Assembly: GCA_023334545.1 (NCBI GenBank)
Contig: JAADVB010000022.1
Span: 1 to 64,000, forward strand
Source of the DNA: Salisapilia sapeloensis CBS 127946
Lineage: Eukaryota > Protista > Oomycota
Length of the DNA stretch: 64,000 bases
Direction of reading: 5' to 3'
Shown: positions 1 to 64,000 of the stretch, one piece after another
Layout: every line of letters starts with the position of its first letter
How positions within the stretch are numbered: position 1 is the first letter of the stretch
Position numbers and translations under genes: made by a program
Notes under the pieces: model-generated
Told to the model about the DNA's origin: nothing
Database searches by the model: none
What the model saw: the letters and a program-made list of their open reading frames with translations, nothing else

Positions 1-1
1 A

Positions 2-559
2 CAGAGTGGAGGGCAGGCGATTGCTGAAACCTTGTTCGGAGCGTCCAATCCGTCTGGTCGACTCACTCAGACGTTCTACGACCAGCACTTTGCCGATATC
101 TGTTCGTTGTACGACTATAGCATGCGTCCAGACCCTGTTACTGGCAACCCAGGCCGTACCTACCGCTTTTACTCTGGGCAGCCCGTGTATGCGTTCGGCC
201 ACGGCCTATCCTACACGTCCTTTGATTACAAATGGAAGGAAATGGAGGGAGACTGTGTTGCCAGCTTTGCTGTTAAGGTTCAGAACACTGGCGAGAAAGA
301 GGGTGAAGATGTCTTGTTAGTGTACGCGGAGCCTCCGGAGGCTGGCAAGAACGGAAAGCCTTACAAGAGTCTCGTGGCCTATGAACGACTGGCGATGATG
401 CAACCTAATGAATCCAAGGAAGTAAGCTTCTGCTTGGATGAAAGCGCGTTTAAATTGGCTACTGAGGATGGAGAGTTCAAGATGGAAAGAGGTGTGTGGA
501 CGATTCGAGTGGGCGATTTGGCGAAAGAAGTGAACATTGACGGAAGTGTGGTCGCGTAA
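2..559 (+). CDS. Glycoside hydrolase family 3 (beta-xylosidase/beta-glucosidase), C-terminal part; 5' end lies outside the window
   Basis: Open frame from base 2 reads QSGGQAIAETLFGASNPSGRLTQTFY, then GRTYRFYSGQPVYAFGHGLSYTSFDY (GH3 C-terminal signatures), then an Fn3-like tail (VKVQNTGEKEGEDVLLVY...KSLVAYER). Confidence 0.9.
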   Translation, partial: QSGGQAIAETLFGASNPSGRLTQTFYDQHFADICSLYDYSMRPDPVTGNPGRTYRFYSGQPVYAFGHGLSYTSFDYKWKEMEGDCVASFAVKVQNTGEKEGEDVLLVYAEPPEAGKNGKPYKSLVAYERLAMMQPNESKEVSFCLDESAFKLATEDGEFKMERGVWTIRVGDLAKEVNIDGSVVA

Positions 560-896
560 GTGGCAATGCAGAAGAGATTGAGGGTGACCAAGATGCTATC
601 AAGTTTTGATTAGTGGCAAATGCAGTGCAGAGATTCCCTGGACGAATGTTTTTTTGGCGTTTATCCTATACTATTTGCTTCGTAGGTTGATTATAGCTTT
701 TTAGCTACGTGTCAGTAAACACAGGATATACACCTGTAGATAATGACAATAATAAGTCGTGGCAAGGAATCGCCACATTCGCTACCAAGCCATAGCTGCC
801 AGTTAAGCGTAACTCTAGTGTGCCCGTGTGTGTTCATTAAGCAAACATTATTATATTTTACATCCTAGCAAGCAACTAGTCTACCTATCATCTGCC

Positions 897-1802
897 ATGG
901 CGGAAGAAGAGAGTTTTACACCATCGGAGCCATTGGCGCTGGAGGAAAGCTTCACCCATTGGGCTCGGTACGTTGAAGTGCCGTTCGCCTGTACTTCCAA
1001 CGATGCCATTAAAGAGTCAACGAAGGAGCTTGCTGAGCAAGAAGAAAGGTGGATTGCCGTCGTACAAGATCCAGACTCATTCGTACTGGGCAACACTGTC
1101 TGGGACAGCAGCAAGACGCTGCTTAAATTTATCGAGCAAAGGCCAGCGCTCTTTCGCAAATTCTCTTCTATATGTGAGCTTGGGGCTGGGTGTGGCGGAC
1201 TGGCAGGTATTGCTGCTGCAATTATCACGAACGGTCTGTCGGACATTCGGCTCACGGACATCGGGCCAGTGTTACCGTGGCTTCGACGGAATTTGCGTCA
1301 AAACCTGACGGATAAAGAGATGCAGCAAGTACGTTGCCAGCAGTACGCATGGGGTACACCAGTCGAGGACCTAAATGCTCCTTTTGACTGCATCCTAGTT
1401 GCCGATTGTGTCTATGAAAAGGGAAGTGTTCATCCTTTGATGCAGTCTCTCTTGGCTATGTGCCATCGTCGATCCGTCATCTACTTAGCAAATGAACGCA
1501 GAGCACAGGAAGTGCATGAAGAGTTTCACAAGTATCTTGACAAGTACTTTTCATACAAGGAGATTGATCATGCCGAATTAGATCAAGGGTATATCAAAGA
1601 CGCGATTGAAGTCTTTGAGATGCGTCCAAAGAGACGAAAGATTCCAGAGGAAATGAAGATCGTATCGCAATCCACGGACGACATCGAGTACCATCCTCTC
1701 GTACGCATCGGGTCGGACCAGGACATTCAATCAGGAGAACATGATTCCACAAGCAAGGCTGATCCATTCGATCGAGATCTATGGGACGACTTACTCTCGT
1801 AA
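897..1802 (+). CDS. Family-16 (METTL21-like) SAM-dependent protein lysine methyltransferase
   Basis: GNTVWDSS, motif I CELGAGCGG, TDIGPVL and DCILVADCVY. The likely start is the ATG at 897 (MAEEES). Confidence 0.82.
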   Translation: MAEEESFTPSEPLALEESFTHWARYVEVPFACTSNDAIKESTKELAEQEERWIAVVQDPDSFVLGNTVWDSSKTLLKFIEQRPALFRKFSSICELGAGCGGLAGIAAAIITNGLSDIRLTDIGPVLPWLRRNLRQNLTDKEMQQVRCQQYAWGTPVEDLNAPFDCILVADCVYEKGSVHPLMQSLLAMCHRRSVIYLANERRAQEVHEEFHKYLDKYFSYKEIDHAELDQGYIKDAIEVFEMRPKRRKIPEEMKIVSQSTDDIEYHPLVRIGSDQDIQSGEHDSTSKADPFDRDLWDDLLS

Positions 1803-1886
1803 ACAAGATCAAGAATTTGCATTTCATTAGATCTGAGGAAAAAAGCTAAATTTCATTTAAAGCTTTGGATAAAATTGACCGAAGAC

Positions 1887-3935
1887 TTATTCCCACGTCA
1901 ACGTACGGATGCCGTTCGCAGGCACAGTCGCCTGCAGCACCGCATCGCCGTAGCTCAGTTCGAATTCCGTCGGCACCGTGTTTTCGTTCATGATCACAAC
2001 CACCTTCTTGTTCTCGGGCGTCACGAAAGCAGTCGATTGCACGAAGGAGTAACCGGCAGTCACACACTTGTCCGGCGTGGCACGCGAACGCAACGTGCCG
2101 TCAGTGAGGTCCCATTGCGCGTAGGCAGCGTCCGCTGGCACGTCCGCGCAAGGCTCCACCATGATGCGAGCGCCATCGGCTTGCGAGCCGTGGTTAAGCG
2201 TGAGGCACACATCGTCCATCGAGATACGACCCGTTTCCGGGTTAAAGTCCCACTGCTGCTGCGTGTACTGGCACTCGACGACCTCAACGTGCGGACCGAC
2301 CCACGGACGCGGGATTTTGTCGATACAGTTGCCCGTGCCGTTGATCTGGATCTTCTTGTCTTCCGTGATCTCAAAGAACTGACGAGCACTAAAGTCGCAT
2401 GCGTGATTCTCGGACGGGTAGCGGACGTACAGCTTGGCGTCACCAGGTTCCTTGAACTTGGCTTGGACGTCAACGTCAATGCGCTTGGATCCAGGCGGGA
2501 CGAAGTGCGAGAAGTGCTGGATAAAGTAGTACATGGGCTGGAGGAAGTAGTCCTGGTCAGACTCATCGACGATAATCGGCGAGTCGCACTGGTTGCCCTT
2601 GTGGTTCGGTCCACCCTTGTGGTCGAGCATGAGGTTCCAGTCGACCCACGCGTTCACCCAATTGTTAAAGTCAGCCATGATGTCGTGGGCGTAGCGCTGG
2701 CCACGGAACCACGCAAGATCACCTGTCGCGACGTCCGGGCAGTTGCAGTTCTCAGATGCGATCATGAACTTGTCTGGGTTGACGTAGTGCGTGTCGTTCA
2801 GACGCTCGTGGTACTCGACACCGTCCATCTCACGCGTGTCAAAGTACCAGTGGAAGGCCATGCCGTCGACATACTGCGTCGCGTCGTGGTCGTACATAGT
2901 CTCGGCCCACTGCAACACGCTGCCACGGTTGTGGTCGAACGCCATGATCTTGACTTCCGGGTGGTCACGACGCATGACCGGACCGAGGAACTGGTTCACG
3001 AAGACGGCTTGGTACATGGCGTCCTGTCCACAGGCTTCCCATGGCGCGCTGAACTCGGGTTCGTTCTGCGGCGTGAGGCCCCAGAAGGAAATGTTGTGCT
3101 CCTTGTAGGCCGACACGAACTTGGAGAAGTAGAGAGCCCACGCGTCGCGCTTGTCGTCCAAGAGACCAATGGGGAGCGCAGAGCCGTTCATGCTCTGCGT
3201 GTAGTTGTTCTTCGGGTCCGGGCGCTTCATCCAGGCAGGGGGACTCCACGGAGAGAGGAAGAGACGAATGTCCGGGTTCTCCTTGAGCGCTTTCTGGACG
3301 AATGGGATAATGGTCTCCTTGTCGTGGGACACTTCGTTGTCAAAGTGCTCGAGATAGATGTCGTCCGTGATGTTGTCGTGCGTGTACGAGTACGGAGAAA
3401 AGTCCGTGGAACCCATGGGCACGCGACCGAACGTGTATGCCGATCCGTTCTTGGAGAAGTACAAGTCGATGATTTCTTGCTGCTTCTCGGCCGAGAGCTT
3501 GCTAAATTGAAGAGCAGCCGACTCGGTGAAGGCACCGCCAAAGCCAAAGATCTCCTGGTACACCTTGGAGTCGTCCACACGGACGAAGGACGCTGTCGGG
3601 TCGTCATCCGGCTTGGGAGCAGTGTCCGTCACTTTCCATTCGAGGTCCGGTTGCTGCTCCATGAGCTGAGGCATTTGGCCGTCATTGTAGGCACTCTGCC
3701 AGCTCTGGATCTTGGCGGTCTTCACAGACGCAGGGATACCGACGCTCGCAGGCACGACGTCGACGACGGAGGATCCGACAAAGTAGTAGACGCCGACGCT
3801 GATGGCGGCAATGACAATGAGCGCTGTGGTTCCCCACGTCGCGTACCTCCATCGTCGCTGCTTTGCTTGTTCTTCGGCGGAGAGCTTCGGGTCACTCGCC
3901 AGGGAACTCGTGCCATATCGCGTATTGTCCGACAT
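1887..3935 (-). CDS. GH30 (glucosylceramidase-like / beta-glucanase) with an N-terminal membrane anchor and an inserted ricin-B (CBM13-like) lectin domain
   Basis: YQEIFGFGGAFTESAA, GRVPMGSTDFS, SPWSPPAWMK, acid/base TPQNEP, nucleophile region MIASENC, WVDWNLMLD. QxW repeats (QQQWDF, AYAQWDL) lie near the C-terminus and a hydrophobic helix at about aa 30-52. Confidence 0.9.
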   Translation of the reverse strand: MSDNTRYGTSSLASDPKLSAEEQAKQRRWRYATWGTTALIVIAAISVGVYYFVGSSVVDVVPASVGIPASVKTAKIQSWQSAYNDGQMPQLMEQQPDLEWKVTDTAPKPDDDPTASFVRVDDSKVYQEIFGFGGAFTESAALQFSKLSAEKQQEIIDLYFSKNGSAYTFGRVPMGSTDFSPYSYTHDNITDDIYLEHFDNEVSHDKETIIPFVQKALKENPDIRLFLSPWSPPAWMKRPDPKNNYTQSMNGSALPIGLLDDKRDAWALYFSKFVSAYKEHNISFWGLTPQNEPEFSAPWEACGQDAMYQAVFVNQFLGPVMRRDHPEVKIMAFDHNRGSVLQWAETMYDHDATQYVDGMAFHWYFDTREMDGVEYHERLNDTHYVNPDKFMIASENCNCPDVATGDLAWFRGQRYAHDIMADFNNWVNAWVDWNLMLDHKGGPNHKGNQCDSPIIVDESDQDYFLQPMYYFIQHFSHFVPPGSKRIDVDVQAKFKEPGDAKLYVRYPSENHACDFSARQFFEITEDKKIQINGTGNCIDKIPRPWVGPHVEVVECQYTQQQWDFNPETGRISMDDVCLTLNHGSQADGARIMVEPCADVPADAAYAQWDLTDGTLRSRATPDKCVTAGYSFVQSTAFVTPENKKVVVIMNENTVPTEFELSYGDAVLQATVPANGIRTLTWE

Positions 3936-4385
3936 GGCTGTGCGTCTTGTGCGGCAGAATAGGAAATGAAGATTCCCTCGGATCTTGGAAGTTAGTCGAA
4001 CTTTGGTGGATAAAGCAATCTTAGACCGTTGTTCATCTCTCTCGTGCGGTATCTCTCCTTTTTTACATGGAAGAGACGACGGAGGAGGTCTTCGTTTGAA
4101 TGCATTAGAATAGTAACATAGACGTCATGATGGACAAGATGATATTGATACTATTTAGGTAAGCTCATGATGAAATGAGAGGGATGGAAATTTTACGAGG
4201 GATCTTCTACATGATCATCGCCTGAGTTTGACATCTGATGGCTAGGAAAGATTCAAAAGGAGTATGACAAGCAACGCATCATCATTGATATCTTCAATGG
4301 ACAGATGGAGCAACAAGTACCGGAATGAGATAAGCGAATGCATTTTATTGCCATGTGAAAAGAAATACTTTGAGAGAAATGAAGC

Positions 4386-5804
<1,419 letters not shown>

Positions 5805-6308
5805 CTACTCGAACCTGAAGAAGTCGAAAGTGTTTGAAGGAGGAAGCGCTAATTCGCAAATGGCAACGGTTAAGGCCTGAACGGATGCTTGGGAAAGAGT
5901 CGCGTCAGGCATGAAACGACTGGAAGGTTATGTCGTCCTTGTAATTTTCATAGACCAAAATAGGTTTGACTGTAGACTAATGTCTAAATAGGCTATTCAT
6001 GAAAGCGTGGGCTTCTTCGTCTGTAAACTACCGTCGACCGTTTTGCTGTACTCTTGAAAAAGAGATCCTACTAATCTGGAAATAGCTCTTCGTGCTTAAC
6101 ATGGTAAAAAGCAATAAAGTATCTGATTTAGCCATGACTAAAGTTGGAAGTTATTGACATGAGATAAGAATGCATTGCGTATGTGCCAAGAGTGTAAATG
6201 AAGCACGTGAGATGATGCTTCTGGCTACCATGATGCGTCGCACTTAAGATTGAAACGTCTTCCATCCTTTTGTACTTCGGCAACCCTTCAAGATCTCATC
6301 CGCCTTTC

Positions 6309-6333
6309 CTGATTGGTCCATTTACAACCAATC
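6309..6333. promoter_or_regulatory. Paired, oppositely oriented CCAAT boxes upstream of CDK7
   Basis: CTGATTGGTC at 6309-6318 and ACCAATC at 6327-6333, 50-75 bp upstream of the ATG. Similar GATTGG elements occur in other divergent intergenic gaps (about 9427, 38307, 57551). Confidence 0.45.
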
Positions 6334-6382
6334 TAAATCGACGATCTGGACATTAATTTAGCAAAGAAAAAGAGAATCCAAA

Positions 6383-7306
6383 ATGGAGCGCTATGAAGTT
6401 GGTAAAGTGCTAGGTGAAGGTACATTCGGTATCGTTTACGCCGCAACGCAACGCCGAACTGGTCGGCACGTAGCCATTAAGTCCTTTAAGCGTGGAAAAT
6501 TTAAAGATGGCGTCAATTTTACAGCTTTACGAGAAGTAAAGCTCCAGACAGAGCTTCAGCACCCGAATGTAGTTGCTTTACTCGATGTTTTCGTAGCAAA
6601 CGATACTGTCAATGTCGTTTTTGAGCTACTACCGACCAGTCTGGACAACGTAATCAAAGACAAATCTGTCATCTTATCCCAGGGTGACATCAAGACCTAC
6701 ATGCAGATGCTCTTTAAAGGACTTGCCTACTGCCACTCCCATTTCGTACTCCATCGAGATTTAAAACCGGAGAACTTGCTCATTGGTGAAGACGGACAAG
6801 TGAAATTAGGTGATTTCGGTCTTGCACGGATCTACGGTAGTCCGAATAGAAACATGACATCGATGGTTTGCACGATATGGTATCGTCCACCGGAGCTTTT
6901 GTTCGGTGCAAAAGAGTACTCTGGTGCAGTCGACATGTGGGGAGCAGGCTGCATCTTTGCTGAACTCATGCTCCGAACGCCGTTTTTGACAGGCATGAAT
7001 GAGACCGATCAACTTGGAAAGATCTTCCATGCGCTTGGCACACCGACGGAATCTCAATGGCCATCCATGGGAACTTTGCCCAACTACATTGAGTTCACCC
7101 CGAACGCACCACCTCCATTGACACAAGTATTCTCAGCCGCACCGGAAGATGCTTTAGATTTACTTGGAAAGCTGATGCAGCATAACCCGAAAGAGCGTCT
7201 GACAGCAGAACAGGCGCTCGAACATCCATACTTTACGTCTGAGCCACTTCCGACACCGGTGGAGGACCTTCCATCTAGTCAAAAAATCATCAAGACAGAC
7301 TCGTAG
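6383..7306 (+). CDS. CDK7: Cyclin-dependent kinase 7 / CDKD-type CDK-activating kinase
   Basis: GEGTFG P-loop, NFTALRE cyclin-binding helix (CDK7/CDKD type), HRDLKPEN, DFGLAR and WYRPPELLFGA. Confidence 0.9.
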   Translation: MERYEVGKVLGEGTFGIVYAATQRRTGRHVAIKSFKRGKFKDGVNFTALREVKLQTELQHPNVVALLDVFVANDTVNVVFELLPTSLDNVIKDKSVILSQGDIKTYMQMLFKGLAYCHSHFVLHRDLKPENLLIGEDGQVKLGDFGLARIYGSPNRNMTSMVCTIWYRPPELLFGAKEYSGAVDMWGAGCIFAELMLRTPFLTGMNETDQLGKIFHALGTPTESQWPSMGTLPNYIEFTPNAPPPLTQVFSAAPEDALDLLGKLMQHNPKERLTAEQALEHPYFTSEPLPTPVEDLPSSQKIIKTDS

Positions 7307-7710
7307 CATTCTTATCTCTTTTGTTAATGAAGTCAAAGCGCAGATTAGAATAAAAAACGTGTTTCATTTGGTTATTCAGTGGTATTGGCACCGATCTGAG
7401 GAGGCGATGGGTGTCTAAATATAGTGCTTGTGCACATATAAGTTTTCGAAGTTGCTACGCCATTGCTTCCTTCGTAACCTCGTCCTCTGCGTCTGACGGA
7501 GCCAAGTCCAAAGGCTCACTTCGAATTATCGACCTGCACATACAGTGCTAGAGATTTTCATCGCTTGAACGAGTTGCTTCCGAAGCTTACGTCTGATTAT
7601 CAGGTGAATTGCTACGACGCTGATCACGCGTCACCAAATTTGCAGAAGCAGTTCAGAGTTACAAGATTCCGCTTCCTTCCATACACCGTAGAGTGCCGAC
7701 AGCTGCGTCC

Positions 7711-8352
7711 ATGGATGAGAGGGTCGGTATCCCGCGCAACCCACCGGTTAAACCGAAACGAGGAGGAGCGAACATGCATAGTCTTCCAAACGACATGGAT
7801 GACATGTATGCCGAGTCAGAATATAGCTCAGCGCCGTCGCCACCACAGCGACGTGGACGGAATCACTCGATGCGGCAAATAGACTCGCCACCGTCCTCTC
7901 CAAAATACCAGTCCGGTCTACCAGCCAATGTTCGCAATGGGAAAGTGTCCATCGTCGACCAAGAGCCTGAGACGACGATCGGAGCCCATGTAAAGATGAA
8001 AGGCGAACTCAGCTTCGATCGACTTTTGCGCATAGAAGGAGAATTTGAAGGCCGGCTGAACTCGAAAGGGTCGCTTGTCATCGGACCGAAGGGCGTACTC
8101 ACCGGACCAGTGGAGAATATGAAGGAAGTGTACCTCGCTGGTGGCCGCATCGTCGGTAATATCGTTGTGGAACGCATAATACTTCGAGATAAAGCACAGA
8201 TCTTTGGAAATGTGACGGCCAAAAGCATCAAAGTTGATCCCGACTGTGTGGTTATCGGGCAGTTGAATGTGAACCCACAAGCGCCTGAAAAGATAAACGA
8301 AAGGGGTGAAATTGTGAAAGATGATACAGGGGGAGGTGAAGCGGCCGCATAG
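7711..8352 (+). CDS. Bactofilin (polymer-forming cytoskeletal domain) with a disordered N-terminal extension
   Basis: TTIGAHVKMKGELSFDRLLRIEGEFEGRL...LVIGPKGVLTG...GRIVGNIVVE...IFGNVTAKSIKVD...VIGQLNV matches the six-winding bactofilin beta-helix pattern. First ATG in frame is at 7711. Confidence 0.85.
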   Translation: MDERVGIPRNPPVKPKRGGANMHSLPNDMDDMYAESEYSSAPSPPQRRGRNHSMRQIDSPPSSPKYQSGLPANVRNGKVSIVDQEPETTIGAHVKMKGELSFDRLLRIEGEFEGRLNSKGSLVIGPKGVLTGPVENMKEVYLAGGRIVGNIVVERIILRDKAQIFGNVTAKSIKVDPDCVVIGQLNVNPQAPEKINERGEIVKDDTGGGEAAA

Positions 8353-8447
8353 ACTCGACCGCTTATAGATAGACAAAGAAAACAATTTCCTTTAAATTTG
8401 CAATGTAACGGATATGAAGCTTCCGATGGATAGAGTACCCATGGCGT

Positions 8448-9400
8448 TTAGAATCGATTCGGACGCTTGCGCCCCGTGAATTTGCTATCAGCCTTGACCT
8501 TCTTGCCCTGCTGTCGATACCGCTCCTTCTTCTGGCGCACCCAGTCTTTCGATTTGACCGAGTCGCGACCATTCGCTCTCCGTTGGTGCATCTTCTGCTT
8601 TCGCTTTTCGAACGCAACTTCCGAAGCCGAGTCACCTGTGCCTAACGCCTTTGGTATTTGCTGTGGCGCGTCGAATCCGGCAAAGAGACACAAGTAGTAC
8701 TTCTTAGCTTTGGCACTGTTCGGGTAGTCAATGACAAGTCCACCGGAGAAACCAGTTTTCATCGCACAAGATGAAATTTCCTCCATTTGTTCCGGAGTTT
8801 CTGGGTAGAGTTGGAGGACCGCTCGGCTGCCTCGCTTGAGGCAAGCGTATAGAGACGAGAAGAAACGTGTAAGGCGCTTACGAGCCGTGTGCTCCTTCTT
8901 GTCGGAGTAGCAAAGCCATTGGACAGCTGAAATACTGATGCAGCCATCGAACGTGCCTGGTCGAAACGGCAGACCACATCCCATGTCCTGGAGGAACACA
9001 TCTCCACTACTATCACGTTCCGATGCGATTTCGAGCATGCTTTCACTAATGTCGACGCCAACCCAGGCATGACCGGCTTCTTCCAATGCCACACCGCTCA
9101 GTCCGCTACCACAACCGACGTCTAAAATGAACTTCTCTTCACCTTCCGGAAGATTGAGCAATTCAATGGCTCGTAGAGACAATTCTTCCTACAATCTCGT
9201 GAATACCGCGGTAATGACTACTTACATAAAGAGACAATACCTGGACTTTGACGATTCGAGAGCTGGAATTGTACTTGGCAGCTTCTTTTTCATCGTAAAA
9301 GAACTATAAACATGAACTTTAGTAAGAACGCTATGGCTTAAGCAGTCTTATTCATTTCAAAGCTTACCTCAGGTGGAGATATGTGCTCGGGACGACTCAT
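8448..9400 (-). CDS. BUD23: 18S rRNA guanine-N7 methyltransferase BUD23/WBSCR22 (3 exons)
   Basis: Spliced N-terminus MSRPEHISPPE/FFYDEKEAAKYNSSSRIVKVQ/EELSLRAIELL via two GT-AG introns; LDVGCGSGLSG, SISAVQWL, GFSGGLVIDYPNSAKAKKYYL; C-terminal KFTGRKR. Confidence 0.95.
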
Positions 9401-9507
9401 ACTTGACTTGATCAGACCAATTTCTTGATTGGCGAGGAACAGGTAGTCGGTCGTACCTGTTATGTACCATAAAAGTACCCAGACTTTTAACAACTTCAAA
9501 CAGGAAA

Positions 9508-10454
9508 ATGAACGGATCGTGGTGTGACCTACTTCCTGAGCAGGAGACGCTGTGGAGAGTTTTATGGCTCTCTTTGGCTGCAGCTTCTATCCTTACTTTA
9601 AAGTCCGAGTGGATGCACTGTTTGATACTGCATGGTAAAGTGAAACGTAATGCCCCTGTCGATCATCTTCCATTCGCACGACTACTCCAGCTAGACGTAC
9701 CAAAAAGCTCTTGGAAGTGGTTCTATTTGACGGGGTCATTGGAGAACTGGACCATCATAGTCATCATGATGACCACTGACTGGAGAAATATTGCTGGATC
9801 TGCTCTGTCATTTGACTGTCCCAAGCTCAACTCTAATGACGCCGATGCGCTGCTATCTGCCAGCACCTCAACTACCATCACAATATTTCTATATGCATGC
9901 CACACGACTAGAAGACTTTTGGAGAGTTTTCTCATTACATCATTCGGTGACGCCAAGATGCATGCTGGCGGTATATGACTCTTTTGACATTTATAATCGA
10001 TGCGTACTGACGTAGCGCTCTAGCTTTCATCTTGGGTATCGTGCATTACACGAGCGTACCACTTGCCATATTAACGGACTCCAATGCTTCGAAAGAAGGG
10101 TCAGTTGGCATGTTGACATACATCGGCATGCTCCTATTTCTCTACGCATCGTATCATCAATATCGATGCAACACGTTGCTGGCGGCACAAAAAGTGCAAA
10201 GTGGCGGCAAGTACGTTGCTCCAAAAGGTGACTGGTTCCACCGTGTTCGATGTCCTCTGTATTCATCTGAAATTCTACTGTATATATCCATGAGCCTCAT
10301 GCTCACCAGTAATATTACCATGCATTTGATCATGCTATGGGTCCTCGCCAATCAGGTAGTGTGTGCGAAGTTCGGAAGTGCATGGTATGAACAAAAGTTT
10401 CGAGATAAGCTAGAGGAAATGCCAAAGTGGGTGCTTGTGCCTGGGCTGTGGTAA
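9508..10454 (+). CDS. SRD5A3: Polyprenol reductase / steroid 5-alpha-reductase family (SRD5A3/DFG10-like), one intron at about 9971-10023
   Basis: HGK motif, VPKSSWKWFY, HTTRRLLES, KMH, HQYRCNTLLA, PKGDWFHRVRCPLYSSEILLY and a C-terminal LVP. Confidence 0.8.
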
Positions 10455-10999
10455 AGCTTAAAGATAGCTATTAATTATGAAGCCTTTTCTTTCGATAACA
10501 CTGCACCATCATCGGTGCCAGCTTCACTATTTACAATACTTCAAAAGACACTTCACAGGACCACAACTGGTTAAAGATGGACCTGGCATCGCCAAACGAA
10601 AAGATACTTTAGACTATGATATGAAAGGCAATCGAATGCAAGAACTTGGAAAGTCAGAATGAGCTGTGAGAAGATAACACGTTTCAATCTTCATTTCATC
10701 CGTGCAAGCCTGTGTTGAACTAAACTTCGGAGTAATATGAATCATAGTAAAAAGCTCTTCCTCTGCGTTTATGAGTGTCTTTGCTATCTTTATTCGTCCT
10801 TGTAATGCCCATAGTTGCGGACTTCGCCCGCATTGCCTGTCATCGTAACACTTGGCTTTGTGTGATTTAATTTGTTCAGTTGTAAGCTTTTGGTTATCAT
10901 TACCATTGGTATCCTCTGGCGTGCTTAGATCAAATATGGCACTAGGATGTACAACGCCTTATCCGTTCGCTTCTTTATCCAAGTCAGTGACAGAATCTA

Positions 11000-11620
11000 A
11001 CTTACAATATGTCCAAACGGATCCAACGAGACGATATGGATGTAAATTAATTGGTGGTGTCTAATTGATGATAATCGAAGCCATGAGCACTATCATGCCG
11101 ACGTTGAATTACGTGATGCCAATCAGTCCTCAGCAGATATTCTCACCGCATTATTCAATCTTTTCGTATTCAAAATTATGCTCAACCCATCATGTGATCA
11201 CCAACGCATCACATCATACCGTTCAGCGTTTCTATTCGTGTCATGGTTTTCACTAGACTTCATGGGTCCTTGTTTTTGAGCCCGATGGTTGGGTTTCCAC
11301 GAGTGATTGACATCGCACTTATGTGCATAACATGTGCTTCGCGAAAAGTGACCCTACCAGCCGAACTGCCATTTAGTATTCAAGCACTTTCACATATTTG
11401 GGTGCGAAGCCTACATCTTTCTCCTGTGCACTGACCGATTTCCGTCGACCATGTCAAGAAGATACTTTTCGCCTACTTTCTCGACATGCTCGTCATTCAA
11501 TTGTGCATTAATACCAATGCGATAAAAGGTTATACAAGCTCACTATTGGGGATAATACATCTAGTACAGTTGATTCTTTCGGATAACAACGATAGGTATA
11601 TTTTAGGGATGAAAGACGCA
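11000..11620 (+). mobile_element. Highly degraded Ty1/copia retrotransposon remnant
   Basis: Motif remnants in copia order but in different frames: VQTDPTRRY (like RTDNGGEY, about 11010), MPISPQQ (like PYTPQQNG, about 11116-11136), KHFHIFGCEAYIF (like LRVFGCxAYV, 11382-11420) and YILGMK (RT, 11597-11614). Many stops and no LTR seen. Confidence 0.45.
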
Positions 11621-11808
11621 ATCAAGATCCTTCTAGTAAAAAACATACCCTAATGTGTCAAATTGCGTGCAAAAACTCTCTTGTTATGGCAATATCTTGC
11701 ATACAAAAACGCAGTGGTTTGCAATCGCCACCAACAAGACCACTACAGGTTTGCAACAGGTGGAGCGGCAGCTAGGCATTCATCTTCCCTTTTCAACGCC
11801 TGAACACG

Positions 11809-14800
11809 ATGCATTTGCTCAATCTTACGCTCCAACCACCATCGGGTATCAACTTGGCAGTGTATGGAAACTTTTCCGGGGCCCAGGCGCAAGAATTTGT
11901 TGTCGCAAGGGGCAATGTCTTGCAGCTCTTACGGCCGGATGAGACTGGGAAACTGGAAAGCATCATTTCCACTGAAGTCTTTGGCTCCATACGATCCCTC
12001 CAGTCATTTCGTCTTACTGGAGACTCGCATGACTACCTCGTTGCTGGTTCGGACTCGGGAAAGCTTGTTGTATTGGAAGTGAATGCACAGCAAAATCGTT
12101 TTGAAGTGCGTCAGAATGAGACGTATGGTAAAACCGGCAGTCGTAGGATTACACCAGGCCAACACCTCGCAGCTGATCCGAAAGGAAGAGCGGTCATGGT
12201 CGCTGCGGTCGAAAAACAAAAGCTCGTATACGTGATGAACCGCGATGCATCCAATCGATTAACAATTTCATCTCCTTTGGAAGCTCATCGATCCAATGCT
12301 ATCCTGTTCAGTGTCGTCGGTGTAGATGTAGGCTTTGAAAATCCCATTTTCGCATGCTTAGAACTGGATTACGCTGACGCAGATGCGGATCCAAGTGGCG
12401 CGGCGGCAAAAGAAGCTGAAAAGACAGTCGTGTTCTATGAATTAGATCTAGGATTGAACCACGTGACTAGAAAGTGGAGTGAAACAGTCGTCCGTTCCGC
12501 GAATAAGCTTGTGGCGGTGCCTGGTGGAGGCGAAGGACCAGGTGGAGTACTCGTTTTGGGTGAAAACGTCGTCCAGTACAAGAACGAAGGTCATACGGAA
12601 GATCTGTCGTGCTACATCCCTCGCCGGGAAGGAGAGAAGAGAGATGTCTTGGTCGTTGCGTCAGCTACGCACAAGCAGCGGGGCTTGTTCTTCGTTCTGC
12701 TGCAGACAGAGTTGGGTGATCTATTCAAGATATCTCTCGACTACACTGGATCCACCGTACAGGAGATTAGCGTCCAATTCTTCGACACAATTCCTGTCGC
12801 TACAGCGTTGTGTATTACGAAGACTGGACAGCTCTTTAGCGCGTCGGAGTTTAGCAATCACTACTACTTCCAGTTCCTCAGCATCGGAGACGATGACACG
12901 CAAGCAGTCCGTTCTTCTTCCTCCGACATGACGGATGGAAGTGGTGGCAAGGAGTTCCAGTTGCGTGCGCTAAAGAACCTCCAGCTGCGCCACGTGGCCC
13001 AGAGCTTAAGTCCAGTGACGCAGCTTGTGGTAGACGATCTCGCGAATGAAAGAACGCCCCAGCTGTATGCTCTTTGTGGACGAGGCAACCGTTCATCCTT
13101 GCGAGTGCTTCGACACGGCCTGCCTGTGACTGAGATGGCTGCCAGTCCGTTGCCTGGTATAGCCAAGAACGTATGGTGCTTGAAAAGCTCTTTTGCAGAT
13201 GAACATGACAGGTACATTGTCGTGAGTTTCGAGAACGCGACGCTGGTACTAGAAGTCCAGGATCGTGTCGAACAAGTCACCGACTCTTCTTTCGTCACGA
13301 ATCGCGAATCGTTACTCGTATCTCTCTTGGAAGATGACTCGACGTTGCAAGTGCATACAGGTGGCCTGCGTCACGTCCGGAAGCATCAACCCGTGACGGA
13401 GTGGAAGGCACCAGGTAAAAAGGTAGTCGAAAGGTGTGCTGCCAATTCTCGGCAGGTAGTCATTTCCCTTGCTGGTGGTGAGTTGATCTACTTCGAACTC
13501 GGACCGTCGGGAGAGTTAGCGGAAAAGGGACAATTGGAACTCGGGTTTGAAGTGTGTAGTCTCGACGTCGGTGAAGTGCCACCTGGTCGACAACGTTTCC
13601 CGTTCCTAGCAGTCGGTAGTTGGGATAACACCGTCCGACTCTTGTCGTTGGACCCAAACGATTTGTTCCGTCAAAAGTCTACATTGGCTCTGACGTCCCA
13701 TCCGCATACGCTCTGTATCGCTCGACTGCAGAGCGATGCAGGAGCAGACAGCTCGACACTGTACTTGAACATCGGCCTGGACAACGGTGTGCTCCAGCAG
13801 AGCAAATTGGATCCAGTGACGGCGACGCTATCCGACTCTCGCTCTCGCTTCCTCGGTGCACAGCCAGTCAAGCTTAGTCGCGTTATGGTGGAGGACCAGA
13901 AAGCGCTCTTAGCTCTCTCATCTCGTCCGTGGCTCTCCTACTTCCACCAGACGAGGCGTCAACTGACACCGTTGTCGTGTGAACCGATCGTGTCTGCAAG
14001 TTCCTTCTCGTCCAGTGAGTTCTCGAGCGGTATTGTCGCTGTGAATGACGAAGGGATGAAGATCTTAACGGTGGATCAGTTAGGAGAAACGTTCAACCAA
14101 CAACGGTGCGCTCTGCGTTATACGCCACGCAAGGCAGTCGTCCACCCATCGTCTCGACGTCTTGTCATCATCGAAAGTGACCATAATGAATTTAATGCTG
14201 CGTACAAGCGAGAGCACAATATTCCGATCCCAGACCTTGCGACGAATGCAGCAAACGACGAAGACGACGAGCAAGATCCGAGTGATACGCTCCTGTTCCA
14301 GCACGGACCGATGCCTGTGGAAAAGAACAAGTGGGCATCCTGTATTCGTATCTTTGATCCTGTTGCATGCCAGACGGTGACGTGTCTCGAGTTGGATGAA
14401 GACGAGTGTGCCAAGAGTCTTACCACGTGCGTCTTCCACGGACGTGGTGGCGAGGTCTTTGTCGTCGTTGGGTCTGTTAAACAAATGCAGTTGCACCCGA
14501 TCCGACCTGGCGCTGGTGGCATGATTCGTGTTTACCGTGTCGTCAATGGACAGGAGCTCGTGCTCGTACACGCGACGGAGGTGAATGGCATCCCACATGC
14601 GCTATGTGAGTTCCAAGGCAGACTGCTTGTGTCGTTAGGAAAGTCTGTCTGTCTTTTCGATTTGGGAAAGAAGAAGCTTTTGAAAAAGTGTGAGAACAAG
14701 AACTTCCCGTCGGCTATCATCGACTTGAAGGCGGCGGGGGATCGAATTTACGCCGGAGACATGCGCGAGTCGTTCCATTTGGTCAAGTACAAGAGCGAAG

Positions 14801-15451
14801 AGAATCAGCTACTGATCTTTGCAGATGATACCGTCCCACGCATGCTCACGGCGAGCACATTGCTCGACTATGACTCATTAGCTGGTGCAGATAAATTTGG
14901 AAATATCTTCGTCACGAGACTTCCTGCCGAGATCTCGGATGAAATGGACAATCCGACGGGAAACCGCATGCTGTGGGACACTGGGCTCTTGAATGGAGCG
15001 CCGAACAAACTGGAGCAGGTATATCTTACTACTTTTTATTAGCTTTTGGTACAGTACTAATGATTAAGAATAGGTGGCGCAATTCCATGTCGGCGATGTC
15101 GTCACGTCGATGGTGCGTACGAATCTGATGCCGGGCGGAATGGAAGCGATTGTCTATGCGACGGTCATGGGTCGAGTCGGAGCCCTCGTGCCATTCACTT
15201 CGAGGGAAGATGTGACGTTTTACACGCACTTGGAAATGTACATGCGACAGGAGAAACCGCCACTGTGCGGTCGGGATCATCTGTCGTACCGTTCCTACTT
15301 TATTCCGGTAAAGAACGTGACGGACGGTGATTTGTGTGAACAATTCGCGACGTTGGATGCAGAGAAACAAGAGAAAGTTGCGGAAGATCAGGATCGGACG
15401 CCAATGGAGGTGCTGAAAAAGCTCGAGGATATCCGTAATCGCCTTCTATAA
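11809..15451 (+). CDS. SF3B3: Splicing factor 3B subunit 3 (SAP130/Rse1); intron 15019-15073
   Basis: MHLLNLTLQPPSGI, ETYGKTGSRRITPGQHLAADPKGRA, SSPLEAH, LGLNHVTRKW; C-terminal GRDHLSYRSYFIPVKNVTDGDLCEQF...KKLEDIRNR. Confidence 0.97.
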
Positions 15452-15536
15452 CACGCTTTGTCATGCTATGATGCAAGAGGAAATACAGCAAGGCCATTTA
15501 ACGAGCTTACACTAGTTTTCTATTTGCTTTAACGTA

Positions 15537-16284
15537 TTATGCTTGTGTCATGAGGTGCGACGGCCATTGCATGCCTTTCTGTTGAAATAAAGACTGCTCA
15601 ATCTGTCGTCGTAACTCTTGTAGGACAGAGATGCGTAAACGAAAGTTCTGTATAAAGTAAGATATAAGTGACGCAATGTGTGAAGGAAGTGTGCACAACG
15701 TTACCGGAAATGGTAAGACCATGCTTTCTGAGTCGTCGACCGTGAAGGCAAGGTAGTACACAACGTCATCGAACGTAATGGCTTCGTTAATGATAACGGC
15801 ACTGACTGTTGAGAGTTCAATGAACTGAATGCATGTGAATTATTAAATAGAGTAAGGGTGGATAATATGCATGTCAGTTGTACTTGAGTTGATCGTGCTC
15901 CATTTCGTCGTGTTGTGGTGAGTTGGATACCGGATGCAGGAATGACCATTAATGATTCTACAAGTTAAAGTTAACAATGGTGCTTGTTACATGAGCACAG
16001 ACAGTGTGGGTATAACAAAAGCAACCTTCCATAATGGTATAGCCATCATATAAGTTTGCAAGTCCTGTGAATACTGCAATAGCACAAAGTACCGCGAAGA
16101 GTCCCGAGTAGTCATTGTGCTGAGTCATAGCCCACAGACTCAAGCTGATGCCTGTAGATACGCCAAAAAGTATCATGAACAGCACTCCAACTGTACCTGA
16201 AGGTTGACTCGCACATTTTGCTCGATATTCGCTGCAATGTGCTCCGTATGCGTCCACTTGGAGCTCCACATCCTGTTTGCTCAT
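15537..16284 (-). CDS. PIGH: GPI-GlcNAc transferase complex subunit PIG-H-like (multi-exon)
   Basis: Two N-terminal hydrophobic helices. An internal exon reads FIELSTVSAVIINEAITFDDVVYYLAFTV (PIG-H IINEAI..VIYYL motif). The last exon is NFRLRISVLQEL...MTQA*. Exon junctions are approximate. Confidence 0.72.
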
Positions 16285-16381
16285 TTCGTGTCAGAATTTC
16301 GTGTCTACAGTCTGTTTTTCGGATTGCCGCCAAACGATATCTTTTCATGAGACAGCAACGACTTTGACAACCAAACCAAAA

Positions 16382-17233
16382 ATGACAACCAAAGATGCTA
16401 GAAGAGCTCAAAATGGACAGCTACACGCTCAAAGCGAGCACGATATCGATTTGATACCGCCACAAAGTGAAGATTTACCACTACCTGAAGCAACTATAGC
16501 CGAAGGAACGTCAGATGAAGCCAATAGACCTGCTCCAGAGATACTACTCCCGGGCATGGTACTGCTTCGACGCTATTTGAGTCCTAGTCAGCAGCAAGAA
16601 TTAGTTAACGAAGCAAACATTCTCGGTAAAGGCCAAGGAGGATTTTACAAACCCACTTATGCGAGTGGTGCCAAATGCAGACTGCATCAAATGTGCGTTG
16701 GGCGACATTGGAATGTTGTGTCCGAGACATATGAAAGTGTACGCACGAACTTTGACAACGCTACTGTACCCCCTCTGCCTGAAAGCTGGATTAAACTCGC
16801 AGTGGAAAGCTGTCAAGTGGCGACAAGTATCGATTCAAATGTAATGGGAACATGCGACGCGCTGGTACCTGACGTTTGCGTGGTGAATTACTACAAGAAA
16901 GCAGGCAGGAATGGCCTTCACATTGACAAAGACGAAAGCAATCGAGCCTTGGAGATGGGTTCACCAGTCGTCTCATTTTCTATCGGCTGCACAGGTGACT
17001 TTGCATATGCAGATCACTATCCTGAAGGCAAAGAGCCGGTCCCAGTAGTCAAGCTAGAGTCCGGGGATGTCCTCGTCTTTGGCGGTCCAGCGCGAAAAGT
17101 TGTCCACTCCCTAACGAGAGTCTATGGCAACACGATGCCGTCGTGGCTACGAATGAAACCAGGCCGGCTAAACTTCACCTTTCGAGAGTATGAACCGAAA
17201 AAAATGACTAGCGGTGGACAGAAACCAATGTAA
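16382..17233 (+). CDS. AlkB-family 2OG-Fe(II) dioxygenase
   Basis: VNYY, HxD motif GLHIDKDE, VSFSIG, LESGDVLVFGG, H in VVHSLTRV and RLNFTFR. Likely start ATG at 16382. Confidence 0.88.
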   Translation: MTTKDARRAQNGQLHAQSEHDIDLIPPQSEDLPLPEATIAEGTSDEANRPAPEILLPGMVLLRRYLSPSQQQELVNEANILGKGQGGFYKPTYASGAKCRLHQMCVGRHWNVVSETYESVRTNFDNATVPPLPESWIKLAVESCQVATSIDSNVMGTCDALVPDVCVVNYYKKAGRNGLHIDKDESNRALEMGSPVVSFSIGCTGDFAYADHYPEGKEPVPVVKLESGDVLVFGGPARKVVHSLTRVYGNTMPSWLRMKPGRLNFTFREYEPKKMTSGGQKPM

Positions 17234-17380
17234 AGATGCACATTCTGTACAAGTCTTAACCTCCGCTCTATTTCGCTCGAAAGCATATCTATAAAGAACT
17301 TTCAAGTGTCCATAAGTAGCGTCTTAAAAGCAAAAAGGAATGAAAAATTGTCCAAAGTTCATCTACTGTGCACAGCTGAG

Positions 17381-19337
17381 CTACAGTTCATACGACGCAC
17401 GACTATCTTCGTCGTCGTCTTTTTGTCGGCTCGCTGAAAAGTCGCTCGCTTTCAGTCCACCAGGTGACCCGACGGAGCTAGATCGGCCATCCGAAAACGC
17501 GACCGAGTTATCGTCATAACTGTTGCGACTGCTCAGCACGGAGCCGTCCATGACTTGCCTCTCACGAGGTCCGGACTCGGCAAACGAATGCTTCTCGCTT
17601 CCTCTTGTCTCCATCGCACTCAGCCACGGGTTGTTCGGGTCGTTTCCAGTCGAATCCATGGACATTCGGTTCTGAGGTGCTTCCGTGTCGTAGTGGTACT
17701 GGCCATTGTCCCCAGGAGACGTAGATGCGTCGTAGAACTGCGTGTAGGCGACGCCAGCCTCGTCGGCAGCTGGCGTATTCGTTTTGTCCATATCTGACAG
17801 TCGGTTCCGATTGTAGCTGCTGTTCGTGCTACTGTCACTAGCACCCTGATTGTAGGCTACACCTGCCGCAGCACCAGAGGTACCAGCTGCAGACTCGGCG
17901 GCACCATTCGTTCCCTTGTCCATGGATAAATTGAACGGTGACAATGGATCGTCATGGTCATCTTCACGCCTGCGTTTGCGACGCATGACACAACCGATGA
18001 TGAGTCCAATGGCGGTGACACCGACGACGATACCGATGATCATTCCGATGAGAGCGCCTGTGCTCAAGCCGTTACTGCTTTCCGTGCTTTGACTAGCGTC
18101 TGCGCTGGTGGTACCACCTACGAGGAGCATAACGTTAGAATCCTAATATGATCCTTTTTACTATAAATAGCGATGTTAGTGCTATATTCGCCATGCCAAG
18201 ACTCACGATTGGAGGATTCAGCAGGCGGGTTAGACTGAGAGGAAGAAGAAGAAGTAGCTGGTACACTAGTAGGTGCAGTAGACGTACTTTGACTGCTGGT
18301 GGAGGATGAAGCTGAAGATCCAGAAGGTCATTCGCAAGCACAAACGACGCATAATTGAACGTTAGCTTATCAATTTATGATGTAATAAACAAATGTGATG
18401 TACCTGGAGCACCTCCATCAGTCGTGGAGCCACCGGAAGTGGAGGGTGTCGTCGGATTGCCGTTTTGATCCGTCGGCTGACTGCCTTGGTTTGGACCTGC
18501 CGCGCCTCCTTGGTCCGGTTGACCCGGATTCTGACCTGTCTGACCATCGCCACCATTTCCGTTCCCTGGTGCACCATTTTGGCCCTGTCCAGGACTTCCA
18601 CCTCCATCGTTGTTATTACCCTGATCACCACCACCATTAGCATTACCGCCGTTAGCAGGGGGATTGGCCTGGTTTCCGCCGCCACCGCCGCCATTGTCGG
18701 TATTGCCTTGGTTGTTGTTGTTGTTGTTCCCGCCGGGATTCTCCTGACCACCACCACCTCCGCCAGCGTTACCGCCCTGGTTGCCACCTTGGTTACCACC
18801 AGTGGCGCCGCCATTGTTGCCATTTCCCTGATTACCACCACCAGTGTTCCCACCACCGCCATTATTGTTGCCCTGGTTCCCACCGCCGGTATTACCACCG
18901 ACGCCGTTACCACCGTTGTTACCTCCCTGGCCACCGCCGCCACCGCCGCCCCCGCCGCCAGTACCACCACCACCGCTGCTACCGCCGTTGTTCTGGCCAC
19001 CGCTATCGCCACCGCCGCTGTTCTTGGAGCTGCTTCCTTTACCCCCATCACCATCGCCGCCGTTGTCACTGCTACCTCCATTGGAGGACGTCCCTGAAGT
19101 ATCGGGGCTCGGAGACGGTGGGTCTGGTGAATCCCCACCACCACCTTGCGAACCATCGGTGGGAGACGTTTCGCCTTGACTGCCACCACCGTCTTGGAGG
19201 AGACGAGGGCCACGAAGGCCCCGAAGGCTCACAGGCATGCGCTCTGGTTTATCTTCATCTATGCCTGCGATGGCATGGTCGCCTGTGACTGCGTGGGTCG
19301 CAGCGAGTATTAATAGCACGGTCGATGCGAGGCGCAT
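17381..19337 (-). CDS. Type I membrane protein: signal peptide, Gly/Asn/Gln-rich then Ser/Thr-rich ectodomain, one TM helix, cytoplasmic tail (3 exons)
   Basis: MRLASTVLLILAATHAVTG signal peptide and GGN-rich exon 1. Intron from 18403, short S/T exon (ASSSTSSQSTSTAPTSVP...), second intron, then LSTGALIGMIIGIVVGVTAIGLIIGCVM followed by RRKRRR. Splice phases join in frame. Confidence 0.8.
18560..19210 (-). repeat. Coding low-complexity GGN/GGY tract (poly-Gly/Asn, imperfect GGNQGNN repeats)
   Basis: Dense ccaccaccg/gttgttgtt runs on the + strand, translating to GGNQGNNNGGGGNTGGGNQGNGNNGG. Confidence 0.85.
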
Positions 19338-19649
19338 AACGGACGATTAAAGTAGTCGAAAGTGAAAGGCTTAGGTTTCTTCTGCCAGCTACGTACGCGA
19401 CTAGGAAGTTTCGTGTTCCGCTGTCGGTTAATGGGTCGAGGCTACTCGCCAAATAAAGGGATAGGACGATAGAAGTAGTCGCTACGCCCTGAACGTAATG
19501 AACGAGAGCGAGGTGATCGTCTATTCGTAGGAAAGAATATTAGGATTTGAGGTAAATTTCGATAAATATATGATAATATGCACGGATTAATATTTAAAAT
19601 GTATATTCTCAATAGAAAATGTGTATTTACTATATGCTAAAAAGTGGGT

Positions 19650-20600
19650 ATGCAAAGTCTAATTCGGCGTTTGAGGTACTAATTTGCATTTAAATCGTCG
19701 TAAGAAGGCATTACGCATGCTAGTGAATTGGGTCAGTTGAGTTGACTCGCATTAGTTCAAGGCTCCGTGTGCGGACGTTCGACTTGCGTACATTCGTCTC
19801 CACGCATTCACTGCCCATTTTGTCGCTGGGTGTGCATGAGAAAGATTGATGCTGATCCACGACATGGCGTGAACCCAGAAATGGTTGCCTTGAGACACTT
19901 TATGTTCGTATCTTTGGCTGAATGCACGCTAAAAGGTCACTTTCACTGTGCACATCCAAGGGTGCACTCTGGCACTGATGTGATCGGCGAAAGGATCGTT
20001 AGATCGCAGAAAGCAATTGCTACGATAGAAGGCTGAAACAATGCCGAATTGATCACATGACAAGCACGGATATTTTGCTGTATGAACTTCCAAAAGCTTT
20101 ACCCGTGGCAAAGTCCATCAATACTGTGCCCTCTCAGTGGCAGTTAGCATAGACATGTCTCCCGAGAAAAAGATCCTCACAACGATGCTACTGCAAAACG
20201 CTTATCGTCACCGTTAGAGCCGATATAGACGACACTCGATTGGAATTATCAGGACATGCCATGTTCGAATGACCATATTCGAATGAAGTAGATTAAATGT
20301 GACTAACCAAGCTCTATAGCGATGGAAGACTCGATGAAGGATCCAATCGGACTTGGTAGTTTCGATCTTGAAAAGCAACCATTCCTTATGTCCAATTTAC
20401 TTCTGCAGTAACTGGACAATTGCATGCCGAGAATTATATAGAACATGCGTCAGCTTTTACCACCTATCCACTGTCTACGAAGCTTTTCTGCCTGCTTTCA
20501 TTGTTCCACTATCTTTTATCGAGCTAAAATAGTAACCTCGATACTTCTAACGTTCTATTCGACGTATATAGCGATGACAAGCAGCAGATGAACGCTTTAT
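19650..20600 (-). mobile_element. Possible very old copia-like RT/RNaseH relic
   Basis: LLLVIAIYVE* (like YVDD, 20566-20558) and, 43 codons later in the same frame, FYIILGMQL. Weak FAVASL and ISTSNAEL matches lie further downstream. Several stops; a chance match cannot be excluded. Confidence 0.25.
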
Positions 20601-20781
20601 TCCACGTAGATACCCAAATTGCTATGTGCATCCTTGCCTTTATCCTACACAAACCTTACGTTGCTATCCTCCACCAAGCCAAAAACGCCTGCTATGGTTA
20701 CTCGAAAAAGCTCATGGTGTCACGGGTACCTGATATGTACCAGTTTGAGCATTCATTTTGCCCAACACAAGTCAAATCGAC

Positions 20782-22760
20782 ATGAAGGTGTGGCGTCGAG
20801 GGCTTTCGGTGCTTACGAACCCGCAATGGGTGCGTCCTGGGGCACATGACTACCTTAAAGAAGTTCTGGAGAGTCGCGTATATGAAGTGGCAAAGCAAAC
20901 ACCTTTGCGCTATGCTCCCGCCATCTCGGAGGCATTGCCTGGTAATTGTCAAGTGCATCTGAAGCGAGAGGTGTGTGCATGGAGCTATATCATTCAAGTC
21001 TCATTCGTGCTAACTAAATAGTGTATGTAGGATATGCAACCAACCTTTTCGTTCAACCTACGAGGAGCATACAACAAAATTGCTAGTCTCACCCTGGAGC
21101 AGCGTCAAAACGGGATCGTTGCGTGTGCTGCAGGCAACCATCTTCAGGTATGTTCCTAGCTTTGCATCCAAGTCTCTGTTGTGTGTTCTAAGCTGTATAT
21201 CGCACTAGGGTGTAGCATACTCTGCTATGAAACTGGGAATTGACGCTGTCATTGTTGCGCCCATCGGGTCGAATCAGCACATGGTACCTTCCTCTTTTCG
21301 CTAGAAAGGGATAAAAGTCTAATGCATCATGTAGCAATTTGATCTGGAAGGAGCCAATGTGACCGTAATTGAACGAGGCAATGATTTTGAAAGCGCTTTG
21401 GTACGACATGATATCCATCCTCCTTCTCGACTCTGATTTCTCACCTCATAGATAATAGAATGAAGCATCTCGTATTGCTCGTCGGGACGGACGGTCTTTC
21501 ATCCATCCATTTGATGACCCGCATGTGATTGCTGGCAATGGAACGATCGGTATGGAGATCCTCAAGCAGACTGCCGGGAACTGGCCAGACGCGATCTTCA
21601 CAACTGTCGGTGGCGGCGGACTTCTCTCTGGCATCGCATCGTACGTAAAGGAAGTCGCACCGTCTGTCAAAGTGATTGGTGTCGAGACAGAAGGCGCCAA
21701 CATCCTACAGGAATCCTTGCAACAAGGCAGTCGCCTCACGTTCCCATCGGTCAATCGTTTTGCTGATGAAGTTGGCATTACGTCCGTCGGAAAAGAAAAC
21801 TATCGTCTATGCCGTGAACTTGTCGATGGCGTCGTGACAGTGACGACGGATGAGATTTGTTCAGCGATTAAAGACGTCTTTGGCGACACACGATCTGTCA
21901 TGGAACCTGATGGTGCTATTAGTGTAGCTGGTGCGAAAAAGTATGCGCAGATGTATCAGACGGAGAATGAGCGCTACGTCTGTGTCTTAGCTGCTGCGAA
22001 CATGGACTTCGATCGTCTTCGTTTCGTAGCTGAACGGTATGATTATCAATGAATCCGCTCGTGCTTTAGTCTAATCAGAAGGTAGATCGGACGATCGAGA
22101 GCGATTCATGTACATTCGCATTCCAGAAGCAAGTGGCATGTTCCAACGATTGTACCAAGTCATCTGTACGTATATCCGTACGAATGAACGAAGCAAGAAG
22201 ACTGATATAGTTATGGACGCGTAGATCCTCGTAATGTGACCGAGTTCTCGTACCGGATGACGGAGGAAGGAGACAAGGAAGCTCGTATTTGCTTGAGCAT
22301 TCAAACACCGAGTGCCCATGAATTCAGCACGGTCATTGATGAGATCAATGGTCAAGAGGGAATGCGTGCGACTGATCTATCGGACAATGAACTAGCCAAA
22401 GCGCATCTTCGCCATCTCGTTGGTGGTCGACCCGACAGCGTACGCCCATCGACATATTCTCTCAAGTAAACCCACTCATATCAGTACTAGGTATCCCACG
22501 AGAGATTGTTCCGACTGGAATTTCCCGAGCGTCCAGGTGCATTGAAAGACTTTCTCGAGGCGCTAGGCGACGCGCCGGAGGGTCAATGGAACGTTAGTCT
22601 ATTCCACTATCGCAACCATGGCGCCGACATTGGTCGAGTCCTCGTGGCGTTCCAAGTCCCATCGGAGCAAGACGCCTCGTTCTCCAGTTTCCTCGAAAAG
22701 CTCGGCTTTGACTATGTCGAAGAGACCAGTAACCCAGCATACACGCAATTCCTTCAGTAG
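20782..22760 (+). CDS. Threonine deaminase (IlvA)-like protein with two ACT-like regulatory domains; PLP lysine replaced by Asn (probable pseudoenzyme); multi-exon
   Basis: [115 protein letters not shown] and [12 protein letters not shown]. About 7 short GT-AG introns. Confidence 0.88.
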
Positions 22761-23135
22761 ATCTGCTCTATCTTCAAGTTCCGTCGCACTTGATCGAATG
22801 TATCTGTTGTGTGGGCATCGTCTCGTTTTATACCTGTCGTTTGCGTTTACCTAGATGCTAGTATGTGTGTCCCAAAGCGAGTTACATCCGACCTCACAAA
22901 AAGCTACTTGAGAAGGAGAGGGAAGAAGGAAGCTTTGTACGACAAGTTGATCTGACAAGACGTTAACGTTTACTAGTCTCTCGCTTGTATACACACAAGA
23001 GGATTCTCTTCACTAGTTTCAAGATCGAGTGGTGAAGAACTTGAGTACAAGTACACGAAAAGCTTCGAGTCGTACATTGAAAGATACCGATTCGTTCCAT
23101 CTCGACTTTCCCTCCTACATTTCTCTTTTATCGAC

Positions 23136-26100
23136 ATGATGCAAACTTCGTGGCCGGCCGGCATGGGTCCTAGCGGCCGATCCTCTGCACTGCCACGTGC
23201 TACCCCAGCCACGGAAGAACAAAAGCTCATCGAGGTGCTCCAACACGCCTCGACTGCAAAATTAGGATCGCTCTTGGCATGTGTGCCTGGATGGCAGTTG
23301 GAAGCACAAGCCAACTTGGAGAACTGGGAACCTGTGCTCTCCAACTTTGGAAAGGCCCTGAATGGAATATTGACGACCCATCCACGAGTACTAGCGGTGC
23401 GAGATGCAGAGCTAGAGAAGGTACGGAAGAACGGGTCGCAACAGGACAAGGAGGACGTGGAAGAAGTAAAAGAGGAGACTAAGCAGGATACGGACGATGA
23501 ACAGGAAGAGCAGCAGGCCACGCGAACCGTCTACGAGATCCTGCGCTTTTCTGCTTTTTTATTGGAGAACGCAGCTAACAAGAACGTCTTCGCATCGACC
23601 ACCGTAAGACAATCTGACTTTGCTTTATATCCTTTCAAATGATTCTAACGTTAATCTACTTGGTATCAATAGTTAAATCCTGTGGTGGAGCTCTTGGGTG
23701 CTCGAAACGAGTTCGTTGCGCAAGAAGCGGCCAGAGTCATCGCGATGCAGACGTTGCCACCGCAGGTGCATCGGTTCGCAGTCGACCCATCTAGCTTGCT
23801 ACTGCTCGATCTAGAGTACCCTGCCAAGCTGAAAGAACGACTGCTTCAGTTGGCGGATACTATAACGCCTTTGAATTCGTCCCAAAGCATTAGTGAATTC
23901 CTACAGTCGTCTTCATCATCCGAAGGCAGTTTACTCTCGTCTCAATTTACCTACTCCAACGACGTAAACTCGACAAGAGTCATTTCGATTCCTTCGCCAG
24001 ACCATGCTCAGGGCTCTCCCAACACAGGCATTTTCGCGCCGTCTGCTTCGAAAGCAGGAGACGTCTGTGATTCATTGATAAAGGACCATGACATTCCGTC
24101 CGAGTTTCACTTTAAACTGTATCTTCAAGTCCGAACGCTGTACGCTGTCGAAGCTTCCAGAGCTAGTCGAGAACGAGCTCTTATCGAAAGGCTGCAAGCG
24201 CTCACAGCTCTCTTCTACATCTTCAGCATTGGTGCGCAAGGACACCAAGTTACAAGTTTGTTGGAGCGGAATCCAGAACTTATTCGAGGTGTTGCGGAGC
24301 TCATTCGGGCCGAGAGTATCGATAAAATATCTTTACGGGTGCGTGTGGCTGCGTCACAGGCACTCACTGCCCTCGTGTGCGATCGATCTGGTCGAGGAGG
24401 TAGTCGCGGTGTATTGGGCAGACACTCGGCAGTCATGCAGGCCTTGGGCATTGTAAAGGGCATGCCGCACGGTATTTTCCCCGCTCTCGTTCGCTTTGCG
24501 TTAGGTGAATTGGGTGAGGTCGTGTCGAAGTCATCTCAAAGACGTACATCGGTAACTTCCAACCACGCATCAACACCAGGGGAGCAGCAGTCAAATGCGC
24601 CAGAAGTGGATGCCGACATGGATATGAGCTTGGCGGTCGCGTTTGTCCATGCGACGACGTCGGATAACGTGTCGCCGGAAGAAGCGGAGATTATGCAAAT
24701 GCCAGCGTTTCGAGACGTTGTCGGCAACGCACAAGATGCTCAGTTATACTGGATCGAGACGGTGCTGACGTTGCTGTCTGCTGTGGTCGGCATTCAAAGT
24801 GGCGCAACGATCATGACTGAGAATGGCGTGATCCCTGCCTTGTTGAACGCAATTAACACTCCGTCGGTTGGAGCCTACCATGCTACGGTCATTTCTCTAT
24901 GCGTTCAGATCCTGGAGAACACCGTGAGTACGCACTCGACGCCAGCAAACTTGTACAGAGACCTCAATGGTGTCGGTGTGCTCACCGATCGCCTCATGCT
25001 CGAATGCGCAGATGTGCCTAGTAACGGTCAACCGCTGCCCATATCTCGTACGGTGCTGCAAGTGTCCTTATTGGCTGCATTATCTGTATCCTTCCACTCT
25101 CAAGGTGTCATGAGTGCCGGTGCGACCAGTCGGGTCATCCGAGAAGGCAGTGTGCTGAGTAAAGTCCTCACCCAAATCGTCTCGAACGTCGATACATTCG
25201 GTCCGGTCGTATTCGCACAAGCTGCGATCGTCGTCTCGGATGTGATTAACAACGATCCGAGCAGTGTGCATCAGGTGCATGGCAGCGGTATTGCCGACGC
25301 TCTGCTCCGTACGATTACGCGGTGGGATGTCAAAGACTTGTATCCTACGCATGCCTTACGTCCGCCATGCGCAGAGCTGATCATGTCCTTGCCGTCGGTC
25401 ATCAATGCGCTCAGCCTCACGACTGTCCACGCAGAGAAAGTAGCCACCTACTCGCCTTTGGTGCATGTCCTCGACATGTTTGCCTTACCTGAATACGCTT
25501 CGGACGAGTCGTGCGACTGCTTTAAGGGAGACGTGCCAGCTATTGTTGGTACAGGACTGTATGAACTCATGCGCGCAGTGTCGGGTGCACAAGCACCGGC
25601 AGTGCAGGCAACCGTACAAGCTTTGAAAAAGATTGTCCAGTTCGGAGAAGAGACAAAAGGTCAGGAGAACAAGTTTCGTGTTCTCGTGCGCATGGTAACG
25701 AACTTGTCGGAGCTTTTGGAACCGATCATCTCCAAGTCGGAGCACGCGACGATCTTTGCAGATCATGGCGGTGTTTCGTCTTTGATGAAGTTGTATGAAC
25801 TCCTCCTGCCGTCGACATCGTCTTTCTTAGCTGACAAGAGCAGTACGCAAGAACCGAGTGGTCAGCGTCGAGCGACGAATGCTTTGAATCTGGCGTTGAA
25901 AGCGTACGCTGGACAACAGCCCATTGCGATGCTTACGACGTGCGTAAAGGAGATGGATGTACAGCTAAATGCTTTACAAGAAACGCGAAAGAAGGTTGAC
26001 GTTCCGGAAGCGAATGGCGATAGCAAGGAAGGAGCGGAAGGCACCTTGTCTCTTCTATCGGAAGAGGAGCTCTCGCAGCTGTTCGGCAACAAAACGTTAG

Positions 26101-29100
26101 CTGATCAACCAGTGACGAGCAGAACCAAGGTTGTGGGCGACTTCTTGCAACGACTTGCGATGCTCGAGTGGCTTAGCTCGTTGCTCGTATCGATCATGAG
26201 CTCGGCGCAGAGCCACCTGCAGTCTCGTCGCTGGTTTGCCGAGTTCGCTGCTAGATCGACACAAGACGTTCTTGCTCGATTGTTCGCACTCGACCGGTCA
26301 GTGCAGCTCGAACGTGCGCGTCTGGCAGCTAACTACCGAAAACAGGAGCCGAAGGGAGAGAGTGAGGAGACGGATCCAATCATGGGACTGTACAAGGTTG
26401 CTTCTCTCATGCTGCTGCGGTTCGTGATGGTCATGCGTAGCCTCCTTGCCGGTTGCGGTCGCTCCTTTGTAACGACGCCGATGCAACACCATCGTGGTGA
26501 AGAGAACCAGGTGCCATTACCTGCTCAAACGATGACATTGGCACGAGCTATTACGAACGTCTTCCGGAAACATTTGCAGTATGTAAACGATGCAAGTACG
26601 GGTGACATCCAACCGTTTGTGCGTCAATTCTATCTGACATATCTTCTCGAGACTATTGTCAACGTCGTGTTTGAAATGCGAAGCAAGCATGTGAATACAG
26701 TGCTGCTAGTGGAGTTATTAAAACCTGTTAAGAAGGAGCATTTGGATGAAGAAGAAGCGATTGAAGAGTTTGAGCAGCCGTGTCTCTTGGACATGATCAC
26801 CAGGATCATGAATGAGCTCTTTGCAAGCTGCTTGGATAGTGCGAAACATGAAGAGATCCCAGAGAAGATGAGATTTGCTTCCTTCCGTGTGGCTGCAGGA
26901 GCGTTGCGCAAGTTTTCCGACTTGGAAGCCATGTCTGCATCTCCACTGACATCTGCTCTTGTGGCGAATGAAGAATCTGGCGTAGCTGTAATGGACGGAG
27001 AAGGTCCGTTTGAACCGAAAAAGTTTTCGTTCCAGCTGCGTGCCCACTGTCTCCACATCTTCCTTCCTTTATGGCAGCATGAAAAGCTGCCGACACTACC
27101 GGTGGAAACATGCATCCTGGAGGTCTTGCGTGTCGCCATCACGTTGCTAAAGAACCGACTTGACAGTCGAGATGCGCTAGACGCGAGTGGTTCGAGTCTC
27201 GGCCTCGGAAGCAGCTTTGGCTTCGGCAATCATCGACCTGGGACGCGACCAAATCGTGACGTGACGTCGGACATGACTGGCAACGACAGTGAGACGCGCT
27301 TACTACAGTTCGCACTCTTTGGTCGGTCCGATGGGCGTGCTAGACGCGAATCTGGAAGCAGACAGTCGTTCGTGCCGGATCCAAGCGTCGTAGAGGGGTT
27401 GACGGCCATGGGCTTTGATCGCGCGAGTGTCGATCGCGCACTGCGTCGCATCCAGTTAAATGACGTGGAAGTGGCGACGGAGTACATGCTGGCGCATCCG
27501 GAAGGACCCGATGCTGCTGAGGAGGAGGAAGGGAAGGAAGAAGATAGTACGCAGGAGACGCAAGTGGCGGATGAAGATGATGCGCAGGAGCAGGAGCTTC
27601 GAGAAAAGTACAACGAACTGCGTGGATCTTTCGAAACGGTGTGCTTTAAACTGGTGCTGGAGCAAGCAAATGCGCTGGAGAAGGAAAGTAAGAATGAGAC
27701 GGACGAGGCGACGTTGCAGTATCTAGTCAAGGTAGTTGCTGAATACCTCCAGTTCTTGTGTTCGAATGGAGACGATGAACGCGGGGTTGTCGTTGAACGC
27801 ACTGCGGGGCAACTAAAGACACTTTTACAGCAGTCCGATGCCACGGACGCACAGATCTCCGTCGTTACACACCTCGTGGCGGTTCTCCTTCACACGGATG
27901 CTACGTCTCGGTCGTCCTTCCAGAACCAGACTACTGAATGTATTAACCAGCTACTGGCGTATGCTACCTCCAAAGCGAGCTCGGGGGAAGTGAAGCAGTC
28001 ACATGCTCCTACTCTCTTGCTTCTAGACATGCTCGTGATTGGTGATGTCAAGCCAAGTGCCGGTCTTCCTGTCGCTACCGATAGCAGTGACGAGAAAGAC
28101 TCGGATAGCTGTAAACGCTTCCGAACGCAAACGTTGGATCTATCACTCCAATTGCTCGATTTGTTACCTGCTCAGGCGTCGTCTGTGGATGCGAAACAGG
28201 TCGCTCACTCGCTCTGGCAGATTCTAGTGGACTTGCTGTCGGACTATGAAGTCGCCACTATGTTCATCCAACGTCATGGCGTCACGAAAGTGCTTAATCT
28301 CGACTCTAGCATGGTCTTCTCTGGCTATAACGACCTAACACGATCACTACTGGCACGAGCTCTGGAATCGCCTGAAGTTCTGCAGCAGAGTATGGAACAA
28401 AAGATTCTACGTGCGGTCTCGAAACTGTCTACACGCTTTGGCACAGCCGATCGAGTGGGCTGCAATCCTCGTGGTCTGCTCATGGAACTCGCGCCTACGA
28501 TGGCACGCAATGAGAACGTGTTCACCAAGGCGTTGCAAGAGAGTGTGGACGTGAAGAAGAGTGAGTCTGGTCGATCGTACGTCGTTGTCAAGAGTAAGAG
28601 CCACTCGAATGAAGATGGAAAGAAGACTGGTGTGAAGATTACAAAGGAAGCGAAGCATGCAGGTAAAATGGTGCTTCGACAGCTCATATCGAAAATCCAT
28701 GCGCTCTGGCAAGTCGAACAAAAAGTCTCGGACGATAATTCATCAGAAGATGAAAAGACGAATGAAAGTGTCTGTCTCGGAACCTACTTGGGTTTCCTAG
28801 AACATCTTGTTGCCGAGTATCCGATGTGCGCGAAGCTAGTGGCCAAAGCCAAGGACGATCCGCACTCTTCATCGAGTGACTTGTTTGTCCGTGTCGTGAT
28901 ACGCGACCTCCTTCCTTCCACAACGCTCTGTCGATCCGCCAACAGACGCCATGAAGATCCAGATACGGCGACGGAAGCGAAATCAACCTCCATTGCTCGA
29001 CACGCTCGTCTGCGTGTACGAAACGCACACAAGATGCTTACTGGCATCAGTAGTCACTCTGGCGAGTCGTCCAAGGTAGCCATGGCAGAGCTCGTGAAGC

Positions 29101-32100
29101 TGCTGCAGGAGTGGCCTCGCAGTGTCTCTACTGAGCTAGAGTCGGATGCAGCTATGAGTGTCCGGGATGAAAAGGCGTTAAGTGCGCTGCATGCATGGAC
29201 TGGCATGGCCATGAGCATCCTGTGGCCACGCGGCACATCGAAGAACGTTTCGTTGGACAAAACCTCGGCGGTAGCGTCATTGACTCAGAGACGCCATGCA
29301 TTCCTGAATATCTTAGCAGATGCTCTACGCAAGGTAGATCTAGATTCCCCACTTGCACACGCAACTTGTACGATGGTACTTCGTCCTCTCGCGACACTCG
29401 GCCGTCACTTTGTCACGGATCACATTAAGAAGGTCTTGCTTAAGCGTGGTGAGTCTGGCATTGAAGACGATGCAAGAGCTGCGAATGACGCTCGTGATCA
29501 GGATATGGAATCTCCTCTCCCGGAAGCTGAGCCGAGGCTCGTGTATCAGGATAGTTGGGATCCGTCTGAGATGGAGGAATCCAGTGGCGACGTCATAGAA
29601 GCAGTTGTGACGATTGACGATGATGAAGATGATAACATGCAGCATGTGGATGACTTGCATGACGATGATGTGGAGCTGGAAGAACAGCCGAGTGACGATG
29701 AGGATAATGCTTCTTCCGGTGAAGAAGAGATCGTCTTGCATGAAGATCCTGAGTTTGATGAAGACGAGATGCGAGAGGAAGATTTGGAGGAAGATGACGA
29801 TCTGGACGACGATGACGATGAGGACGACGATGAGGACGACGATGGGGAAGATGAAGATGATGAGAATGAGTTTGAGATGGAAGATAGTGACGATGAAAGC
29901 ATTCATATCGTCCAGCGTCTCGTGCGAGGCAACTATGACGGCGCACCTTCCAGTCGCCATCGTCCACCTCCTCGACTTGGCGTACTCGACACGGAACTTG
30001 CAGCATCGGATGCACTTGATGAAGTCGACGAGAACGAGTACTCGTACGCTCACATGACTGCAGGAGAAGAGTTTAGTACTCGTGGACGTCGACAAGATGG
30101 TCAGCAGAATCCGCTCTGGACTAGACTCCAAGGCATGGACAGTCGTCGAGCGACTCCACACACTGTTCGTTCTCTTCTTGACAGTCTCCACCTTCGAGAT
30201 AGTGGCGTTGGAGTCCAGGCGAACATTATCGACATGAGTGAAGACGCGATGGAAGAAGACCTTGCGTTCGAGTTTATTGAAGATGCTATGCCAGACGCTG
30301 CGTTCTTGGGTGGCGCGAGTGGGACGTCTGTGAGAGGAGGCATGCGAGATGCTCCTCTTGGTGTTATGATGCAAGACATGCAGGACATGCACGCGAGTCT
30401 GTTTGACATTCCTGGTCGGTCGCGTGGTGGCAACAACCAGGTCCGGAATACGAACGCCATTTCCATGAGCGATTTGGACGGACCATCGACTCATCCACTG
30501 TTGTTGTCCAGTGGTGCTTCGAATCCAAGTGACGCGTGGAGATCTCAAACGCCTACGCAAACAGGTCTGCCTGCTCGCAGCTTGCGTACGCTTCACGGCA
30601 CAACGGAGCGAGGTCATGTCGAGTCTAATAGACTTGGACGGAACGAGATGGGCATGCCTTCTCTTCGCAACCAAATGTCCGAGTCACGTGGACTTACGCG
30701 GAATACGTCGCGTCCGCCGAGTCGTAGTCAAAACAGATTGCTCACGTTAACCGATTTGCTCAGTGACTTTGCCGTCGATCTTCCGACGCCACATGATGCC
30801 ATCGGAAGTGACTTTACCTTGACTCGAAACGCACGCAACCCAGTGGAACGATCAGCGACGATCGGTCGAATGGGAGAGCAAGGACCTTGGAACAGTGCCT
30901 CAGGATGGGGACGTCCTGGATCTCAACGAGAGCGGGATCTACGTGCTGTCGTGTCTCGTGTCGAAGGTCAACTCGACGCGATCTTCCCGGACGCTAGCCA
31001 GCCGACGCCAACTGCTTCGACGCGACAAGAAGGCACTGGAGAGGCTGATGCAGAGGAACCGACGCAGGAAGAAACTGCTCGGCCATCCACTACTGGGCAA
31101 GAAGAGTCGATTGAAGAGGAGAGTACACCTGTAGCAGACACGACGATGGCAAGTGAAGTTGCATCGGAAACTGCTTCGGTCAGTGCTCTGACCAGTACAC
31201 TGAATGAGTCGTCACTGCGCTCTCCACGTGCAGAAGCTCATCCGTCTGAAGAGCAAGAGGAAGGTGAAGAGCAGAGGAGTACAATGCCTCCTCCAGCTCC
31301 ACAGCTAGATGCTGGGCATAGCTCTAGCAGTCAAGGCATTTCGAGCACAGAGGCAGAACCTGTTGCACCCATGGAAGACGCAGAACAACGTCAAGAGTCT
31401 ACTTCTGACACGGAAGGTGGTTTGGTGTGTCCGGATGGCGTCGATCAAGATGTGTTTGACTCGTTACCACCTGAAGTCCAGGCCGAGATTATTGCTCAGA
31501 ACGCTCCAGAAGAATCACGAAATCAGTCGAATGACGCGACGGAAGAACCCCAAGCCGAAGAGAGTGAAAACACTGGAAATATGACGCAACTGGAGCTGGA
31601 TCTAGCAAACACCAGCTTTGATCGAGAGACGTTGGATGCACTTCCGCCTGATATTCGGGAAGAAGTGCTTGCGAATGAACGTCGAGAGCGAGAAGCTGCG
31701 GCTGCTACGACTGAAACACCAGCAGACCCATCCCATGCACAGGAGATGGACTCTGCTTCATTCGTTGCGTCCCTCACGCCGGATTTACGAGAAGAGATTC
31801 TTACTACGTGTGACGATGCTTTCTTACAGTCTCTCCCGTCCAGCGTCCGAGCAGAAGCGATGATCCTTCGAGAGCGATCTGCCTTCCGTAGTGCCATGGG
31901 CGACTGGCGATCGGGTGAAGGGCAGCAAACGCACCGTAGCGCGAATGAACCACGTGATGCGTCCGAGACGTGGCGGCGTATGAATGCTGGTAGGAGGCAG
32001 GGTCGTCACGGTACGCCATCGAGTACGTCGAGCCGTAGAGGTCAAAGGCTGCATGACAATGAAAACGTTGCAGCTGGTATGCTTCGAGTGGATAAGGAAC

Positions 32101-34718
32101 AGGAGGAAGACGCCAACGACCGGATGCTTTCGGATGATGCAGTCAAGGCACTAGTGCGCTTAGTATTCTCCAGTTCGAACTTCTTCCAGACGCGAACATT
32201 GCAGCGGGTGCTTGGCAATGCTTGTAGCTACCCACTGACACGCAAATGCGTTCGTGAGACACTCCTGAGGGCACTTACAATGCCACTGGAAGAACCTTTA
32301 GAACTCGTAGATAAGGAGAGTGACGAGTTTCCTCCTACTAGAATGTTTGGGGAAGGTCGAGGCGGCGGATCTTTTGACAAGACCAACGTCCCGTCAATTT
32401 TGATCGTACGAGTGCTTTTGCTTCTAGTGACACTAAGTAAGTTCAGTCCAAGATTTGCTTTGGAGCTACTGCAAAGTCACAAGATGAAACGTGGAGGAGA
32501 AGTTGTCATGGATGAGAGTAGTGCGGCGCCTATCCTGGAGCTCATGCGACTGCCGTTTATTGAACGCACGAAAGCGAACTTAGAAGCAGCACTTGAACTG
32601 CTGGATACCGTTCTATCACCGTTGAATCGACTGAAAGCGAAGCAGAAGGAGGAGTCTGAGGACACGACACAAAACGTGCTGCCTGTACCGACCATTGAGC
32701 TTGGTGCTGTGCATATTGACACACTAGTACGCATGCTGTGTCTGGACATGTGCAGTGGTGCGATGCAAGAGCGGACGTTGAATATCCTGCGACTGCTTGA
32801 TAATGTCCCGGCCCATCGGTCGTTGATTCTAGATGCACTTGTGCACCACGCGAGTGAGATTGCTGCGTTGGCGAATGAAAAGCCTGCACCACAGTCGAAC
32901 TTTGCCGTGTCGGCTGTGCTACCGTCTGCACAGGATGAGCTCAAGCTGCTACGACTGCTGCATGCTTTATCGGACATGTGCGACTCGAGCGCTGAGTTCA
33001 ACGAGTGCTGTTCATCTATTGGTCTGGAGCCTATTTGGGATACTCTAAGTGCTTCGTTGGCACAGGCGAGGGCGTCGGAAGGACTGGATGTCGACAGCAA
33101 GTCGTCTGGTGTGGAAGAGCAAAAGGAGGAGACTGGAGCCAACGCTGGAATTATGATCCAAGGAAAAGGCGCAGGCGCATCATCTCTGATGGCTAGTCTA
33201 CTCGCCCGTTTCTTGCCGATGGTGGAAGCCTTTTTCGTTGCGAATGCATGGGACGCTTCGGCCATGTCCATGAAGGTACCAGATTCGAGTCAGCGAGAGG
33301 AAGCAACAGTCGCTGCGCTGCGGATGCAAGGCTTGGAGAACCAGGAAGGTGAGCCCACGGGTCATCCAGAGCTCCGAAAGGACTCTCGTGGCAGTCGAAT
33401 GACGTCTTCGATGATCTCGGAGAGTGGCGAAAGCATCCGTTTAGTGCACTTTGTAGAAGTAAATCGCGAGTTGCTGAATACTTTGGTGCGAGAGCGTCCT
33501 TCGTTACTGGACTCTTCGCTCTCGGCTTTGATCAAGCTGCCTCGATGCCGAGCGTATCTGGACTTTGACAACAAGCGATCGTACTTCCAAAGCGCTATGA
33601 AGAAGCTGCGGCATCATGCCCAGCGTCATCACGGTGGTGCTTCTGTCCGACTGTCAGTTCGTCGAGAACACATTTTCGAGGACTCGTTCTATGCGCTACG
33701 TATGCGCAACGGGAATGAGCTTCGACGAAAGCTTCATGTAGCGTTTAGTGGTGAAGAAGGTATCGACGCAGGAGGTGTGACGCGAGAATGGTATGTGATC
33801 CTAGCACGCGAGATCTTTAACCCGAACTACGTGCTCTTCACGTCTGCAGCTGACTCACCGGCCTTCCAGCCGAATCCACTGTCATACGTGAATAAGGACC
33901 ACTTGAGCTACTTTGAGTTTGTGGGGAAAGTGATTGGAAAAGCAGTGGCCGATGGTCAGTTGCTCGACGCACACTTCACACGATCGTTCTACAAGCACAT
34001 TCTCCAGCTTCCGATTTCGTATCATGACATGGAAGCAATTGATCCAGAGTACTACCGTAACCTCCATTCGATCCTGGACAACTCGATTGAGGACCTTGGG
34101 TTGGAGCTAACGTTCTCGGCCGAGCAATCCAACTTTGGACGAGTGGAGATCGTAGATTTGATTCCGAACGGCAGAAGTATCCCTGTTACAGATGATAACA
34201 AGATGGAGTACGTCCAGCTCATTACGCATCATCGCATGGCGACAGGTATCCAGCAACAGATCGACTCTTTCCTCAAGGGTTTCCATCAACTGGTGCCTCC
34301 CGAGCTGATCTCCATCTTTAACGAGAATGAGCTCGAGCTACTCATCTCGGGTATGCCAGAGATTGACATTGACGATCTTAAGGCGAACACCGAGTACTCG
34401 AACTATAAGCCGACGGACAATGTCATTCGCTGGTTCTGGAACGTCCTCTACGCCTGTTCGCATGAGGAGCGCGCCTTGTTCCTGCAGTTCGTCACTGGTA
34501 CTTCCAAGGTACCACTGGAAGGCTTTAAAGCACTCGAAGGCATGCGTGGCACGCAAAAGTTCAACATCCACAAGGCGTTTGGCAATGTCAATGCTCTACC
34601 GTCGGCACATACATGCTTTAACCAGCTCGATCTGCCAGAGTACGAGAGTGAAGAGAGATTGAAGCAGCGACTGTTGTTTGCTATTCGTGAAGGCTCGGAA
34701 GGATTTGGATTTGGCTAA
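23136..34718 (+). CDS. HUWE1: Giant HECT E3 ubiquitin ligase, HUWE1/Tom1/UPL1 family (about 3840 aa; intron 23604-23672)
   Basis: Armadillo-like N-terminus, UBA (LTAMGFDRASVDRAL...EVATEYML), acidic tract, UBM-like motifs (DVFDSLPPEVQAEII, LDALPPDIREEVL) and a C-terminal HECT (FSGEEGIDAGGVTREW, FVTGTSKVP, catalytic PSAHTCFNQL). Confidence 0.95.
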
Positions 34719-34798
34719 TCAGTAGCACAAGACCGGTTTATTTTTGCATTTTTACGGGATAAGACAAGCAATAAAGCAAAAAGTCTTTGGATTTGCAG

Positions 34799-35860
34799 CT
34801 AGTTGTATTCATCGGCGTCGCTTCCCCACGCGACGTCGTCGTCGTCACTCGTGTCATCCTTACTATCACTACTGTCACTATCGTCTTGGTTCATATTATC
34901 CCGACGGACTTGTTCCATGAAAGCGTCAAAACCACCACCAGCGGCCAAGTGGTCTACGAGATCAGTCGGGACTCGATAGTCAGTCATTGGATTGGGTTTC
35001 AGTGCTTGCTCCGACTCGAGCACACGAAAATCTACGAGCTCTTCATCTTCGTCAATTTCAGATGGGTCCGGTCGATTGTTTATAATTTCATTCTTTCTGG
35101 TCACGAGTTCTTCCCACGAGAAAAGCAACGGGTCGGTCATTGAACCGAAAACGTTGATGTCCACGAGGTGCACACGCCTCTGCTTGTCAATGTACACGTC
35201 AAATACAAAGTCTCTGTCTGGGAACTTCCACCCATCGGCTCGAGTGGCAAAATTCTGATGGTAGAAAGAGTGGATGGCTTCGCATAAAGCATCCTGCTGA
35301 TCCAGAAGGAAGGCATAGAATTGGTCACAGAATCGTTGGCTGACACCTACGAGTGACCTTTCGACCACAAAGCAGCGGAAATGCATGGAATCGTGAAAGT
35401 TGCACCACTTCTTCAACACGAGCGTGCGTTGCGTATCACTTGTACTTGTATCTTCGCCAGAACTTGTGCATCCGTCAAACGGCTGGGATATGTCATGCAT
35501 GATAAAGTCGGAACTCTTCAGCAGCATGAAGACGTCTTCAAAAGACTGACATTTCAATGATCCGAGCATCCATGCAGCATCCCGTGGAGCACTCCAATTT
35601 AGTTTCGGTATAACTGCACCTCCCAGCTTTTCGATTCCTTTTTCAATTTCTTCTCGAATGGAAGTGATTGTGTCATTGCTGTCGGCCGTCTCGTCTTTCG
35701 TCGGTACTTTGATACCATCTTGTACCAGCAACGATACAAAATTCTTATCTAAAGGAATCTGTACGCTACGAATAGCAACATGCTTCAAAGCTGGGTGCCA
35801 TCGCGTGTACGAACAGTTTTCCACGTGCGCTCGAGTGTAGCTTGGTACCTCTACAGTCAT
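34799..35860 (-). CDS. CDC123: Cell division cycle protein 123 (D123; ATP-grasp eIF2 assembly factor)
   Basis: PKLNWSAPRDAAW, FMLLKSSDFIMHD, LVLKKW, FRCFV, FVFDVY, DINVFG.TDPLLFSWEEL. Likely start is the ATG at 35860. Confidence 0.92.
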   Translation of the reverse strand: MTVEVPSYTRAHVENCSYTRWHPALKHVAIRSVQIPLDKNFVSLLVQDGIKVPTKDETADSNDTITSIREEIEKGIEKLGGAVIPKLNWSAPRDAAWMLGSLKCQSFEDVFMLLKSSDFIMHDISQPFDGCTSSGEDTSTSDTQRTLVLKKWCNFHDSMHFRCFVVERSLVGVSQRFCDQFYAFLLDQQDALCEAIHSFYHQNFATRADGWKFPDRDFVFDVYIDKQRRVHLVDINVFGSMTDPLLFSWEELVTRKNEIINNRPDPSEIDEDEELVDFRVLESEQALKPNPMTDYRVPTDLVDHLAAGGGFDAFMEQVRRDNMNQDDSDSSDSKDDTSDDDDVAWGSDADEYN

Positions 35861-36108
35861 TTTCGTGGTTCGTTGTCCAAATTCGGTGTCCAAGCGTCAT
35901 TTAAACGCGCTTTGATTCGCCTAAAACTTTACAAGTTGTATATGATTTGTTTAAAATCCACAAACTCGTCATAAATGAATTTAGGTGTGTAATTTTCACA
36001 CGAAACAACCAAAAGTTGTGTCGGAAAGACGAGGAAGTGGTGACGTGGTACTCGGGGTGATCCAGAGCACGTTTTACGAGTATTTTAAAGCGACACATCA
36101 CATTCAAA

Positions 36109-37051
36109 ATGCCTATCCTCACATTCATTGCGCGGGTGTCCGATGGCATGATACTCGTAAGCTGTTTGATGTACATTTTGACTTGATCATGATCGGATCC
36201 TTACACATTCGGTGATCCAGGTGGCCTCTATGGAGTCGATGGGCGACGTCAATGGCAGTCTCGACACTTACAAGCAGCAGGTACTCTATACAGTTATCGA
36301 TTTATTGTTCCCTGTCATCTGTGGACCTCGAATGCATCGATTCGCATGCTAATTCATTCTATCTAGGGCAAACAAATCATGAAAAAGCTCGATCAGCGAT
36401 CTCCGACCAAGTGCAGTGTCGAGTCTGGTGCCTACACATTTCAGTAAATTCCATCTAGCCTCATACTACACCTTCATTTATCCTCATCATGTGTAAACAC
36501 ATCCTATTAGCTATATGATTCAAGATGGTGTCGTGTGCTACCTCACGCTCGCTGCAAAAGCCTTTCCAAAGCGTCTTGCCTTTATGTACCTAAACGAAAT
36601 CCACGAAGGTTTCGTCGATGAACTCGAACGAGAGCATGGAAGTCACTGGCGAGACGTCGTCCAGACCGTCGGTCGGCCCTACGCATTCATCAAATTCGAC
36701 AAGTTCATCCAGCGCAAGCGCAAGGACTATCAGGACCCAAACTCTCGTCAGAACATGTCTCGCCTAAACGACGACTTGGCTGACATCCACAACATCATGC
36801 GACAGAACATCCAGGAAGTCCTCAATCGAGGCGAGCGTGTCGAACGTACCTTTCCTTGTACATATCCATAGCAAGCAGGATCTAATGATATGATAGACGT
36901 ATCCAACATGTCGTCCAACCTCGCGAGTCGAAGTAAGGATCTAAAGTGGGGAGCGAACAAACTGCGGATGCAGGCCATGTATCGTCAGTACGGCCCGCTC
37001 GTCGCCATCGGTCTGTTCGTCGTCCTCGTCATCTACTTTAAATTCTTCTAA
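36109..37051 (+). CDS. SEC22: R-SNARE SEC22 (longin + SNARE + TM), multi-exon
   Basis: MPILTFIARVSDGMIL, YLTLAAKAFPKRLAFMYL, RPYAFIKFDKFIQR, IMRQNIQEVLNRGE and a C-terminal TM ending YFKFF*. Confidence 0.92.
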
Positions 37052-37111
37052 ACCGACCAACACCAATCTTGTGAACCAAATCATTTGTCTTTCGTATGTC
37101 TAAGAGACGCT

Positions 37112-38149
37112 TTACACGTCTTCCGCAGCATCGCCATCCACCAAACGGTTCTCGTTCTCCAACTTCTCGATCATCTGGGCAAACTCCTTCTCGTCCGTCA
37201 CACTCACGACCTTGGGGGCCATCTTGACCTGCAACGTACCCTTCCGCTCTTCAATGTACGACCGCACTTGCTCCACGGCTTCCTGCAGTTTCTCAATACC
37301 CTTATTCTTGTCCAACGTGTTCGTCGTCATGACGTACATGGGCGGCGCAATAAGCTTCACCTTGATCGGAACGTCCTCCGTGCTCATGTCCTGAGCAGAA
37401 AGCAACGCGCCACGAATGGCGTCAATGCCTTCGTACGTGAAGCACGTGACTTCAATGTCAGCACGGACCTTAATTGGCTGCGGAGTCAGGCGTCGGGAGA
37501 TATGCGTGCGCAGTTGGTCACGCAGCTCGTCCGTGATATCGAGACCTTCAAAGACGGACTCGTCCGTGATGCCCATCTTGAACACGTCGTAGCAGTGGAA
37601 ATACTCGGTCTTTTTCTCATCGTCATTCTCCTTCTCGACCTTGAACTTCTTATACAAAGGCCACGCGATACGCTGGTACAAGTCCTCGATCTCACTACCA
37701 GTGTCCTGCGCAAGCTGTCGCAAGACGCCGTGAACCGTCTTGGCCTTGTTGTACCTTTCCTCGCACTTGGTGATGTCTTCAGGAGACACCCTGCGCTTGG
37801 ACAGATCGATGTATCCTTTTTCTTTGTCGACACGAAGTACCGTCACGACTTCGTTCTTACCGACTCGGATCAACTTATTGATCGACCGGATACGACGACG
37901 CGAGAGTTCCGACAAGAGGATCATACCTTCAATGTCATTGTACTCCAAAAGGGAGACGTACGCACCCATCTCTGCAATGCTGCGCACTTTGACCATGACG
38001 ATTTCATCCACTTCCGGGAACTTTTGCTCGTAAAATCGACTCTGGTACTTGAGCGCGTCGCCTTGCTCCGTCGGCTGGTCTTCCGGGGCGCCAAGAGCAG
38101 CATTCGCGGCTGCCGCAGCATTGCTCGCATTCGTTTCGGGGGTTGCCAT
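37112..38149 (-). CDS. EIF2S1: Eukaryotic translation initiation factor 2 alpha
   Basis: RFYEQKFPEVDEIVMVKV, LLEYNDIEGMILLSELSRRRIRSI (Ser51 site), GYIDLSKRRV and IKLIAPP. Confidence 0.97.
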   Translation of the reverse strand: MATPETNASNAAAAANAALGAPEDQPTEQGDALKYQSRFYEQKFPEVDEIVMVKVRSIAEMGAYVSLLEYNDIEGMILLSELSRRRIRSINKLIRVGKNEVVTVLRVDKEKGYIDLSKRRVSPEDITKCEERYNKAKTVHGVLRQLAQDTGSEIEDLYQRIAWPLYKKFKVEKENDDEKKTEYFHCYDVFKMGITDESVFEGLDITDELRDQLRTHISRRLTPQPIKVRADIEVTCFTYEGIDAIRGALLSAQDMSTEDVPIKVKLIAPPMYVMTTNTLDKNKGIEKLQEAVEQVRSYIEERKGTLQVKMAPKVVSVTDEKEFAQMIEKLENENRLVDGDAAEDV

Positions 38150-38378
38150 ACCTAAAAGAAGTGGAAGAGTAGACGTAGATCGGTTCTTCCCGTAGCTTTC
38201 GCTTTTGCTTGTCGTCCATCCAGGGTGCTGGACAGATGTTCCGATATACTAGCGATACATCTCTTTCCGATATACGACAATTAAGATCGAGTGGATGTAA
38301 AATTATGGATTGGCCACGCGCGAGGTACTTTTATCAGACGTGCTTTGAATCGGTATTTGGGACGGGCAGGAGATCGTC

Positions 38379-41300
38379 ATGTATGGATCGGTACCACTGC
38401 GGTCATTCATGACTCGACCTGCTCGAGTCGAGTCCGAGAATGAAGTTGAGCAATGGCAGGTGGTCAATACGACCATCCCGGTCGTTTGCAGTATCTTTGG
38501 TGTCATCATCTTTATGAGATTGGCATCGGTCGTCGGAGACGGAGGATTCCTCCCAGCGTTTGCAGTCATCTCCCTTGCCTTTATCATTACGCTTTTGACA
38601 GTTGGGTCTCTATCCGCCCTCGCTTCCGACAGTACGTACCTTCTTTGAACTCCTTTGGATCTCAAGTCTCATTGATATTATGATAGTCCCAGACAGCTCA
38701 GAAGAACGGGTCGATGGTCTATTCAATGCACTACGCTACTCGTTGGATGAGCAGATAGGTCAGATGATTGGTGGTATGCTCTGCGTGTCCTTTGGCGTAG
38801 GCATAGGCTACTATCTTCTCGGGTTTTCCGAGATTTCCATGTACTACTTTGGAGTGAGACTACCACACTCTGCAGCTTTACCTTGGAATCCTGATGGGTC
38901 ATGGAATACTGTTCTACTAGCTAGCATCCTCCTCGCTGCCTTGACCGTATCTTATGTGGCTGGTGTCAAGATATCGAGAACAGCACTTCGTTTCGTCTTC
39001 GTCATGGTCCTAATCGCCGTGTGCTCCAACCTGCTCCTTCTGCTCATTCCGAACCGCGTCACAAACACAGGCTTCGACATTGACGTCTTGCGCTCCAATA
39101 TGCTGCACGGTAGTGCAGAAAGCTATGTGAAAATGTTCTCCTCCTTCTTCCCAGCCTTTTGTGGCGTCATTGGCGGTGCCAACCTCGCGGAGAGTGTCAT
39201 GAAGCGGCCATCCTCATGGGCAATCACTACCTCTGGGGTAGTGCCAGACTCTGCTGCACAACTTGTTCTAGGCATTCATCATGGTCTGCTCTTCTCCTTC
39301 TTGGTGTATGTACTACTTGGCTTTGTCCTAGCTTCCTGCGTCAACCAGGAGGCACTGTCATCGAATAATTTTATCGTTGAAAAGATCGTAGACTCGATAA
39401 TTGGCGTGCCAGTCATATATTTTGGTATCGCGTGCACGACCCTCTCGTCTGCCCTATCGAACATCATGGGTGTCGCTAGCGTTCTTATGGCTCTCTTCTC
39501 TCCAAAGACCGTCCGTCCCGCGCCTTCCTTCTCTACTCCTCAGGATATCAACTCCATGAGCAACAACATTCTCTCTACTAGCAGCGTGTCAGAAGAAACG
39601 GACGGTTCGAGGTCGTCCAAGTCTGTCCTCTTTTGGACGTGGGCAATGGGACAGGCAGCCGTGTTAAGTGGCACCGTCGACGCAATCATCCCGATCGTCA
39701 GCGCCACCTTCCTTCTTACGTTTTTCGTCCTAAACTTTGCCTGCTTCTTCCAGGAGATCGCATCACCTAGCTTCAATCCTTTCTTCAAGCTCTACAGCAA
39801 GTATACCGCTCTCTTGGGTTGTATTCTCTCTCTTGGTGCCTTCTTTCTCATCGTCCAAGCTGTCTTCGTCGCACTTGCAGGCTTCTTCTTACTAGGCTTT
39901 GTCGTCTACCATCGCCATAACATTCACAGCATGTTGGAGCAGCTACGTGTTGTAGGTAGTGTCCGACAGCCTAGCAGAGGACGTTCCCGACGTTGCAATC
40001 TCACGAATGAAGAGATGATTTTATCTCCTCTAGGTTTCTCAACACTCGTCTCTCCTCGTGCCGAGGACAGTGATGAAGAAGTCGAGGTCGCGAATAAGAC
40101 TCGATTGAAATGGGCTGCTGTATACGTTCGCGACGCCATCCACGGTCGTTTCCTTGGAAAACAGTATCTTCTGGAAGGACTGCACAAGACAGAGTTTAAA
40201 CGTGCTTACCATGGCCTCCGCTTCGTCCGCACAGCCAACCTTTCCGTTCTTTTCCTCTTAACGTTTTTCGAAACGCCGTCTTGGTGCTACTTCTTGCCTT
40301 CTTGTGGTTCTCCAGAAAAGGTTTTGACGTGGAATCTGCCGATGCTAGCGCCAAGCACATCGACATTGATTGAGCTCATCTGCTTGACGCTTCTTGCAGT
40401 TGAGATGGGCATGAAGTACACGTACATGGGTTATCGACTGTACTTTGTCAACAAATGGCACTCGTTGCAGATGCTTGTGATCTTTGCAGACTTCATCGCG
40501 GTAGTGGTTGCGACAACCGTTCCAGTCCAAACTGAAGAGTCTGTACATAAAGGTAATGCTTCGCCTCCGATGGTCTTGGCTCCATTGATCCGTCCGCTCA
40601 TTCTACTGTCGATGAGTCATCGTCTTCGATCCGGTTTCTCTAGTCTACTCCGTGCTATGCCGAGGTTTACGGACGGCTTACTCACTTTGGGTGCGCTCAT
40701 TGCCTTGTACGCCGTCTGTGGCATGGTATTGTTTGAAGGCACGGAGGAAGGGAAGCTGTACTTTTCTAATTTCGAGGATGCGTGTTTAAACCTGTTAATC
40801 TTGATGACGACTGCCAACTTCCCAGACGTGATGCTCCCGATCTACAACGAGTGGCGATCTGCAAGCATCTTCTTTGTGAGCTTCCTCGCGATTGCTCTGT
40901 TCTTAGTGATGAATCTCGTCTTTGCGTCGGTGTACCAGAGTTATCGCCAAGAGATCCGTCAACGAGCACTCGAGTACTCGAACAATCGATACCAGTCGTT
41001 GGAAGTGGCGTTTAAACTGCTTCCAGAGAAGAACATATCGGATAGTGAAGAGGACGATGCACAGAATCAAGAAAAGGTGATCTCGAAAGCGACATATGAA
41101 AAACTCTTGTCAGAACTTATGCGGCCAACCTTTTCTATCTTCACTGCTCCATCAAAAAGGAAGAACACACGATCGAGTCGTCGACAGAACTTTTCTGTCC
41201 TCGGTCATGACGACGATGAAGAAAGTCAGTCGATTAGCTTTGTTCAATTCGTATCTATGATTCGTTCCTTCGCGTCTCGACAGCAAGCTCGTTCACGTCG

Positions 41301-42381
41301 AAAGCGAAAGATGAAACCTTCGAAAGAGAATCCACATCGAGTAGTCAATGCGATCAAAGCATTTCTAGAAGGAGGCCGCTTTGAGCATGTGATCGACGGT
41401 ATTATCCTAGGCAATCTTGTAGCCATCTTGTTTGAGGTGCAGGCCAAGATTGATGACAATGCTACTGGCGGCGACAGTTTTGTGTCTTGGGAAAGGTACA
41501 TGCCGATTTTTACTGCATTTTACCTCGTCGAAATGCTTTTAAAGATGTATGTCCGAGGAGTTGGCCGGTATTTTGATCGGCCGAAGAATGTTTATGACTG
41601 TGTCGTCACCCTTGTAATCACTGTGGCTGAAATCAGTGTGCATGCACATTACTCGAGTGCAGCGGAATGGACGTGGGCGAGAGCTCTTCTACTCTTGCGT
41701 TTCCTCCGTTGTCTTCGATTGCTAGTGGCGCTGCATTCGCTTAACTCCATGTTCGCCATCGTCGTACGTCTGTTACCAGCCTTTACGACCCTGTACGGCA
41801 TGCTCGGTATCATCGTGACCATGTACGCGGTGGTGGGCATCCAGCTCTTTGGCGGAAAGTTGACGAAAGGTGATCCGACGTTGGAAGCACTTTCGTATGG
41901 CCAGAACAATTATTACAGCATCAATTTTAACGACTTTGCGTCTGCTTTGACGACGCTCTTTTCCTTGCTGGTCGTCAATAACTGGTTTTTACCCATGCAT
42001 GCCGCTGTGGCCGTCACGAACCGCTGGAATCGACTGTATTTTGTCAGCTTTTACATTGTCGGCGTCGTCATGGTATTGAATTTGGTGGTAGCGTTTGTCG
42101 TGGAAGCGTACTTTGAAGAGGTTTCTGCAGTTGAATCAAGTGCGAGGAAGCGAATGCAGAGCTCGGAGAGCAATGGTAACTTGGCGGGGATGAGTAATCA
42201 AAAGGAAGAGGACGAACCAGCAACTCCGAAGAAACGAAGACGCAAGTCTTTCACGGCCATGTCCATGAACGAAGACAATGATGAGGATGAGACGCAACAG
42301 GCGCAACATATACTTCGAAAGCGGTCGTCGATGGCTATGCGACCTCGAGGTGATAGCATCTACATTGAAGACTACTTGTAG
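38379..42381 (+). CDS. Fusion protein: SLC12/APC-like transporter core followed by a two-pore channel (TPC); intron 38632-38686
   Basis: N-half: PVVCSIFGVIIFMRLASVVG, YYLLGFSE, FFPAFCGVIGGAN, TTLSSAL, NFACF and PSFNPFFKLY. C-half: AAVYVRDAIHGR, TFFETPSW, pore 1 LMTTANFPDVMLP, S4 RFLRCLRLL and pore 2 FSLLVVNNW...VLNLVVAFVVEAY. No stop codon between the halves. Confidence 0.85.
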
Positions 42382-42656
42382 CTAGACGCCTATGATTAGG
42401 GCATGCCACGATTTCGTTTCTCGGCATCGAGATTGATGCAAAAATCGAAGCTCCCAGCCAACCATTGAGTCAAAACGCATCGACAGATCCGTCCTGCTAA
42501 AAAAGTACCTGTGCATGCATACTGAAAGCTTAAAGAAATAGATCTTCAAATTGTGGAACTGTATGACTTAAACATTCGCCGACCGGAACTGCTTGCGAGA
42601 TCGGAAGTTGTTCATTCCTCTTCTTGCCTGATTCAACTAAAGGCGACTCTGGAACA

Positions 42657-44867
42657 ATGGGTCTGCTAGTGGAAGGGCGTCCGATGGACTGGGACGAATC
42701 GCTCGACTGGTTGCAGTACGTGCGAGAGCACGGGATTGACCAGTTCCTGCACGTCTACCAGCGCGTCAAAGGTATTTCTGGCGATGTCCTCAAATGGGGC
42801 GATGAACTCGAATACGGCATCTTTCAAATGGACAAGAGTACGCGTACACCAAAGCTATCATTGCGTGGTGCTGAACTAATGCACCAACTCAATGACCTCG
42901 AGCGTCAGAACGGTGCGCATGAAGGCGATGGATGTAATTGGGTGCCAGAGTACGGCTCGTGGATGATCGAAAGCACGCCGAGTGCTCCGTACGGTGGTTT
43001 CACGAGCGATTTGCACAAGGTGGAGCCCAATATGCGTCTTCGTCGAGCTCGATTACTCGAATTATTGCGTGATGATGAGATTGCACCGTCCGTTACGGCG
43101 TTCCCAATGATGGGTGTTGGCCAGCACACGACACCTCCATCCAAGCCGAATGGGCCGGTGGCCACATCAGACTACATTGGTGATGAAATCATCAATCCAC
43201 ACCCGCGTTTCGCAGCCTTGACACGAAACATTCGTAAGCGTCGAGGACGCAAGGTGGACATTCGAGTCCCGCTGTTCCAAGATGTGTACACTAGCCAAAT
43301 GCTAGCGGAAGAAAAGTGGGTCGCAGAACATACGCGACCACAATATGAAAGTAAGACAACGAAAAGCCCAACTGCCAAGGATGAGTCGCCTACGAACGGA
43401 AACCCTAGCAATGGTCACAAGCATCACGGCATGTGTCACGCAGTCGAACAAGCAGAGCCGCATCCAGGATACATCCACATGGATGCCATGGCTTTCGGCA
43501 TGGGCATGTGCTGTCTACAAGTGACGTTCCAGGCAAAGGATTTGGGCGAGTCGAGGCATTTATACGACCATTTGGCAGTCTTGTCTCCTATCATGCTGGC
43601 GTTGACGGCTGCAACGCCAGTGCTTAAGGGCCGACTGGCAGACACGGACGTTCGATGGGCGACGATCTCTGCTGGTGTCGATGACCGTACGCCCCAGGAG
43701 CTCGGTGAAGCTTCTCCACCTGAAGACGAAGAGACGAAAGCAAAGTACGCCAAGATGGCTGGTAACGGCGTCAAGCGTTTACCAAAGTCTCGATACGAAG
43801 GTATCTCGACGTACATTTGCAACCATAAAGCAGGTGAAGACCCACACACGTCGACGGACAATTACAATGACGTCGAAGTGCCGTATGATGAAAAGTCGTA
43901 CGAGAAGTTGATCGCCAACGGCGTTGACCGTCTACTCGCATTGCACGTCTCGCACTTGTTTATTCGCGACCCGCTCGTTATCTATGAACAACGCATCAAA
44001 CTAGACGACGAACTTGCCACAGACCACTTTGAGAACATCCAATCGACCAACTGGCAGACGGTCCGTTGGAAACCGCCACCGCCGCCTTCGAGCGATGACG
44101 ACTCGCACGTTGGATGGCGAACCGAGTTCCGATCGATGGAGATCCAGCTCACAGACTTTGAGAATGCTGCTTTCACGGTCTTTGTGGCACTCGTCTCGCG
44201 CGTCATCCTGACGTTCGACTTGAACTTGTACATCCCCTTGTCTCGCGTGAATGAGAACATGGAGGCGGCGCATCGAGTCAATGCTGTGCTGGACGAAAAG
44301 TTTGCTTTCCGTAGCCACTTGGCACCTCCAGAAGCTGATGACTGCATTTCCGGCTCATCTCACTGTGAAGTGCATGAGAATGAAGATCGATTCGAGATGA
44401 TGACGATCGCTGAGATCATGCTTGGCAAGCACTCGTACTTCCCAGGCCTCATTCCTCTTGTCTACGCGTACCTCGACTCGATTAACTGCGACCAGAACAC
44501 GCGTGAGCTCGTGGACAAATACCTGAGCTTCATCGCCAAGCGTGCAACGGGTGAGCTCCCGACTGCCGCGACATGGATGCGACGCTTCATCCGCGCGCAT
44601 CCGGACTATGCCCACGACTCGGTCGTCACGAACGACATTGCGTTTGATCTGCTGCAAGAATGTCAGGCCATTGGTGACGGATCGAAGCAGAACCACGAGT
44701 TGCTTGGTGAGTTCCAGATCGAACCTGTGCGTGGTCGCGTCGCGTACCAAGTACCGTTGAAGAGCGAAGGCGTGGCGACGAGTCAACGTCAAAAACTCTT
44801 GCGTCGCTACATGAACCGAGACACGAACAAGCAGTCTGGCGCGTGCAAGGAATGTGCGCCTGAATAA
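42657..44867 (+). CDS. GCLC: Glutamate-cysteine ligase catalytic subunit (eukaryotic/group 2 type)
   Basis: MGLLVEG, LKWGDELEY, PEYGSWMIESTP, MDAMAFGMGMCCLQVTFQ, HFENIQSTNWQTVRWKPP, GWRTEFR and TDFENAA. Confidence 0.96.
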   Translation: MGLLVEGRPMDWDESLDWLQYVREHGIDQFLHVYQRVKGISGDVLKWGDELEYGIFQMDKSTRTPKLSLRGAELMHQLNDLERQNGAHEGDGCNWVPEYGSWMIESTPSAPYGGFTSDLHKVEPNMRLRRARLLELLRDDEIAPSVTAFPMMGVGQHTTPPSKPNGPVATSDYIGDEIINPHPRFAALTRNIRKRRGRKVDIRVPLFQDVYTSQMLAEEKWVAEHTRPQYESKTTKSPTAKDESPTNGNPSNGHKHHGMCHAVEQAEPHPGYIHMDAMAFGMGMCCLQVTFQAKDLGESRHLYDHLAVLSPIMLALTAATPVLKGRLADTDVRWATISAGVDDRTPQELGEASPPEDEETKAKYAKMAGNGVKRLPKSRYEGISTYICNHKAGEDPHTSTDNYNDVEVPYDEKSYEKLIANGVDRLLALHVSHLFIRDPLVIYEQRIKLDDELATDHFENIQSTNWQTVRWKPPPPPSSDDDSHVGWRTEFRSMEIQLTDFENAAFTVFVALVSRVILTFDLNLYIPLSRVNENMEAAHRVNAVLDEKFAFRSHLAPPEADDCISGSSHCEVHENEDRFEMMTIAEIMLGKHSYFPGLIPLVYAYLDSINCDQNTRELVDKYLSFIAKRATGELPTAATWMRRFIRAHPDYAHDSVVTNDIAFDLLQECQAIGDGSKQNHELLGEFQIEPVRGRVAYQVPLKSEGVATSQRQKLLRRYMNRDTNKQSGACKECAPE

Positions 44868-44911
44868 ACGAAATGAAACCAAAGCTTTTATCTTCTACAC
44901 CATAGTCATGT

Positions 44912-46471
44912 TTAACGCCGATAGCGCATGCGTTTGAAGTCAAAGTGGAGCTGCAAGATGCCTCGTTCAAAGACACAGCGAAAGCCTCGCTTGTGCGACC
45001 GCTCCCACTCTTGATTCACGATCTGGAACGCAATGTCCTGGTAGGGTGGACCGGCACTAAAGCGTAGGATGCAAAAGTCGTCTGAGTGGGCTTTCTGCAG
45101 GTAGAACTGCGGCGCTTGGGACTTGTCCAAGAGGTCTGGATAGAACAAATTGAACTTGTAGCCTTGCACGACCTTGGGTGGAGGGTTGTCCTGGTCGTAA
45201 TGCGTCTGATTGTACTTGTTCCAGTCATACCCGGTCTTGACACGATTAAAGTAGCGAGGTTTACGAGGCTGGAGCTTGTCAGTCCACGTGACGTCCGTCT
45301 TAACAGTCACTTCTTCTGCCGCGCCAAAGCGTTCTTCCGACTCGTCCATGCCTTTCTCCATCTCCATCTGCTCCATCTCCTTTGCAGCAGAGCTGTCGTC
45401 TCGACCGACTTCTGCTTTTGCGGCAGGAGCCTTTCGAGGAAGTGGCTTGGACGGCTGAGTTCGATCTAAAATAGGCGCCAGGGCATGCAGGAACTGCTTG
45501 TGCAGGTCTTCGAGACGAAGTCGAGCGAGGTAGACCTTAATTTCCTGCTGCACGGCTTCCCAGAACTCAATGTCAATCCCTCGTTCGCCATCCTCTGCTC
45601 TCTTCATCGTATCATCGACTTCATCACGCAACGTCCGGAGCTCTGACACGGATTTTCCACGCAGCATGTCCGTGATACTATCGTTCACAGCATCATGGAT
45701 CGCGCCCCTCTCCTTCCCATCATCTCGTCCTTCTTTCTGAGCCTTTCGAAGCTTGTGAATACGGTCCTTTAAGATGACGTGGACGAGCTTCCAGTACTCT
45801 GCGTGTCCTCCATGCTCGTCCGGACCGAGTTCTTTAAACTCTGGTAAGTGGTCTTCATCTAGTTCCTTTAATTCTTCCAATGACAAGACTTGAAGCACAC
45901 TCATAGGTGACCTCTTTTCTACCGTCGCTCCTTCCATTTTAATCAGTTCATCCTCTTCCTTCCGACTGCCTTGTCGAATCTCATGCTTCTGTGCGATGAT
46001 CAATAACAAGTTCTTTGCTAATAGATCAATCGGTTGTTCCCTCCGATCTCGAATACGCAGTCTAGATCGCACAGCAACTTGTTCTCGACGGAACTGGTCT
46101 TCCTTTTGCTGCCAGTCTTGATACTGCTCCGCGTCTTTTAACCGAAGCTCTTCAGCACGAAGACGTTCCATCTCCTCTTGCTCCGCTTCACGCTGTTCGC
46201 GTCGTTTGCGAGCACGACGGATCTCTTCCACTCGATCTTCCCGTTCTTGCTTCAGTTCCTTGGCAGATGGAGCTTTCTTATCGCGTGAAGCATACTTCTT
46301 CGACCAGACAAAAGGTTGGCTCAGATTCGAGTCTCCGAAAGGATTCGACTCGTTCGTATACCCAAATGAAGCCAGCATCTTCTCTGCTTTCTTCCGTTCC
46401 TTTCGCTGGCGCCGTTCGTCTTCATCCTCAGAAGAACGACGGTGCTTGCGCTTCTTCTTCTCCTTGCCCAT
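44912..46471 (-). CDS. CACTIN: Cactin (spliceosome-associated)
   Basis: GYTNESNPFGDSNL.QPFVWSKK, KPRYFNRVKTGYDWNKYNQTHYDQDNPPPKVVQGYKFNLFYPDL and LHFDFKRMRYRR. Confidence 0.96.
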   Translation of the reverse strand: MGKEKKKRKHRRSSEDEDERRQRKERKKAEKMLASFGYTNESNPFGDSNLSQPFVWSKKYASRDKKAPSAKELKQEREDRVEEIRRARKRREQREAEQEEMERLRAEELRLKDAEQYQDWQQKEDQFRREQVAVRSRLRIRDRREQPIDLLAKNLLLIIAQKHEIRQGSRKEEDELIKMEGATVEKRSPMSVLQVLSLEELKELDEDHLPEFKELGPDEHGGHAEYWKLVHVILKDRIHKLRKAQKEGRDDGKERGAIHDAVNDSITDMLRGKSVSELRTLRDEVDDTMKRAEDGERGIDIEFWEAVQQEIKVYLARLRLEDLHKQFLHALAPILDRTQPSKPLPRKAPAAKAEVGRDDSSAAKEMEQMEMEKGMDESEERFGAAEEVTVKTDVTWTDKLQPRKPRYFNRVKTGYDWNKYNQTHYDQDNPPPKVVQGYKFNLFYPDLLDKSQAPQFYLQKAHSDDFCILRFSAGPPYQDIAFQIVNQEWERSHKRGFRCVFERGILQLHFDFKRMRYRR

Positions 46472-46780
46472 TCGACTCGCTGTTGTGTGATATGTTTCAG
46501 AGCTTTAGGTGGCATCTTTTCCACACAAAACACCACGTTTATATTAAAGGTAACATTTGATGGCTGTTCCGGAATATTCTAGATATCAAAGACTTCTATG
46601 TGCTTGCTTCTCGTCTATCCGTAGTGTCTTCTTGATAGGCATGGAAGTTAAGACAAGTTGATACATGCAAATGGAGAAAATTCTCATTTGAAATGTTACC
46701 TCTACCTACTTATGTTGTTTTCTTTCTTCTGTTGCCTACATGCAAAAAATGAACAAGAATCCAAACGAGGTCGATCCAGC

Positions 46781-49700
46781 CTATAGCTCAATGCGCTTGC
46801 CACCAGGTCCTTTCGTATTCGCTGGACGCGAGTTCTGGTAATTGCCATTGCCATTCGGGTTCGTTGTAAACGATCCACGACGAGACATCGAGCGTCGCTT
46901 GCCTCCTTGGTTGGATGAATTGCTACGGGTACTGTCGGTCGACGCATCTCGGTCGTATGATCCACGTCGGCTACGACTGCGCCGGTATCCGTTCTGAGAC
47001 TGCATCGCCATGGCGTCATATGAATCCCGTCGGCCTCTTGGAGCGTACTCATACGACCCCACACGTCCACGTCGATCTCCACCAGCGTCATACGACTCAT
47101 TCCGGTGTTGGTTCTTGGGCGCATTCGCTTGCTTTTGAGCTTGTGCTTGGGCCTGTCGCGTCTGCTCTTCCGCCAAGTCCACACCGAGCGTCACGTTATA
47201 GCTCACTTTCTGGTCCTCTCCTTCCGACTCGATCACGATACCCATGACACGTCCAGGGTCTGGGATCGGACCGTCGTAGCCAGTAGGCTGACGCACGGGA
47301 GACGTGCTAGCAGACGAGGACGATGTAGTAGAAGCAATGGAGCTCGACCGGGCTTTCACTTGGTCGCCAATGTTGCCATTCGAGTTGCCCATCAAAGCAC
47401 TCATGAACGTCTTTTCACTGGCAGCTGGCTCCTCCAGTGGCTCCTTCGAAGACACGTCCTTAATGGTAACCAAACGCTGAGCTTTCACAGCCTCGGCAGG
47501 CTTCTTGCTCATCGACAACGAGTGGGCACGACGAATGGGTGTAGTAGAGGCAGGGAGAGGTGGCTGCGGAGCACTTGGCGCCGGTGGAGCGGATCCAATG
47601 ACCGGAGTGGCAGCGTTCACAGGGTGCTCTGGCTGTGGCCTCGTAGGCTGCGGCGGTTGCGGGGGCGCGACGGGTTGCTTGGGTGGCGCTTGCTTTGCAG
47701 ACACCGCCAGCTTGGTTAACCGAGGCACTTCCTCACGATGTTTACGACTGAGCTCTGGGTCTTGACGCAGAATCAGACGCAGACGAGCATTGGCTTTCGC
47801 AAGTGCCAAGTTCTCGTTCGACAAGTGCTCCGAGTGGTGCTTCAAGTGCTCAACAGTGTGTCGTAACGCCATGCGTTCATTCATGGCTTCATTTAGACTC
47901 GACTGCATCAAGGTCACTTTCTCCATGGCAGCCATGTTCTGTGTCTTCAGGAGACGGTGGGTCGACTTGATACGGTTATGCGCCGTCTTGAGCACTTCCA
48001 CTTCCTCCTGCAGCTTGGCTGCACGCTGGTTGGCTGCCTGGAACGACGCGCCATTGACGTACGCACCACGTTCCATGACGTCCTTCTCCTTCCGGAGCTG
48101 TGTCACAACGCCCTTCAAGTTACCACTCTGCTCCCTCAAGGCCGCGTTCTCCTTCCTTAATTGATCAATAACAGAGTCGGCACCTGCCAGTGCTTCCTCA
48201 CTGCGGTACGCAGTCTCTGGTGCAGGCTTCTCAGCCACTGGCGCAGGGGCAGACGACTGTTCCTTGGCTTGTTGCTCCAATTGCAGACGCGCTTCTCTCT
48301 CCTGTTGGAGACGCTGCTTGAGTAGCTGGATCTGGTTCTCCAATTTAGCATCCTCTTTGGCCTGCTGGACGATCGTCGCGAACGACTTGACCGCCAAGTA
48401 GCGACGGATGACGCTCTGGATCATCACAAGCGATTTGTGTGTCTTCACGTACTGCGCATAGCAGACGTGCATGCGGAAGACAGTCTGGATCTGCGTCGCC
48501 TTGGCGTGACGACGACGAGCCAAGAGCAGCTTCTGGGCCGCAGCACGTCGCACGTGTGTTTGAATTAACACCGCTGCCTTCTTCTGTCGCATGTACTTTG
48601 TGCGTTCAAAGTGTCCACGCACCATCTTTTCTACGACAATAGCCGCTTCCTTGGTGCGTTTGAAGATCGCGAGTGCCATCCACATCTTGGCGTAGCATTG
48701 GATCACAACAGCCGCTTCGCTCAGCTTACGCGTACGCATCTCTTCCAGTTGCTCCAGTGCACCCTTGCGGAAGAAGACACGGGTTTTACCAATTTGATAC
48801 CAATCGTCGTTACTAGGAAGAAGATGTCGCTTAAGCAACTCTTCCGAGTCTCGTTTGATCCGCTCCTGATCATCCGTCACGACGTCTGCGCTCGTGGTAA
48901 AGCTCTTACCGGCGAGACCACGGAAACGTTCGAGGAAGACGGACTGCAGGAGACGGTTGGGGAACGCCATGCGACTGATGCGCACGGCTTCCACGACACC
49001 AGCACACTGCAGCTGCTCCGTCACATGGTACTTGTTGAACGAGTTGGCACTCTTCTGACTGTTAGGCTTGAGACAGCGGACGTAGTGGACGTTCGTGCGA
49101 CGAATATCTTCCATGAGACCATTCAGCTGCGACTTGAACTGCGTACCGACCGTATCCGCTACGATGGATGTCCGGCGCTTGAGTGTAGGTCGACGGTTGG
49201 CTGCACTGCTCTCAGATGAGTCCTCCGGGAAGAGCTTGCGTACAAAGTCGGAGCCACTCTTGCGGATGAGGACAAGCAAGTCATTCTGTAGAGCGTCTGT
49301 GTTCTTCAGCAAGAAACCACTCGTCTCGTACTGGACATTGCCGGCGTAGTGTTTAATGATGAACGCATCGCGGGCAAATCGCGGACTTTCAAAGCGGTCA
49401 TTGTCGTTGTAATGGGCACGAAGTTTGTTGGCAAAGGCGTCGTCACTTCCCTTTGGACGCATGCACTCTTCATTCAGCAGCGCCATGAGTCCAAACTTGC
49501 CTTCAATCAACGCCAAGACGTTGGCGTTATCGGCAAACTCGATGCGTGTCCATGGGATTCCCTCTTCTTCATACTCGGTCTGGATGCTCTTAAAGACATC
49601 TTGAGTGAACTTTTGCTGCAGCTTTTCGTTCGCATAGTTGATACACAGCTGTTCAAACGAGTTCTTTTCGAAAATCTCGAAACCAAAGATATCCAAGATG

Positions 49701-51222
49701 CAAATCTTGTTGCTCACATCGGCGTGAGGAGCACTGGTAGACGCATTTACGGCGTGGATGAGCCAGTCAAACAAGTGCTGGTACAATGCCACGGACAGAG
49801 CTGTGCGTGCCGTCTGTGCCTGAGACACGGTGAGCGGCACTTGGTACGTGTCGTTCACAGCAGTCATCTCACGCTGCGTCAAAGCTTGCTCCATCTCTTC
49901 ACTGGAGAACTGCAGCAGTTGCGCCACAATATCTTGTGTTTTTTTGTTGGTATCGTTTTTTACGAGTTGCGAAGCATCGTCATTGTCAGCCAAGGCTTCG
50001 AACTCGAGTCTTGACATGTGTAGGATAGAAGCGACGATGGCAAAGATACTGTCAACGTCGGCTGCTTTCACGCCAAGCGACTCGAGACATTGGACCGTTG
50101 ACTTGAATTTGTCAGCGTCACGCAAGCCGTCACTCACACCAGACACGGTGGGCGTAATGCAGGGAAAGTCTTCTGCCTGCATACCAGTGATCTGGACCTT
50201 GGACGTCGCTTCTTCCGGTGCAGCAAGCAGTTGGTAGAAGATGTGGTAGTTGCGTTCACCGACGCCTTGTGATGGGACACGAGATTTTTCCAGCAAGTAC
50301 GTACGTGACTTGGCACCAATGAGTCGACCGATCTGGTCAAACTGGAGCTCGGAGAACTTTCCGAATCGACTCGAGTTATCATTTCGCGCCGTTTTCGCAT
50401 TACCAAATGACTCCATGAGTGGATTGGCATTTAAGACACGCTCAATGATACCTTTTTCACTTGCTTCTACCTCATCGTTGCTGCCAGCAGAGGCCAAGTG
50501 AGACATGAGGATCTTGGTGGTCTCGGTCTTCCCAGCACCAGACTCGCCCGACACGAGGATCGACTGATCTTCCCCAAATGTCCGCATGTGCTGGTAACTA
50601 CCTGCACTTGTGGCGTACACGTGTGGAGGTAGCTCCGATCGGTCTTTCATCAAGTACTCATCCTGCAGCTCTTTGGTATAAATATTCAACCACGCGTACT
50701 ACAAGACTCGTTAGTACTTGGACGCGGATAAGAATGTAGACAGTTAAACGTACGGGATTGACGGCGATACAGATGGGTCCTGTGTACGTGTAGGGGATCT
50801 GGCGTAAGAATCGTCTGCGAAGGTTGAACAGAATGGCCGGTTCGTGCAGGTAGTTGAGCGTCACCATGTCGGCACAGCCGTCTTCGCCGAAGTTTGTATT
50901 TTGTAGCATCACAGCATCTTTCTACAATATTAAAAGGATTAAGAGACGGTAGATGGGCACAAGACAAAAGGATCGTACATCCACAGTCTTGATCGAGCCG
51001 ACGGCCGGGTGCTTGTCCGCATCTTCCTCATGCTCGTCTCCATCGAGAACGACGTCGACCGTGGTGTCGTTCACGACGTGGCCCTTGGTGATGTGTCCAG
51101 ACACCCAATAGACGTTCTCCTCTCGCACGTAGACCTAGGGACGACAAGCACGATATGAGTATTGATTTGCAATCATGAAGCCATTTTAGGTCAGTAGATA
51201 CTTTAGTCTGTTCTGTCGCCAT
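46781..51222 (-). CDS. Unconventional myosin (motor, several IQ motifs, coiled coil, Pro/Ser/Arg-rich tail); 4 exons
   Basis: Spliced N-terminus MATEQTK/VYVREENVYW.../...DMVTLNYLHEPAILFNLRRRF...YTYTGPICIAVNP; P-loop GESGAGKT, NDNSSRFGKF, LDIFGFE, YVRCLKPN, QLQCAGV and IQxxxR repeats. Confidence 0.95.
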
Positions 51223-52003
51223 GCCGAGTCGGTTGTTTATCAAAGTGGTGGAACGAGTAGCGTTCGAAAAGTGTTGTGAGGGGAACGATGGGGGAGAGTA
51301 CGACGTCTCCTTGACTTCCTTCTCCCGGAGCAAAAGCTGCTTTGCGCCAGAGATGCACGCGCTGGTCCGTGGCGGATTTTACACCAATCGGAGAGGTGGG
51401 TACGCCCTACACTACAAGTTTGTATGGAAGAGGGTCGACACCAAAGCTTCAAGACGGGTGTACGAGAACGTACGACGATGTACACAAATAGGCGACTGGG
51501 AGAGTATAAGTTTCAAGCGTATCGGAAGAGAACATGGCAGCGGTTTCTTGGGATAGAACGTTATTCATCCACGGCGGGTATTCCTGAAGTTTGATACCTA
51601 TGTGGTCTATGGATCTTGAAACAGGAGTAGGCGTCTCTTGAAGTAACGCCCATCTTCTTCAAAGTCAGAAAACTCTACCGGCACAAACTCTTGCGCGTCG
51701 GAAGAAGGCGTTCGTGGCAGATACTCTAAGGATGCATTTACTGGACTTAAACCGATATAGAAACAGGATCTGTGCGCTAATGAAATTCCTCTCCCGGGAA
51801 CATGCAGGTGGCAATATGGCATTTTTGGATGGCAACGTGTGAATTGCACATGCTTGAAGCATTATCAGATAGCGATCTCAAGGTACGATGGCGGCGGTTT
51901 TCCGAGCGAGCCTGTCACGGTGTACAGACATGCTAGTCGCCCGGTGAAAGCTTACTTCATCTCTTCTTTTCACTCAGCTTTACCTTTTAACTTAAAGGGC
52001 TAT

Positions 52004-52760
52004 ATGCTACGTCCACTTACAGCACGAATGATCAAAACGAACAGTAGCAAGGTCCACTCCATTTTCAGTCGATATGCACTACCACGCGATCATCTCTAGA
52101 CCAAATTTTTAATCAGTCTAGAAAACACCGTTCTTGCATTGATCACAGCGAATGTTTGGGTCACAATGTAGTGGTTTAATACTTAAAAGTCTCGCGCTCT
52201 AATAATGTATTGGATGCTAATGTATAGGATGCTCGATCATGTTAGGACCTCCGCTGGGCACATGAACAAAGGCCGCTACTATGTCTTACGCACCCTTGTC
52301 TTCAACCGCATGGACTGCATGTACTTACGAACAAGCATGGCTTTCCTCTTTTTCAACTGGGAAATCTGCTACCTTATCGGATCCCACCGCTTCCTTGCCT
52401 TGTACCTTGGCAGCGGTGTCTTGTCTAATTTTACTCCTGTCATGAAGCAAAAATACAAGAGCAATTGCAGATCAACTTGAGAGCAAGTGGGGTTGTAAAT
52501 GGTATTATAGAAATCAGTGGGCTCCTATTCTCTCGCTCAAAACGGCACATTTTAGGCATTGCCTCCATGCGCGCTGAAGTGGCAGGCGTTCTGGCTGTCG
52601 ATCGGGTTATTTTGCATGGATATTGGATAAACGATACAATTTCAGCTACTTTGCTCATCTTAGTGGTGCTCTACTTGGAGGTGCACAGTATCTTCACCTC
52701 CGTCACGTTGATCGCTTCTTGAAAAATGATGCAAGTAAAAGTTTGATCTGGTACTCGAAC
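52004..52760 (+). pseudogene. Rhomboid (PARL-like) protease pseudogene
   Basis: VLALITANVWV, then after a probable intron GRYYVL..VF, IGSHRFLALYLGSGVLS, RASG (from GASG) and AHLSGALLG. An in-frame stop at 52097-52099 and two frameshifts (about 52465 and 52620) break it. Confidence 0.7.
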
Positions 52761-52776
52761 CTTCGATATGTTTACT

Positions 52777-53552
52777 TTATTTTCGAGTTCGAGCTTTGTA
52801 CTCGGCTGAAGTTTCCATCTTCTTCCCTTGCTTCCAAATCCCCACTTTCTTCTTTCGAGCTTGCGCTTCAAGCTTGTCAAACTTTTCTTGTTGGCCACCG
52901 TACACCGCTCCAGCCTGTCGATAGACATGCGCAAGCCCGCTTTTAAGCATCTCTTCTGAAACATTGCGACGGAATGGAAAGATGCCGTAATGAACCATGC
53001 ACACAGCTCTCGAATATTGGTCCTTGTGCAACAATGTGAGCTTAAGCTTACGATTCTGCAGCATACCTTCCAAAAAGGTACGAGCCTCGTCTCCGTATGG
53101 CTGTCCTGCATTACCAAATTTCGCCGTCTCTGGAGTGTCTATTGCATGCCGGTGGTAAGGACAATAGAGCAGTAGTGTGTCTGTAACGATGGATTACCGA
53201 TGGCAGCGAGACGGATCTGTAAAGTGTGGTCACTACGCTTACCATCGTAGGAGCCAGGTCCACGCCATAGAGGCAAGTGGCGTACACGAAAGGTGTCACC
53301 ATCTGTGCAGTGAACGTTCACTGCACGGATGGTAGCTTCTTGATTAAACAGCTTCATCGGAATGTCATCTACTGTCTTGTATCGACGGAACGGCTGACGG
53401 AGTTTCGGAATCAACAGCCCAAGGCAAATTCCGCCAGCAAAAGCCCCCCACAATGGAGCTTCTGATGGAAGATCACGGAGCAGCTGATCTTTGTGTTTTA
53501 AGACAGCATCTCGTTGCTGAGCAGATATCGGAAGGCTGTCGAGGACACCCAT
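52777..53552 (-). CDS. LCL3: Staphylococcal nuclease (TNase)-like endonuclease, LCL3-like; one intron
   Basis: TDGDTFRVRH, IRLAAI/DTPETAKFG.GQPYG, KDQYSRAV, EEMLKSGLAHVYRQAGAVYG and EAQARKKKVGIW; catalytic D/R/D/E/R residues retained. Short hydrophobic segment near the N-terminus. Confidence 0.88.
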
Positions 53553-53799
53553 TTACAATAGCGAACTGAATGTCTATTTCGTGTCCGGATTATTGAAGTT
53601 GGGGAGATCTTATGCGGTTGCAGAGCTAGCCATTGTGGAGCAACGCCACGTGCATGAGATGGCGATGACGCTCCTGTAACAGTCGATCTGTCCTGCACAT
53701 AAATTGGCGATGGAGTCGATGTAAGAAGTTGGCATAAAGAACTGAAGGATCGACGTACTCATTGAAATGCATAAAAAATAAACTTTCCATCTCCTACTC

Positions 53800-56095
53800 T
53801 TCGCTTGACCTGGCATCGGGAACCGGCGTTGAATTCTTGATAGTCACGCCATCATGCAGTTGCATGTAGCCTCCGTCGACGTCAATCTAACGATAGAAGC
53901 GAGACGTTGTATCAGAGGCGATCGCAGGACCATGCGTGTGAAAATCGTCTCGTTTCGGATCTCTTCCGGGCTTCTTACATGATAGAACAAGGTACTTGTC
54001 GAGCAGCCCAATCTTTTCTGAGGTTTCAGTCATCCACGATAGATCCCAGACGTCTGGGGAATTATTATGATTTGCAAACAGCAAAAAGCTTGGGTCTGAC
54101 GGTCGAAGACCACAGATGCGAGTTGCTGCAATCACGTCGTGCGGTAGGTTACGAGTTTGAAGTAGATACTATGCAGTTTGTACATTGAACGCAGGTAGCT
54201 ACCATCACCGTCGATATACCCAGCCAAAACCTGGATTAAAACTTCACAGTCTGCTTTCAAGTATACCTCAGATGTTCCGCCATATTTGTTATCTAGTACG
54301 CGCAGTTCCTTCAGTCCATCGAGAACCAGATTTCGAATGGCGTAACGATCGCGCGATGCGTCTTCCGTCGCTACAGTGCACTCATATCGCGTGTTATTGT
54401 TGGAATTTTCTTCTGGGAGCGTTCGTGTGTGAACTTGAACTCGAAGTTTTTGGATCCCAGGAGGTAGGGCAGCATTCACATCCTCAACATATTGTTGCTG
54501 TCATTGAACAAGCTCTTCGTCATTCGTGCAGATACTAGGTCAGCCTCTGGCTACAATCGCTAGCCAGAGTCCAAGGTAATAAGGATCTACTAGCAAGTCT
54601 ATCTCTTCGTGAGGTCTGACGCGCTGTTCGTTATTGCTAGTGTCATCCTCTAGATCTGTCACAAGACAAAGATTTGATCCCAAAAGTCCTTCAGCTGCTA
54701 GCTATCCGTTTAAAGTACCCTTCTTGGGAGGCCACTTTTGACCCAATTTCCCCGTAGTCTCGGCGATAATATTCCCTTCTAAAGCCATTTGCGGATCGAC
54801 TTCATGTGGAAGGATCTCTTGGAGTATGTATTGTAGTCATTTGGGTTCGTACATGTCTTTTGAGCGAGTCGACTTAACCGGCAAACCCTCCACGCATTGT
54901 GTTTCCAACACTTTTGCTGAACTGTCATATTCTTTCCCGGTGCAGTGAAGTACTTCCCTCTTGCATTTCCTACTTTAAATGCTGAATGGACGGAATGCAT
55001 GTACAGTTCGTGTGTGGGTTATGACACAACCGCCGCACCTCACGACTACTTTGATCATATTTACGACCATTGACATGAAGTATGATTAGCGTATCCGATG
55101 CACATGTGAAAGCGTCGCTCTAACATTGTTGGAATTTGTAGTAGTCAACGTAGCTTCCTTGCGCCTCGAAGCTCTCTCCCAGCGCTAAGATATTCACTTC
55201 TTGTTCATAATATCCAAACAGTACGCCATCAACATTTAAATAACGGAGCCTTTTCACCCCTGAAATTGATCGTACTTTCGTAGGCTCTTGGTAACCAGTT
55301 GCAGGCAAATCGATTGAGGTTTGCGCGTCTTCCTTTTCTTCACCTTGCGTGTCAGGATAGTGTAGATAGCAGCAAAATGGCTTTTTCAAAAGCGTACTCA
55401 TGGCGAGCACGCAGGGAATGTAGTACCAACGACCAGAGTCGGCACACGGGATGATGACGTCGTACTCGTGTCCGAGAGGTTGCTTGTCATCTGAAGAAGG
55501 TGTAGCGTCGAGATCAACTTTAAAACCCTTATAGGAGCAACGGTAGCATTCAGCTATTCACAGCGCGCATATAGTACATCAAGATTTTCCATTGAGGCAA
55601 CCTCCGTGCATAGGTTCTCCACAATGTCCTTGGCATGTCTTCACATCAGCGTTCCCGCCTATTTCAATGTCACACTTGGCACAAACGATGCCTTCCACAC
55701 TCTTTGTCGTACGACAGTGCTCCTGGTATTGGACTTTCGGACTAACGTGGTCGAAACTCGTTGCTTGCATCTTCAGTCATATGAGATCAAATGTGGTGTC
55801 AATCAAGACAAGATCCAATCTTTAACCTAGAGTGCGATGTAGGACTGGAGAACTTGTTAGGTCGGATGCAATTTTTATGTGAGCAAAGCAGAGTACGATA
55901 GACTGCTGCAAGTTTTCAAGCTGAATGCTTGTGACTATTTTTCAATGAGCAATCTGTACTTACTTGTGGAAACCTCGAACCTATGGTAACCTAGAAGAAC
56001 AGCAGCGATAGAGTCTAGATAGAAGACATAGATAGGCAAAGATCCAATGCACTACCTTTTTGAGATCCTTCAGCAGCGCAAAGGTTTTCGTTTCA
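53800..56095 (-). pseudogene. Decayed gene: tandem PHD-like zinc fingers fused to a VMA1/HO-type intein (Hint + dual LAGLIDADG homing endonuclease)
   Basis: Block A-like GYQEPTKVRSISG..NVDGVLFG (from 55296), B-like YYKFQQ..FTCASDT (about 55110), C DPYYLGLWL (54587-54561), D NKY..VYLKAD, E QVLAGYIDGDG (54227-54201), H-like LPHDVIAATRICG and F/G FYR*IDVDGGYMQLHDGVTIKN-S (ending 53833). Upstream in frame: CAKC..CQGHC..HGGC..CTIC and CYRC..GRWYYIPC..FCCYLH. Several stops and frameshifts. Confidence 0.75.
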
Positions 56096-56204
56096 GTAGA
56101 AAATCAGTACAAAGTAGATTATCGAGATAGTCTGCAGGATAGCACGACAACTCTAAAACGGTAACCCTGAAACCTTTAAGAGACGCGGTCAGTAGACGCC
56201 TCCG

Positions 56205-57464
56205 ATGCCAAGTATCGAAGAGTCTACGGATATCTGGAGATTGGTGGAGAATCGAGTCATCGATGCGACCCCATCGGCAGCAGAACATGGCAATCAGAAG
56301 CAGAAAGTTGAGGCGAAGGATTCGTATACTCTGTTTGTCGGTTCACGTGGTGCTGGCAAGTCGTCTCTGATAAGCACCTTTCGAAATGCTTCTAAAGGTA
56401 TGTACGTCCATTGTAGATGAGCTACATTACTACATCAATATTTAAATGATCTATGTCTCTAGTGGAAGAGATCAAGCCAACGACGGCGCTCGATTATGCC
56501 TTCGTGCGTCTGAAGACGTCCAACAGACCGCTCGTGGCTCATATGTGGGAGCTTGCGATGAACAATTGTGTCGGTGATATGATTCGAGTTCCGTTAGATG
56601 AAGATAGGATTCTCAACGGAGGCGTTGTCATCGTACTCGATCTTTCAGATCCAGGCGACGTCGTACCAAATCTTGTGAAATGGCTTCTATTGCTCTACAA
56701 GGTCGTTCAGGACCTGTTGAAAGCACGTGAGAAGCGATCTGCTACGGATAAACTCGTTGTTGAGCGCTTGCGTATGTCAGCTGGAAGCAAGTTTGGCAAC
56801 GATCATCCAGACAAGTCTGAAGTAACTCCATTCCCCATCCCTCTTCTTATTCTCGGGAACAAGTTTGAGACTTTTCGAGATGAAGACAGTGCCAAGCGAA
56901 AAGGAATTATCCAAGCTCTGCGGTACTTGGCGCATGTGTATGGAGGCACTTTACTCCTCACGGGCACGAAAGATAAAGCTATGACTACTCAATTTCGTTC
57001 TATCATGAAGACTTTTGCATTCCCAAGCACTGCTTCCACCAGTTCCAAACTGACGAAAGAGGTCGATGCAAGCAAACCAGTGTACATTCCTGCGGGCTCG
57101 GACAGATTGGAAGATATTGGTATGCCTAAGGTAATCGGTCGACGTCAAGATGGCTCCAAAGATGAGCATGAAGAACGTGCGCGACAGTGGAAAAAAGTTT
57201 CCAGTGAGTACTATGTTCCGTCTGGTACTGTCAAAGACAGCGACATAGCCGTCGAGGATGAATTGGAGACCAAGGCCACGGATGACCAGGAGCAGTTTCC
57301 AGAACCCAACATCGATCGCATTCGTCAACAAAAGAGGTTTTTATCATACAAAGTTTCATGAAACCACATGAATACTAACTTAAAACTGCTTTAGAGAGGA
57401 ATTGCTTCGATATCGTGACCAGCGTCGCAAGTCCATGGGCAAGCGACTTCGATCCGCTGGATAA
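56205..57464 (+). CDS. DYNC2LI1: Cytoplasmic dynein-2 light intermediate chain 1 (retrograde IFT); 3 exons
   Basis: IWRL near the N-terminus, P-loop-like VGSRGAGKSSLI, KPTTALDY, AHMWEL, LDLSDP, PFPIPLLILGNKFETF, LRYLAH.YGGTL, IPAGSDRLEDIG and FPEPNID..R.QK/EELLRY. Confidence 0.88.
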
Positions 57465-57610
57465 TGGTCACAAGAAAATATTTCCCAAATTTCTTTTCTT
57501 TTCATATTTTCCTCCAATCCGTCGCCTACCAATAGTATATATTCTCTTTGGATTGGCTGAAAATGAAAGCTCGATCAAGAAAACACCAAAACGTAAAGAA
57601 GAAGTAGAAT

Positions 57611-58326
57611 ATGGAGTCGATCTTTGGCCTCGTGGGCAAGGACTTTGTCGTCCTCGCCGCTGACTGCAAAGTCGCACGCTCGGTGCTAGTCTACCGAGAT
57701 GATGAGGATAAGGTACTGTGTCTCTTTAGTCGCTCTGAGTAGTCTGTGGACGTAGCTAATCGCTCGTATCTTATAGATGGTCAACATGGACGATCACAAA
57801 CTGCTCGTAGGCGCCGGCCCACAGAGCGACCGGATCGCATTCTCCGAGTACATTCAGAAGAATATGAAGCTCTATGAACTTCGCACTGGTGTCTCACTAA
57901 GCGGTCCTGCTGCCGCTAACTTCGTTCGTTCGGAACTGGCGAAATTCCTTCGCAAGTCCCCCTACCAAGTCAATTTGCTCATGGGAGCTGCGGACGTGGA
58001 TAAAGAGACCGGAAAGACCACGCCGACACTCCACTGGGTTGACTACCTCGGTTCGATGGTAAAAGCCAACTATGGTGCCCACGGCTTTGGCTCGAACTTC
58101 ACCCTATCCATCTTTGACCGGGAGTGGAGGCCGGATCTGACGCTCGACGAGGCCATGGCTATGCTCAAGAAGTGCCGCGATGAACTCGAGACACGTTTCC
58201 TCGTCCGCAATGGCAAGTGGATGTTCAAGGTATTCGACTCACCCTATCATATCGTCAAAAATAATATTAACAATGTCTTTCTAGGTCGTCGACGCGAATG
58301 GTATTCGTGAAATCGAGATGTCCTAA
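57611..58326 (+). CDS. PSMB2: 20S proteasome subunit beta type-2 (beta4/PRE1); 3 exons
   Basis: MESIFGLVGKDFVVLAAD, FSEYIQKNMKLYELR, AAANFVRSELA..LRKSPYQVNLL, DYLGS, YGAHGFG and VVDANGIRE. Confidence 0.95.
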
Positions 58327-58377
58327 GCATCCAAATAAAACACAACTGGAACGAGAAAAATGTCTATTGCATACGAT

Positions 58378-60834
58378 CTACTTGCGCCGTCGATAACGAC
58401 CTTTCGACTTGAACGACGCTGTTCCGCGACGTCCATTCCTCTTCTCCGACGGCGTCTTCTCCTTCTTCTCTTTCTTGTCCTCTTTCTCCTTGACCTTCTT
58501 CGGTCCCCTCTCCTTGCGCTCACTAAAGTCGACATCAAAGCCACCCTTCTTCCTCTTCTTCTCTCTCTCCGCTTGCTTCCGATCCGCAAGCTCGGCAATG
58601 CTCTCCTCCTGTCGTTTCTCGTTCATCTCCATCCGCTTCGCCTTCTTCGCGGCACCAGCAACATGCTTTTCCGTGAACGTCGATCCTTCGGCTTCAAGCG
58701 CCTTCTGTTCCTCCTTTCGAATGTCATGCAGTCTTCTCTTCTTCCGTCCCATCTGCTTCAGCTTCTCCTTCTCCTGCTGCGGCGTGAGACCCGTGGGATC
58801 CTCCTTGGCTTTTTCCTTCACCATCTTCTTCTCGCGCTCCGTCTGGAACCACGTACGAGCAGGTCGACTCTTGATCTCATCCTCGTGCTTAAGCATGTTA
58901 CTCGCTCTCGAGGCCTCTTTCTCTGCCTCTCGCATCCGCTTTTCTAACGTCTCTTCATGACGAATTTCCTTCACGTCCTCTTCCATCTTTTCAATCCGTT
59001 TACGCCATTGACTGATCACAGCATCTGGCACCGATCGACTCTTGACAAAGCCATGACAGTGTCGAGCCACTTGCTTCATTAATAGTCTCCTACGTTCACT
59101 CGTCAGCGTCACGGCTCGCCCCGTACGACCAGCACGTGCGGTACGTCCAACACGATGGACGTACGTCGTAAGATCCTTGGGCATCTCGTAGTTGATGACA
59201 CTGTGCACACCTTCGATATCGATACCTCGAGCAGCCACATCTGTACACAACAAGATGTCCACTTCACCACTACGGAATCGCTGGAGAGCTTCCAAACGCT
59301 CATGCTGCTGCAAGTTACCATGCAACTCGGCAGCGTTCAAGCCAGCTAATCCGAAGACAATCATCAGTCGATGAGCAGCGACCTTGGTCTCCATGAACAC
59401 GATCGTGTGGCTACGGAAGGTACGAGTGCAGAGCGCTAGTAAAATGGCTTCACGATCATCCTCTCGTTGCGGACGGATACGCACAAACTCCTGTACAAGC
59501 TGCTTGGACATGTCGAACAAAGGGTCAGTGCTGACACGCACAGGCGTCTTCATCGATAGAGAGACGAGCTGGTCCACCTTGGCCGTCATCGTGGCGGAGA
59601 AGAGCATCGTCTGACGCATCTCAGGACACAAGTTCACGAGTTCTGAGACTTCGTCCATGAAACCCATCTCGAGCAATCGATCAGCTTCATCTAGCACCAG
59701 GATTTCGAGCATATCTACGTGGACACTACGCGAGTTACGCAAGTGGTCGATCATTCGACCAGGCGTGCAGACAACCACGTCCGGACGAGAGCGGAGTTCA
59801 TTCTCTTGTGCCTGTAGCGGAAGTCCACCGACTGCAAGAGAGCATGAGATGTCCGTGAAACGAGCGAGTTGCTCCAGCATAGATTGACACTGCGTCGCCA
59901 ATTCACGCACGGGACAGATGATCAACACACGCGTCTCTTGTACTTTTCTAGACCGGAACTGGAGACGCTCGAGCGTCGGTAGAAGGAAGGCAGCGGTCTT
60001 ACCACTTCCCGTCTGCGCACTTGCACAAATGTCTTTACCAGCGAGAGCAATCGGAATGACACGCTGTTGGATGGGTGTCGGCTTGGAGAAGCCGAGTGCA
60101 TCCACTGCTCGAAGAAGAGGACGAGACAGCTTGAGATCTGTGAACGTAGCGAATTGCGTTTTGGCAAACTCTTCAGCTGCGAATGGGTCTTCCGCGAAGA
60201 ATTTCGCAGCTTTCTTTCGCTCTTCTTCATCCACTTCATCTTCATGCTGCACACGCGCATTCTTGGATTGAGATAGAGCTGACTGGAGACGTTCCTCCTC
60301 TTCGACCACTTCTTCCGAGTCACTGGATTCGTCCGAATCGCTCTTGTCGTCGGACGTGACATCCTTTTTCAAGCTTTGTCCAGTTTCTTTACGTCGCTTG
60401 TCGATCTTCGTCTGAATGGACGTTCGCTTGGCTGGACCAGAAGCTTCGTCCATGGCTTTCATGTTCGAAATGGCTTTGGTAAAGTCCCAGGAAGACGTGT
60501 GACCAGTAAAGTCGCCTCCATCGAACTCGAAGTCTTCCGTCAGTTCATTCTGTTCGGCTTCGTCCTCCACTTCTTCATCTTCCGAGCTTTCTTCCATCTC
60601 TGGTACCTAGACAAACTCGTTAGTTTATGACAATTTGTTTGTATTGCATTTGCAAGAGTCTACCTCATCGTCCGAAGCAATGGTCATCATCAAATCATCT
60701 TCTGGAGGTGGCGTAGGCTTCGTTTTGGCCTTAACCTCCTTCGCAGGCTTGGATTCAGTCTTTGTTGCCTTTGCAGGCTTCGTGTCCGCCTTGGTTGCCT
60801 TGGTAGGCTTACGACTCTTCTTGGTCTTAGCCAT
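58378..60834 (-). CDS. DDX27: DEAD-box RNA helicase DDX27/Drs1; 2 exons
   Basis: Q motif PTPIQ, AQTGSGKT, PVRELA, TPGR, DEAD, SAT, HRVGRTARAG and the DDX27 tail PARTWFQ. Exon 1 reads MAKTKK...MMTIASDDE. Confidence 0.94.
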
Positions 60835-61331
60835 GATAACAGACAAATGACTTGATGTCCATTCAAAGCATTTTATGGCATTTTGTAAAAAACTAAGCAA
60901 CTATATATGAGACGGCACCAGACGCAGACAAGCCAGGATGAGATGATGGAACTCAGGAGTGTCGCAAGCGATAGTCTTTACGCTCGATAAGCTATATGTA
61001 CTTGCGTAGGTAGATACCACCACGACGGAAGTGCGACTTGAATGACAGACGAAAGAACAGCCCATCTTTTGTCGTCTGCTTGGGCAGGGTTCAAGTCACG
61101 CACCCATTCTCTCCACTTCATCTCACCTACGTCCAATCCAATACTCCATACTATCCGCTGCGCCAATCCGTGCTTTCGCATTTGGTCAGCTATGTCGTCC
61201 TGAATTAACAGACACAGTCAGCTGGAAAGTGGAAAGCGTCCCGAAATCCAGGTTACCGCAAAACATCCGAACGATCGACGCGACGCTAGTGCTGGATCGA
61301 ACTCGCGGTCCATTTCCCATTTTCTCTCGTC

Positions 61332-62879
61332 ATGGGAAATCCTAGATCGCCGACGGTGCGTTTTGAAGAAGAAAAGGATGTGCCGCAGCATGCGTGGGAA
61401 CGTCGTCGGCCATCGCGTCGACCACCCACGACGACCAAGTCCAAGTCGCACAAGAACACCAGAGCGCACCCAGAGCAGTCGCTGCCAGCCTCGATATCTT
61501 CTGCACCAACGTCCACTCATTACGTCCATGATTCCAACTGGAAGAACATGCGGAAACCACATAACGTCAAACCGACGGCATCGTCTCATCCTTCGGGAGC
61601 TCGCATCTCGGACTTGTGCGAGGAAGATCGAGGCAAAGTCGCCAAGCTAGTCCATCGAATCGTCGAAGTACGCCATTCGATCCGTTTCAAATGATAGCAC
61701 CTTCGTAATGATATGATATAGATGGGTAAGATGCATGAAGAGAGTGCTGGTCAATGGCATCGAGATCGGAAGACACTCGAAACGGAAGTCCAGGAGCTAC
61801 GAACGTACGTAGAGACGAGTCATAAAGAGAAGGACCTGTTACTTTCAGACCTTCGAAATGCCAAACGTAAAATGCGGAGCTTCCAGGAACGTGTGCAGGC
61901 ACTTGAACAAAGTAATAATCAGGAAGTGCGTCATCGACAGACCACGCATGAAACCGTCGACATGTTAAAGGTCGAAGTGGGGAAATTGCGAGACCTCGTA
62001 CGTAAGCAGCGATCGGCGATGGATGCGAAAGTGAAGGAAGCGCAGCAGAAGTATGTCAAATCAGCAGAAAAGCTGCGTCAGCAACTAGAGCAGGCACAAG
62101 AAGAGCTAGAACAGGAACGACAGTTACGACAACAGGAGAAGCAGCAGCCTATAGAACCTCATGAAGCATCCGGAGGAACGGATACGTACTTGTCCCGATA
62201 TAAAGAAATGTCGTCGACGTGGAGTACGACACAAGAGATACCGGAGAGCGTCCGTGACTTTGTCCATGAGTGGAAACAACGAGCGGATGCTGCGATTGCC
62301 GAAGCCAGGCAACAGCCACCGGATCGTTTGGAAACGAGTATGATGTCTTTAGATCGAACGGCCATAGCTCCATACGAACGAAAAGAAGATAGTCCACAAA
62401 TGTCTGGTCTAGACGGACACAACGGGTCGGGTGGGAGCAGCCTGTCATTTCAAGATGACTTTGGTGGTGGAGACTGGTACGAAAGCACCTTGTTCGATAT
62501 GGTCGACGACCTGGATGAATCCAATCAGGAGGAAGAGGAAAAGTCACGATCAGTATCGAGAGACAGTCACGACCAGTCGCTTCGTCTGGAAAAGCTTCGA
62601 AGTGACCTACAAGCAAGAGAGGACCGACTGGCCAAGCTGCGTGACGAATACGAAAATTCCTGTCGGAAGAGTGTGACGGATGACGTGGCGTTGTTTAATG
62701 AAATTAAAGACGTGTACGGGGAAGACATCGCCCAGCAGCAGCATGAAGTACGTCGAAAGCATCGAGCTCGCGTCCAGTCTGGCGAGATTGGTCCGCCGAT
62801 GACGGCGCAAGAGCTGAGTATGCAGGAGGAGATGCGGGAGATGCTGCAAGAGCCGAGCTTTCGACAATTCCTGCGGTAG
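61332..62879 (+). CDS. Coiled-coil protein with a hinderin/KIAA1328-like motif; 2 exons
   Basis: ISDLCEEDRGKVAKLVHRIVE/MGKMHEE resembles the KIAA1328 motif (DLCxEDKxxIAxLI) and is followed by long heptad-rich segments. Confidence 0.6.
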
Positions 62880-62923
62880 AATGTGTACATTCTTATTTTG
62901 AAAGTAGATGAACGATTATTTGG

Positions 62924-63446
62924 TTAAACAAGCGTGTCATACTCGTTATATTTCTTAGAGGAACCTCGGACCTAACATAAGTGTTTGTAAATGGAATGGA
63001 TAGATCGTATAACTATGTTGTGTACCTTGTCAGCAGGGTATTTACGTGCATTCTTGACCATCTTGTCGTGGACGGCAGACGGAAGGTCGACATCGCACTT
63101 GTCTGCGAGTCGAATGAGATAAATCATAACGTCACTCAACTCTTCTCCGAGATGCTCTCGCTCGGCATCACTCCATTCTGTACAAACGTCAGGACTGTAT
63201 CATGTCTTGTGTGGTAAGCAACGTACCGGAAGGTGGATGGTCGTCTCCTTTCCACTGGAAACATTCACTCAGCTCGCCGACTTCCCCATTCATAGCCAGA
63301 AGTAGATTGCGTGGCGTATGGAACTGATCCCAGTCTCGTTCTTTCGCAAAGTGGTCAATCTTCTTCCGCAGTCCTTCGATCGTCGTGTCTTTTTCAAACT
63401 TATCCACTTGGACGTTCGGTGATACGTCCGTGTTATCTTCTTCCAT
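62924..63446 (-). CDS. DCTPP1: dCTP pyrophosphatase 1 (MazG-like); 3 exons
   Basis: FAKERDWDQFHTPRNLLLAMNGEVGELSECFQW, HLGEELSDVMIYLIRLADKC and KYPADK/VRGSSKKYNEY. Confidence 0.93.
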
Positions 63447-63687
63447 CTCGTCTACCTTGTCTTCGGAAGGCTGAATACACTTTTCGAGTCCGACTCCTGG
63501 ACCGATCGCGTGGTTATGATGTTCGTGTGCTCGAACTTTGACCCTGTAGGATTCTCCGTGTTGCTGTGCACAGGCGTAGATGTGGAATGGGCAGCCTAGA
63601 TCTCGATGGTGCGTTCTCTGACGCTTGCCCTGACTACGTGATCGGAACGGAATGCCGTGTGCACACTTGTACGTTTTTGAATAAAAG

Positions 63688-64000
63688 TCAGTGACAGGAG
63701 CTCGATCGTGTCGACCTAGTCAGATGCATGAGATTGAAACACGAGCGTATATACCTATAGAGCATACCCTTGGATACAGTCCGATTGTACACTTCAAATG
63801 TGATCGAAGACCGCTTGCGAATAGGATGATGCTGGGCAACAGCGCTCTTAATAGCGTTATCGAAGGAAGTCCAGTCGTCGTAAAAGGTATTGAAAAGCGG
63901 CGGCCAGGACGTGGATGATCTGACGGTTTCGAGTGTAGAAGGTGAGTCAGTAGATTCAGAGGGCACGACGTCGGTGGGCTCTGGGGTGCTCAGGTCCATC
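63688..64000 (-). other. Partial ORF resembling the N-terminal (FAR1/ZSWIM-like) region of oomycete MULE-related proteins; runs to the window edge
   Basis: FYDDWTSFDNAIK..HHPIRKRSSITFEVYNR is reminiscent of the F.SW..F....Y....R.S....RN pattern. Short and unconfirmed. Confidence 0.3.

What the first reader, a model, noticed from the sequence alone, without database searches (positions are those of the whole stretch)
38379..42381. Single polypeptide fusing an SLC12-like transporter to a complete two-pore cation channel
After one short intron, an uninterrupted ORF of about 1,230 codons encodes an SLC12/APC core (TM1 PVVCSIFGVIIFMR, TM3 YYLLGFSE, TM6 FFPAFCGVIGGAN, TM8 TTLSSAL, TM10-12). A roughly 60-aa linker leads into a full 2x6TM TPC (AAVYVRDAIHGR, FETPSW, TTANFPD, a degenerate EF-hand-like linker, an S4 arginine ladder and VVNNW). 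Established: TPCs and SLC12A9-like transporters are separate endolysosomal/vacuolar proteins in animals and plants. Inference: the fusion could physically couple anion/cation or solute transport (or sensing) to organellar Na+/Ca2+ release, for example in zoospore osmoregulation or encystment. I am not aware of this chimera being characterised.
Basis: partly seen in the sequence, partly recalled or inferred. Interest (0 to 1): 0.8.

Follow-up and report, generated by a model that had tools for sequence, protein, structure and literature searches.

The report
Natural SLC12 transporter–two-pore channel fusion
One oomycete gene, made as a single spliced mRNA, joins a salt-cotransporter-type membrane domain to a complete two-pore cation channel, and this chimera is an old, conserved and apparently unstudied protein family.

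Summary
ATG 38379, a 55-nt GT..AG intron (38632-38686) and an open exon to the stop at 42379-42381 encode 1,315 aa. Assembled RNA contigs from two samples carry the spliced gene end to end with no mismatch, so it is one mRNA and not a misassembly.

Residues ~30-492 are an SLC12/CCC-type 12-TM core. Every solved-structure hit is SLC12, but the SLC12 cytosolic C-domain is missing. A ~60-aa poorly conserved linker of low model confidence leads into a complete two-pore channel, aligned to AtTPC1 residues 70-697. Its filters are the animal type (TAN / VNN), IIS4 keeps three arginines, and no EF-hand is detectable.

The fusion is collinear in Phytophthora, Pythium, Globisporangium and Lagenidium, and in several metagenomic lineages, at least one of which is not an oomycete. 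Trees of each half separate all fused proteins from the unfused relatives sampled (support 99), which fits one old fusion. All fused proteins have Phe at the TM10 chloride-site tyrosine. In the transporter half, 10 of the 11 listed differences from a close relative are synonymous.

Function is inferred only: a dimeric complex pairing a cation(-chloride) transporter with a voltage-gated, Na+-preferring channel. I found no paper on it. Note s1-303522 covers this same stretch.

The parts
38360..42571 (+). Assembled mRNA: short 5' UTR (~19 nt), CDS, and 3' UTR of ~165-190 nt
   Evidence: The run X1 contig of 4,157 nt covers 38360-38631 + 38687-42571. The run X4 contig of 4,121 nt covers 38370-38631 + 38687-42545. 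Both have 0 mismatches and 0 gaps. The downstream gene has its own contig starting at 42584 / 42549.
38379..38631 (+). Exon 1 of the CDS (aa 1-84 plus the first base of codon 85), encoding TM1-TM2 of the SLC12-type core
   Evidence: All 32 PDB hits of these 84 aa are SLC12 chains (KCC3 4.6e-7); SIFGVIIFMRL aligns with NIFGVILFLRL.
38632..38686 (+). 55-nt intron, GTACGT...AG
   Evidence: The joint 38631->38687 is seen in contigs of X1, X4 and X5. The reading frames of the two exons join only with this splice or one 6 nt longer, and the RNA uses 38686.
38687..42381 (+). Exon 2 of the CDS (aa 85-1315 plus the stop at 42379-42381). It is uninterrupted across the transporter/channel junction.
38466..39909 (+). 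SLC12/CCC-type 12-TM (LeuT-fold) transporter domain, aa ~30-492 (the intron lies inside this range). There is no SLC12 C-terminal domain.
   Evidence: PDB sequence hits are SLC12 (NCC 5e-14, NKCC1 2.5e-8, KCCs), apart from one E = 0.36 chance match. Foldseek hits NCC/NKCC1 TM domains at E 2e-8 to 1e-7, TMt ~0.6. PF03522 is not found.
39721..39723 (+). Codon of F430 (TM10), the position of the chloride-site-2 tyrosine of canonical CCCs
   Evidence: NCC Y540 aligns with this Phe. The position is Phe in all fused proteins with a residue there (22 of 23) and Tyr in 9 of 10 canonical SLC12 proteins.
39910..40092 (+). Cytosolic linker, aa ~493-553: variable, with low predicted order
   Evidence: Identity to orthologues is 10-32% here, against 36-70% in the next bin. 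AF2 pLDDT is below 50 for model residues 412-461, which are aa 497-546.
40093..42120 (+). Complete two-pore channel, aa ~554-1229: N-terminal helix, 6-TM domain I, inter-domain linker, 6-TM domain II
   Evidence: AtTPC1 6e-70, aligned to residues 70-697. Pfam Ion_trans in 2 stretches. Foldseek AtTPC1 6e-20 and human TPC2 2e-18.
40810..40818 (+). Pore filter I, T793-A794-N795
   Evidence: TTANFPD is conserved in most fused proteins and matches TTANNPD of animal TPC2.
40969..41373 (+). Inter-domain cytosolic linker (aa ~846-980) in the position of the plant TPC1 EF-hand pair. No recognisable EF-hand.
   Evidence: No EF-hand family in Pfam at E<=0.01. Loop positions are non-canonical and variable. 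Parts have pLDDT below 50.
41680..41718 (+). IIS4 voltage-sensor charges R1083, R1089, R1092, R1095
   Evidence: RFLRCLRLL aligns with RLLRLIRLL of a plant-type TPC. Animal TPC2 lacks the first of the three.
41974..41982 (+). Pore filter II, V1181-N1182-N1183
   Evidence: VVNNW is as in animal TPC2 and in 5tua ('Na+-selective mutant of AtTPC1'). Wild-type AtTPC1 has VMGNW.
42121..42378 (+). C-terminal cytosolic tail (aa 1230-1315), variable except for the terminal motif RPRGDSIYIEDYL (42340-42378)
   Evidence: RPR(A/G)DS(I/V)Y(V/I)E(E/D)(F/Y)L ends nearly every oomycete orthologue. pLDDT is below 50.

Best explanation
Shown. This is one gene, one spliced mRNA and one 1,315-aa open reading frame. 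The N-terminal part is an SLC12/cation-chloride-cotransporter-type 12-TM core that has lost the family's cytosolic C-terminal domain. It is tied by a ~60-aa flexible cytosolic linker to a complete two-pore channel. The chimera has been inherited as a unit in oomycetes and in other, unnamed eukaryotic lineages, and both halves are under purifying selection.

Inferred mechanism.
- The protein assembles as a dimer through the TPC pore, as all TPCs do. This places two transporter modules in the same complex and may replace the dimerising role of the missing SLC12 C-domain.
- Both SLC12 and TPC have cytosolic N- and C-termini, so the linker stays in the cytosol and the two parts insert in their native orientation.
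- The channel half is predicted to be voltage-gated (three IIS4 arginines), Na+-preferring (animal-type TAN/VNN filters) and not Ca2+-activated through EF-hands.
- The transporter half is predicted still to bind and move a cation, with altered chloride handling. Cl-site 1, the TM3 and TM7 tyrosines and the TM8 Ser-Ser are kept. The TM10 tyrosine is Phe in the whole family. The TM6 Thr is Cys in most oomycete members.

The most likely purpose is fixed 1:1 co-expression, co-targeting and local coupling of an electroneutral cation(-chloride) carrier with a conductive cation path in one membrane, probably endolysosomal or vacuolar. The channel would recycle or shunt the co-transported cation. This resembles cation recycling through channels beside NKCC-type carriers, giving net salt and osmolyte movement.

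Likelihoods: real fused gene and protein at least 0.95; both halves functional about 0.7; the recycling/shunt coupling specifically about 0.4.
For: - Single mRNA: contigs of two RNA samples cover 38360/38370-42571/42545 with only the 55-nt intron removed and 0 mismatches. A ~95%-identical relative shows the same splice and a 439-nt contig over 39662-40100.
- Continuous ORF of 1,315 aa.
- SLC12 identity: plus Foldseek TMt ~0.6 to NCC/NKCC1 TM domains. No PF03522.
- TPC identity: AtTPC1 6e-70 over residues 70-697 and Foldseek 6e-20.
- Fusion conserved: full-length collinear orthologues at 26-54% identity in the N-terminal bins and up to 78% in the channel core. In syntenic locus L001 a single exon spans TM12, the linker and most of the TPC. 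In non-oomycete L002 one tblastn HSP covers aa 33-826 in one frame. Further fused proteins are P0126, P0273 and P0279-P0289.
- One origin: fused versus canonical is a single branch in both half-trees, with the same subclades.
- Selection: 10 synonymous and 1 conservative change among the 11 listed differences in the N-half. The unwound TM1 and TM6 segments and the TM8 and TM10 motifs are nearly invariant among oomycetes.
- Filters and S4. Swapping the TPC2 filter II into AtTPC1 gives Na+ selectivity (10.1101/181578).
- Linker disorder.
Against: - No functional, localisation or protein-level data exist.
- The RNA evidence is assembled contigs, not single long reads. An additional internal transcription start giving a TPC-only isoform, or cleavage of the protein after translation, is not excluded.
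- The oomycete clade sits on a long stem (1.49 changes per site). It has lost several SLC12-invariant residues: the TM6 Thr, the SGDL motif and the GG.Y / LGP.GG glycines. This could mean the carrier cycle is lost.
- Mutating the TM10 Tyr reduces or abolishes transport in KCC1/3/4, NKCC1, NCC and SLC12A9, although KCC2 Y569F keeps 71% activity (PMC10518353; 10.1101/2023.05.22.541801).
- Only 8 unfused TPCs were in the TPC tree, and none was a named plant TPC1.
- pTM of 0.56 gives no information on how the two halves pack.
Confidence: 0.55

Rival explanations
1. Transceptor model. The SLC12-type core no longer carries net flux. It binds luminal or cytosolic ions (Cl-, Na+/K+/NH4+) and passes its conformational state through the linker, or through a membrane interface, to gate the two-pore channel. 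The chimera would then be an ion-sensing channel.
For: There is a family-wide Tyr->Phe change at the TM10 chloride site, and the oomycete clade has lost further SLC12-invariant residues. The stem branch is long. The EF-hand sensor of plant-type TPCs is not recognisable, so another regulatory input would be needed. The ligand-site segments stay conserved. An earlier first-reader note (s1-303522) proposed the same idea.
Against: The linker is ~60 aa, variable and predicted disordered, which makes it a poor rigid transmitter. The cation-site Tyr, Cl-site 1 and the Ser-Ser pair are kept as in working carriers. Y->F at this position leaves KCC2 with 71% activity (PMC10518353). No sensor-only SLC12 is known to me (own knowledge).
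Confidence: 0.25
2. Scaffold or targeting model. The N-terminal domain is a transport-dead membrane module kept for folding, trafficking, dimer stability or partner binding. Only the channel is active.
For: AA_permease scores below the Pfam cut-off in the window protein. Canonical glycines of the TM2-TM3 region are replaced in this copy (D94, D105). The C-domain is lost.
Against: Ten of the 11 listed differences from a close relative are synonymous. The most conserved N-half segments are the substrate-site helices rather than surface or interface helices. A 460-aa, 12-TM domain has been kept across very deep divergences, down to 28-33% identity.
Confidence: 0.12
3. Not a functional fusion. Two adjacent genes are read through or merged by assembly, or the polyprotein is cleaved, so the cell has separate transporter and channel proteins.
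For: Oomycete genes are tightly packed, and here the next gene's transcript starts within 4-13 nt of this one's end. Short-read contigs can merge overlapping transcripts. Prokaryote-style gene calls split some relatives into pieces.
Against: There is no stop codon or frame change between the halves. The junction lies inside one exon here, in L001 and in L002. Wherever genomic DNA was examined, the splits fall at introns and the pieces stay collinear. More than 20 independent genomes or metagenomes keep the same order and frame. Both half-trees share one topology. No unfused orthologue was found.
Confidence: 0.05

Closest known systems
Two-pore channels: plant TPC1 (AtTPC1, e.g. 5e1j, 7fhk) and animal TPC1/TPC2/TPC3 (6c96, 6nq0, 6v1q)
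   Same: There are two tandem 6-TM Ion_trans repeats in one chain, aligned over AtTPC1 residues 70-697. The filters carry neutral Asn residues (TAN / VNN, identical to animal TPC2). IIS4 has three arginines, as in the voltage-gated TPC1 and TPC3. An N-terminal cytosolic helix precedes IS1.
   Different: The protein carries a 12-TM transporter on its N-terminus, so the TPC N-terminus is internal. No EF-hands are recognisable in the inter-domain linker. Only one of the three IS4-S5 lysines aligned with animal TPC2 is kept as a basic residue; I identify these from memory as the PI(3,5)P2-binding residues. The tail ends in a conserved RPRxDSIYxExxL motif.
SLC12 / cation-chloride cotransporters (NKCC1, NCC, KCC1-4, SLC12A9/CIP1)
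   Same: The 12-TM LeuT-fold core has the CCC signatures: TM1 xIFGVxxFxRL, TM3 Y..GF(S/A)E, TM6 FFPxxxGxxxGxN, TM8 TLSSAL, and the TM10-TM11 loop SPxFxPxFxxYS. Cl-site 1 (G-V-I), the TM3 Tyr, the TM7 Tyr and the TM8 Ser-Ser are present.
   Different: There is no SLC12 C-terminal domain (PF03522), the part that dimerises and regulates canonical CCCs. The TM10 chloride-site Tyr is Phe. The TM1 Asn is Ser. In most oomycete members the TM6 Thr is Cys and SGDL is replaced by AExx. The extracellular loops are short. In the tree the group lies outside all canonical SLC12 proteins sampled, SLC12A9 included.
SLC9C1, the sperm Na+/H+ exchanger with a fused voltage-sensing domain and cyclic-nucleotide-binding domain (comparison from my own knowledge, not tested here)
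   Same: It is a secondary transporter covalently joined to modules of the voltage-gated channel superfamily.
   Different: SLC9C1 carries only a voltage sensor, with no pore. Here a whole pore-forming channel is attached, and the transporter belongs to a different fold family.
Other oomycete/SAR membrane chimeras: PKD-RyR-domain channels (PMC4820453), P4-ATPase-guanylate cyclase (PMC13466520), GPCR-PIPK 'bigrams' (PMC6033456)
   Same: They are lineage-typical fusions of two membrane or signalling modules, conserved across oomycetes. Oomycete genomes are noted to favour gene fusion (PMC4820453).
   Different: None of them joins a secondary-active ion transporter to an ion channel.

Membership tests
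Two-pore channel (TPC) | Two tandem 6-TM voltage-gated-type (Ion_trans) repeats in one polypeptide | tested here: met
   Pfam PF00520 in 2 stretches, 2e-51. A single alignment covers AtTPC1 70-697 at 6e-70. Foldseek gives AtTPC1 6e-20 and TPC2 2e-18.
Two-pore channel (TPC) | Pore loops with the TPC filter asparagines (filter I T-x-N, filter II x-N-N or x-G-N) | tested here: met
   T793-A794-N795 and V1181-N1182-N1183, identical to animal TPC2 and to the Na+-selective AtTPC1 mutant 5tua.
Two-pore channel (TPC) | Charged S4 in the second voltage sensor (voltage-gated TPC1/TPC3 type) | tested here: met
   R1089, R1092 and R1095 align with the three IIS4 arginines of AtTPC1 and the plant-type TPC P0029.
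Two-pore channel (TPC) | Cytosolic EF-hand pair between the repeats (plant TPC1 subtype) | tested here: not met
   No EF-hand family at E<=0.01. The aligned loops lack the canonical D-x-D-x-D-G...E pattern. This excludes the plant-TPC1 subtype only, not the TPC family.
Two-pore channel (TPC) | Homodimer forming a pseudo-tetrameric pore; endolysosomal or vacuolar location | not testable with these tools
   Needs a multimer model or structure, and localisation experiments.
SLC12 / cation-chloride cotransporter | 12-TM APC/LeuT-fold core with CCC sequence signatures | tested here: met
   All significant PDB sequence hits of exon 1 and of the N-half are SLC12. Foldseek TMt is 0.58-0.62 to NCC/NKCC1 TM domains. 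The nearest non-fused relatives all carry PF00324 + PF03522.
SLC12 / cation-chloride cotransporter | Large cytosolic C-terminal SLC12 domain (PF03522) | tested here: not met
   No PF03522 hit. About 60 aa after TM12 the TPC begins.
SLC12 / cation-chloride cotransporter | Chloride site 2: TM6 main chain plus the TM10 tyrosine | tested here: not met
   F430 replaces NCC Y540 / KCC2 Y569 / SLC12A9 Y429. The position is Phe in every fused protein with a residue there.
SLC12 / cation-chloride cotransporter | Chloride site 1 (TM1 G-V-I) and cation-site residues (TM1 N-I, TM3 Y, TM6 P and T; TM8 S-S for Na+) | tested here: inconclusive
   G41-V42-I43, I39, Y127, P240 and S338-S339 are kept. N->S38 and T->C243 are changed (site definitions from PMC10518353).
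SLC12 / cation-chloride cotransporter | Electroneutral cation-chloride cotransport | not testable with these tools
   Needs flux assays.
SLC12A9 (CIP1) subfamily | Groups with SLC12A9 to the exclusion of other CCCs | tested here: not met
   In the tree of 57 transporter cores, SLC12A9 lies inside the canonical SLC12 side, and all fused proteins lie across a branch with SH-aLRT 99. SLC12A9 is merely the best named unfused hit, at 28%, for a distant fused member.

The most novel reading that the evidence does not exclude
The SLC12-TPC chimera could be an ancient, single-origin class of covalently coupled transporter-channel machines. In this reading, ion occupancy or the alternating-access cycle of the SLC12 core directly gates, or is gated by, the attached two-pore channel. 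That would be a gating and coupling mode not described for either family, and it would give these protists a self-contained organellar salt and volume valve.
Probability: 0.2. Interest if true: 0.85.

Novelty: new variant of a known kind. Interest (0 to 1): 0.62.

Why it matters
Channels and secondary transporters that work together, such as NKCC-type carriers with recycling cation channels or lysosomal carriers with TPCs, are normally separate proteins, and their coupling is hard to prove. Here evolution has welded a cation-chloride-type carrier to a two-pore channel and kept the weld across very deep divergences.

This gives TPC and CCC biologists three things:
- a natural construct for asking whether a carrier and a channel talk to each other;
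- a TPC whose dimerisation may stand in for the SLC12 C-domain;
- a family-wide natural Tyr->Phe variant of the chloride site.

The protein has no counterpart in plants or animals, so it is also a lineage-specific membrane protein of a group that includes major crop and fish pathogens.

The claim is tempered on several counts. The sequences are already in public databases under uninformative names. The components are well known. No function has been shown.

Tried and rejected
- Naming the organism. Exact look-up of the neighbouring eIF2-alpha and glutamate-cysteine ligase proteins found neither in the collection. The best named orthologue of the fusion is only 50-51% identical. eIF2-alpha is 78% identical to that of the Globisporangium-like locus L001. 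The lineage therefore stays 'an oomycete without a close sequenced relative in these databases'.
- ESM Atlas search. It returned only generic AA_permease clusters at scores of 0.75 or less, and no cluster with the fused architecture.
- Suspected unfused relatives. P0026-P0028 (~690 aa, TPC only) and P0121 (transporter only) looked unfused. P0026 and P0121 lie on one contig (L001) as pieces of a five-exon fused gene. P0135 (AA_permease only) is likewise followed on the same strand by Ion_trans pieces.
- Taxonomy of the distant fused clade through the RPA2 gene on L002. It shows only that the organism is not an oomycete. Named hits are at most 45% identical, with stramenopiles about equal to fungi.
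- The 'SLC12A9-like' reading was rejected on the tree.
- Papers not held. Guo et al. 2017 (PMC5293054) and Seidl et al. 2011 (PMC3032455) could not be read. Seidl et al. list oomycete-specific domain pairs and might already include this one.
- Earlier notes. A word search of the scan's notes found nothing, and the genome-wide 'channel' notes concern other genes.
- Not attempted: typing the spliced protein into the structure tool. The model therefore lacks TM1-TM2 and the last 30 residues.


Full report
**Observation.** The window holds an ORF at 38602..42381 (+), preceded by a short ORF from ATG 38379 in another frame. Between them lies GTACGT...AG. Laying public RNA-run contigs on 38150-42750 settled the gene model. 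Two samples of the same organism (runs X1 and X4) each give one contig. X1 is 4,157 nt covering 38360-38631 joined to 38687-42571. X4 is 4,121 nt covering 38370-38631 joined to 38687-42545. Both have no mismatch and no gap. A ~95%-identical relative (X5) shows the same 55-nt GT..AG skip and has a 439-nt contig across 39662-40100. The downstream gene has its own contigs starting at 42584 and 42549. The spliced CDS is 3,948 nt, giving 1,315 aa with a single terminal stop. One caveat remains: these are assembled contigs, so an extra internal start site cannot be excluded.

**The two halves.** Pfam sees Ion_trans twice (2e-51) but AA_permease only below threshold. Against solved structures the picture is clear. 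The 84 aa of exon 1 hit only SLC12 chains (KCC3 4.6e-7; SIFGVIIFMRL against NIFGVILFLRL). The next 470 aa hit SLC12 chains (NCC 5e-14, NKCC1 2.5e-8, KCC1-4), apart from one E = 0.36 chance match. The C-terminal 751 aa align in one piece with AtTPC1 residues 70-697 at 6e-70.

An AlphaFold2 model of exon-2 residues 1-1200 was built with 24 aligned family members (mean pLDDT 69, pTM 0.56). By Foldseek it matches AtTPC1 (6e-20) and human TPC2 (2e-18). Separately it matches the NCC and NKCC1 membrane domains (E 2e-8 to 1e-7, TMt 0.58-0.62), although TM1-TM2 were missing from the model. No SLC12 C-terminal domain (PF03522) is present. Hydropathy and homology place TM12 at about aa 469-491 and IS1 at about aa 597. 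The conserved TPC N-terminal helix (LAAxYVRDAIHGRFLG) starts near aa 554. That leaves a ~60-aa linker that is variable among orthologues and has pLDDT below 50. SLC12 cores and TPCs both have cytosolic N- and C-termini (established knowledge), so a 12-TM + 12-TM fusion keeps both native orientations.

**Conservation of the fusion.** The protein search returned full-length collinear proteins carrying PF00324 + PF00520 from these species:
- Globisporangium splendens
- Phytophthora nicotianae, P. pseudosyringae, P. ramorum, P. fragariae and P. cinnamomi
- Lagenidium giganteum
- Pythium oligandrum
- Nothophytophthora (its rows list PF00520 only)

Identity to the window protein is 40-52%. They align from the N-terminal MYG to the C-terminal motif, with 26-54% identity in the first N-terminal bins and up to 78% in the channel core.

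Three TPC-only hits of ~690 aa turned out to be gene-call fragments. P0026 lies on the same Logan contig (L001) as a transporter-only fragment, downstream of eIF2-alpha exactly as in the window. L001 encodes a five-exon version of the gene in which one exon (3949-6010) runs from TM12 through the linker and most of the channel.

An exhaustive HMMER search with the transporter half alone found 762 relatives. The closest are nearly all fused proteins or fragments of them. Next come canonical SLC12 proteins with PF03522. A second search found more fused proteins of 1,150-1,440 aa from metagenomes and EukProt, at only 28-33% identity to the window protein. One of these, on contig L002, has aa 33-826 of the window protein matched in a single frame. 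It sits beside an RNA-polymerase-I subunit whose best named relatives are only 44-45% identical, whether oomycete, other stramenopile or fungus, so that organism is not an oomycete. No unfused orthologue was found.

**Origin.** In a maximum-likelihood tree of 57 transporter cores, 34 canonical SLC12 proteins (fish SLC12A9 and bird NCC among them) and all 23 fused proteins are separated by one branch (SH-aLRT 99). The oomycete proteins form a clade (100) on a long stem of 1.49 changes per site. In a tree of the channel halves, 20 fused and 8 unfused TPCs are again split by one branch (99), with the same subclades. This fits a single old fusion followed by vertical descent. Three limits apply: the trees are unrooted, they come from quick searches, and the sample of unfused TPCs is small. 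The transporter half is therefore a separate SLC12 branch, not a member of the SLC12A9 group.

**State of the transporter half.** Site definitions for cation-chloride cotransporters are taken from PMC10518353.

| Site | Window residues | State |
|---|---|---|
| Chloride site 1 | G41-V42-I43 | kept |
| Cation site | I39, Y127, P240 | kept |
| Cation site | S38 (canonical Asn), C243 (canonical Thr) | changed |
| TM7 tyrosine | Y292 | kept |
| TM8 Ser-Ser, Na+-coupled members | S338-S339 | kept |
| TM10 tyrosine, chloride site 2 (NCC Y540, KCC2 Y569, SLC12A9 Y429) | F430 | changed |

The TM10 position is Phe in every fused protein of every clade that has a residue there, and Tyr in 9 of 10 canonical proteins. 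Mutating this tyrosine reduces or abolishes transport in several CCCs, but KCC2 Y569F keeps 71% activity (PMC10518353). SLC12A9 Y429A fails to rescue (10.1101/2023.05.22.541801). The oomycete clade alone has also changed the TM6 Thr (Cys in most members, Ser in Lagenidium, retained in Pythium oligandrum), replaced SGDL with AExx, and lost several invariant glycines.

Against decay, 10 of the 11 listed differences from the ~95% relative in this half are synonymous and one is V209I. The substrate-site helices are also the most conserved parts of the domain among oomycetes. I conclude that the domain is functional but has altered anion handling. Whether it still transports cannot be decided here.

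**State of the channel half.** Filter I is T793-A794-N795 and filter II is V1181-N1182-N1183, as in animal TPC2. Wild-type AtTPC1 entries read TTSNN and VMGNW. The one entry reading TTANN and VVNNW is 5tua, titled 'Na+-selective mutant of AtTPC1'. Exchanging filter II of AtTPC1 for that of TPC2 gives a Na+-selective channel (10.1101/181578). IIS4 keeps R1089, R1092 and R1095, as in voltage-gated plant TPC1, whereas animal TPC2 lacks the first. The inter-domain linker has no detectable EF-hand. Only one of the three IS4-S5 lysines aligned with animal TPC2 is conserved as a basic residue; I identify these from memory as the PI(3,5)P2-binding residues. The predicted phenotype is a voltage-gated, Na+-preferring channel that is not Ca2+-activated through EF-hands. 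All of this is inference from sequence.

**Mechanism.** The best-supported reading is a dimer held by the TPC pore that carries two SLC12-type modules, with TPC dimerisation perhaps replacing the lost SLC12 C-domain. The fusion would enforce 1:1 expression and co-targeting of an electroneutral cation(-chloride) carrier and a conductive cation path in one membrane. The channel would recycle or shunt the carried cation. The membrane is probably endolysosomal or vacuolar, by analogy with TPCs and lysosomal SLC12A9.

I rate the gene and protein fusion at 0.95 or higher, both halves active at about 0.7, and this particular coupling at about 0.4. The rivals are a transceptor that gates the channel (0.25), a transport-dead scaffold or targeting domain (0.12), and separate products through an internal start or cleavage (0.05).

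**Novelty.** Reviews of oomycete and stramenopile Ca2+ channels count TPC homologues without mentioning an attached transporter (PMC4820453; PMC11085791). Six further full-text searches found no description of the chimera. The 2011 catalogue of oomycete-specific domain pairs could not be read and may list it. The proteins are in public databases as 'two pore calcium channel protein 1', 'Ion transport domain-containing protein' or 'hypothetical protein'. I class this as a new variant of known kinds: real, conserved, uncharacterised, and of clear interest to channel and transporter specialists, but built from well-known parts and with no function shown. The scan's other note on this stretch (s1-303522) reads the same DNA and agrees about the missing C-domain and the altered ion sites.

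Noticed in passing
window 37112-38149 (-) and 38150-38360; L001 545-1561 (-): eIF2-alpha lies head-to-head with the fusion gene, about 210 nt from its transcript start. The same arrangement is kept in the Globisporangium-like contig L001, where eIF2-alpha is 78% identical. The two genes may share a bidirectional promoter region.
   Followed up: partly
window 42340-42378: The protein ends in RPRGDSIYIEDYL. RPR(A/G)DS(I/V)Y(V/I)E(E/D)(F/Y)L closes nearly every oomycete orthologue although the rest of the tail is variable. It contains an RxRxxS basophilic-kinase-type site and could be a sorting or regulatory signal. The N-terminus MYG is also conserved.
   Followed up: partly
window 42545-42584: The fusion mRNA ends at 42545 or 42571, and the contig of the next gene (glutamate-cysteine ligase, ORF 42624-44867) begins at 42549 or 42584. 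The two transcripts are therefore separated by only about 4-13 nt.
   Followed up: no
window 41977: One low-depth contig of the ~95% relative (run X5, depth 3.1) lacks one base inside the filter II codons (gtc aat aac). The contig of run X6 over the same place does not. This may be an assembly error or a polymorphic frameshift.
   Followed up: no
L002 10001-14148 and 14294-18313: A metagenomic contig from a non-oomycete eukaryote carries a fused SLC12-TPC gene with one ~90-nt intron in IS6. Its RPA2 is 80% identical to a EukProt protein named g4714.t1. Another fused protein (P0280) comes from a EukProt set that uses the same naming style (g3304.t1), so a cultured protist with this fusion may already be in EukProt.
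   Followed up: partly
P0029 (Logan, 741 aa): This unfused TPC of unknown origin has the plant-type filter II VMGNW and canonical-looking EF-hand loops. It was the closest unfused TPC to the window's channel half in the word-based search, at 27% identity.
   Followed up: no
window 39453-39566 (aa ~356-392): The cytosolic loop between TM8 and TM9 is Ser/Thr-rich and poorly conserved, with 2-26% identity to orthologues and pLDDT below 50. It may be a phospho-regulatory loop, in a protein that lacks the usual SLC12 N- and C-terminal regulatory regions.
   Followed up: no

Follow-up and report, generated by a model that had tools for sequence, protein, structure and literature searches.

An unannotated reading between two host genes

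What lies in the 2.5 kb that separate an LCL3-like nuclease gene from a dynein-2 light-intermediate-chain (D2LIC) gene in the 64-kb window (the whole stretch of DNA analyzed here, 64,000 nucleotides): a true intein, a living homing endonuclease gene or the remains of one, and to which lineage does it belong? An earlier note had described a hidden, near full-length intein of VMA1/HO type in an oomycete nuclear genome, one that automated annotation would pass over. Three-frame translation recovers every peptide string quoted there on the minus strand, each where it had been placed, and by these motif coordinates the relic, as we call it here, extends over some 488 codons from 55296 to 53833 of the minus strand; ORF-based annotation does miss it. 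The oomycete nuclear setting is also borne out by the D2LIC neighbor, which is 58-63% identical to peronosporalean oomycete proteins, with its best matches in Pythium, Lagenidium and Phytophthora; since this neighbor is closest to peronosporalean proteins, the host is an oomycete.

Foreign base composition was sought and none was seen, the GC content of the relic being that of its surroundings and its GC3 being 0.44 versus 0.47-0.48 in neighboring exons. A search around the relic for WHO-like duplicated pieces of neighboring genes and for terminal repeats was equally negative. No syntenic copy was found in relatives: in a Logan oomycete assembly and in Pythium brassicae, the D2LIC locus has D123 as its upstream gene and is free of intein-like sequence.

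Reality of the homology

A frameshift-aware alignment of the relic to a profile of its nearest family pairs profile positions 5-465 of 467 with window positions 55281-53839, 130 of 439 residues being identical, and its whole-length score of 241 compares with 37±4.5 (maximum 55) in 60 dinucleotide shuffles (z=46). When the family HMM was run over every stop-free piece of the six-frame translation of the 64-kb window, 2557 in all, the top three matches all fell inside the relic, on the minus strand and colinear (E 4e-16, 2e-3 and 2e-2); blocks B and F/G rank next within the region, again in order, and the five colinear pieces together cover profile positions 4-465. Blocks A, B and F/G are weak singly, their support being colinearity and the whole-length score. 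The reading path contains 6 stops in 480 codons as against 13-32 in the six fixed frames of the span, and its base composition by codon position runs GC1>GC3>GC2, the same order as in host genes; together, this depletion of stops and the shared order argue for coding ancestry. The hidden, near full-length intein-like unit of the earlier note, its Hint blocks and paired LAGLIDADG motifs following the canonical order, thus stands.

Conventional domain searches are less forthcoming. Pfam returned no family at E<=10 for nine stop-free pieces, a blank that reflects limited sensitivity, since in intact relatives the Hint halves go undetected by Pfam as well; these relatives score only near its threshold, and Hom_end or LAGLIDADG_3 is detected in them, but not in every member. 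The profile check proposed in the earlier note therefore comes out differently with the two tools, Pfam alone pointing wrongly to refutation and the family HMM yielding its strong central match. The best-kept stop-free piece, 122 aa long, matches LAGLIDADG_3 clusters by its ESM features (0.95, with 191 features in common), and phmmer against the PDB found for it nothing beyond an engineered I-CreI derivative, a LAGLIDADG match of marginal strength (E 0.34). An AF2 model of the same piece from a 15-row alignment is of low confidence (pLDDT 60, pTM 0.43), and its Foldseek comparison with the PDB, without a match at E<=0.001, is uninformative and does not count as evidence against the homology. 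The idea that scattered LAGLIDADG-like motifs in non-coding DNA resemble an intein by chance could draw on the Pfam blank for every piece and on the shortness of such motifs, but it is already refuted by the profile matches and the shuffle test, with the colinearity of the five pieces and the depletion of stops also against it.

Architecture and key residues

The relic, as delimited by frameshift-aware alignment to the family consensus, runs from a Gly at the Cys1 position (55294-55296) to a terminal Asn (53833-53835), and Hint blocks A, B, F and G stand in canonical order around an insert in which two LAGLIDADG motifs flank block D, inside the Hint fold. The block A region (GYQEPTKVRSISGVKRL...) lies at 55213-55296 and matches profile positions 4-55 with an E-value of 2e-2 in the whole window and 5e-4 when the region only is searched. 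Block B, AFTCASDTLI, at 55072-55113, corresponds to profile positions 61-88 and is the fourth-best piece in the region. Block C, the first of the LAGLIDADG motifs, reads VDPYYLGLWL and then AIV and occupies 54552-54590 (profile 205-221; E 2e-3 in the whole window). Downstream of it, at 54135-54500, comes the 122-aa piece recognized by phmmer, the family HMM and ESM features alike, which holds block D (NLVLDGLKEL..NKYGG, with its Lys retained) together with block E, the other LAGLIDADG motif (LAGYIDGDG), and covers profile positions 243-349 with a family-HMM E-value of 4e-16. Past a frameshift near 54160 the C-terminal half of the endonuclease domain continues in another frame at 53890-54168 (LPHDVIAATRICGLRPSD ... 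TSEKIGLLDKYLVLSCKK; profile about 360-448), as traced by the frameshift-aware alignment, though alone this part is not significant. Blocks F/G, IDVDGGYMQLHDGVTIKN and then a +1 Ser, close the unit at 53830-53886 (profile 450-465; the fifth-best piece, colinear with the others). By translation, only 12 codons (STPVPDARSSEE; 53794-53832) separate the terminal Asn from a stop, and there is no C-extein.

How much of the splicing and cleavage machinery is left? The register of the Gly at the Cys1 position comes from an ungapped extension against the family's C/G-LASDTLVRTTTGVKRV that spans five dissimilar residues. The His of the block-B TxxH motif is replaced by Thr, the family having sFTCTPDHRL at this place. 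At the C-terminus the terminal Asn and the +1 Ser are kept in a motif-G-like end (..VTIKN/S), with Lys in place of the penultimate His; the family ends in ..GGqFQLANRLVV[HCSY]N/C. Some active inteins lack the penultimate His. Within the endonuclease domain, the first LAGLIDADG motif reads AIV where the family has GDG, its acidic residue being gone, and the second motif keeps the acidic residue (DGDG). Judged by the first motif, nuclease activity may have been lost already while the frame was still open. We infer a neutral divergence of roughly 0.085 substitutions per site since the gene was inactivated, and at this figure four of six key residues are unlikely to have all disappeared afterwards. 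On these residues, and with exteins undetectable, the relic does not qualify as an intein in the strict sense, Cys1 being Gly and both the block-B His and the penultimate His missing; of the label "intein" in the earlier note, the Hint blocks in their order survive and the strict meaning does not.

Breaks in the frame and present-day transcription

The alignment needs three reading frames to follow the relic through six in-frame stops (lowest window coordinates 55120, 54837, 54702, 54540, 54501 and 53887) and two frameshifts, near 54975 and 54160, and with these breaks the reading is neither open nor continuous with any host gene. RNA-seq contigs from four runs of another study show 0 differing letters and 0 indels over 53595-55836; since they reproduce every break, the stops and frameshifts are not assembly errors.

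The same contigs show low-level transcription of the locus, with splicing on the plus strand. The four joints inside the relic, all GT..AG on that strand, define an intron of 65 nt at 54576-54640 (joint 54573>54639 in three runs, its splice letters checked), one of 67 nt at 54940-55006 (joint 54938>55006, run X5) and one of 62 or 65 nt at 55080-55144 with alternative acceptors at 55141/55144 (joints 55079>55142 in X3 and 55079>55145 in X2). Controls for splice direction behave as expected, the LCL3 intron reading CT..AC and the D2LIC intron GT..AG. A plus-strand protein gene was considered and ruled out, the spliced plus strand holding no ORF above 125 aa. The relic DNA makes no protein today, and its transcript is at least partly a spliced, non-coding plus-strand RNA, plausibly a divergent transcript from the LCL3 promoter. 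The RNA contigs carry no strand information, and some minus-strand transcription of the relic is conceivable as well.

Could the gene nevertheless be alive, with introns or recoding getting round the stops and frameshifts to yield a functional intein-like nuclease? Transcription in four RNA runs is what such a gene would show, and oomycete introns, 59-67 nt long here, are short enough that they could in principle hold some of the breaks. However, every joint within the relic is antisense to the reading, which rules out introns as a rescue of the minus-strand frame; no CT..AC joint appears in the relic, although the minus-strand intron of the adjoining LCL3 gene was recovered in 4/4 runs; and unspliced contigs run across the breaks (run X4, 53763-55153). 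The breaks moreover sit inside conserved, aligned blocks, two of the stops falling 10 and 23 codons past LGLWL in a stretch as long as its counterpart in the family. A living gene is thus close to refuted.

Relatives and phylogenetic position

A phmmer search of the 122-aa piece against 1.84 billion representative proteins found relatives only among Lipomyces intein-like proteins, the best single-sequence match being P0002 (XP_066751920; E 1.3e-6, 38% identity over 105 aa). The top match of the same search, P0001, was set aside as a tandem-repeat artifact and no relative. No VMA1- or Prp8-type protein matched the piece among these representatives, a library that apparently lacks this genome's own proteins, since it did not return the exact D2LIC ORF. 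Intact relatives, which the earlier note had thought might exist elsewhere, gained no support, the search of these 1.84 billion representatives having yielded the Lipomyces proteins only.

Sequence comparison identifies fungal chitin-synthase (CHS) and glutamate-synthase (GLT1) inteins, together with extein-less Lipomyces copies, as the nearest relatives, rather than VMA1 or HO. In a tree of the relic with fungal CHS/GLT1/Lipomyces sequences and with bacterial and phage inteins, it joins the fungal clade with a support of 100/99 versus the bacterial and phage ones, as sister to that entire clade and with an end branch 3.99 long, and is not nested among the free-standing Lipomyces copies; for the latter reason the Gly that it shares with them is convergent at best. 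Best BLAST bit scores of the relic are 62-90 bits for the fungal family versus 50-65 bits for viral and metagenome sequences. An origin from a giant virus or phage was also considered and found no specific support, the viral and metagenome scans giving generic block D/E similarity only; the best metagenome loci turned out to be fungal-type chitin-synthase inteins.

The nearest relatives carry PF05204 (Hom_end) and PF14528 (LAGLIDADG_3), and the closest solved structure to the fungal CHS/GLT1 family is PI-SceI (E 5e-11, endonuclease domain), which the 122-aa central piece of the relic itself did not match at E<=10 in a PDB search. The VMA1/HO-type assignment of the earlier note therefore gives way to CHS/GLT1 inteins and Lipomyces copies, and these comparisons justify the label "VMA1-type" for the broad class only.

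Origin of the relic

Considering the missing exteins and the loss of the Cys1, block-B His, penultimate His and first-motif acidic residues, the relic was most likely a free-standing gene of HO-like kind, already unable to splice, when it died. We hold it to be, with a probability of about 0.75, a dead homing endonuclease gene of intein type, in which a LAGLIDADG nuclease with two motifs, of the PI-SceI/Hom_end class, interrupts the Hint domain, and which was once most probably free-standing and splicing-incompetent. Its last functional form would have been a gene of the same kind as yeast HO and WHO or the extein-less Lipomyces copies, in which the LAGLIDADG domain would make a site-specific double-strand break and the Hint halves would serve as a structural or DNA-binding scaffold only; the ancestral protein perhaps also carried an N-terminal Cys/His-rich extension. 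Once the target or the selfish advantage was lost, such a gene would decay.

Alternatively, the relic may be a fragment of a true intein-bearing gene, a segmental or retro-copy, perhaps of an intein host within this same genome, or of one that lost its exteins through truncation during copying or through later decay beyond recognition, and may never have been free-standing. The terminal Asn and +1 Ser are kept as in real inteins, the roughly 158 in-frame codons before block A could be an N-extein, and the decayed GLT1 C-extein remnants of some Lipomyces copies show that such copying happens. Against this, tblastn with GLT1 and CHS exteins found none flanking the relic (short or highly decayed exteins would escape such a search, and those of some other host gene may conceivably have been present), the tail past the Asn is very short, the central piece lacks a VMA1- or Prp8-type match in the protein library described above, and the loss of Cys1, the block-B His and the penultimate His exceeds what a neutral divergence of some 8.5% predicts. 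We therefore regard a copied fragment as unlikely, though worth keeping in mind.

The free-standing ancestor itself may have been more elaborate. A candidate N-terminal extension, weak and discernible at the level of pattern, runs in the same frame from an ATG at 55770 down to 55297 on the minus strand; its roughly 158 codons are rich in Cys and His and contain 2 stops, versus 6-13 in the other two minus-strand frames. The spacing of these residues is PHD-like, C-x2-C-x13-C-x3-C-x4-H-x2-C followed by CTIC and CYRC. Pfam was blank on this extension, and an Atlas comparison of the Cys/His-rich piece reached PHD clusters only at 0.84-0.88, with fewer than 150 shared features, so that any PHD identity is putative. 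A more daring proposal, which we consider doubtful, is that the ancestor was an independent oomycete counterpart of HO and WHO: an intein of the CHS/GLT1-like lineage that escaped its host gene and was joined, in frame, to the downstream end of a PHD-like Cys/His zinc-finger module starting at that ATG, the module then directing the LAGLIDADG nuclease to a new target on the chromosome or in chromatin. If this were true, living members of the family could persist elsewhere in this genome or in unsampled relatives.

Comparison with known intein-derived systems

The fungal CHS and GLT1 inteins, which Green et al. (2018; PMC5784728) placed in one cluster, have blocks A-G in the same order over the full length (about 488 codons in the relic, 467 positions in the profile), and the relic is about 30% identical to their family consensus. 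They differ in sitting in frame inside CHS or GLT1, with a Cys at the start and ..HN/C at the end, whereas the relic is broken, begins with Gly, has Lys for the penultimate His and lacks such exteins; it stands outside the fungal clade on a very long branch, its host is an oomycete and not a fungus, and it does not lie at the CHS or GLT1 homing site.

Closer in their way of life are the extein-less Lipomyces genes, which are likewise free-standing and scattered among unrelated genes; in most of them, Gly occupies the Cys1 position and the reading stops at the terminal Asn or shortly beyond it. Unlike the relic, a single dead copy, these are intact, multi-copy and nested within the GLT1 intein clade; some retain GLT1 C-extein remnants, and they have no N-terminal Cys/His-rich extension of the kind that the relic may have. 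Genes of the XP_066751920 type in Lipomyces are annotated as "DOD-type homing endonuclease domain-containing" or as hypothetical.

With PI-SceI/VDE, the VMA1 intein of Saccharomyces (PDB 1VDE, 1LWS), the relic shares the domain plan of a Hint domain plus two-motif LAGLIDADG nuclease (Pfam Hom_end), but VDE is a true intein in VMA1 with Cys1 and His-Asn. HO and WHO of the Saccharomycetaceae are intein-derived, extein-less and independently transcribed nucleases that often survive as pseudogenes beside ordinary genes (Coughlan et al., 2020; PMC7282813); they carry a zinc finger at the C-terminus, have lost motif G and have VDE as their nearest relative, and WHO elements cluster beside FBA1 with duplicated FBA1 3′ fragments (PMC7282813). 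The relic resembles them in its independent placement between genes and the lack of any extein similarity found. It differs in its motif-G-like end (..IKN/S), its CHS/GLT1-like lineage, the lack of duplicated neighbor fragments and a tail of 12 post-Asn codons without Cys or His and hence without a C-terminal zinc finger, any zinc-finger-like part being N-terminal and putative.

In Phytophthora ramorum, an intein was reported in the relic of an ASFV-like RNA polymerase gene, a viral (NCLDV-like) gene situated within a viral insertion (Goodwin et al., 2006; PMC1635734). That case is likewise a degenerate intein-coding sequence in an oomycete nuclear genome, yet the relic described here has no viral neighbors and no extein, and its relatives are of fungal type.

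Significance

Nuclear inteins and their derivatives are known almost only in fungi and a few protists, and a 2018 survey of eukaryotic inteins records none for oomycete nuclear genes (PMC5784728); the only oomycete nuclear intein-coding sequence previously described in the searchable literature is the viral relic of P. ramorum (PMC1635734). Against this background, a full-length, extein-less, intein-derived pseudogene in an oomycete means that such selfish elements reached, or persisted in, the stramenopiles. It also shows that inteins are able to leave their host genes outside the budding yeasts, and that the fossils left behind in this way escape ORF-based annotation as well as Pfam. As a dead single copy the relic has no physiological importance of its own; it is a molecular fossil of moderate evolutionary interest rather than a working element, and its host organism may be a useful place for studying the turnover of inteins.

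A decayed intein-like frame

Translation of window positions 53500–55700 in the three minus-strand frames recovers every peptide string on which the earlier note had based its proposal of a hidden, near full-length intein, although the strings are scattered over the three frames with stops between them. In order of reading, the relic comprises a block-A-like segment, GYQEPTKVRSISGVKRL... (55296–55213, minus strand, as are all that follow), block B as AFTCASDTLI (55113–55072), the first LAGLIDADG motif as VDPYYLGLWL (54590–54552), block D as NLVLDGLKEL...NKYGG...VYLKAD (54332–54249), LIQVLAGYIDGDGSY (54239–54195), LPHDVIAATRICG (from 54147), and the closing IDVDGGYMQLHDGVTIKN followed by S (53886–53830). 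As the earlier note had also seen, a mechanical ORF list shows the relic merely as fragments, the longest being 115 aa. The Pfam match that the earlier note had proposed to look for did not appear in a direct check, none of nine stop-free pieces matching any family even at E ≤ 10.

Further comparisons place the relic beyond chance and confirm the first observation. The best-preserved stop-free piece, 122 aa long (54135–54500, minus strand), gave a marginal LAGLIDADG match and nothing else in a PDB sequence search, and its protein-language-model features, 191 of them shared, group it with LAGLIDADG_3 clusters at a score of 0.95; its predicted structure is of low confidence, and a fold search with that model was uninformative. 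An exhaustive phmmer search of 1.84 billion representative proteins proved decisive: two Lipomyces proteins were its sole matches besides a tandem-repeat artefact. The latter, the 732-aa P0001, was the top match (E 5.7e-12, 10 stretches) and was rejected as a relative because it is a tandem repeat of ~71 residues that aligns to the frame-shifted tail of the query. The public protein libraries apparently do not include this genome's proteins, as the exact ORF of the neighboring dynein-2 light intermediate chain gene (D2LIC) was not returned. One of the two Lipomyces matches, the 742-aa P0002, aligns over residues 245–351 at 38% identity (E 1.3e-6); it begins M-C-LASDILVRTT..., carries both LAGLIDADG motifs, and its intein-like part closes ...RLVVCD/S. 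Used as a query, P0002 retrieves a family comprising many copies that lack exteins, the host-protein parts flanking an intein, from several Lipomyces species, together with bona fide inteins of glutamate synthase (GLT1; P0028, P0031, P0037 and P0038) and chitin synthase (CHS; P0036).

A 467-position HMM built from this family was run on the whole window, cut in six frames into its 2557 stop-free pieces. The top three matches all fall on the minus strand within the relic and follow the order of the profile: 55123–55557 (profile 4–55, E 2e-2), 54543–54701 (profile 205–221, E 2e-3) and 54135–54500 (profile 243–349, E 4e-16). When the search was confined to the region, the next two pieces, block B (profile 61–88) and block F/G (profile 450–465), also fell in order. 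When the family consensus was aligned to the DNA by dynamic programming that allows for frameshifts, the score was 241, versus 37±4.5 (maximum 55) for 60 dinucleotide-preserving shuffles (z=46). This alignment joins profile 5–465 to window 55281–53839, and 130 of its 439 aligned codons are identical. Its path crosses two frameshifts and six in-frame stops, the latter in 480 codons, as compared to 13–32 stops in the six fixed frames over the same span, and retains the coding-type order GC1>GC3>GC2 seen in host genes.

Nearest relatives

A read-through version of the relic, with X marking the breaks, scores best in BLAST against the fungal family (62–90 bits); soil-metagenome loci, shown to be chitin-synthase inteins, score 67–69 bits, and phage, bacterial and giant-virus-MAG inteins 50–65 bits. 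A maximum-likelihood tree (44 rows, LG+C20, built without VDE, HO, WHO and Prp8) groups the relic with the fungal CHS/GLT1/Lipomyces clade (100/99) against 15 bacterial and phage inteins. Within this grouping it is sister to the whole fungal clade (95/88), its end branch being very long (3.99), and is not nested among the free-standing Lipomyces copies. The VMA1/HO-type label given earlier is right at the level of a broad class (Pfam Hom_end/LAGLIDADG_3), since PI-SceI, the VMA1 intein, is the closest solved structure to the relic's nearest family (E 5e-11 over the endonuclease domain). The relic's own 122-aa piece had no PI-SceI match in the PDB sequence search.

The soil metagenome contigs themselves (L028–L033, e.g., L033:803-4894) carry long intron-free ORFs for class-1-type chitin synthases, each with an intein of this nearest family inside its Chitin_synth_1 domain. 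The insertion site differs from that of P0036, whose intein lies between Chitin_synth_1 and Chitin_synth_2.

Breaks in the frame and an antisense transcript

The sequence recurs in one DNA run and in four RNA runs that a different study obtained from this organism. Compared over 52600–57400, the RNA contigs displayed no differing letters or indels, which excludes assembly errors as the source of the stops and frameshifts. Word depth in the RNA is 3–12 over 53595–55836, versus 30–70 for the LCL3-like neighbor, and falls to about zero at 55820–55980, so that the coverage is not due to contaminating DNA. Rescue of the frame by minus-strand introns is rejected, as all four RNA joints within the relic (54573>54639, 54938>55006, 55079>55142 and 55079>55145) have plus-strand GT..AG borders and are thus antisense to the frame of the intein. 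Two neighboring introns served as controls and came out as expected, that of LCL3 on the minus strand reading CT..AC and that of D2LIC on the plus strand GT..AG. The joints define three short plus-strand introns, at 54576–54640, 54940–55006 and, with two acceptors, 55080–55141/55144. RNA contigs without splicing also cross these sites, and the spliced plus strand through the relic contains no ORF of more than 125 aa.

A low-level, spliced and apparently non-coding plus-strand RNA is thus demonstrably made across 53595–55836. Its depth declines on the way from ~53.6 kb to 55.8 kb, so that it may arise by divergent transcription from the promoter region of LCL3. The RNA contigs are not stranded, and the relic may also be transcribed in the sense direction.

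Embedded or free-standing

True inteins of the family are flanked by ...MMRK/C and N/CHLNTCPVG in GLT1, and by ...LGNT/C and HN/C in CHS; tblastn found no GLT1 or CHS exteins near the relic, whose terminal Asn is followed by 12 codons and then a stop. In ungapped register, the relic has Gly at the Cys1 position, the first residue of an intein, as do most extein-less Lipomyces copies (M..SQG-LASDT). Its block-B His is replaced by Thr and its penultimate His by Lys, and in its first LAGLIDADG motif, LGLWL-AIV, the last three residues stand in for the GDG of the family. It retains the Lys of block D, the DGDG of the second motif, the terminal Asn and a +1 Ser. Judged from the six stops, neutral change since the gene's inactivation amounts to roughly 0.085 substitutions per site (Poisson range ~0.03–0.19), which makes it unlikely that four of six key residues were all lost only after the relic's death; it is thus probable that the splicing residues, at least, had disappeared before the frame was broken. 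These features, partly an absence of evidence, suggest that the relic was once a gene of the HO/WHO/Lipomyces kind, standing free and unable to splice.

The frame of block A runs on upstream to an ATG at 55770 with two stops in ~160 codons, as compared to 6–13 stops in the other two minus-strand frames. This extension includes a Cys/His-rich stretch (55537–55770, minus strand) with the pattern C-x2-C-x13-C-x3-C-x4-H-x2-C, then CTIC and CYRC, in PHD-like spacing. Pfam returned nothing for it, and in the Atlas it approaches PHD clusters at just 0.84–0.88 with <150 shared features; we regard a PHD identity as a lead rather than a finding.

Genomic context

The relic occupies most of the interval between the LCL3-like gene (minus strand, ATG 53552) and D2LIC (plus strand). 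It is integrated in the chromosome of a fairly divergent oomycete: D2LIC best matches peronosporalean oomycetes at 58–63% identity (Saprolegniales, ~50%). The relic shares the base composition of its surroundings. Directly downstream, the staphylococcal-nuclease-type LCL3-like gene (53139–53552, minus strand) is intact, spliced (a 59-nt intron at 53139–53197, minus strand, from RNA joints) and the most strongly expressed feature of the interval. In two other oomycetes, D123 lies directly upstream of D2LIC on the opposite strand. Compared with these loci (L001:6251-9068 and L002:6634-9434), local gene order around D2LIC (56205–57361, plus strand) differs, as the relic and the LCL3-like gene stand where the relatives have D123. 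The D2LIC locus of the two relatives lacks intein-like sequence, and neither flanking repeats nor duplicated neighbor fragments surround the relic.

Relation to known inteins and their derivatives

In a 2018 survey, nuclear inteins of eukaryotes were mainly fungal, VMA1 inteins exclusively so, with zero oomycete entries, and GLT and CHS inteins formed one cluster (PMC5784728). The sole oomycete case found in the literature searched is an intein within a viral RNA-polymerase relic of Phytophthora ramorum (PMC1635734). HO and WHO, the known extein-less intein derivatives, are recognized by their C-terminal zinc finger, their relatedness to VDE and their having lost motif G (PMC7282813). As the relic has none of the three features, it resembles HO/WHO in concept and is not a member.

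Lipomyces genomes contain intact genes without exteins that derive from the GLT1 intein and form a multi-copy family (P0002–P0030; L066:6001-7452, L067:6001-8343), the copies being scattered among unrelated genes. Some have a decayed GLT1 C-extein (CQLNS.., CHLNS..) behind the terminal Asn, some have long Ser/Pro-rich tails, and P0015 has a fragment of a sugar-transporter gene on either side, as though it had inserted into such a gene. The literature searched held no paper tying Lipomyces to inteins in this sense, and the family may represent a counterpart of HO/WHO that has not yet been described. The relic itself we file as a new and dead member of the PI-SceI class of intein-like endonucleases, nearest to the fungal CHS/GLT1 lineage.

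What the first reader, a model, noticed from the sequence alone, without database searches (positions are those of the whole stretch)
53800..56095. Spliced tandem-PHD reader fused to a probably splicing-dead intein nuclease: a possible HO/WHO-like, chromatin-targeted endonuclease system
Upstream of and in frame with the intein are two Cys/His fingers (CAKC..CQGHC..HGGC..CTIC and CYRC..GRWYYIPC..FCCYLH) spaced like the NSD-family PHD1-PHD2 pair. Further upstream are two clean GT-AG introns (gtagtg...ttctag and gtaagt...cattcag, about 56050-55920) whose exons join in the same frame, so this was a eukaryote-style spliced gene rather than a raw viral insert. The intein N-terminal nucleophile reads Gly instead of Cys/Ser, the block B His is missing and the C-terminus is KN-S, with no recognisable conserved C-extein. 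Established: yeast HO and Torulaspora WHO proteins are free-standing, non-splicing intein derivatives joined to zinc fingers. Inference: a convergent PHD + Hint + LAGLIDADG protein could couple histone-mark reading to DNA cutting. I do not know of a described family with this architecture, but I could not search. The junction changes could also be post-pseudogenisation drift.
Basis: partly seen in the sequence, partly recalled or inferred. Interest (0 to 1): 0.82.

Follow-up and report, generated by a model that had tools for sequence, protein, structure and literature searches.

The report
Dead zinc-finger–intein fusion gene relic
Between two ordinary oomycete genes lies the decayed remnant of one gene that joined a zinc-finger-like head to a complete intein-type DNA-cutting module, an arrangement otherwise known only from yeast HO/WHO proteins. 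It is a single dead copy with no intact relatives, so no working system can be claimed.

Summary
The sequence observation holds. On the minus strand, 55770-53833 is one former reading frame:
- a C4HC3 (PHD-spaced) finger, then a second Cys/His cluster and an acidic linker;
- a full-length intein module at 55296-53833, with Hint-N, two LAGLIDADG motifs and Hint-C.

A profile of its nearest relatives matches an X-joined read-through at 127 bits, colinearly. Those relatives are fungal GLT1/CHS inteins and free-standing Lipomyces copies; PI-SceI is the nearest solved structure.

The gene is dead: seven in-frame stops and at least three frameshifts.

The two upstream "introns" have no RNA support. 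The only splice joints inside the relic are GT..AG on the opposite strand, so they belong to an antisense, non-coding transcript.

Pfam and PDB sequence searches do not recognise either finger as PHD. No protein with this architecture, and no close homologue, was found among 15 billion proteins, JGI metagenome contigs or viral contigs. No duplicated target-gene fragment (the WHO hallmark) is present.

Best reading: an intein copy landed in frame in a small zinc-finger gene and the unit decayed. A past HO-like function is possible but unproven.

The scan has noted this same stretch before. It also has unverified notes of other inteins in this genome.

The parts
55756..55770 (-). First in-frame ATG (MQATS...) of the finger reading frame. 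An in-frame stop lies just upstream at 55779-55777.
55567..55683 (-). Finger 1, with C4HC3 (PHD-like) ligand spacing. It is interrupted by an in-frame TGA at 55581-55579, and a second TGA follows at 55560-55558.
   Evidence: It is the only such pattern in the six-frame translation of the window and appears in 0 of 30 shuffles. Pfam PHD does not match it. Atlas look-alikes include PHD clusters at 0.88.
55360..55548 (-). Second Cys/His cluster (C-x2-C ... C-x10-C ... CC-x2-H), not canonical PHD. An acidic linker follows to 55297.
   Evidence: Atlas PHD look-alikes at 0.87 are a weak lead. Pfam, PDB and homology searches found nothing. The AlphaFold2 model was useless, with pLDDT 32.
55030..55296 (-). 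Hint N-terminal half. Position 1 is Gly (55296-55294). Block A is 55296-55213. The block-B-like FTCASDT (55110-55075) has no His. There is an in-frame TAG at 55122-55120.
   Evidence: Profile positions 5-88 score 20.9 bits. In the six-frame scan of the whole window this piece ranks third, at E 0.016. tblastn with many family members starts at 55296.
54600..55029 (-). Middle region, where the PI-SceI DNA-recognition region would be. It has at least two frameshifts (about 54990 and about 54810) and stops at 54972-54970 and 54704-54702. The reading path here is uncertain and does not align to the profile.
54543..54590 (-). LAGLIDADG motif 1 (VDPYYLGLWL...). The G-D-G is lost, and a TGA follows at 54542-54540.
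   Evidence: Six-frame profile hit at E 3.6e-4; alignment.
54135..54500 (-). Endonuclease core with an intact LAGLIDADG motif 2 (54242-54195). It is bounded by a TGA at 54503-54501 and a frameshift at about 54155.
   Evidence: Profile E 4.2e-15. Lipomyces P0002 matches at E 1.3e-6 among 1.84 billion representatives. Atlas gives LAGLIDADG_3/Hom_end at 0.95. The A1 profile hits PI-SceI at E 4.5e-6.
53833..54153 (-). End of the endonuclease domain plus Hint C-terminal blocks F/G (53886-53833), ending ...TIKN, with a TAG at 53889-53887. Ser at +1 is 53832-53830.
   Evidence: Profile positions 207-470 score 104.4 bits and end at the Asn. Family C-termini align to 53833.
53629..53832 (-). Tail after the intein: 12 codons, then a TAG at 53796-53794, then a 55-codon open piece with no recognisable domain. 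It abuts the promoter and 5' end of the SNase (LCL3-like) gene, whose ATG is at 53552.
55921..56055 (-).
53595..55310 (+). Low-level transcript antisense to the relic. Its GT..AG joints are 54573>54639, 54938>55006 and 55079>55142/55145. The longest ORF is 125 aa, with no Pfam hit for the two +-strand ORFs scanned (117 and 93 aa).

Best explanation
This is the non-functional remnant of a single translation unit. It encoded a short N-terminal part with one C4HC3 (PHD-spaced) finger and a second Cys/His cluster. That part continued in the same frame into a full-length intein module of the PI-SceI/GLT1 type (Hint-N, double-LAGLIDADG endonuclease, Hint-C), followed by a very short tail.

An intein has no start codon of its own, so it must have been translated from the finger ORF. 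The most likely history is that an intein copy inserted ectopically, in frame, into or near the 3' end of a small zinc-finger gene. This is the kind of event proposed for the ancestor of yeast HO/WHO. The splice residues were then lost, and the whole unit decayed to 7 stops and at least 3 frameshifts, at about 0.07 substitutions per site.

Today the locus makes no protein. It is transcribed only weakly, partly as a spliced antisense non-coding RNA.

Shown: the identity, boundaries, frame continuity and decay of the relic, the RNA pattern, and the absence of relatives.
Inferred: the insertion history, and that it never became a maintained host function.
For: - One decayed frame is documented.
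- Fingers and Hint-N share one open 145-codon piece.
- A profile built from GLT1/CHS inteins and Lipomyces copies matches the X-joined read-through at 127.5 bits over profile positions 5-88 and 207-470.
- The three best six-frame hits in the whole 64-kb window are the colinear relic pieces.
- The boundaries are fixed by many independent tblastn alignments.
- The nearest proteins are Lipomyces P0002/P0003 and true GLT1/CHS inteins at 54-82 bits, against 29 bits or less for bacterial inteins. PI-SceI is the best solved structure.
- G+C content is like that of the neighbours.
- The flanks are ordinary host genes: an SNase gene, cytoplasmic dynein 2 light intermediate chain (DLIC) and a proteasome subunit gene.
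- No intact or partial relative with fingers plus intein was found.
- The HO/WHO origin model comes from PMC7282813.
Against: - The decay estimate makes simultaneous loss of Cys1, the block-B His and the penultimate His by neutral drift alone improbable (about 0.4%, range 0.03-2.5%). This hints at a period as an open but non-splicing protein, as expected for a domesticated fusion.
- No empty-site allele or intein-less finger gene was found to prove an insertion.
- The finger part has no detectable homologue, so its status as a pre-existing host gene is assumed.
- The source intein was not identified.
Confidence: 0.55

Rival explanations
1. The fusion was, for a time, a functional non-splicing protein that worked like HO/WHO. 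An intein-derived LAGLIDADG nuclease was directed by N-terminal zinc (PHD-like) fingers, and the gene was later lost in this lineage.
For: - Gly at position 1, no block-B His and Lys before the terminal Asn. All three arising by drift alone is unlikely at the estimated decay.
- Intact free-standing Lipomyces relatives also have Gly1 and non-canonical ends, so this is a recurrent route to non-splicing intein derivatives.
- Only 12 codons follow the intein before a stop.
- HO/WHO set a precedent for intein plus zinc finger (PMC7282813).
Against: - It is a single dead copy, with no homologue carrying this architecture in any searched collection.
- No dN/dS estimate is possible.
- The fingers are not recognised as PHD by Pfam or PDB searches.
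- There is no duplicated target fragment nearby.
- The relic retains a block-G-like ...N|S end, unlike HO/WHO.
- The penultimate His is dispensable in some inteins (own knowledge), so the drift argument is soft.
Confidence: 0.25
2. It was an ordinary splicing intein inside a genuine conserved host protein (for example an NSD-like chromatin protein), and the whole host gene later became a pseudogene.
For: - It is in frame with upstream coding sequence.
- It retains the terminal Asn and a Ser at +1.
Against: - There is no recognisable C-extein: only about 70 codons of space remain before the next gene, with no domain.
- The N-part is only about 160 residues and has no Pfam, PDB or homology match.
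- Inteins normally sit in highly conserved sites of essential proteins (PMC1635734).
Confidence: 0.08
3. Two unrelated relics, a zinc-finger gene fragment and an intein fragment, lie side by side by chance or through separate insertions.
For: Same strand and same frame have a prior chance of about 1 in 6, and neither part has close relatives that would tie them together.
Against: - Finger 2, the linker and Hint-N share one uninterrupted 145-codon open piece.
- The intein part has no Met of its own, so it needed upstream coding sequence.
- Composition is uniform across both parts.
Confidence: 0.07
4. It is a remnant of an integrated giant-virus (NCLDV) gene that carried an intein, like the PrV RPO intein in Phytophthora ramorum.
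For: There is a precedent in PMC1635734.
Against: - The insert is only about 2.6 kb, between host housekeeping genes.
- No viral genes are nearby and composition is host-like.
- There is no match in viral contigs.
- The nearest relatives are fungal nuclear inteins.
Confidence: 0.03

Closest known systems
Fungal nuclear GLT1 (glutamate synthase) and CHS (chitin synthase) inteins, PI-SceI/VDE-type (Pfam Hom_end, Hom_end_hint, LAGLIDADG_3)
   Same: Blocks A, B, both LAGLIDADG motifs and blocks F/G are colinear. These inteins give the best pairwise scores (54-82 bits). A profile that includes the relic hits PI-SceI at E 4.5e-6.
   Different: - The relic is in an oomycete and is not inserted in GLT1, CHS or VMA1.
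- Its flanks are unrelated to those exteins.
- It has Gly1, no block-B His and Lys-Asn at the end.
- It sits on a very long branch outside the fungal clade.
- It is a pseudogene.
Yeast HO and WHO proteins (PMC7282813; bioRxiv 10.64898/2026.08.13.744650)
   Same: An intein-derived Hint plus LAGLIDADG module is fused in one polypeptide to a Cys-rich zinc-finger region with several C-x2-C motifs. The N-terminal splice residue is non-canonical. The proposed origin is mis-homing into a zinc-finger gene.
   Different: - The fingers are N-terminal and C4HC3-spaced, not C-terminal and GATA/Ash1-like.
- A block-G-like end with Asn|Ser is retained.
- It is not phylogenetically with VDE/HO.
- There is no neighbouring target gene with duplicated fragments.
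- It is dead and single-copy.
Free-standing GLT1-intein-derived paralogues of Lipomyces (P0002, P0005-P0031)
   Same: These are the best database hits to the endonuclease core. Gly occupies intein position 1, and the C-terminal residues are non-canonical.
   Different: The Lipomyces proteins start 0-5 residues before position 1 and have no zinc fingers. They are intact and multi-copy. The relic is not nested among them, so the shared Gly1 is convergent.
PrV RPO intein in a viral relic of Phytophthora ramorum (PMC1635734)
   Same: It is a degenerate intein-coding sequence in an oomycete nuclear genome.
   Different: That one sits in an ASFV-like RNA polymerase gene within a cluster of viral genes. 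This one has no viral context and a different extein.

Membership tests
Intein (canonical class 1, with homing endonuclease) | Hint splicing blocks A, B, F and G, colinear and flanking an endonuclease domain | tested here: met
   Profile alignment over positions 5-88 and 207-470, 127.5 bits; block view; boundaries.
Intein (canonical class 1, with homing endonuclease) | Cys/Ser/Thr nucleophile at position 1 | tested here: not met
   Gly (GGT) at 55296-55294.
Intein (canonical class 1, with homing endonuclease) | Block B T-x-x-H | tested here: not met
   FTCASDT aligns to FTCTPDH of true GLT1/CHS inteins, with Thr where they have His.
Intein (canonical class 1, with homing endonuclease) | C-terminal His-Asn followed by Cys/Ser/Thr | tested here: inconclusive
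   Asn and the +1 Ser are present, but the penultimate residue is Lys.
Intein (canonical class 1, with homing endonuclease) | In-frame insertion in a conserved host protein with recognisable N- and C-exteins | tested here: inconclusive
   The N-flank is an in-frame Cys/His region without homologues. The C-flank has no domain and very little room.
LAGLIDADG double-motif endonuclease | Two dodecapeptide motifs, each with its acidic residue | tested here: inconclusive
   Motif 2 (LAGYIDGDG) is intact. Motif 1 (LGLWL...) has lost G-D-G in the frame read.
HO/WHO family | C-terminal GATA/Ash1-like zinc finger after the intein-like region | tested here: not met
   The fingers are N-terminal and C4HC3-spaced. 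Nothing Cys-rich follows the intein.
HO/WHO family | Absence of intein motif G and of exteins | tested here: not met
   A block-G-like end ...TIKN|S is retained, and about 160 residues precede the intein.
HO/WHO family | Located beside the target gene, with duplicated target-gene fragments (WHO) | tested here: not met
   blastn and tblastx of 53553-56204 against the rest of the window found no duplicated fragment.
HO/WHO family | Phylogenetic affinity to VDE/HO | tested here: not met
   The best scores are to GLT1/CHS-type inteins. The relic is a long-branch outlier. The 122-aa core alone does not hit PI-SceI.
PHD finger (Pfam PF00628 and NSD variants) | C4HC3 ligand spacing | tested here: met
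   Finger 1 only, and only when read through one stop. Finger 2 does not fit.
PHD finger (Pfam PF00628 and NSD variants) | Significant match to a PHD profile or to a solved PHD structure sequence | tested here: not met
   Pfam found no hit at E up to 10, even with X at the stops. PDB phmmer found none. The only support is Atlas leads at 0.87-0.88.
PHD finger (Pfam PF00628 and NSD variants) | Histone-tail binding cage residues | not testable with these tools
   There is no reliable alignment or model; AlphaFold2 gave pLDDT 32.

The most novel reading that the evidence does not exclude
An oomycete independently evolved an intein-derived LAGLIDADG nuclease fused to N-terminal zinc (PHD-like) fingers and kept it for a time as a non-splicing protein. 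That would be a second, convergent origin of the HO/WHO design outside fungi. This locus would be its fossil, perhaps seeded by one of the resident inteins that the scan notes in this genome.
Probability: 0.22. Interest if true: 0.7.

Novelty: new variant of a known kind. Interest (0 to 1): 0.45.

Why it matters
HO and WHO are stated to be the only intein-zinc-finger fusions known (PMC7282813; restated in 2026). Their proposed origin is an intein mis-homing into a zinc-finger gene. This relic shows that the same kind of in-frame intein/zinc-finger junction arose in a stramenopile. It therefore gives a natural example of the postulated first step, in a lineage where cellular nuclear inteins are not described in the surveys I could read (PMC5784728, PMC1635734). 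Its value is limited: it is one dead copy, without relatives, so neither activity nor selection can be tested.

Tried and rejected
- Pfam on all stop-free pieces, and on finger 1 with X at the stops: no domain.
- PDB phmmer with the pieces: only a LAGLIDADG motif match at E 0.34, and nothing for the fingers.
- Homology search with the 145-aa finger/Hint piece: nothing. The length filter excludes full-length relatives.
- HMMER over 1.84 billion representatives with the 122-aa core: only Lipomyces proteins, plus one spurious tandem-repeat protein, P0001.
- Viral contigs: none.
- JGI metagenome contigs: 36 ordinary inteins at about 26% identity, none with a match to the finger part.
- Synteny test: the DLIC orthologue loci in Lagenidium, Phytophthora sojae and an unnamed Logan oomycete-like assembly have different neighbours. 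None has an SNase gene or an intein relic nearby, so presence or absence at an orthologous site could not be scored.
- AlphaFold2 on the 145-aa piece: pLDDT 32, unusable.
- Maximum-likelihood tree: the relic sits on a 4.2 substitutions/site branch next to the outgroup, so it shows only that the relic is not nested in the Lipomyces or GLT1 clades.
- A retention count at family-conserved positions (43%) was rejected as a drift test, because it mixes lineage divergence with post-mortem decay.
- The reading path through 55030-54600 could not be settled.
- The genome's other reported inteins could not be fetched for comparison.
Full report
WHAT IS THERE

Translating the minus strand of 53600-56150 in three frames shows a former ORF broken by stops and frame changes. 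The window is a peronosporalean-type oomycete. The downstream gene (56205 onward, + strand) is cytoplasmic dynein 2 light intermediate chain (DLIC), 58-63% identical to Pythium, Lagenidium and Phytophthora orthologues. Upstream on the other side is an SNase (LCL3-like) gene on the minus strand, with its ATG at 53552. A proteasome subunit gene follows DLIC.

FINGERS

From an ATG at 55770 the frame encodes C-x2-C-x12-C-x3-C-x4-H-x2-C (55683-55597). An in-frame TGA follows at 55581-55579, then C-x2-C (55578-55567) and a second TGA at 55560-55558. After that comes an open piece of 145 codons (55557-55123).

- The C4HC core occurs once in the six-frame translation of all 64 kb and in none of 30 shuffles, so finger 1 is not a chance pattern.
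- The 145-codon piece holds a second Cys/His cluster (55548-55360) that does not fit canonical PHD spacing. It also holds an acidic linker and the first 58 residues of the intein.
- Pfam finds no PHD or other domain in any piece, nor in finger 1 read through with X. PDB sequence searches are blank.
- Language-model look-alikes are mostly PHD clusters, but at 0.87-0.88, which the tool rates as leads only.

'PHD-like' therefore rests on the ligand spacing of finger 1. 'NSD-like tandem PHD' is not supported.

INTEIN MODULE

HMMER with the 122-aa core piece against 1.84 billion cluster representatives gave only two real hits, both Lipomyces proteins: P0002 at E 1.3e-6 and P0003. Searching with P0002 found three groups:
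- about 35 Lipomyces paralogues;
- true glutamate-synthase (GLT1) and chitin-synthase inteins;
- more distantly, bacterial and viral inteins carrying Pfam Hom_end, Hom_end_hint and LAGLIDADG_3.

I built a profile from these sequences and scanned all 1847 stop-free six-frame pieces of the window. The top three hits were colinear relic pieces, at E 4e-15, 3.6e-4 and 0.016. Against a read-through with X at every break, the profile scores 127.5 bits, covering positions 5-88 and 207-470 and ending exactly at ...TIKN|S.

Many family members align their own first intein residue to 55296 and their last to 53833. A profile containing the relic hits PI-SceI as the best solved structure, at E 4.5e-6.

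Residue by residue:
- Position 1 is Gly.
- The block-B-like FTCASDT has Thr where true inteins have His.
- LAGLIDADG-1 has lost G-D-G.
- LAGLIDADG-2 is intact.
- The end reads Lys-Asn followed by Ser.

DECAY

From the ATG to the terminal Asn there are seven in-frame stops: 55581, 55560, 55122, 54704, 54542, 54503 and 53889 (first base of each on the minus strand). There are also at least three frameshifts, at about 54990, 54810 and 54155. Seven stops in 636 codons imply roughly 0.07 substitutions per site, or about a 15% chance that any given residue changed after constraint was lost (a rough inference).

RNA

Contigs from four RNA runs of the same organism show the known introns of the neighbours, so the runs are real RNA: 53138>53198 CT..AC for the SNase gene and 56395>56461 GT..AG for DLIC. 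The relic is covered at lower depth, 5-12 against 14-70 for the neighbours.

All joints inside the relic are GT..AG on the plus strand, that is antisense: 54573>54639, 54938>55006 and 55079>55142/55145. The spliced plus-strand RNA has no ORF above 125 aa, and the two plus-strand ORFs scanned (117 and 93 aa) have no Pfam hit.

Against them:
- They add no start codon.
- They leave two more stops before the finger.
- The second is shorter (43 nt) than the spliced introns verified in the laid stretch 52000-57900 (54-78 nt).
- They lie where RNA depth is about 0, next to the DLIC transcript start at about 56060-56078.

An ATG at 55770 makes upstream exons unnecessary.

RELATIVES AND CONTEXT

Nothing with fingers plus intein was found anywhere:
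- Short proteins similar to the finger/Hint piece: none.
- Viral contigs: none.
- JGI metagenome contigs: 36 ordinary inteins at about 26% identity, with no match to the finger part.

The relic scores best against GLT1/CHS-type inteins (54-82 bits) and far less against bacterial ones (29 bits or less). In a tree it is a very long branch outside the fungal clade.

G+C content is like that of the neighbours. There is no duplicated fragment of any neighbouring gene, so the WHO-type locus structure is absent.

DLIC neighbourhoods differ in Lagenidium, P. sojae and an unnamed Logan assembly. None of them carries an intein relic, so an orthologous empty site could not be scored.

INTERPRETATION

An intein module without its own start codon, lying in one open piece with upstream Cys/His coding sequence, means the two parts were one translation unit. 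The N-part is short and has no homologues, and there is almost no C-flank. This is therefore not an intein in a recognisable conserved host.

The simplest history is an ectopic, in-frame landing of an intein in a small zinc-finger gene, followed by decay. This is the step that Coughlan et al. postulate for the HO/WHO ancestor (PMC7282813).

At the estimated level of decay, loss of Cys1, the block-B His and the penultimate His by drift alone is unlikely. Intact free-standing Lipomyces relatives also carry Gly1. A period as an open, non-splicing fusion protein is therefore a serious rival (about 0.25). There is no way here to show it was functional, chromatin-directed, or a nuclease in vivo.

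Membership in HO/WHO fails on finger position and type, on the retained block-G-like end, on phylogeny and on locus structure.

EARLIER NOTES OF THE SCAN

One search lists this same stretch as an intein (s1-303208, which agrees with my boundaries). It also lists unverified reports of a PI-SceI-like intein in V-ATPase A and three inteins in Prp8 of this genome. If these are true, they are the obvious candidate sources of the relic. I could not fetch them.

VERDICT

The introns are unsupported. The 'system' is a single fossil. Interest is moderate: it is a new variant of a known kind.

Noticed in passing
window 53595-55310 (+): A low-level spliced transcript runs antisense to the relic. Its GT..AG joints are 54573>54639, 54938>55006 and 55079>55142 or 55145 (alternative acceptor). 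They appear in three or four independent RNA runs. The longest ORF is 125 aa, so it is probably a non-coding RNA divergent from the SNase-gene promoter.
   Followed up: partly
P0002, P0005-P0031 (Lipomyces spp.); locus L001 8001-10343: Six Lipomyces species carry about 27 free-standing paralogues (411-905 aa) derived from a GLT1-type intein. Each has its own Met. Most of those aligned residue by residue have Gly at intein position 1, ends reading VVCN, VVCD or VVFD, and intact LAGLIDADG motifs. None has a zinc finger. P0002 lies between ordinary genes. I found no paper describing this family. It looks like an HO/WHO-style domestication or a free-living homing-element family.
   Followed up: partly
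Its joints are 52049>52115, 52167>52228 (alternative acceptor 52246) and 52500>52555, all GT..AG. Depth is comparable to its neighbours, so it may be intact.
   Followed up: no
window 52228-54448: One RNA contig (run X2, record 1) carries both plus-strand introns of the rhomboid gene and the minus-strand intron of the SNase gene, then runs on into the relic. This suggests overlapping 3' ends of the convergent genes and/or a long 5' leader of the SNase gene that starts inside the relic.
   Followed up: no
loci L002, L003, L004: The neighbours of the dynein-2 light intermediate chain gene differ between oomycetes: D123, a DEAD helicase, or a longin/synaptobrevin gene. Only the proteasome subunit gene recurs nearby. 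The SNase-DLIC adjacency seen here is therefore lineage-specific.
   Followed up: partly
other pieces of the same genome (notes s1-303195, s1-296260, s1-296284): Unverified scan notes report a PI-SceI-like intein in V-ATPase A and three inteins in Prp8 of this oomycete. If real, the genome is unusually rich in inteins for a eukaryote, and they are candidate sources of this relic.
   Followed up: no
P0001: The top hit of the representatives search is a 732-aa protein made of perfect tandem repeats. It matches through a short repeated stretch only and is spurious.
   Followed up: yes
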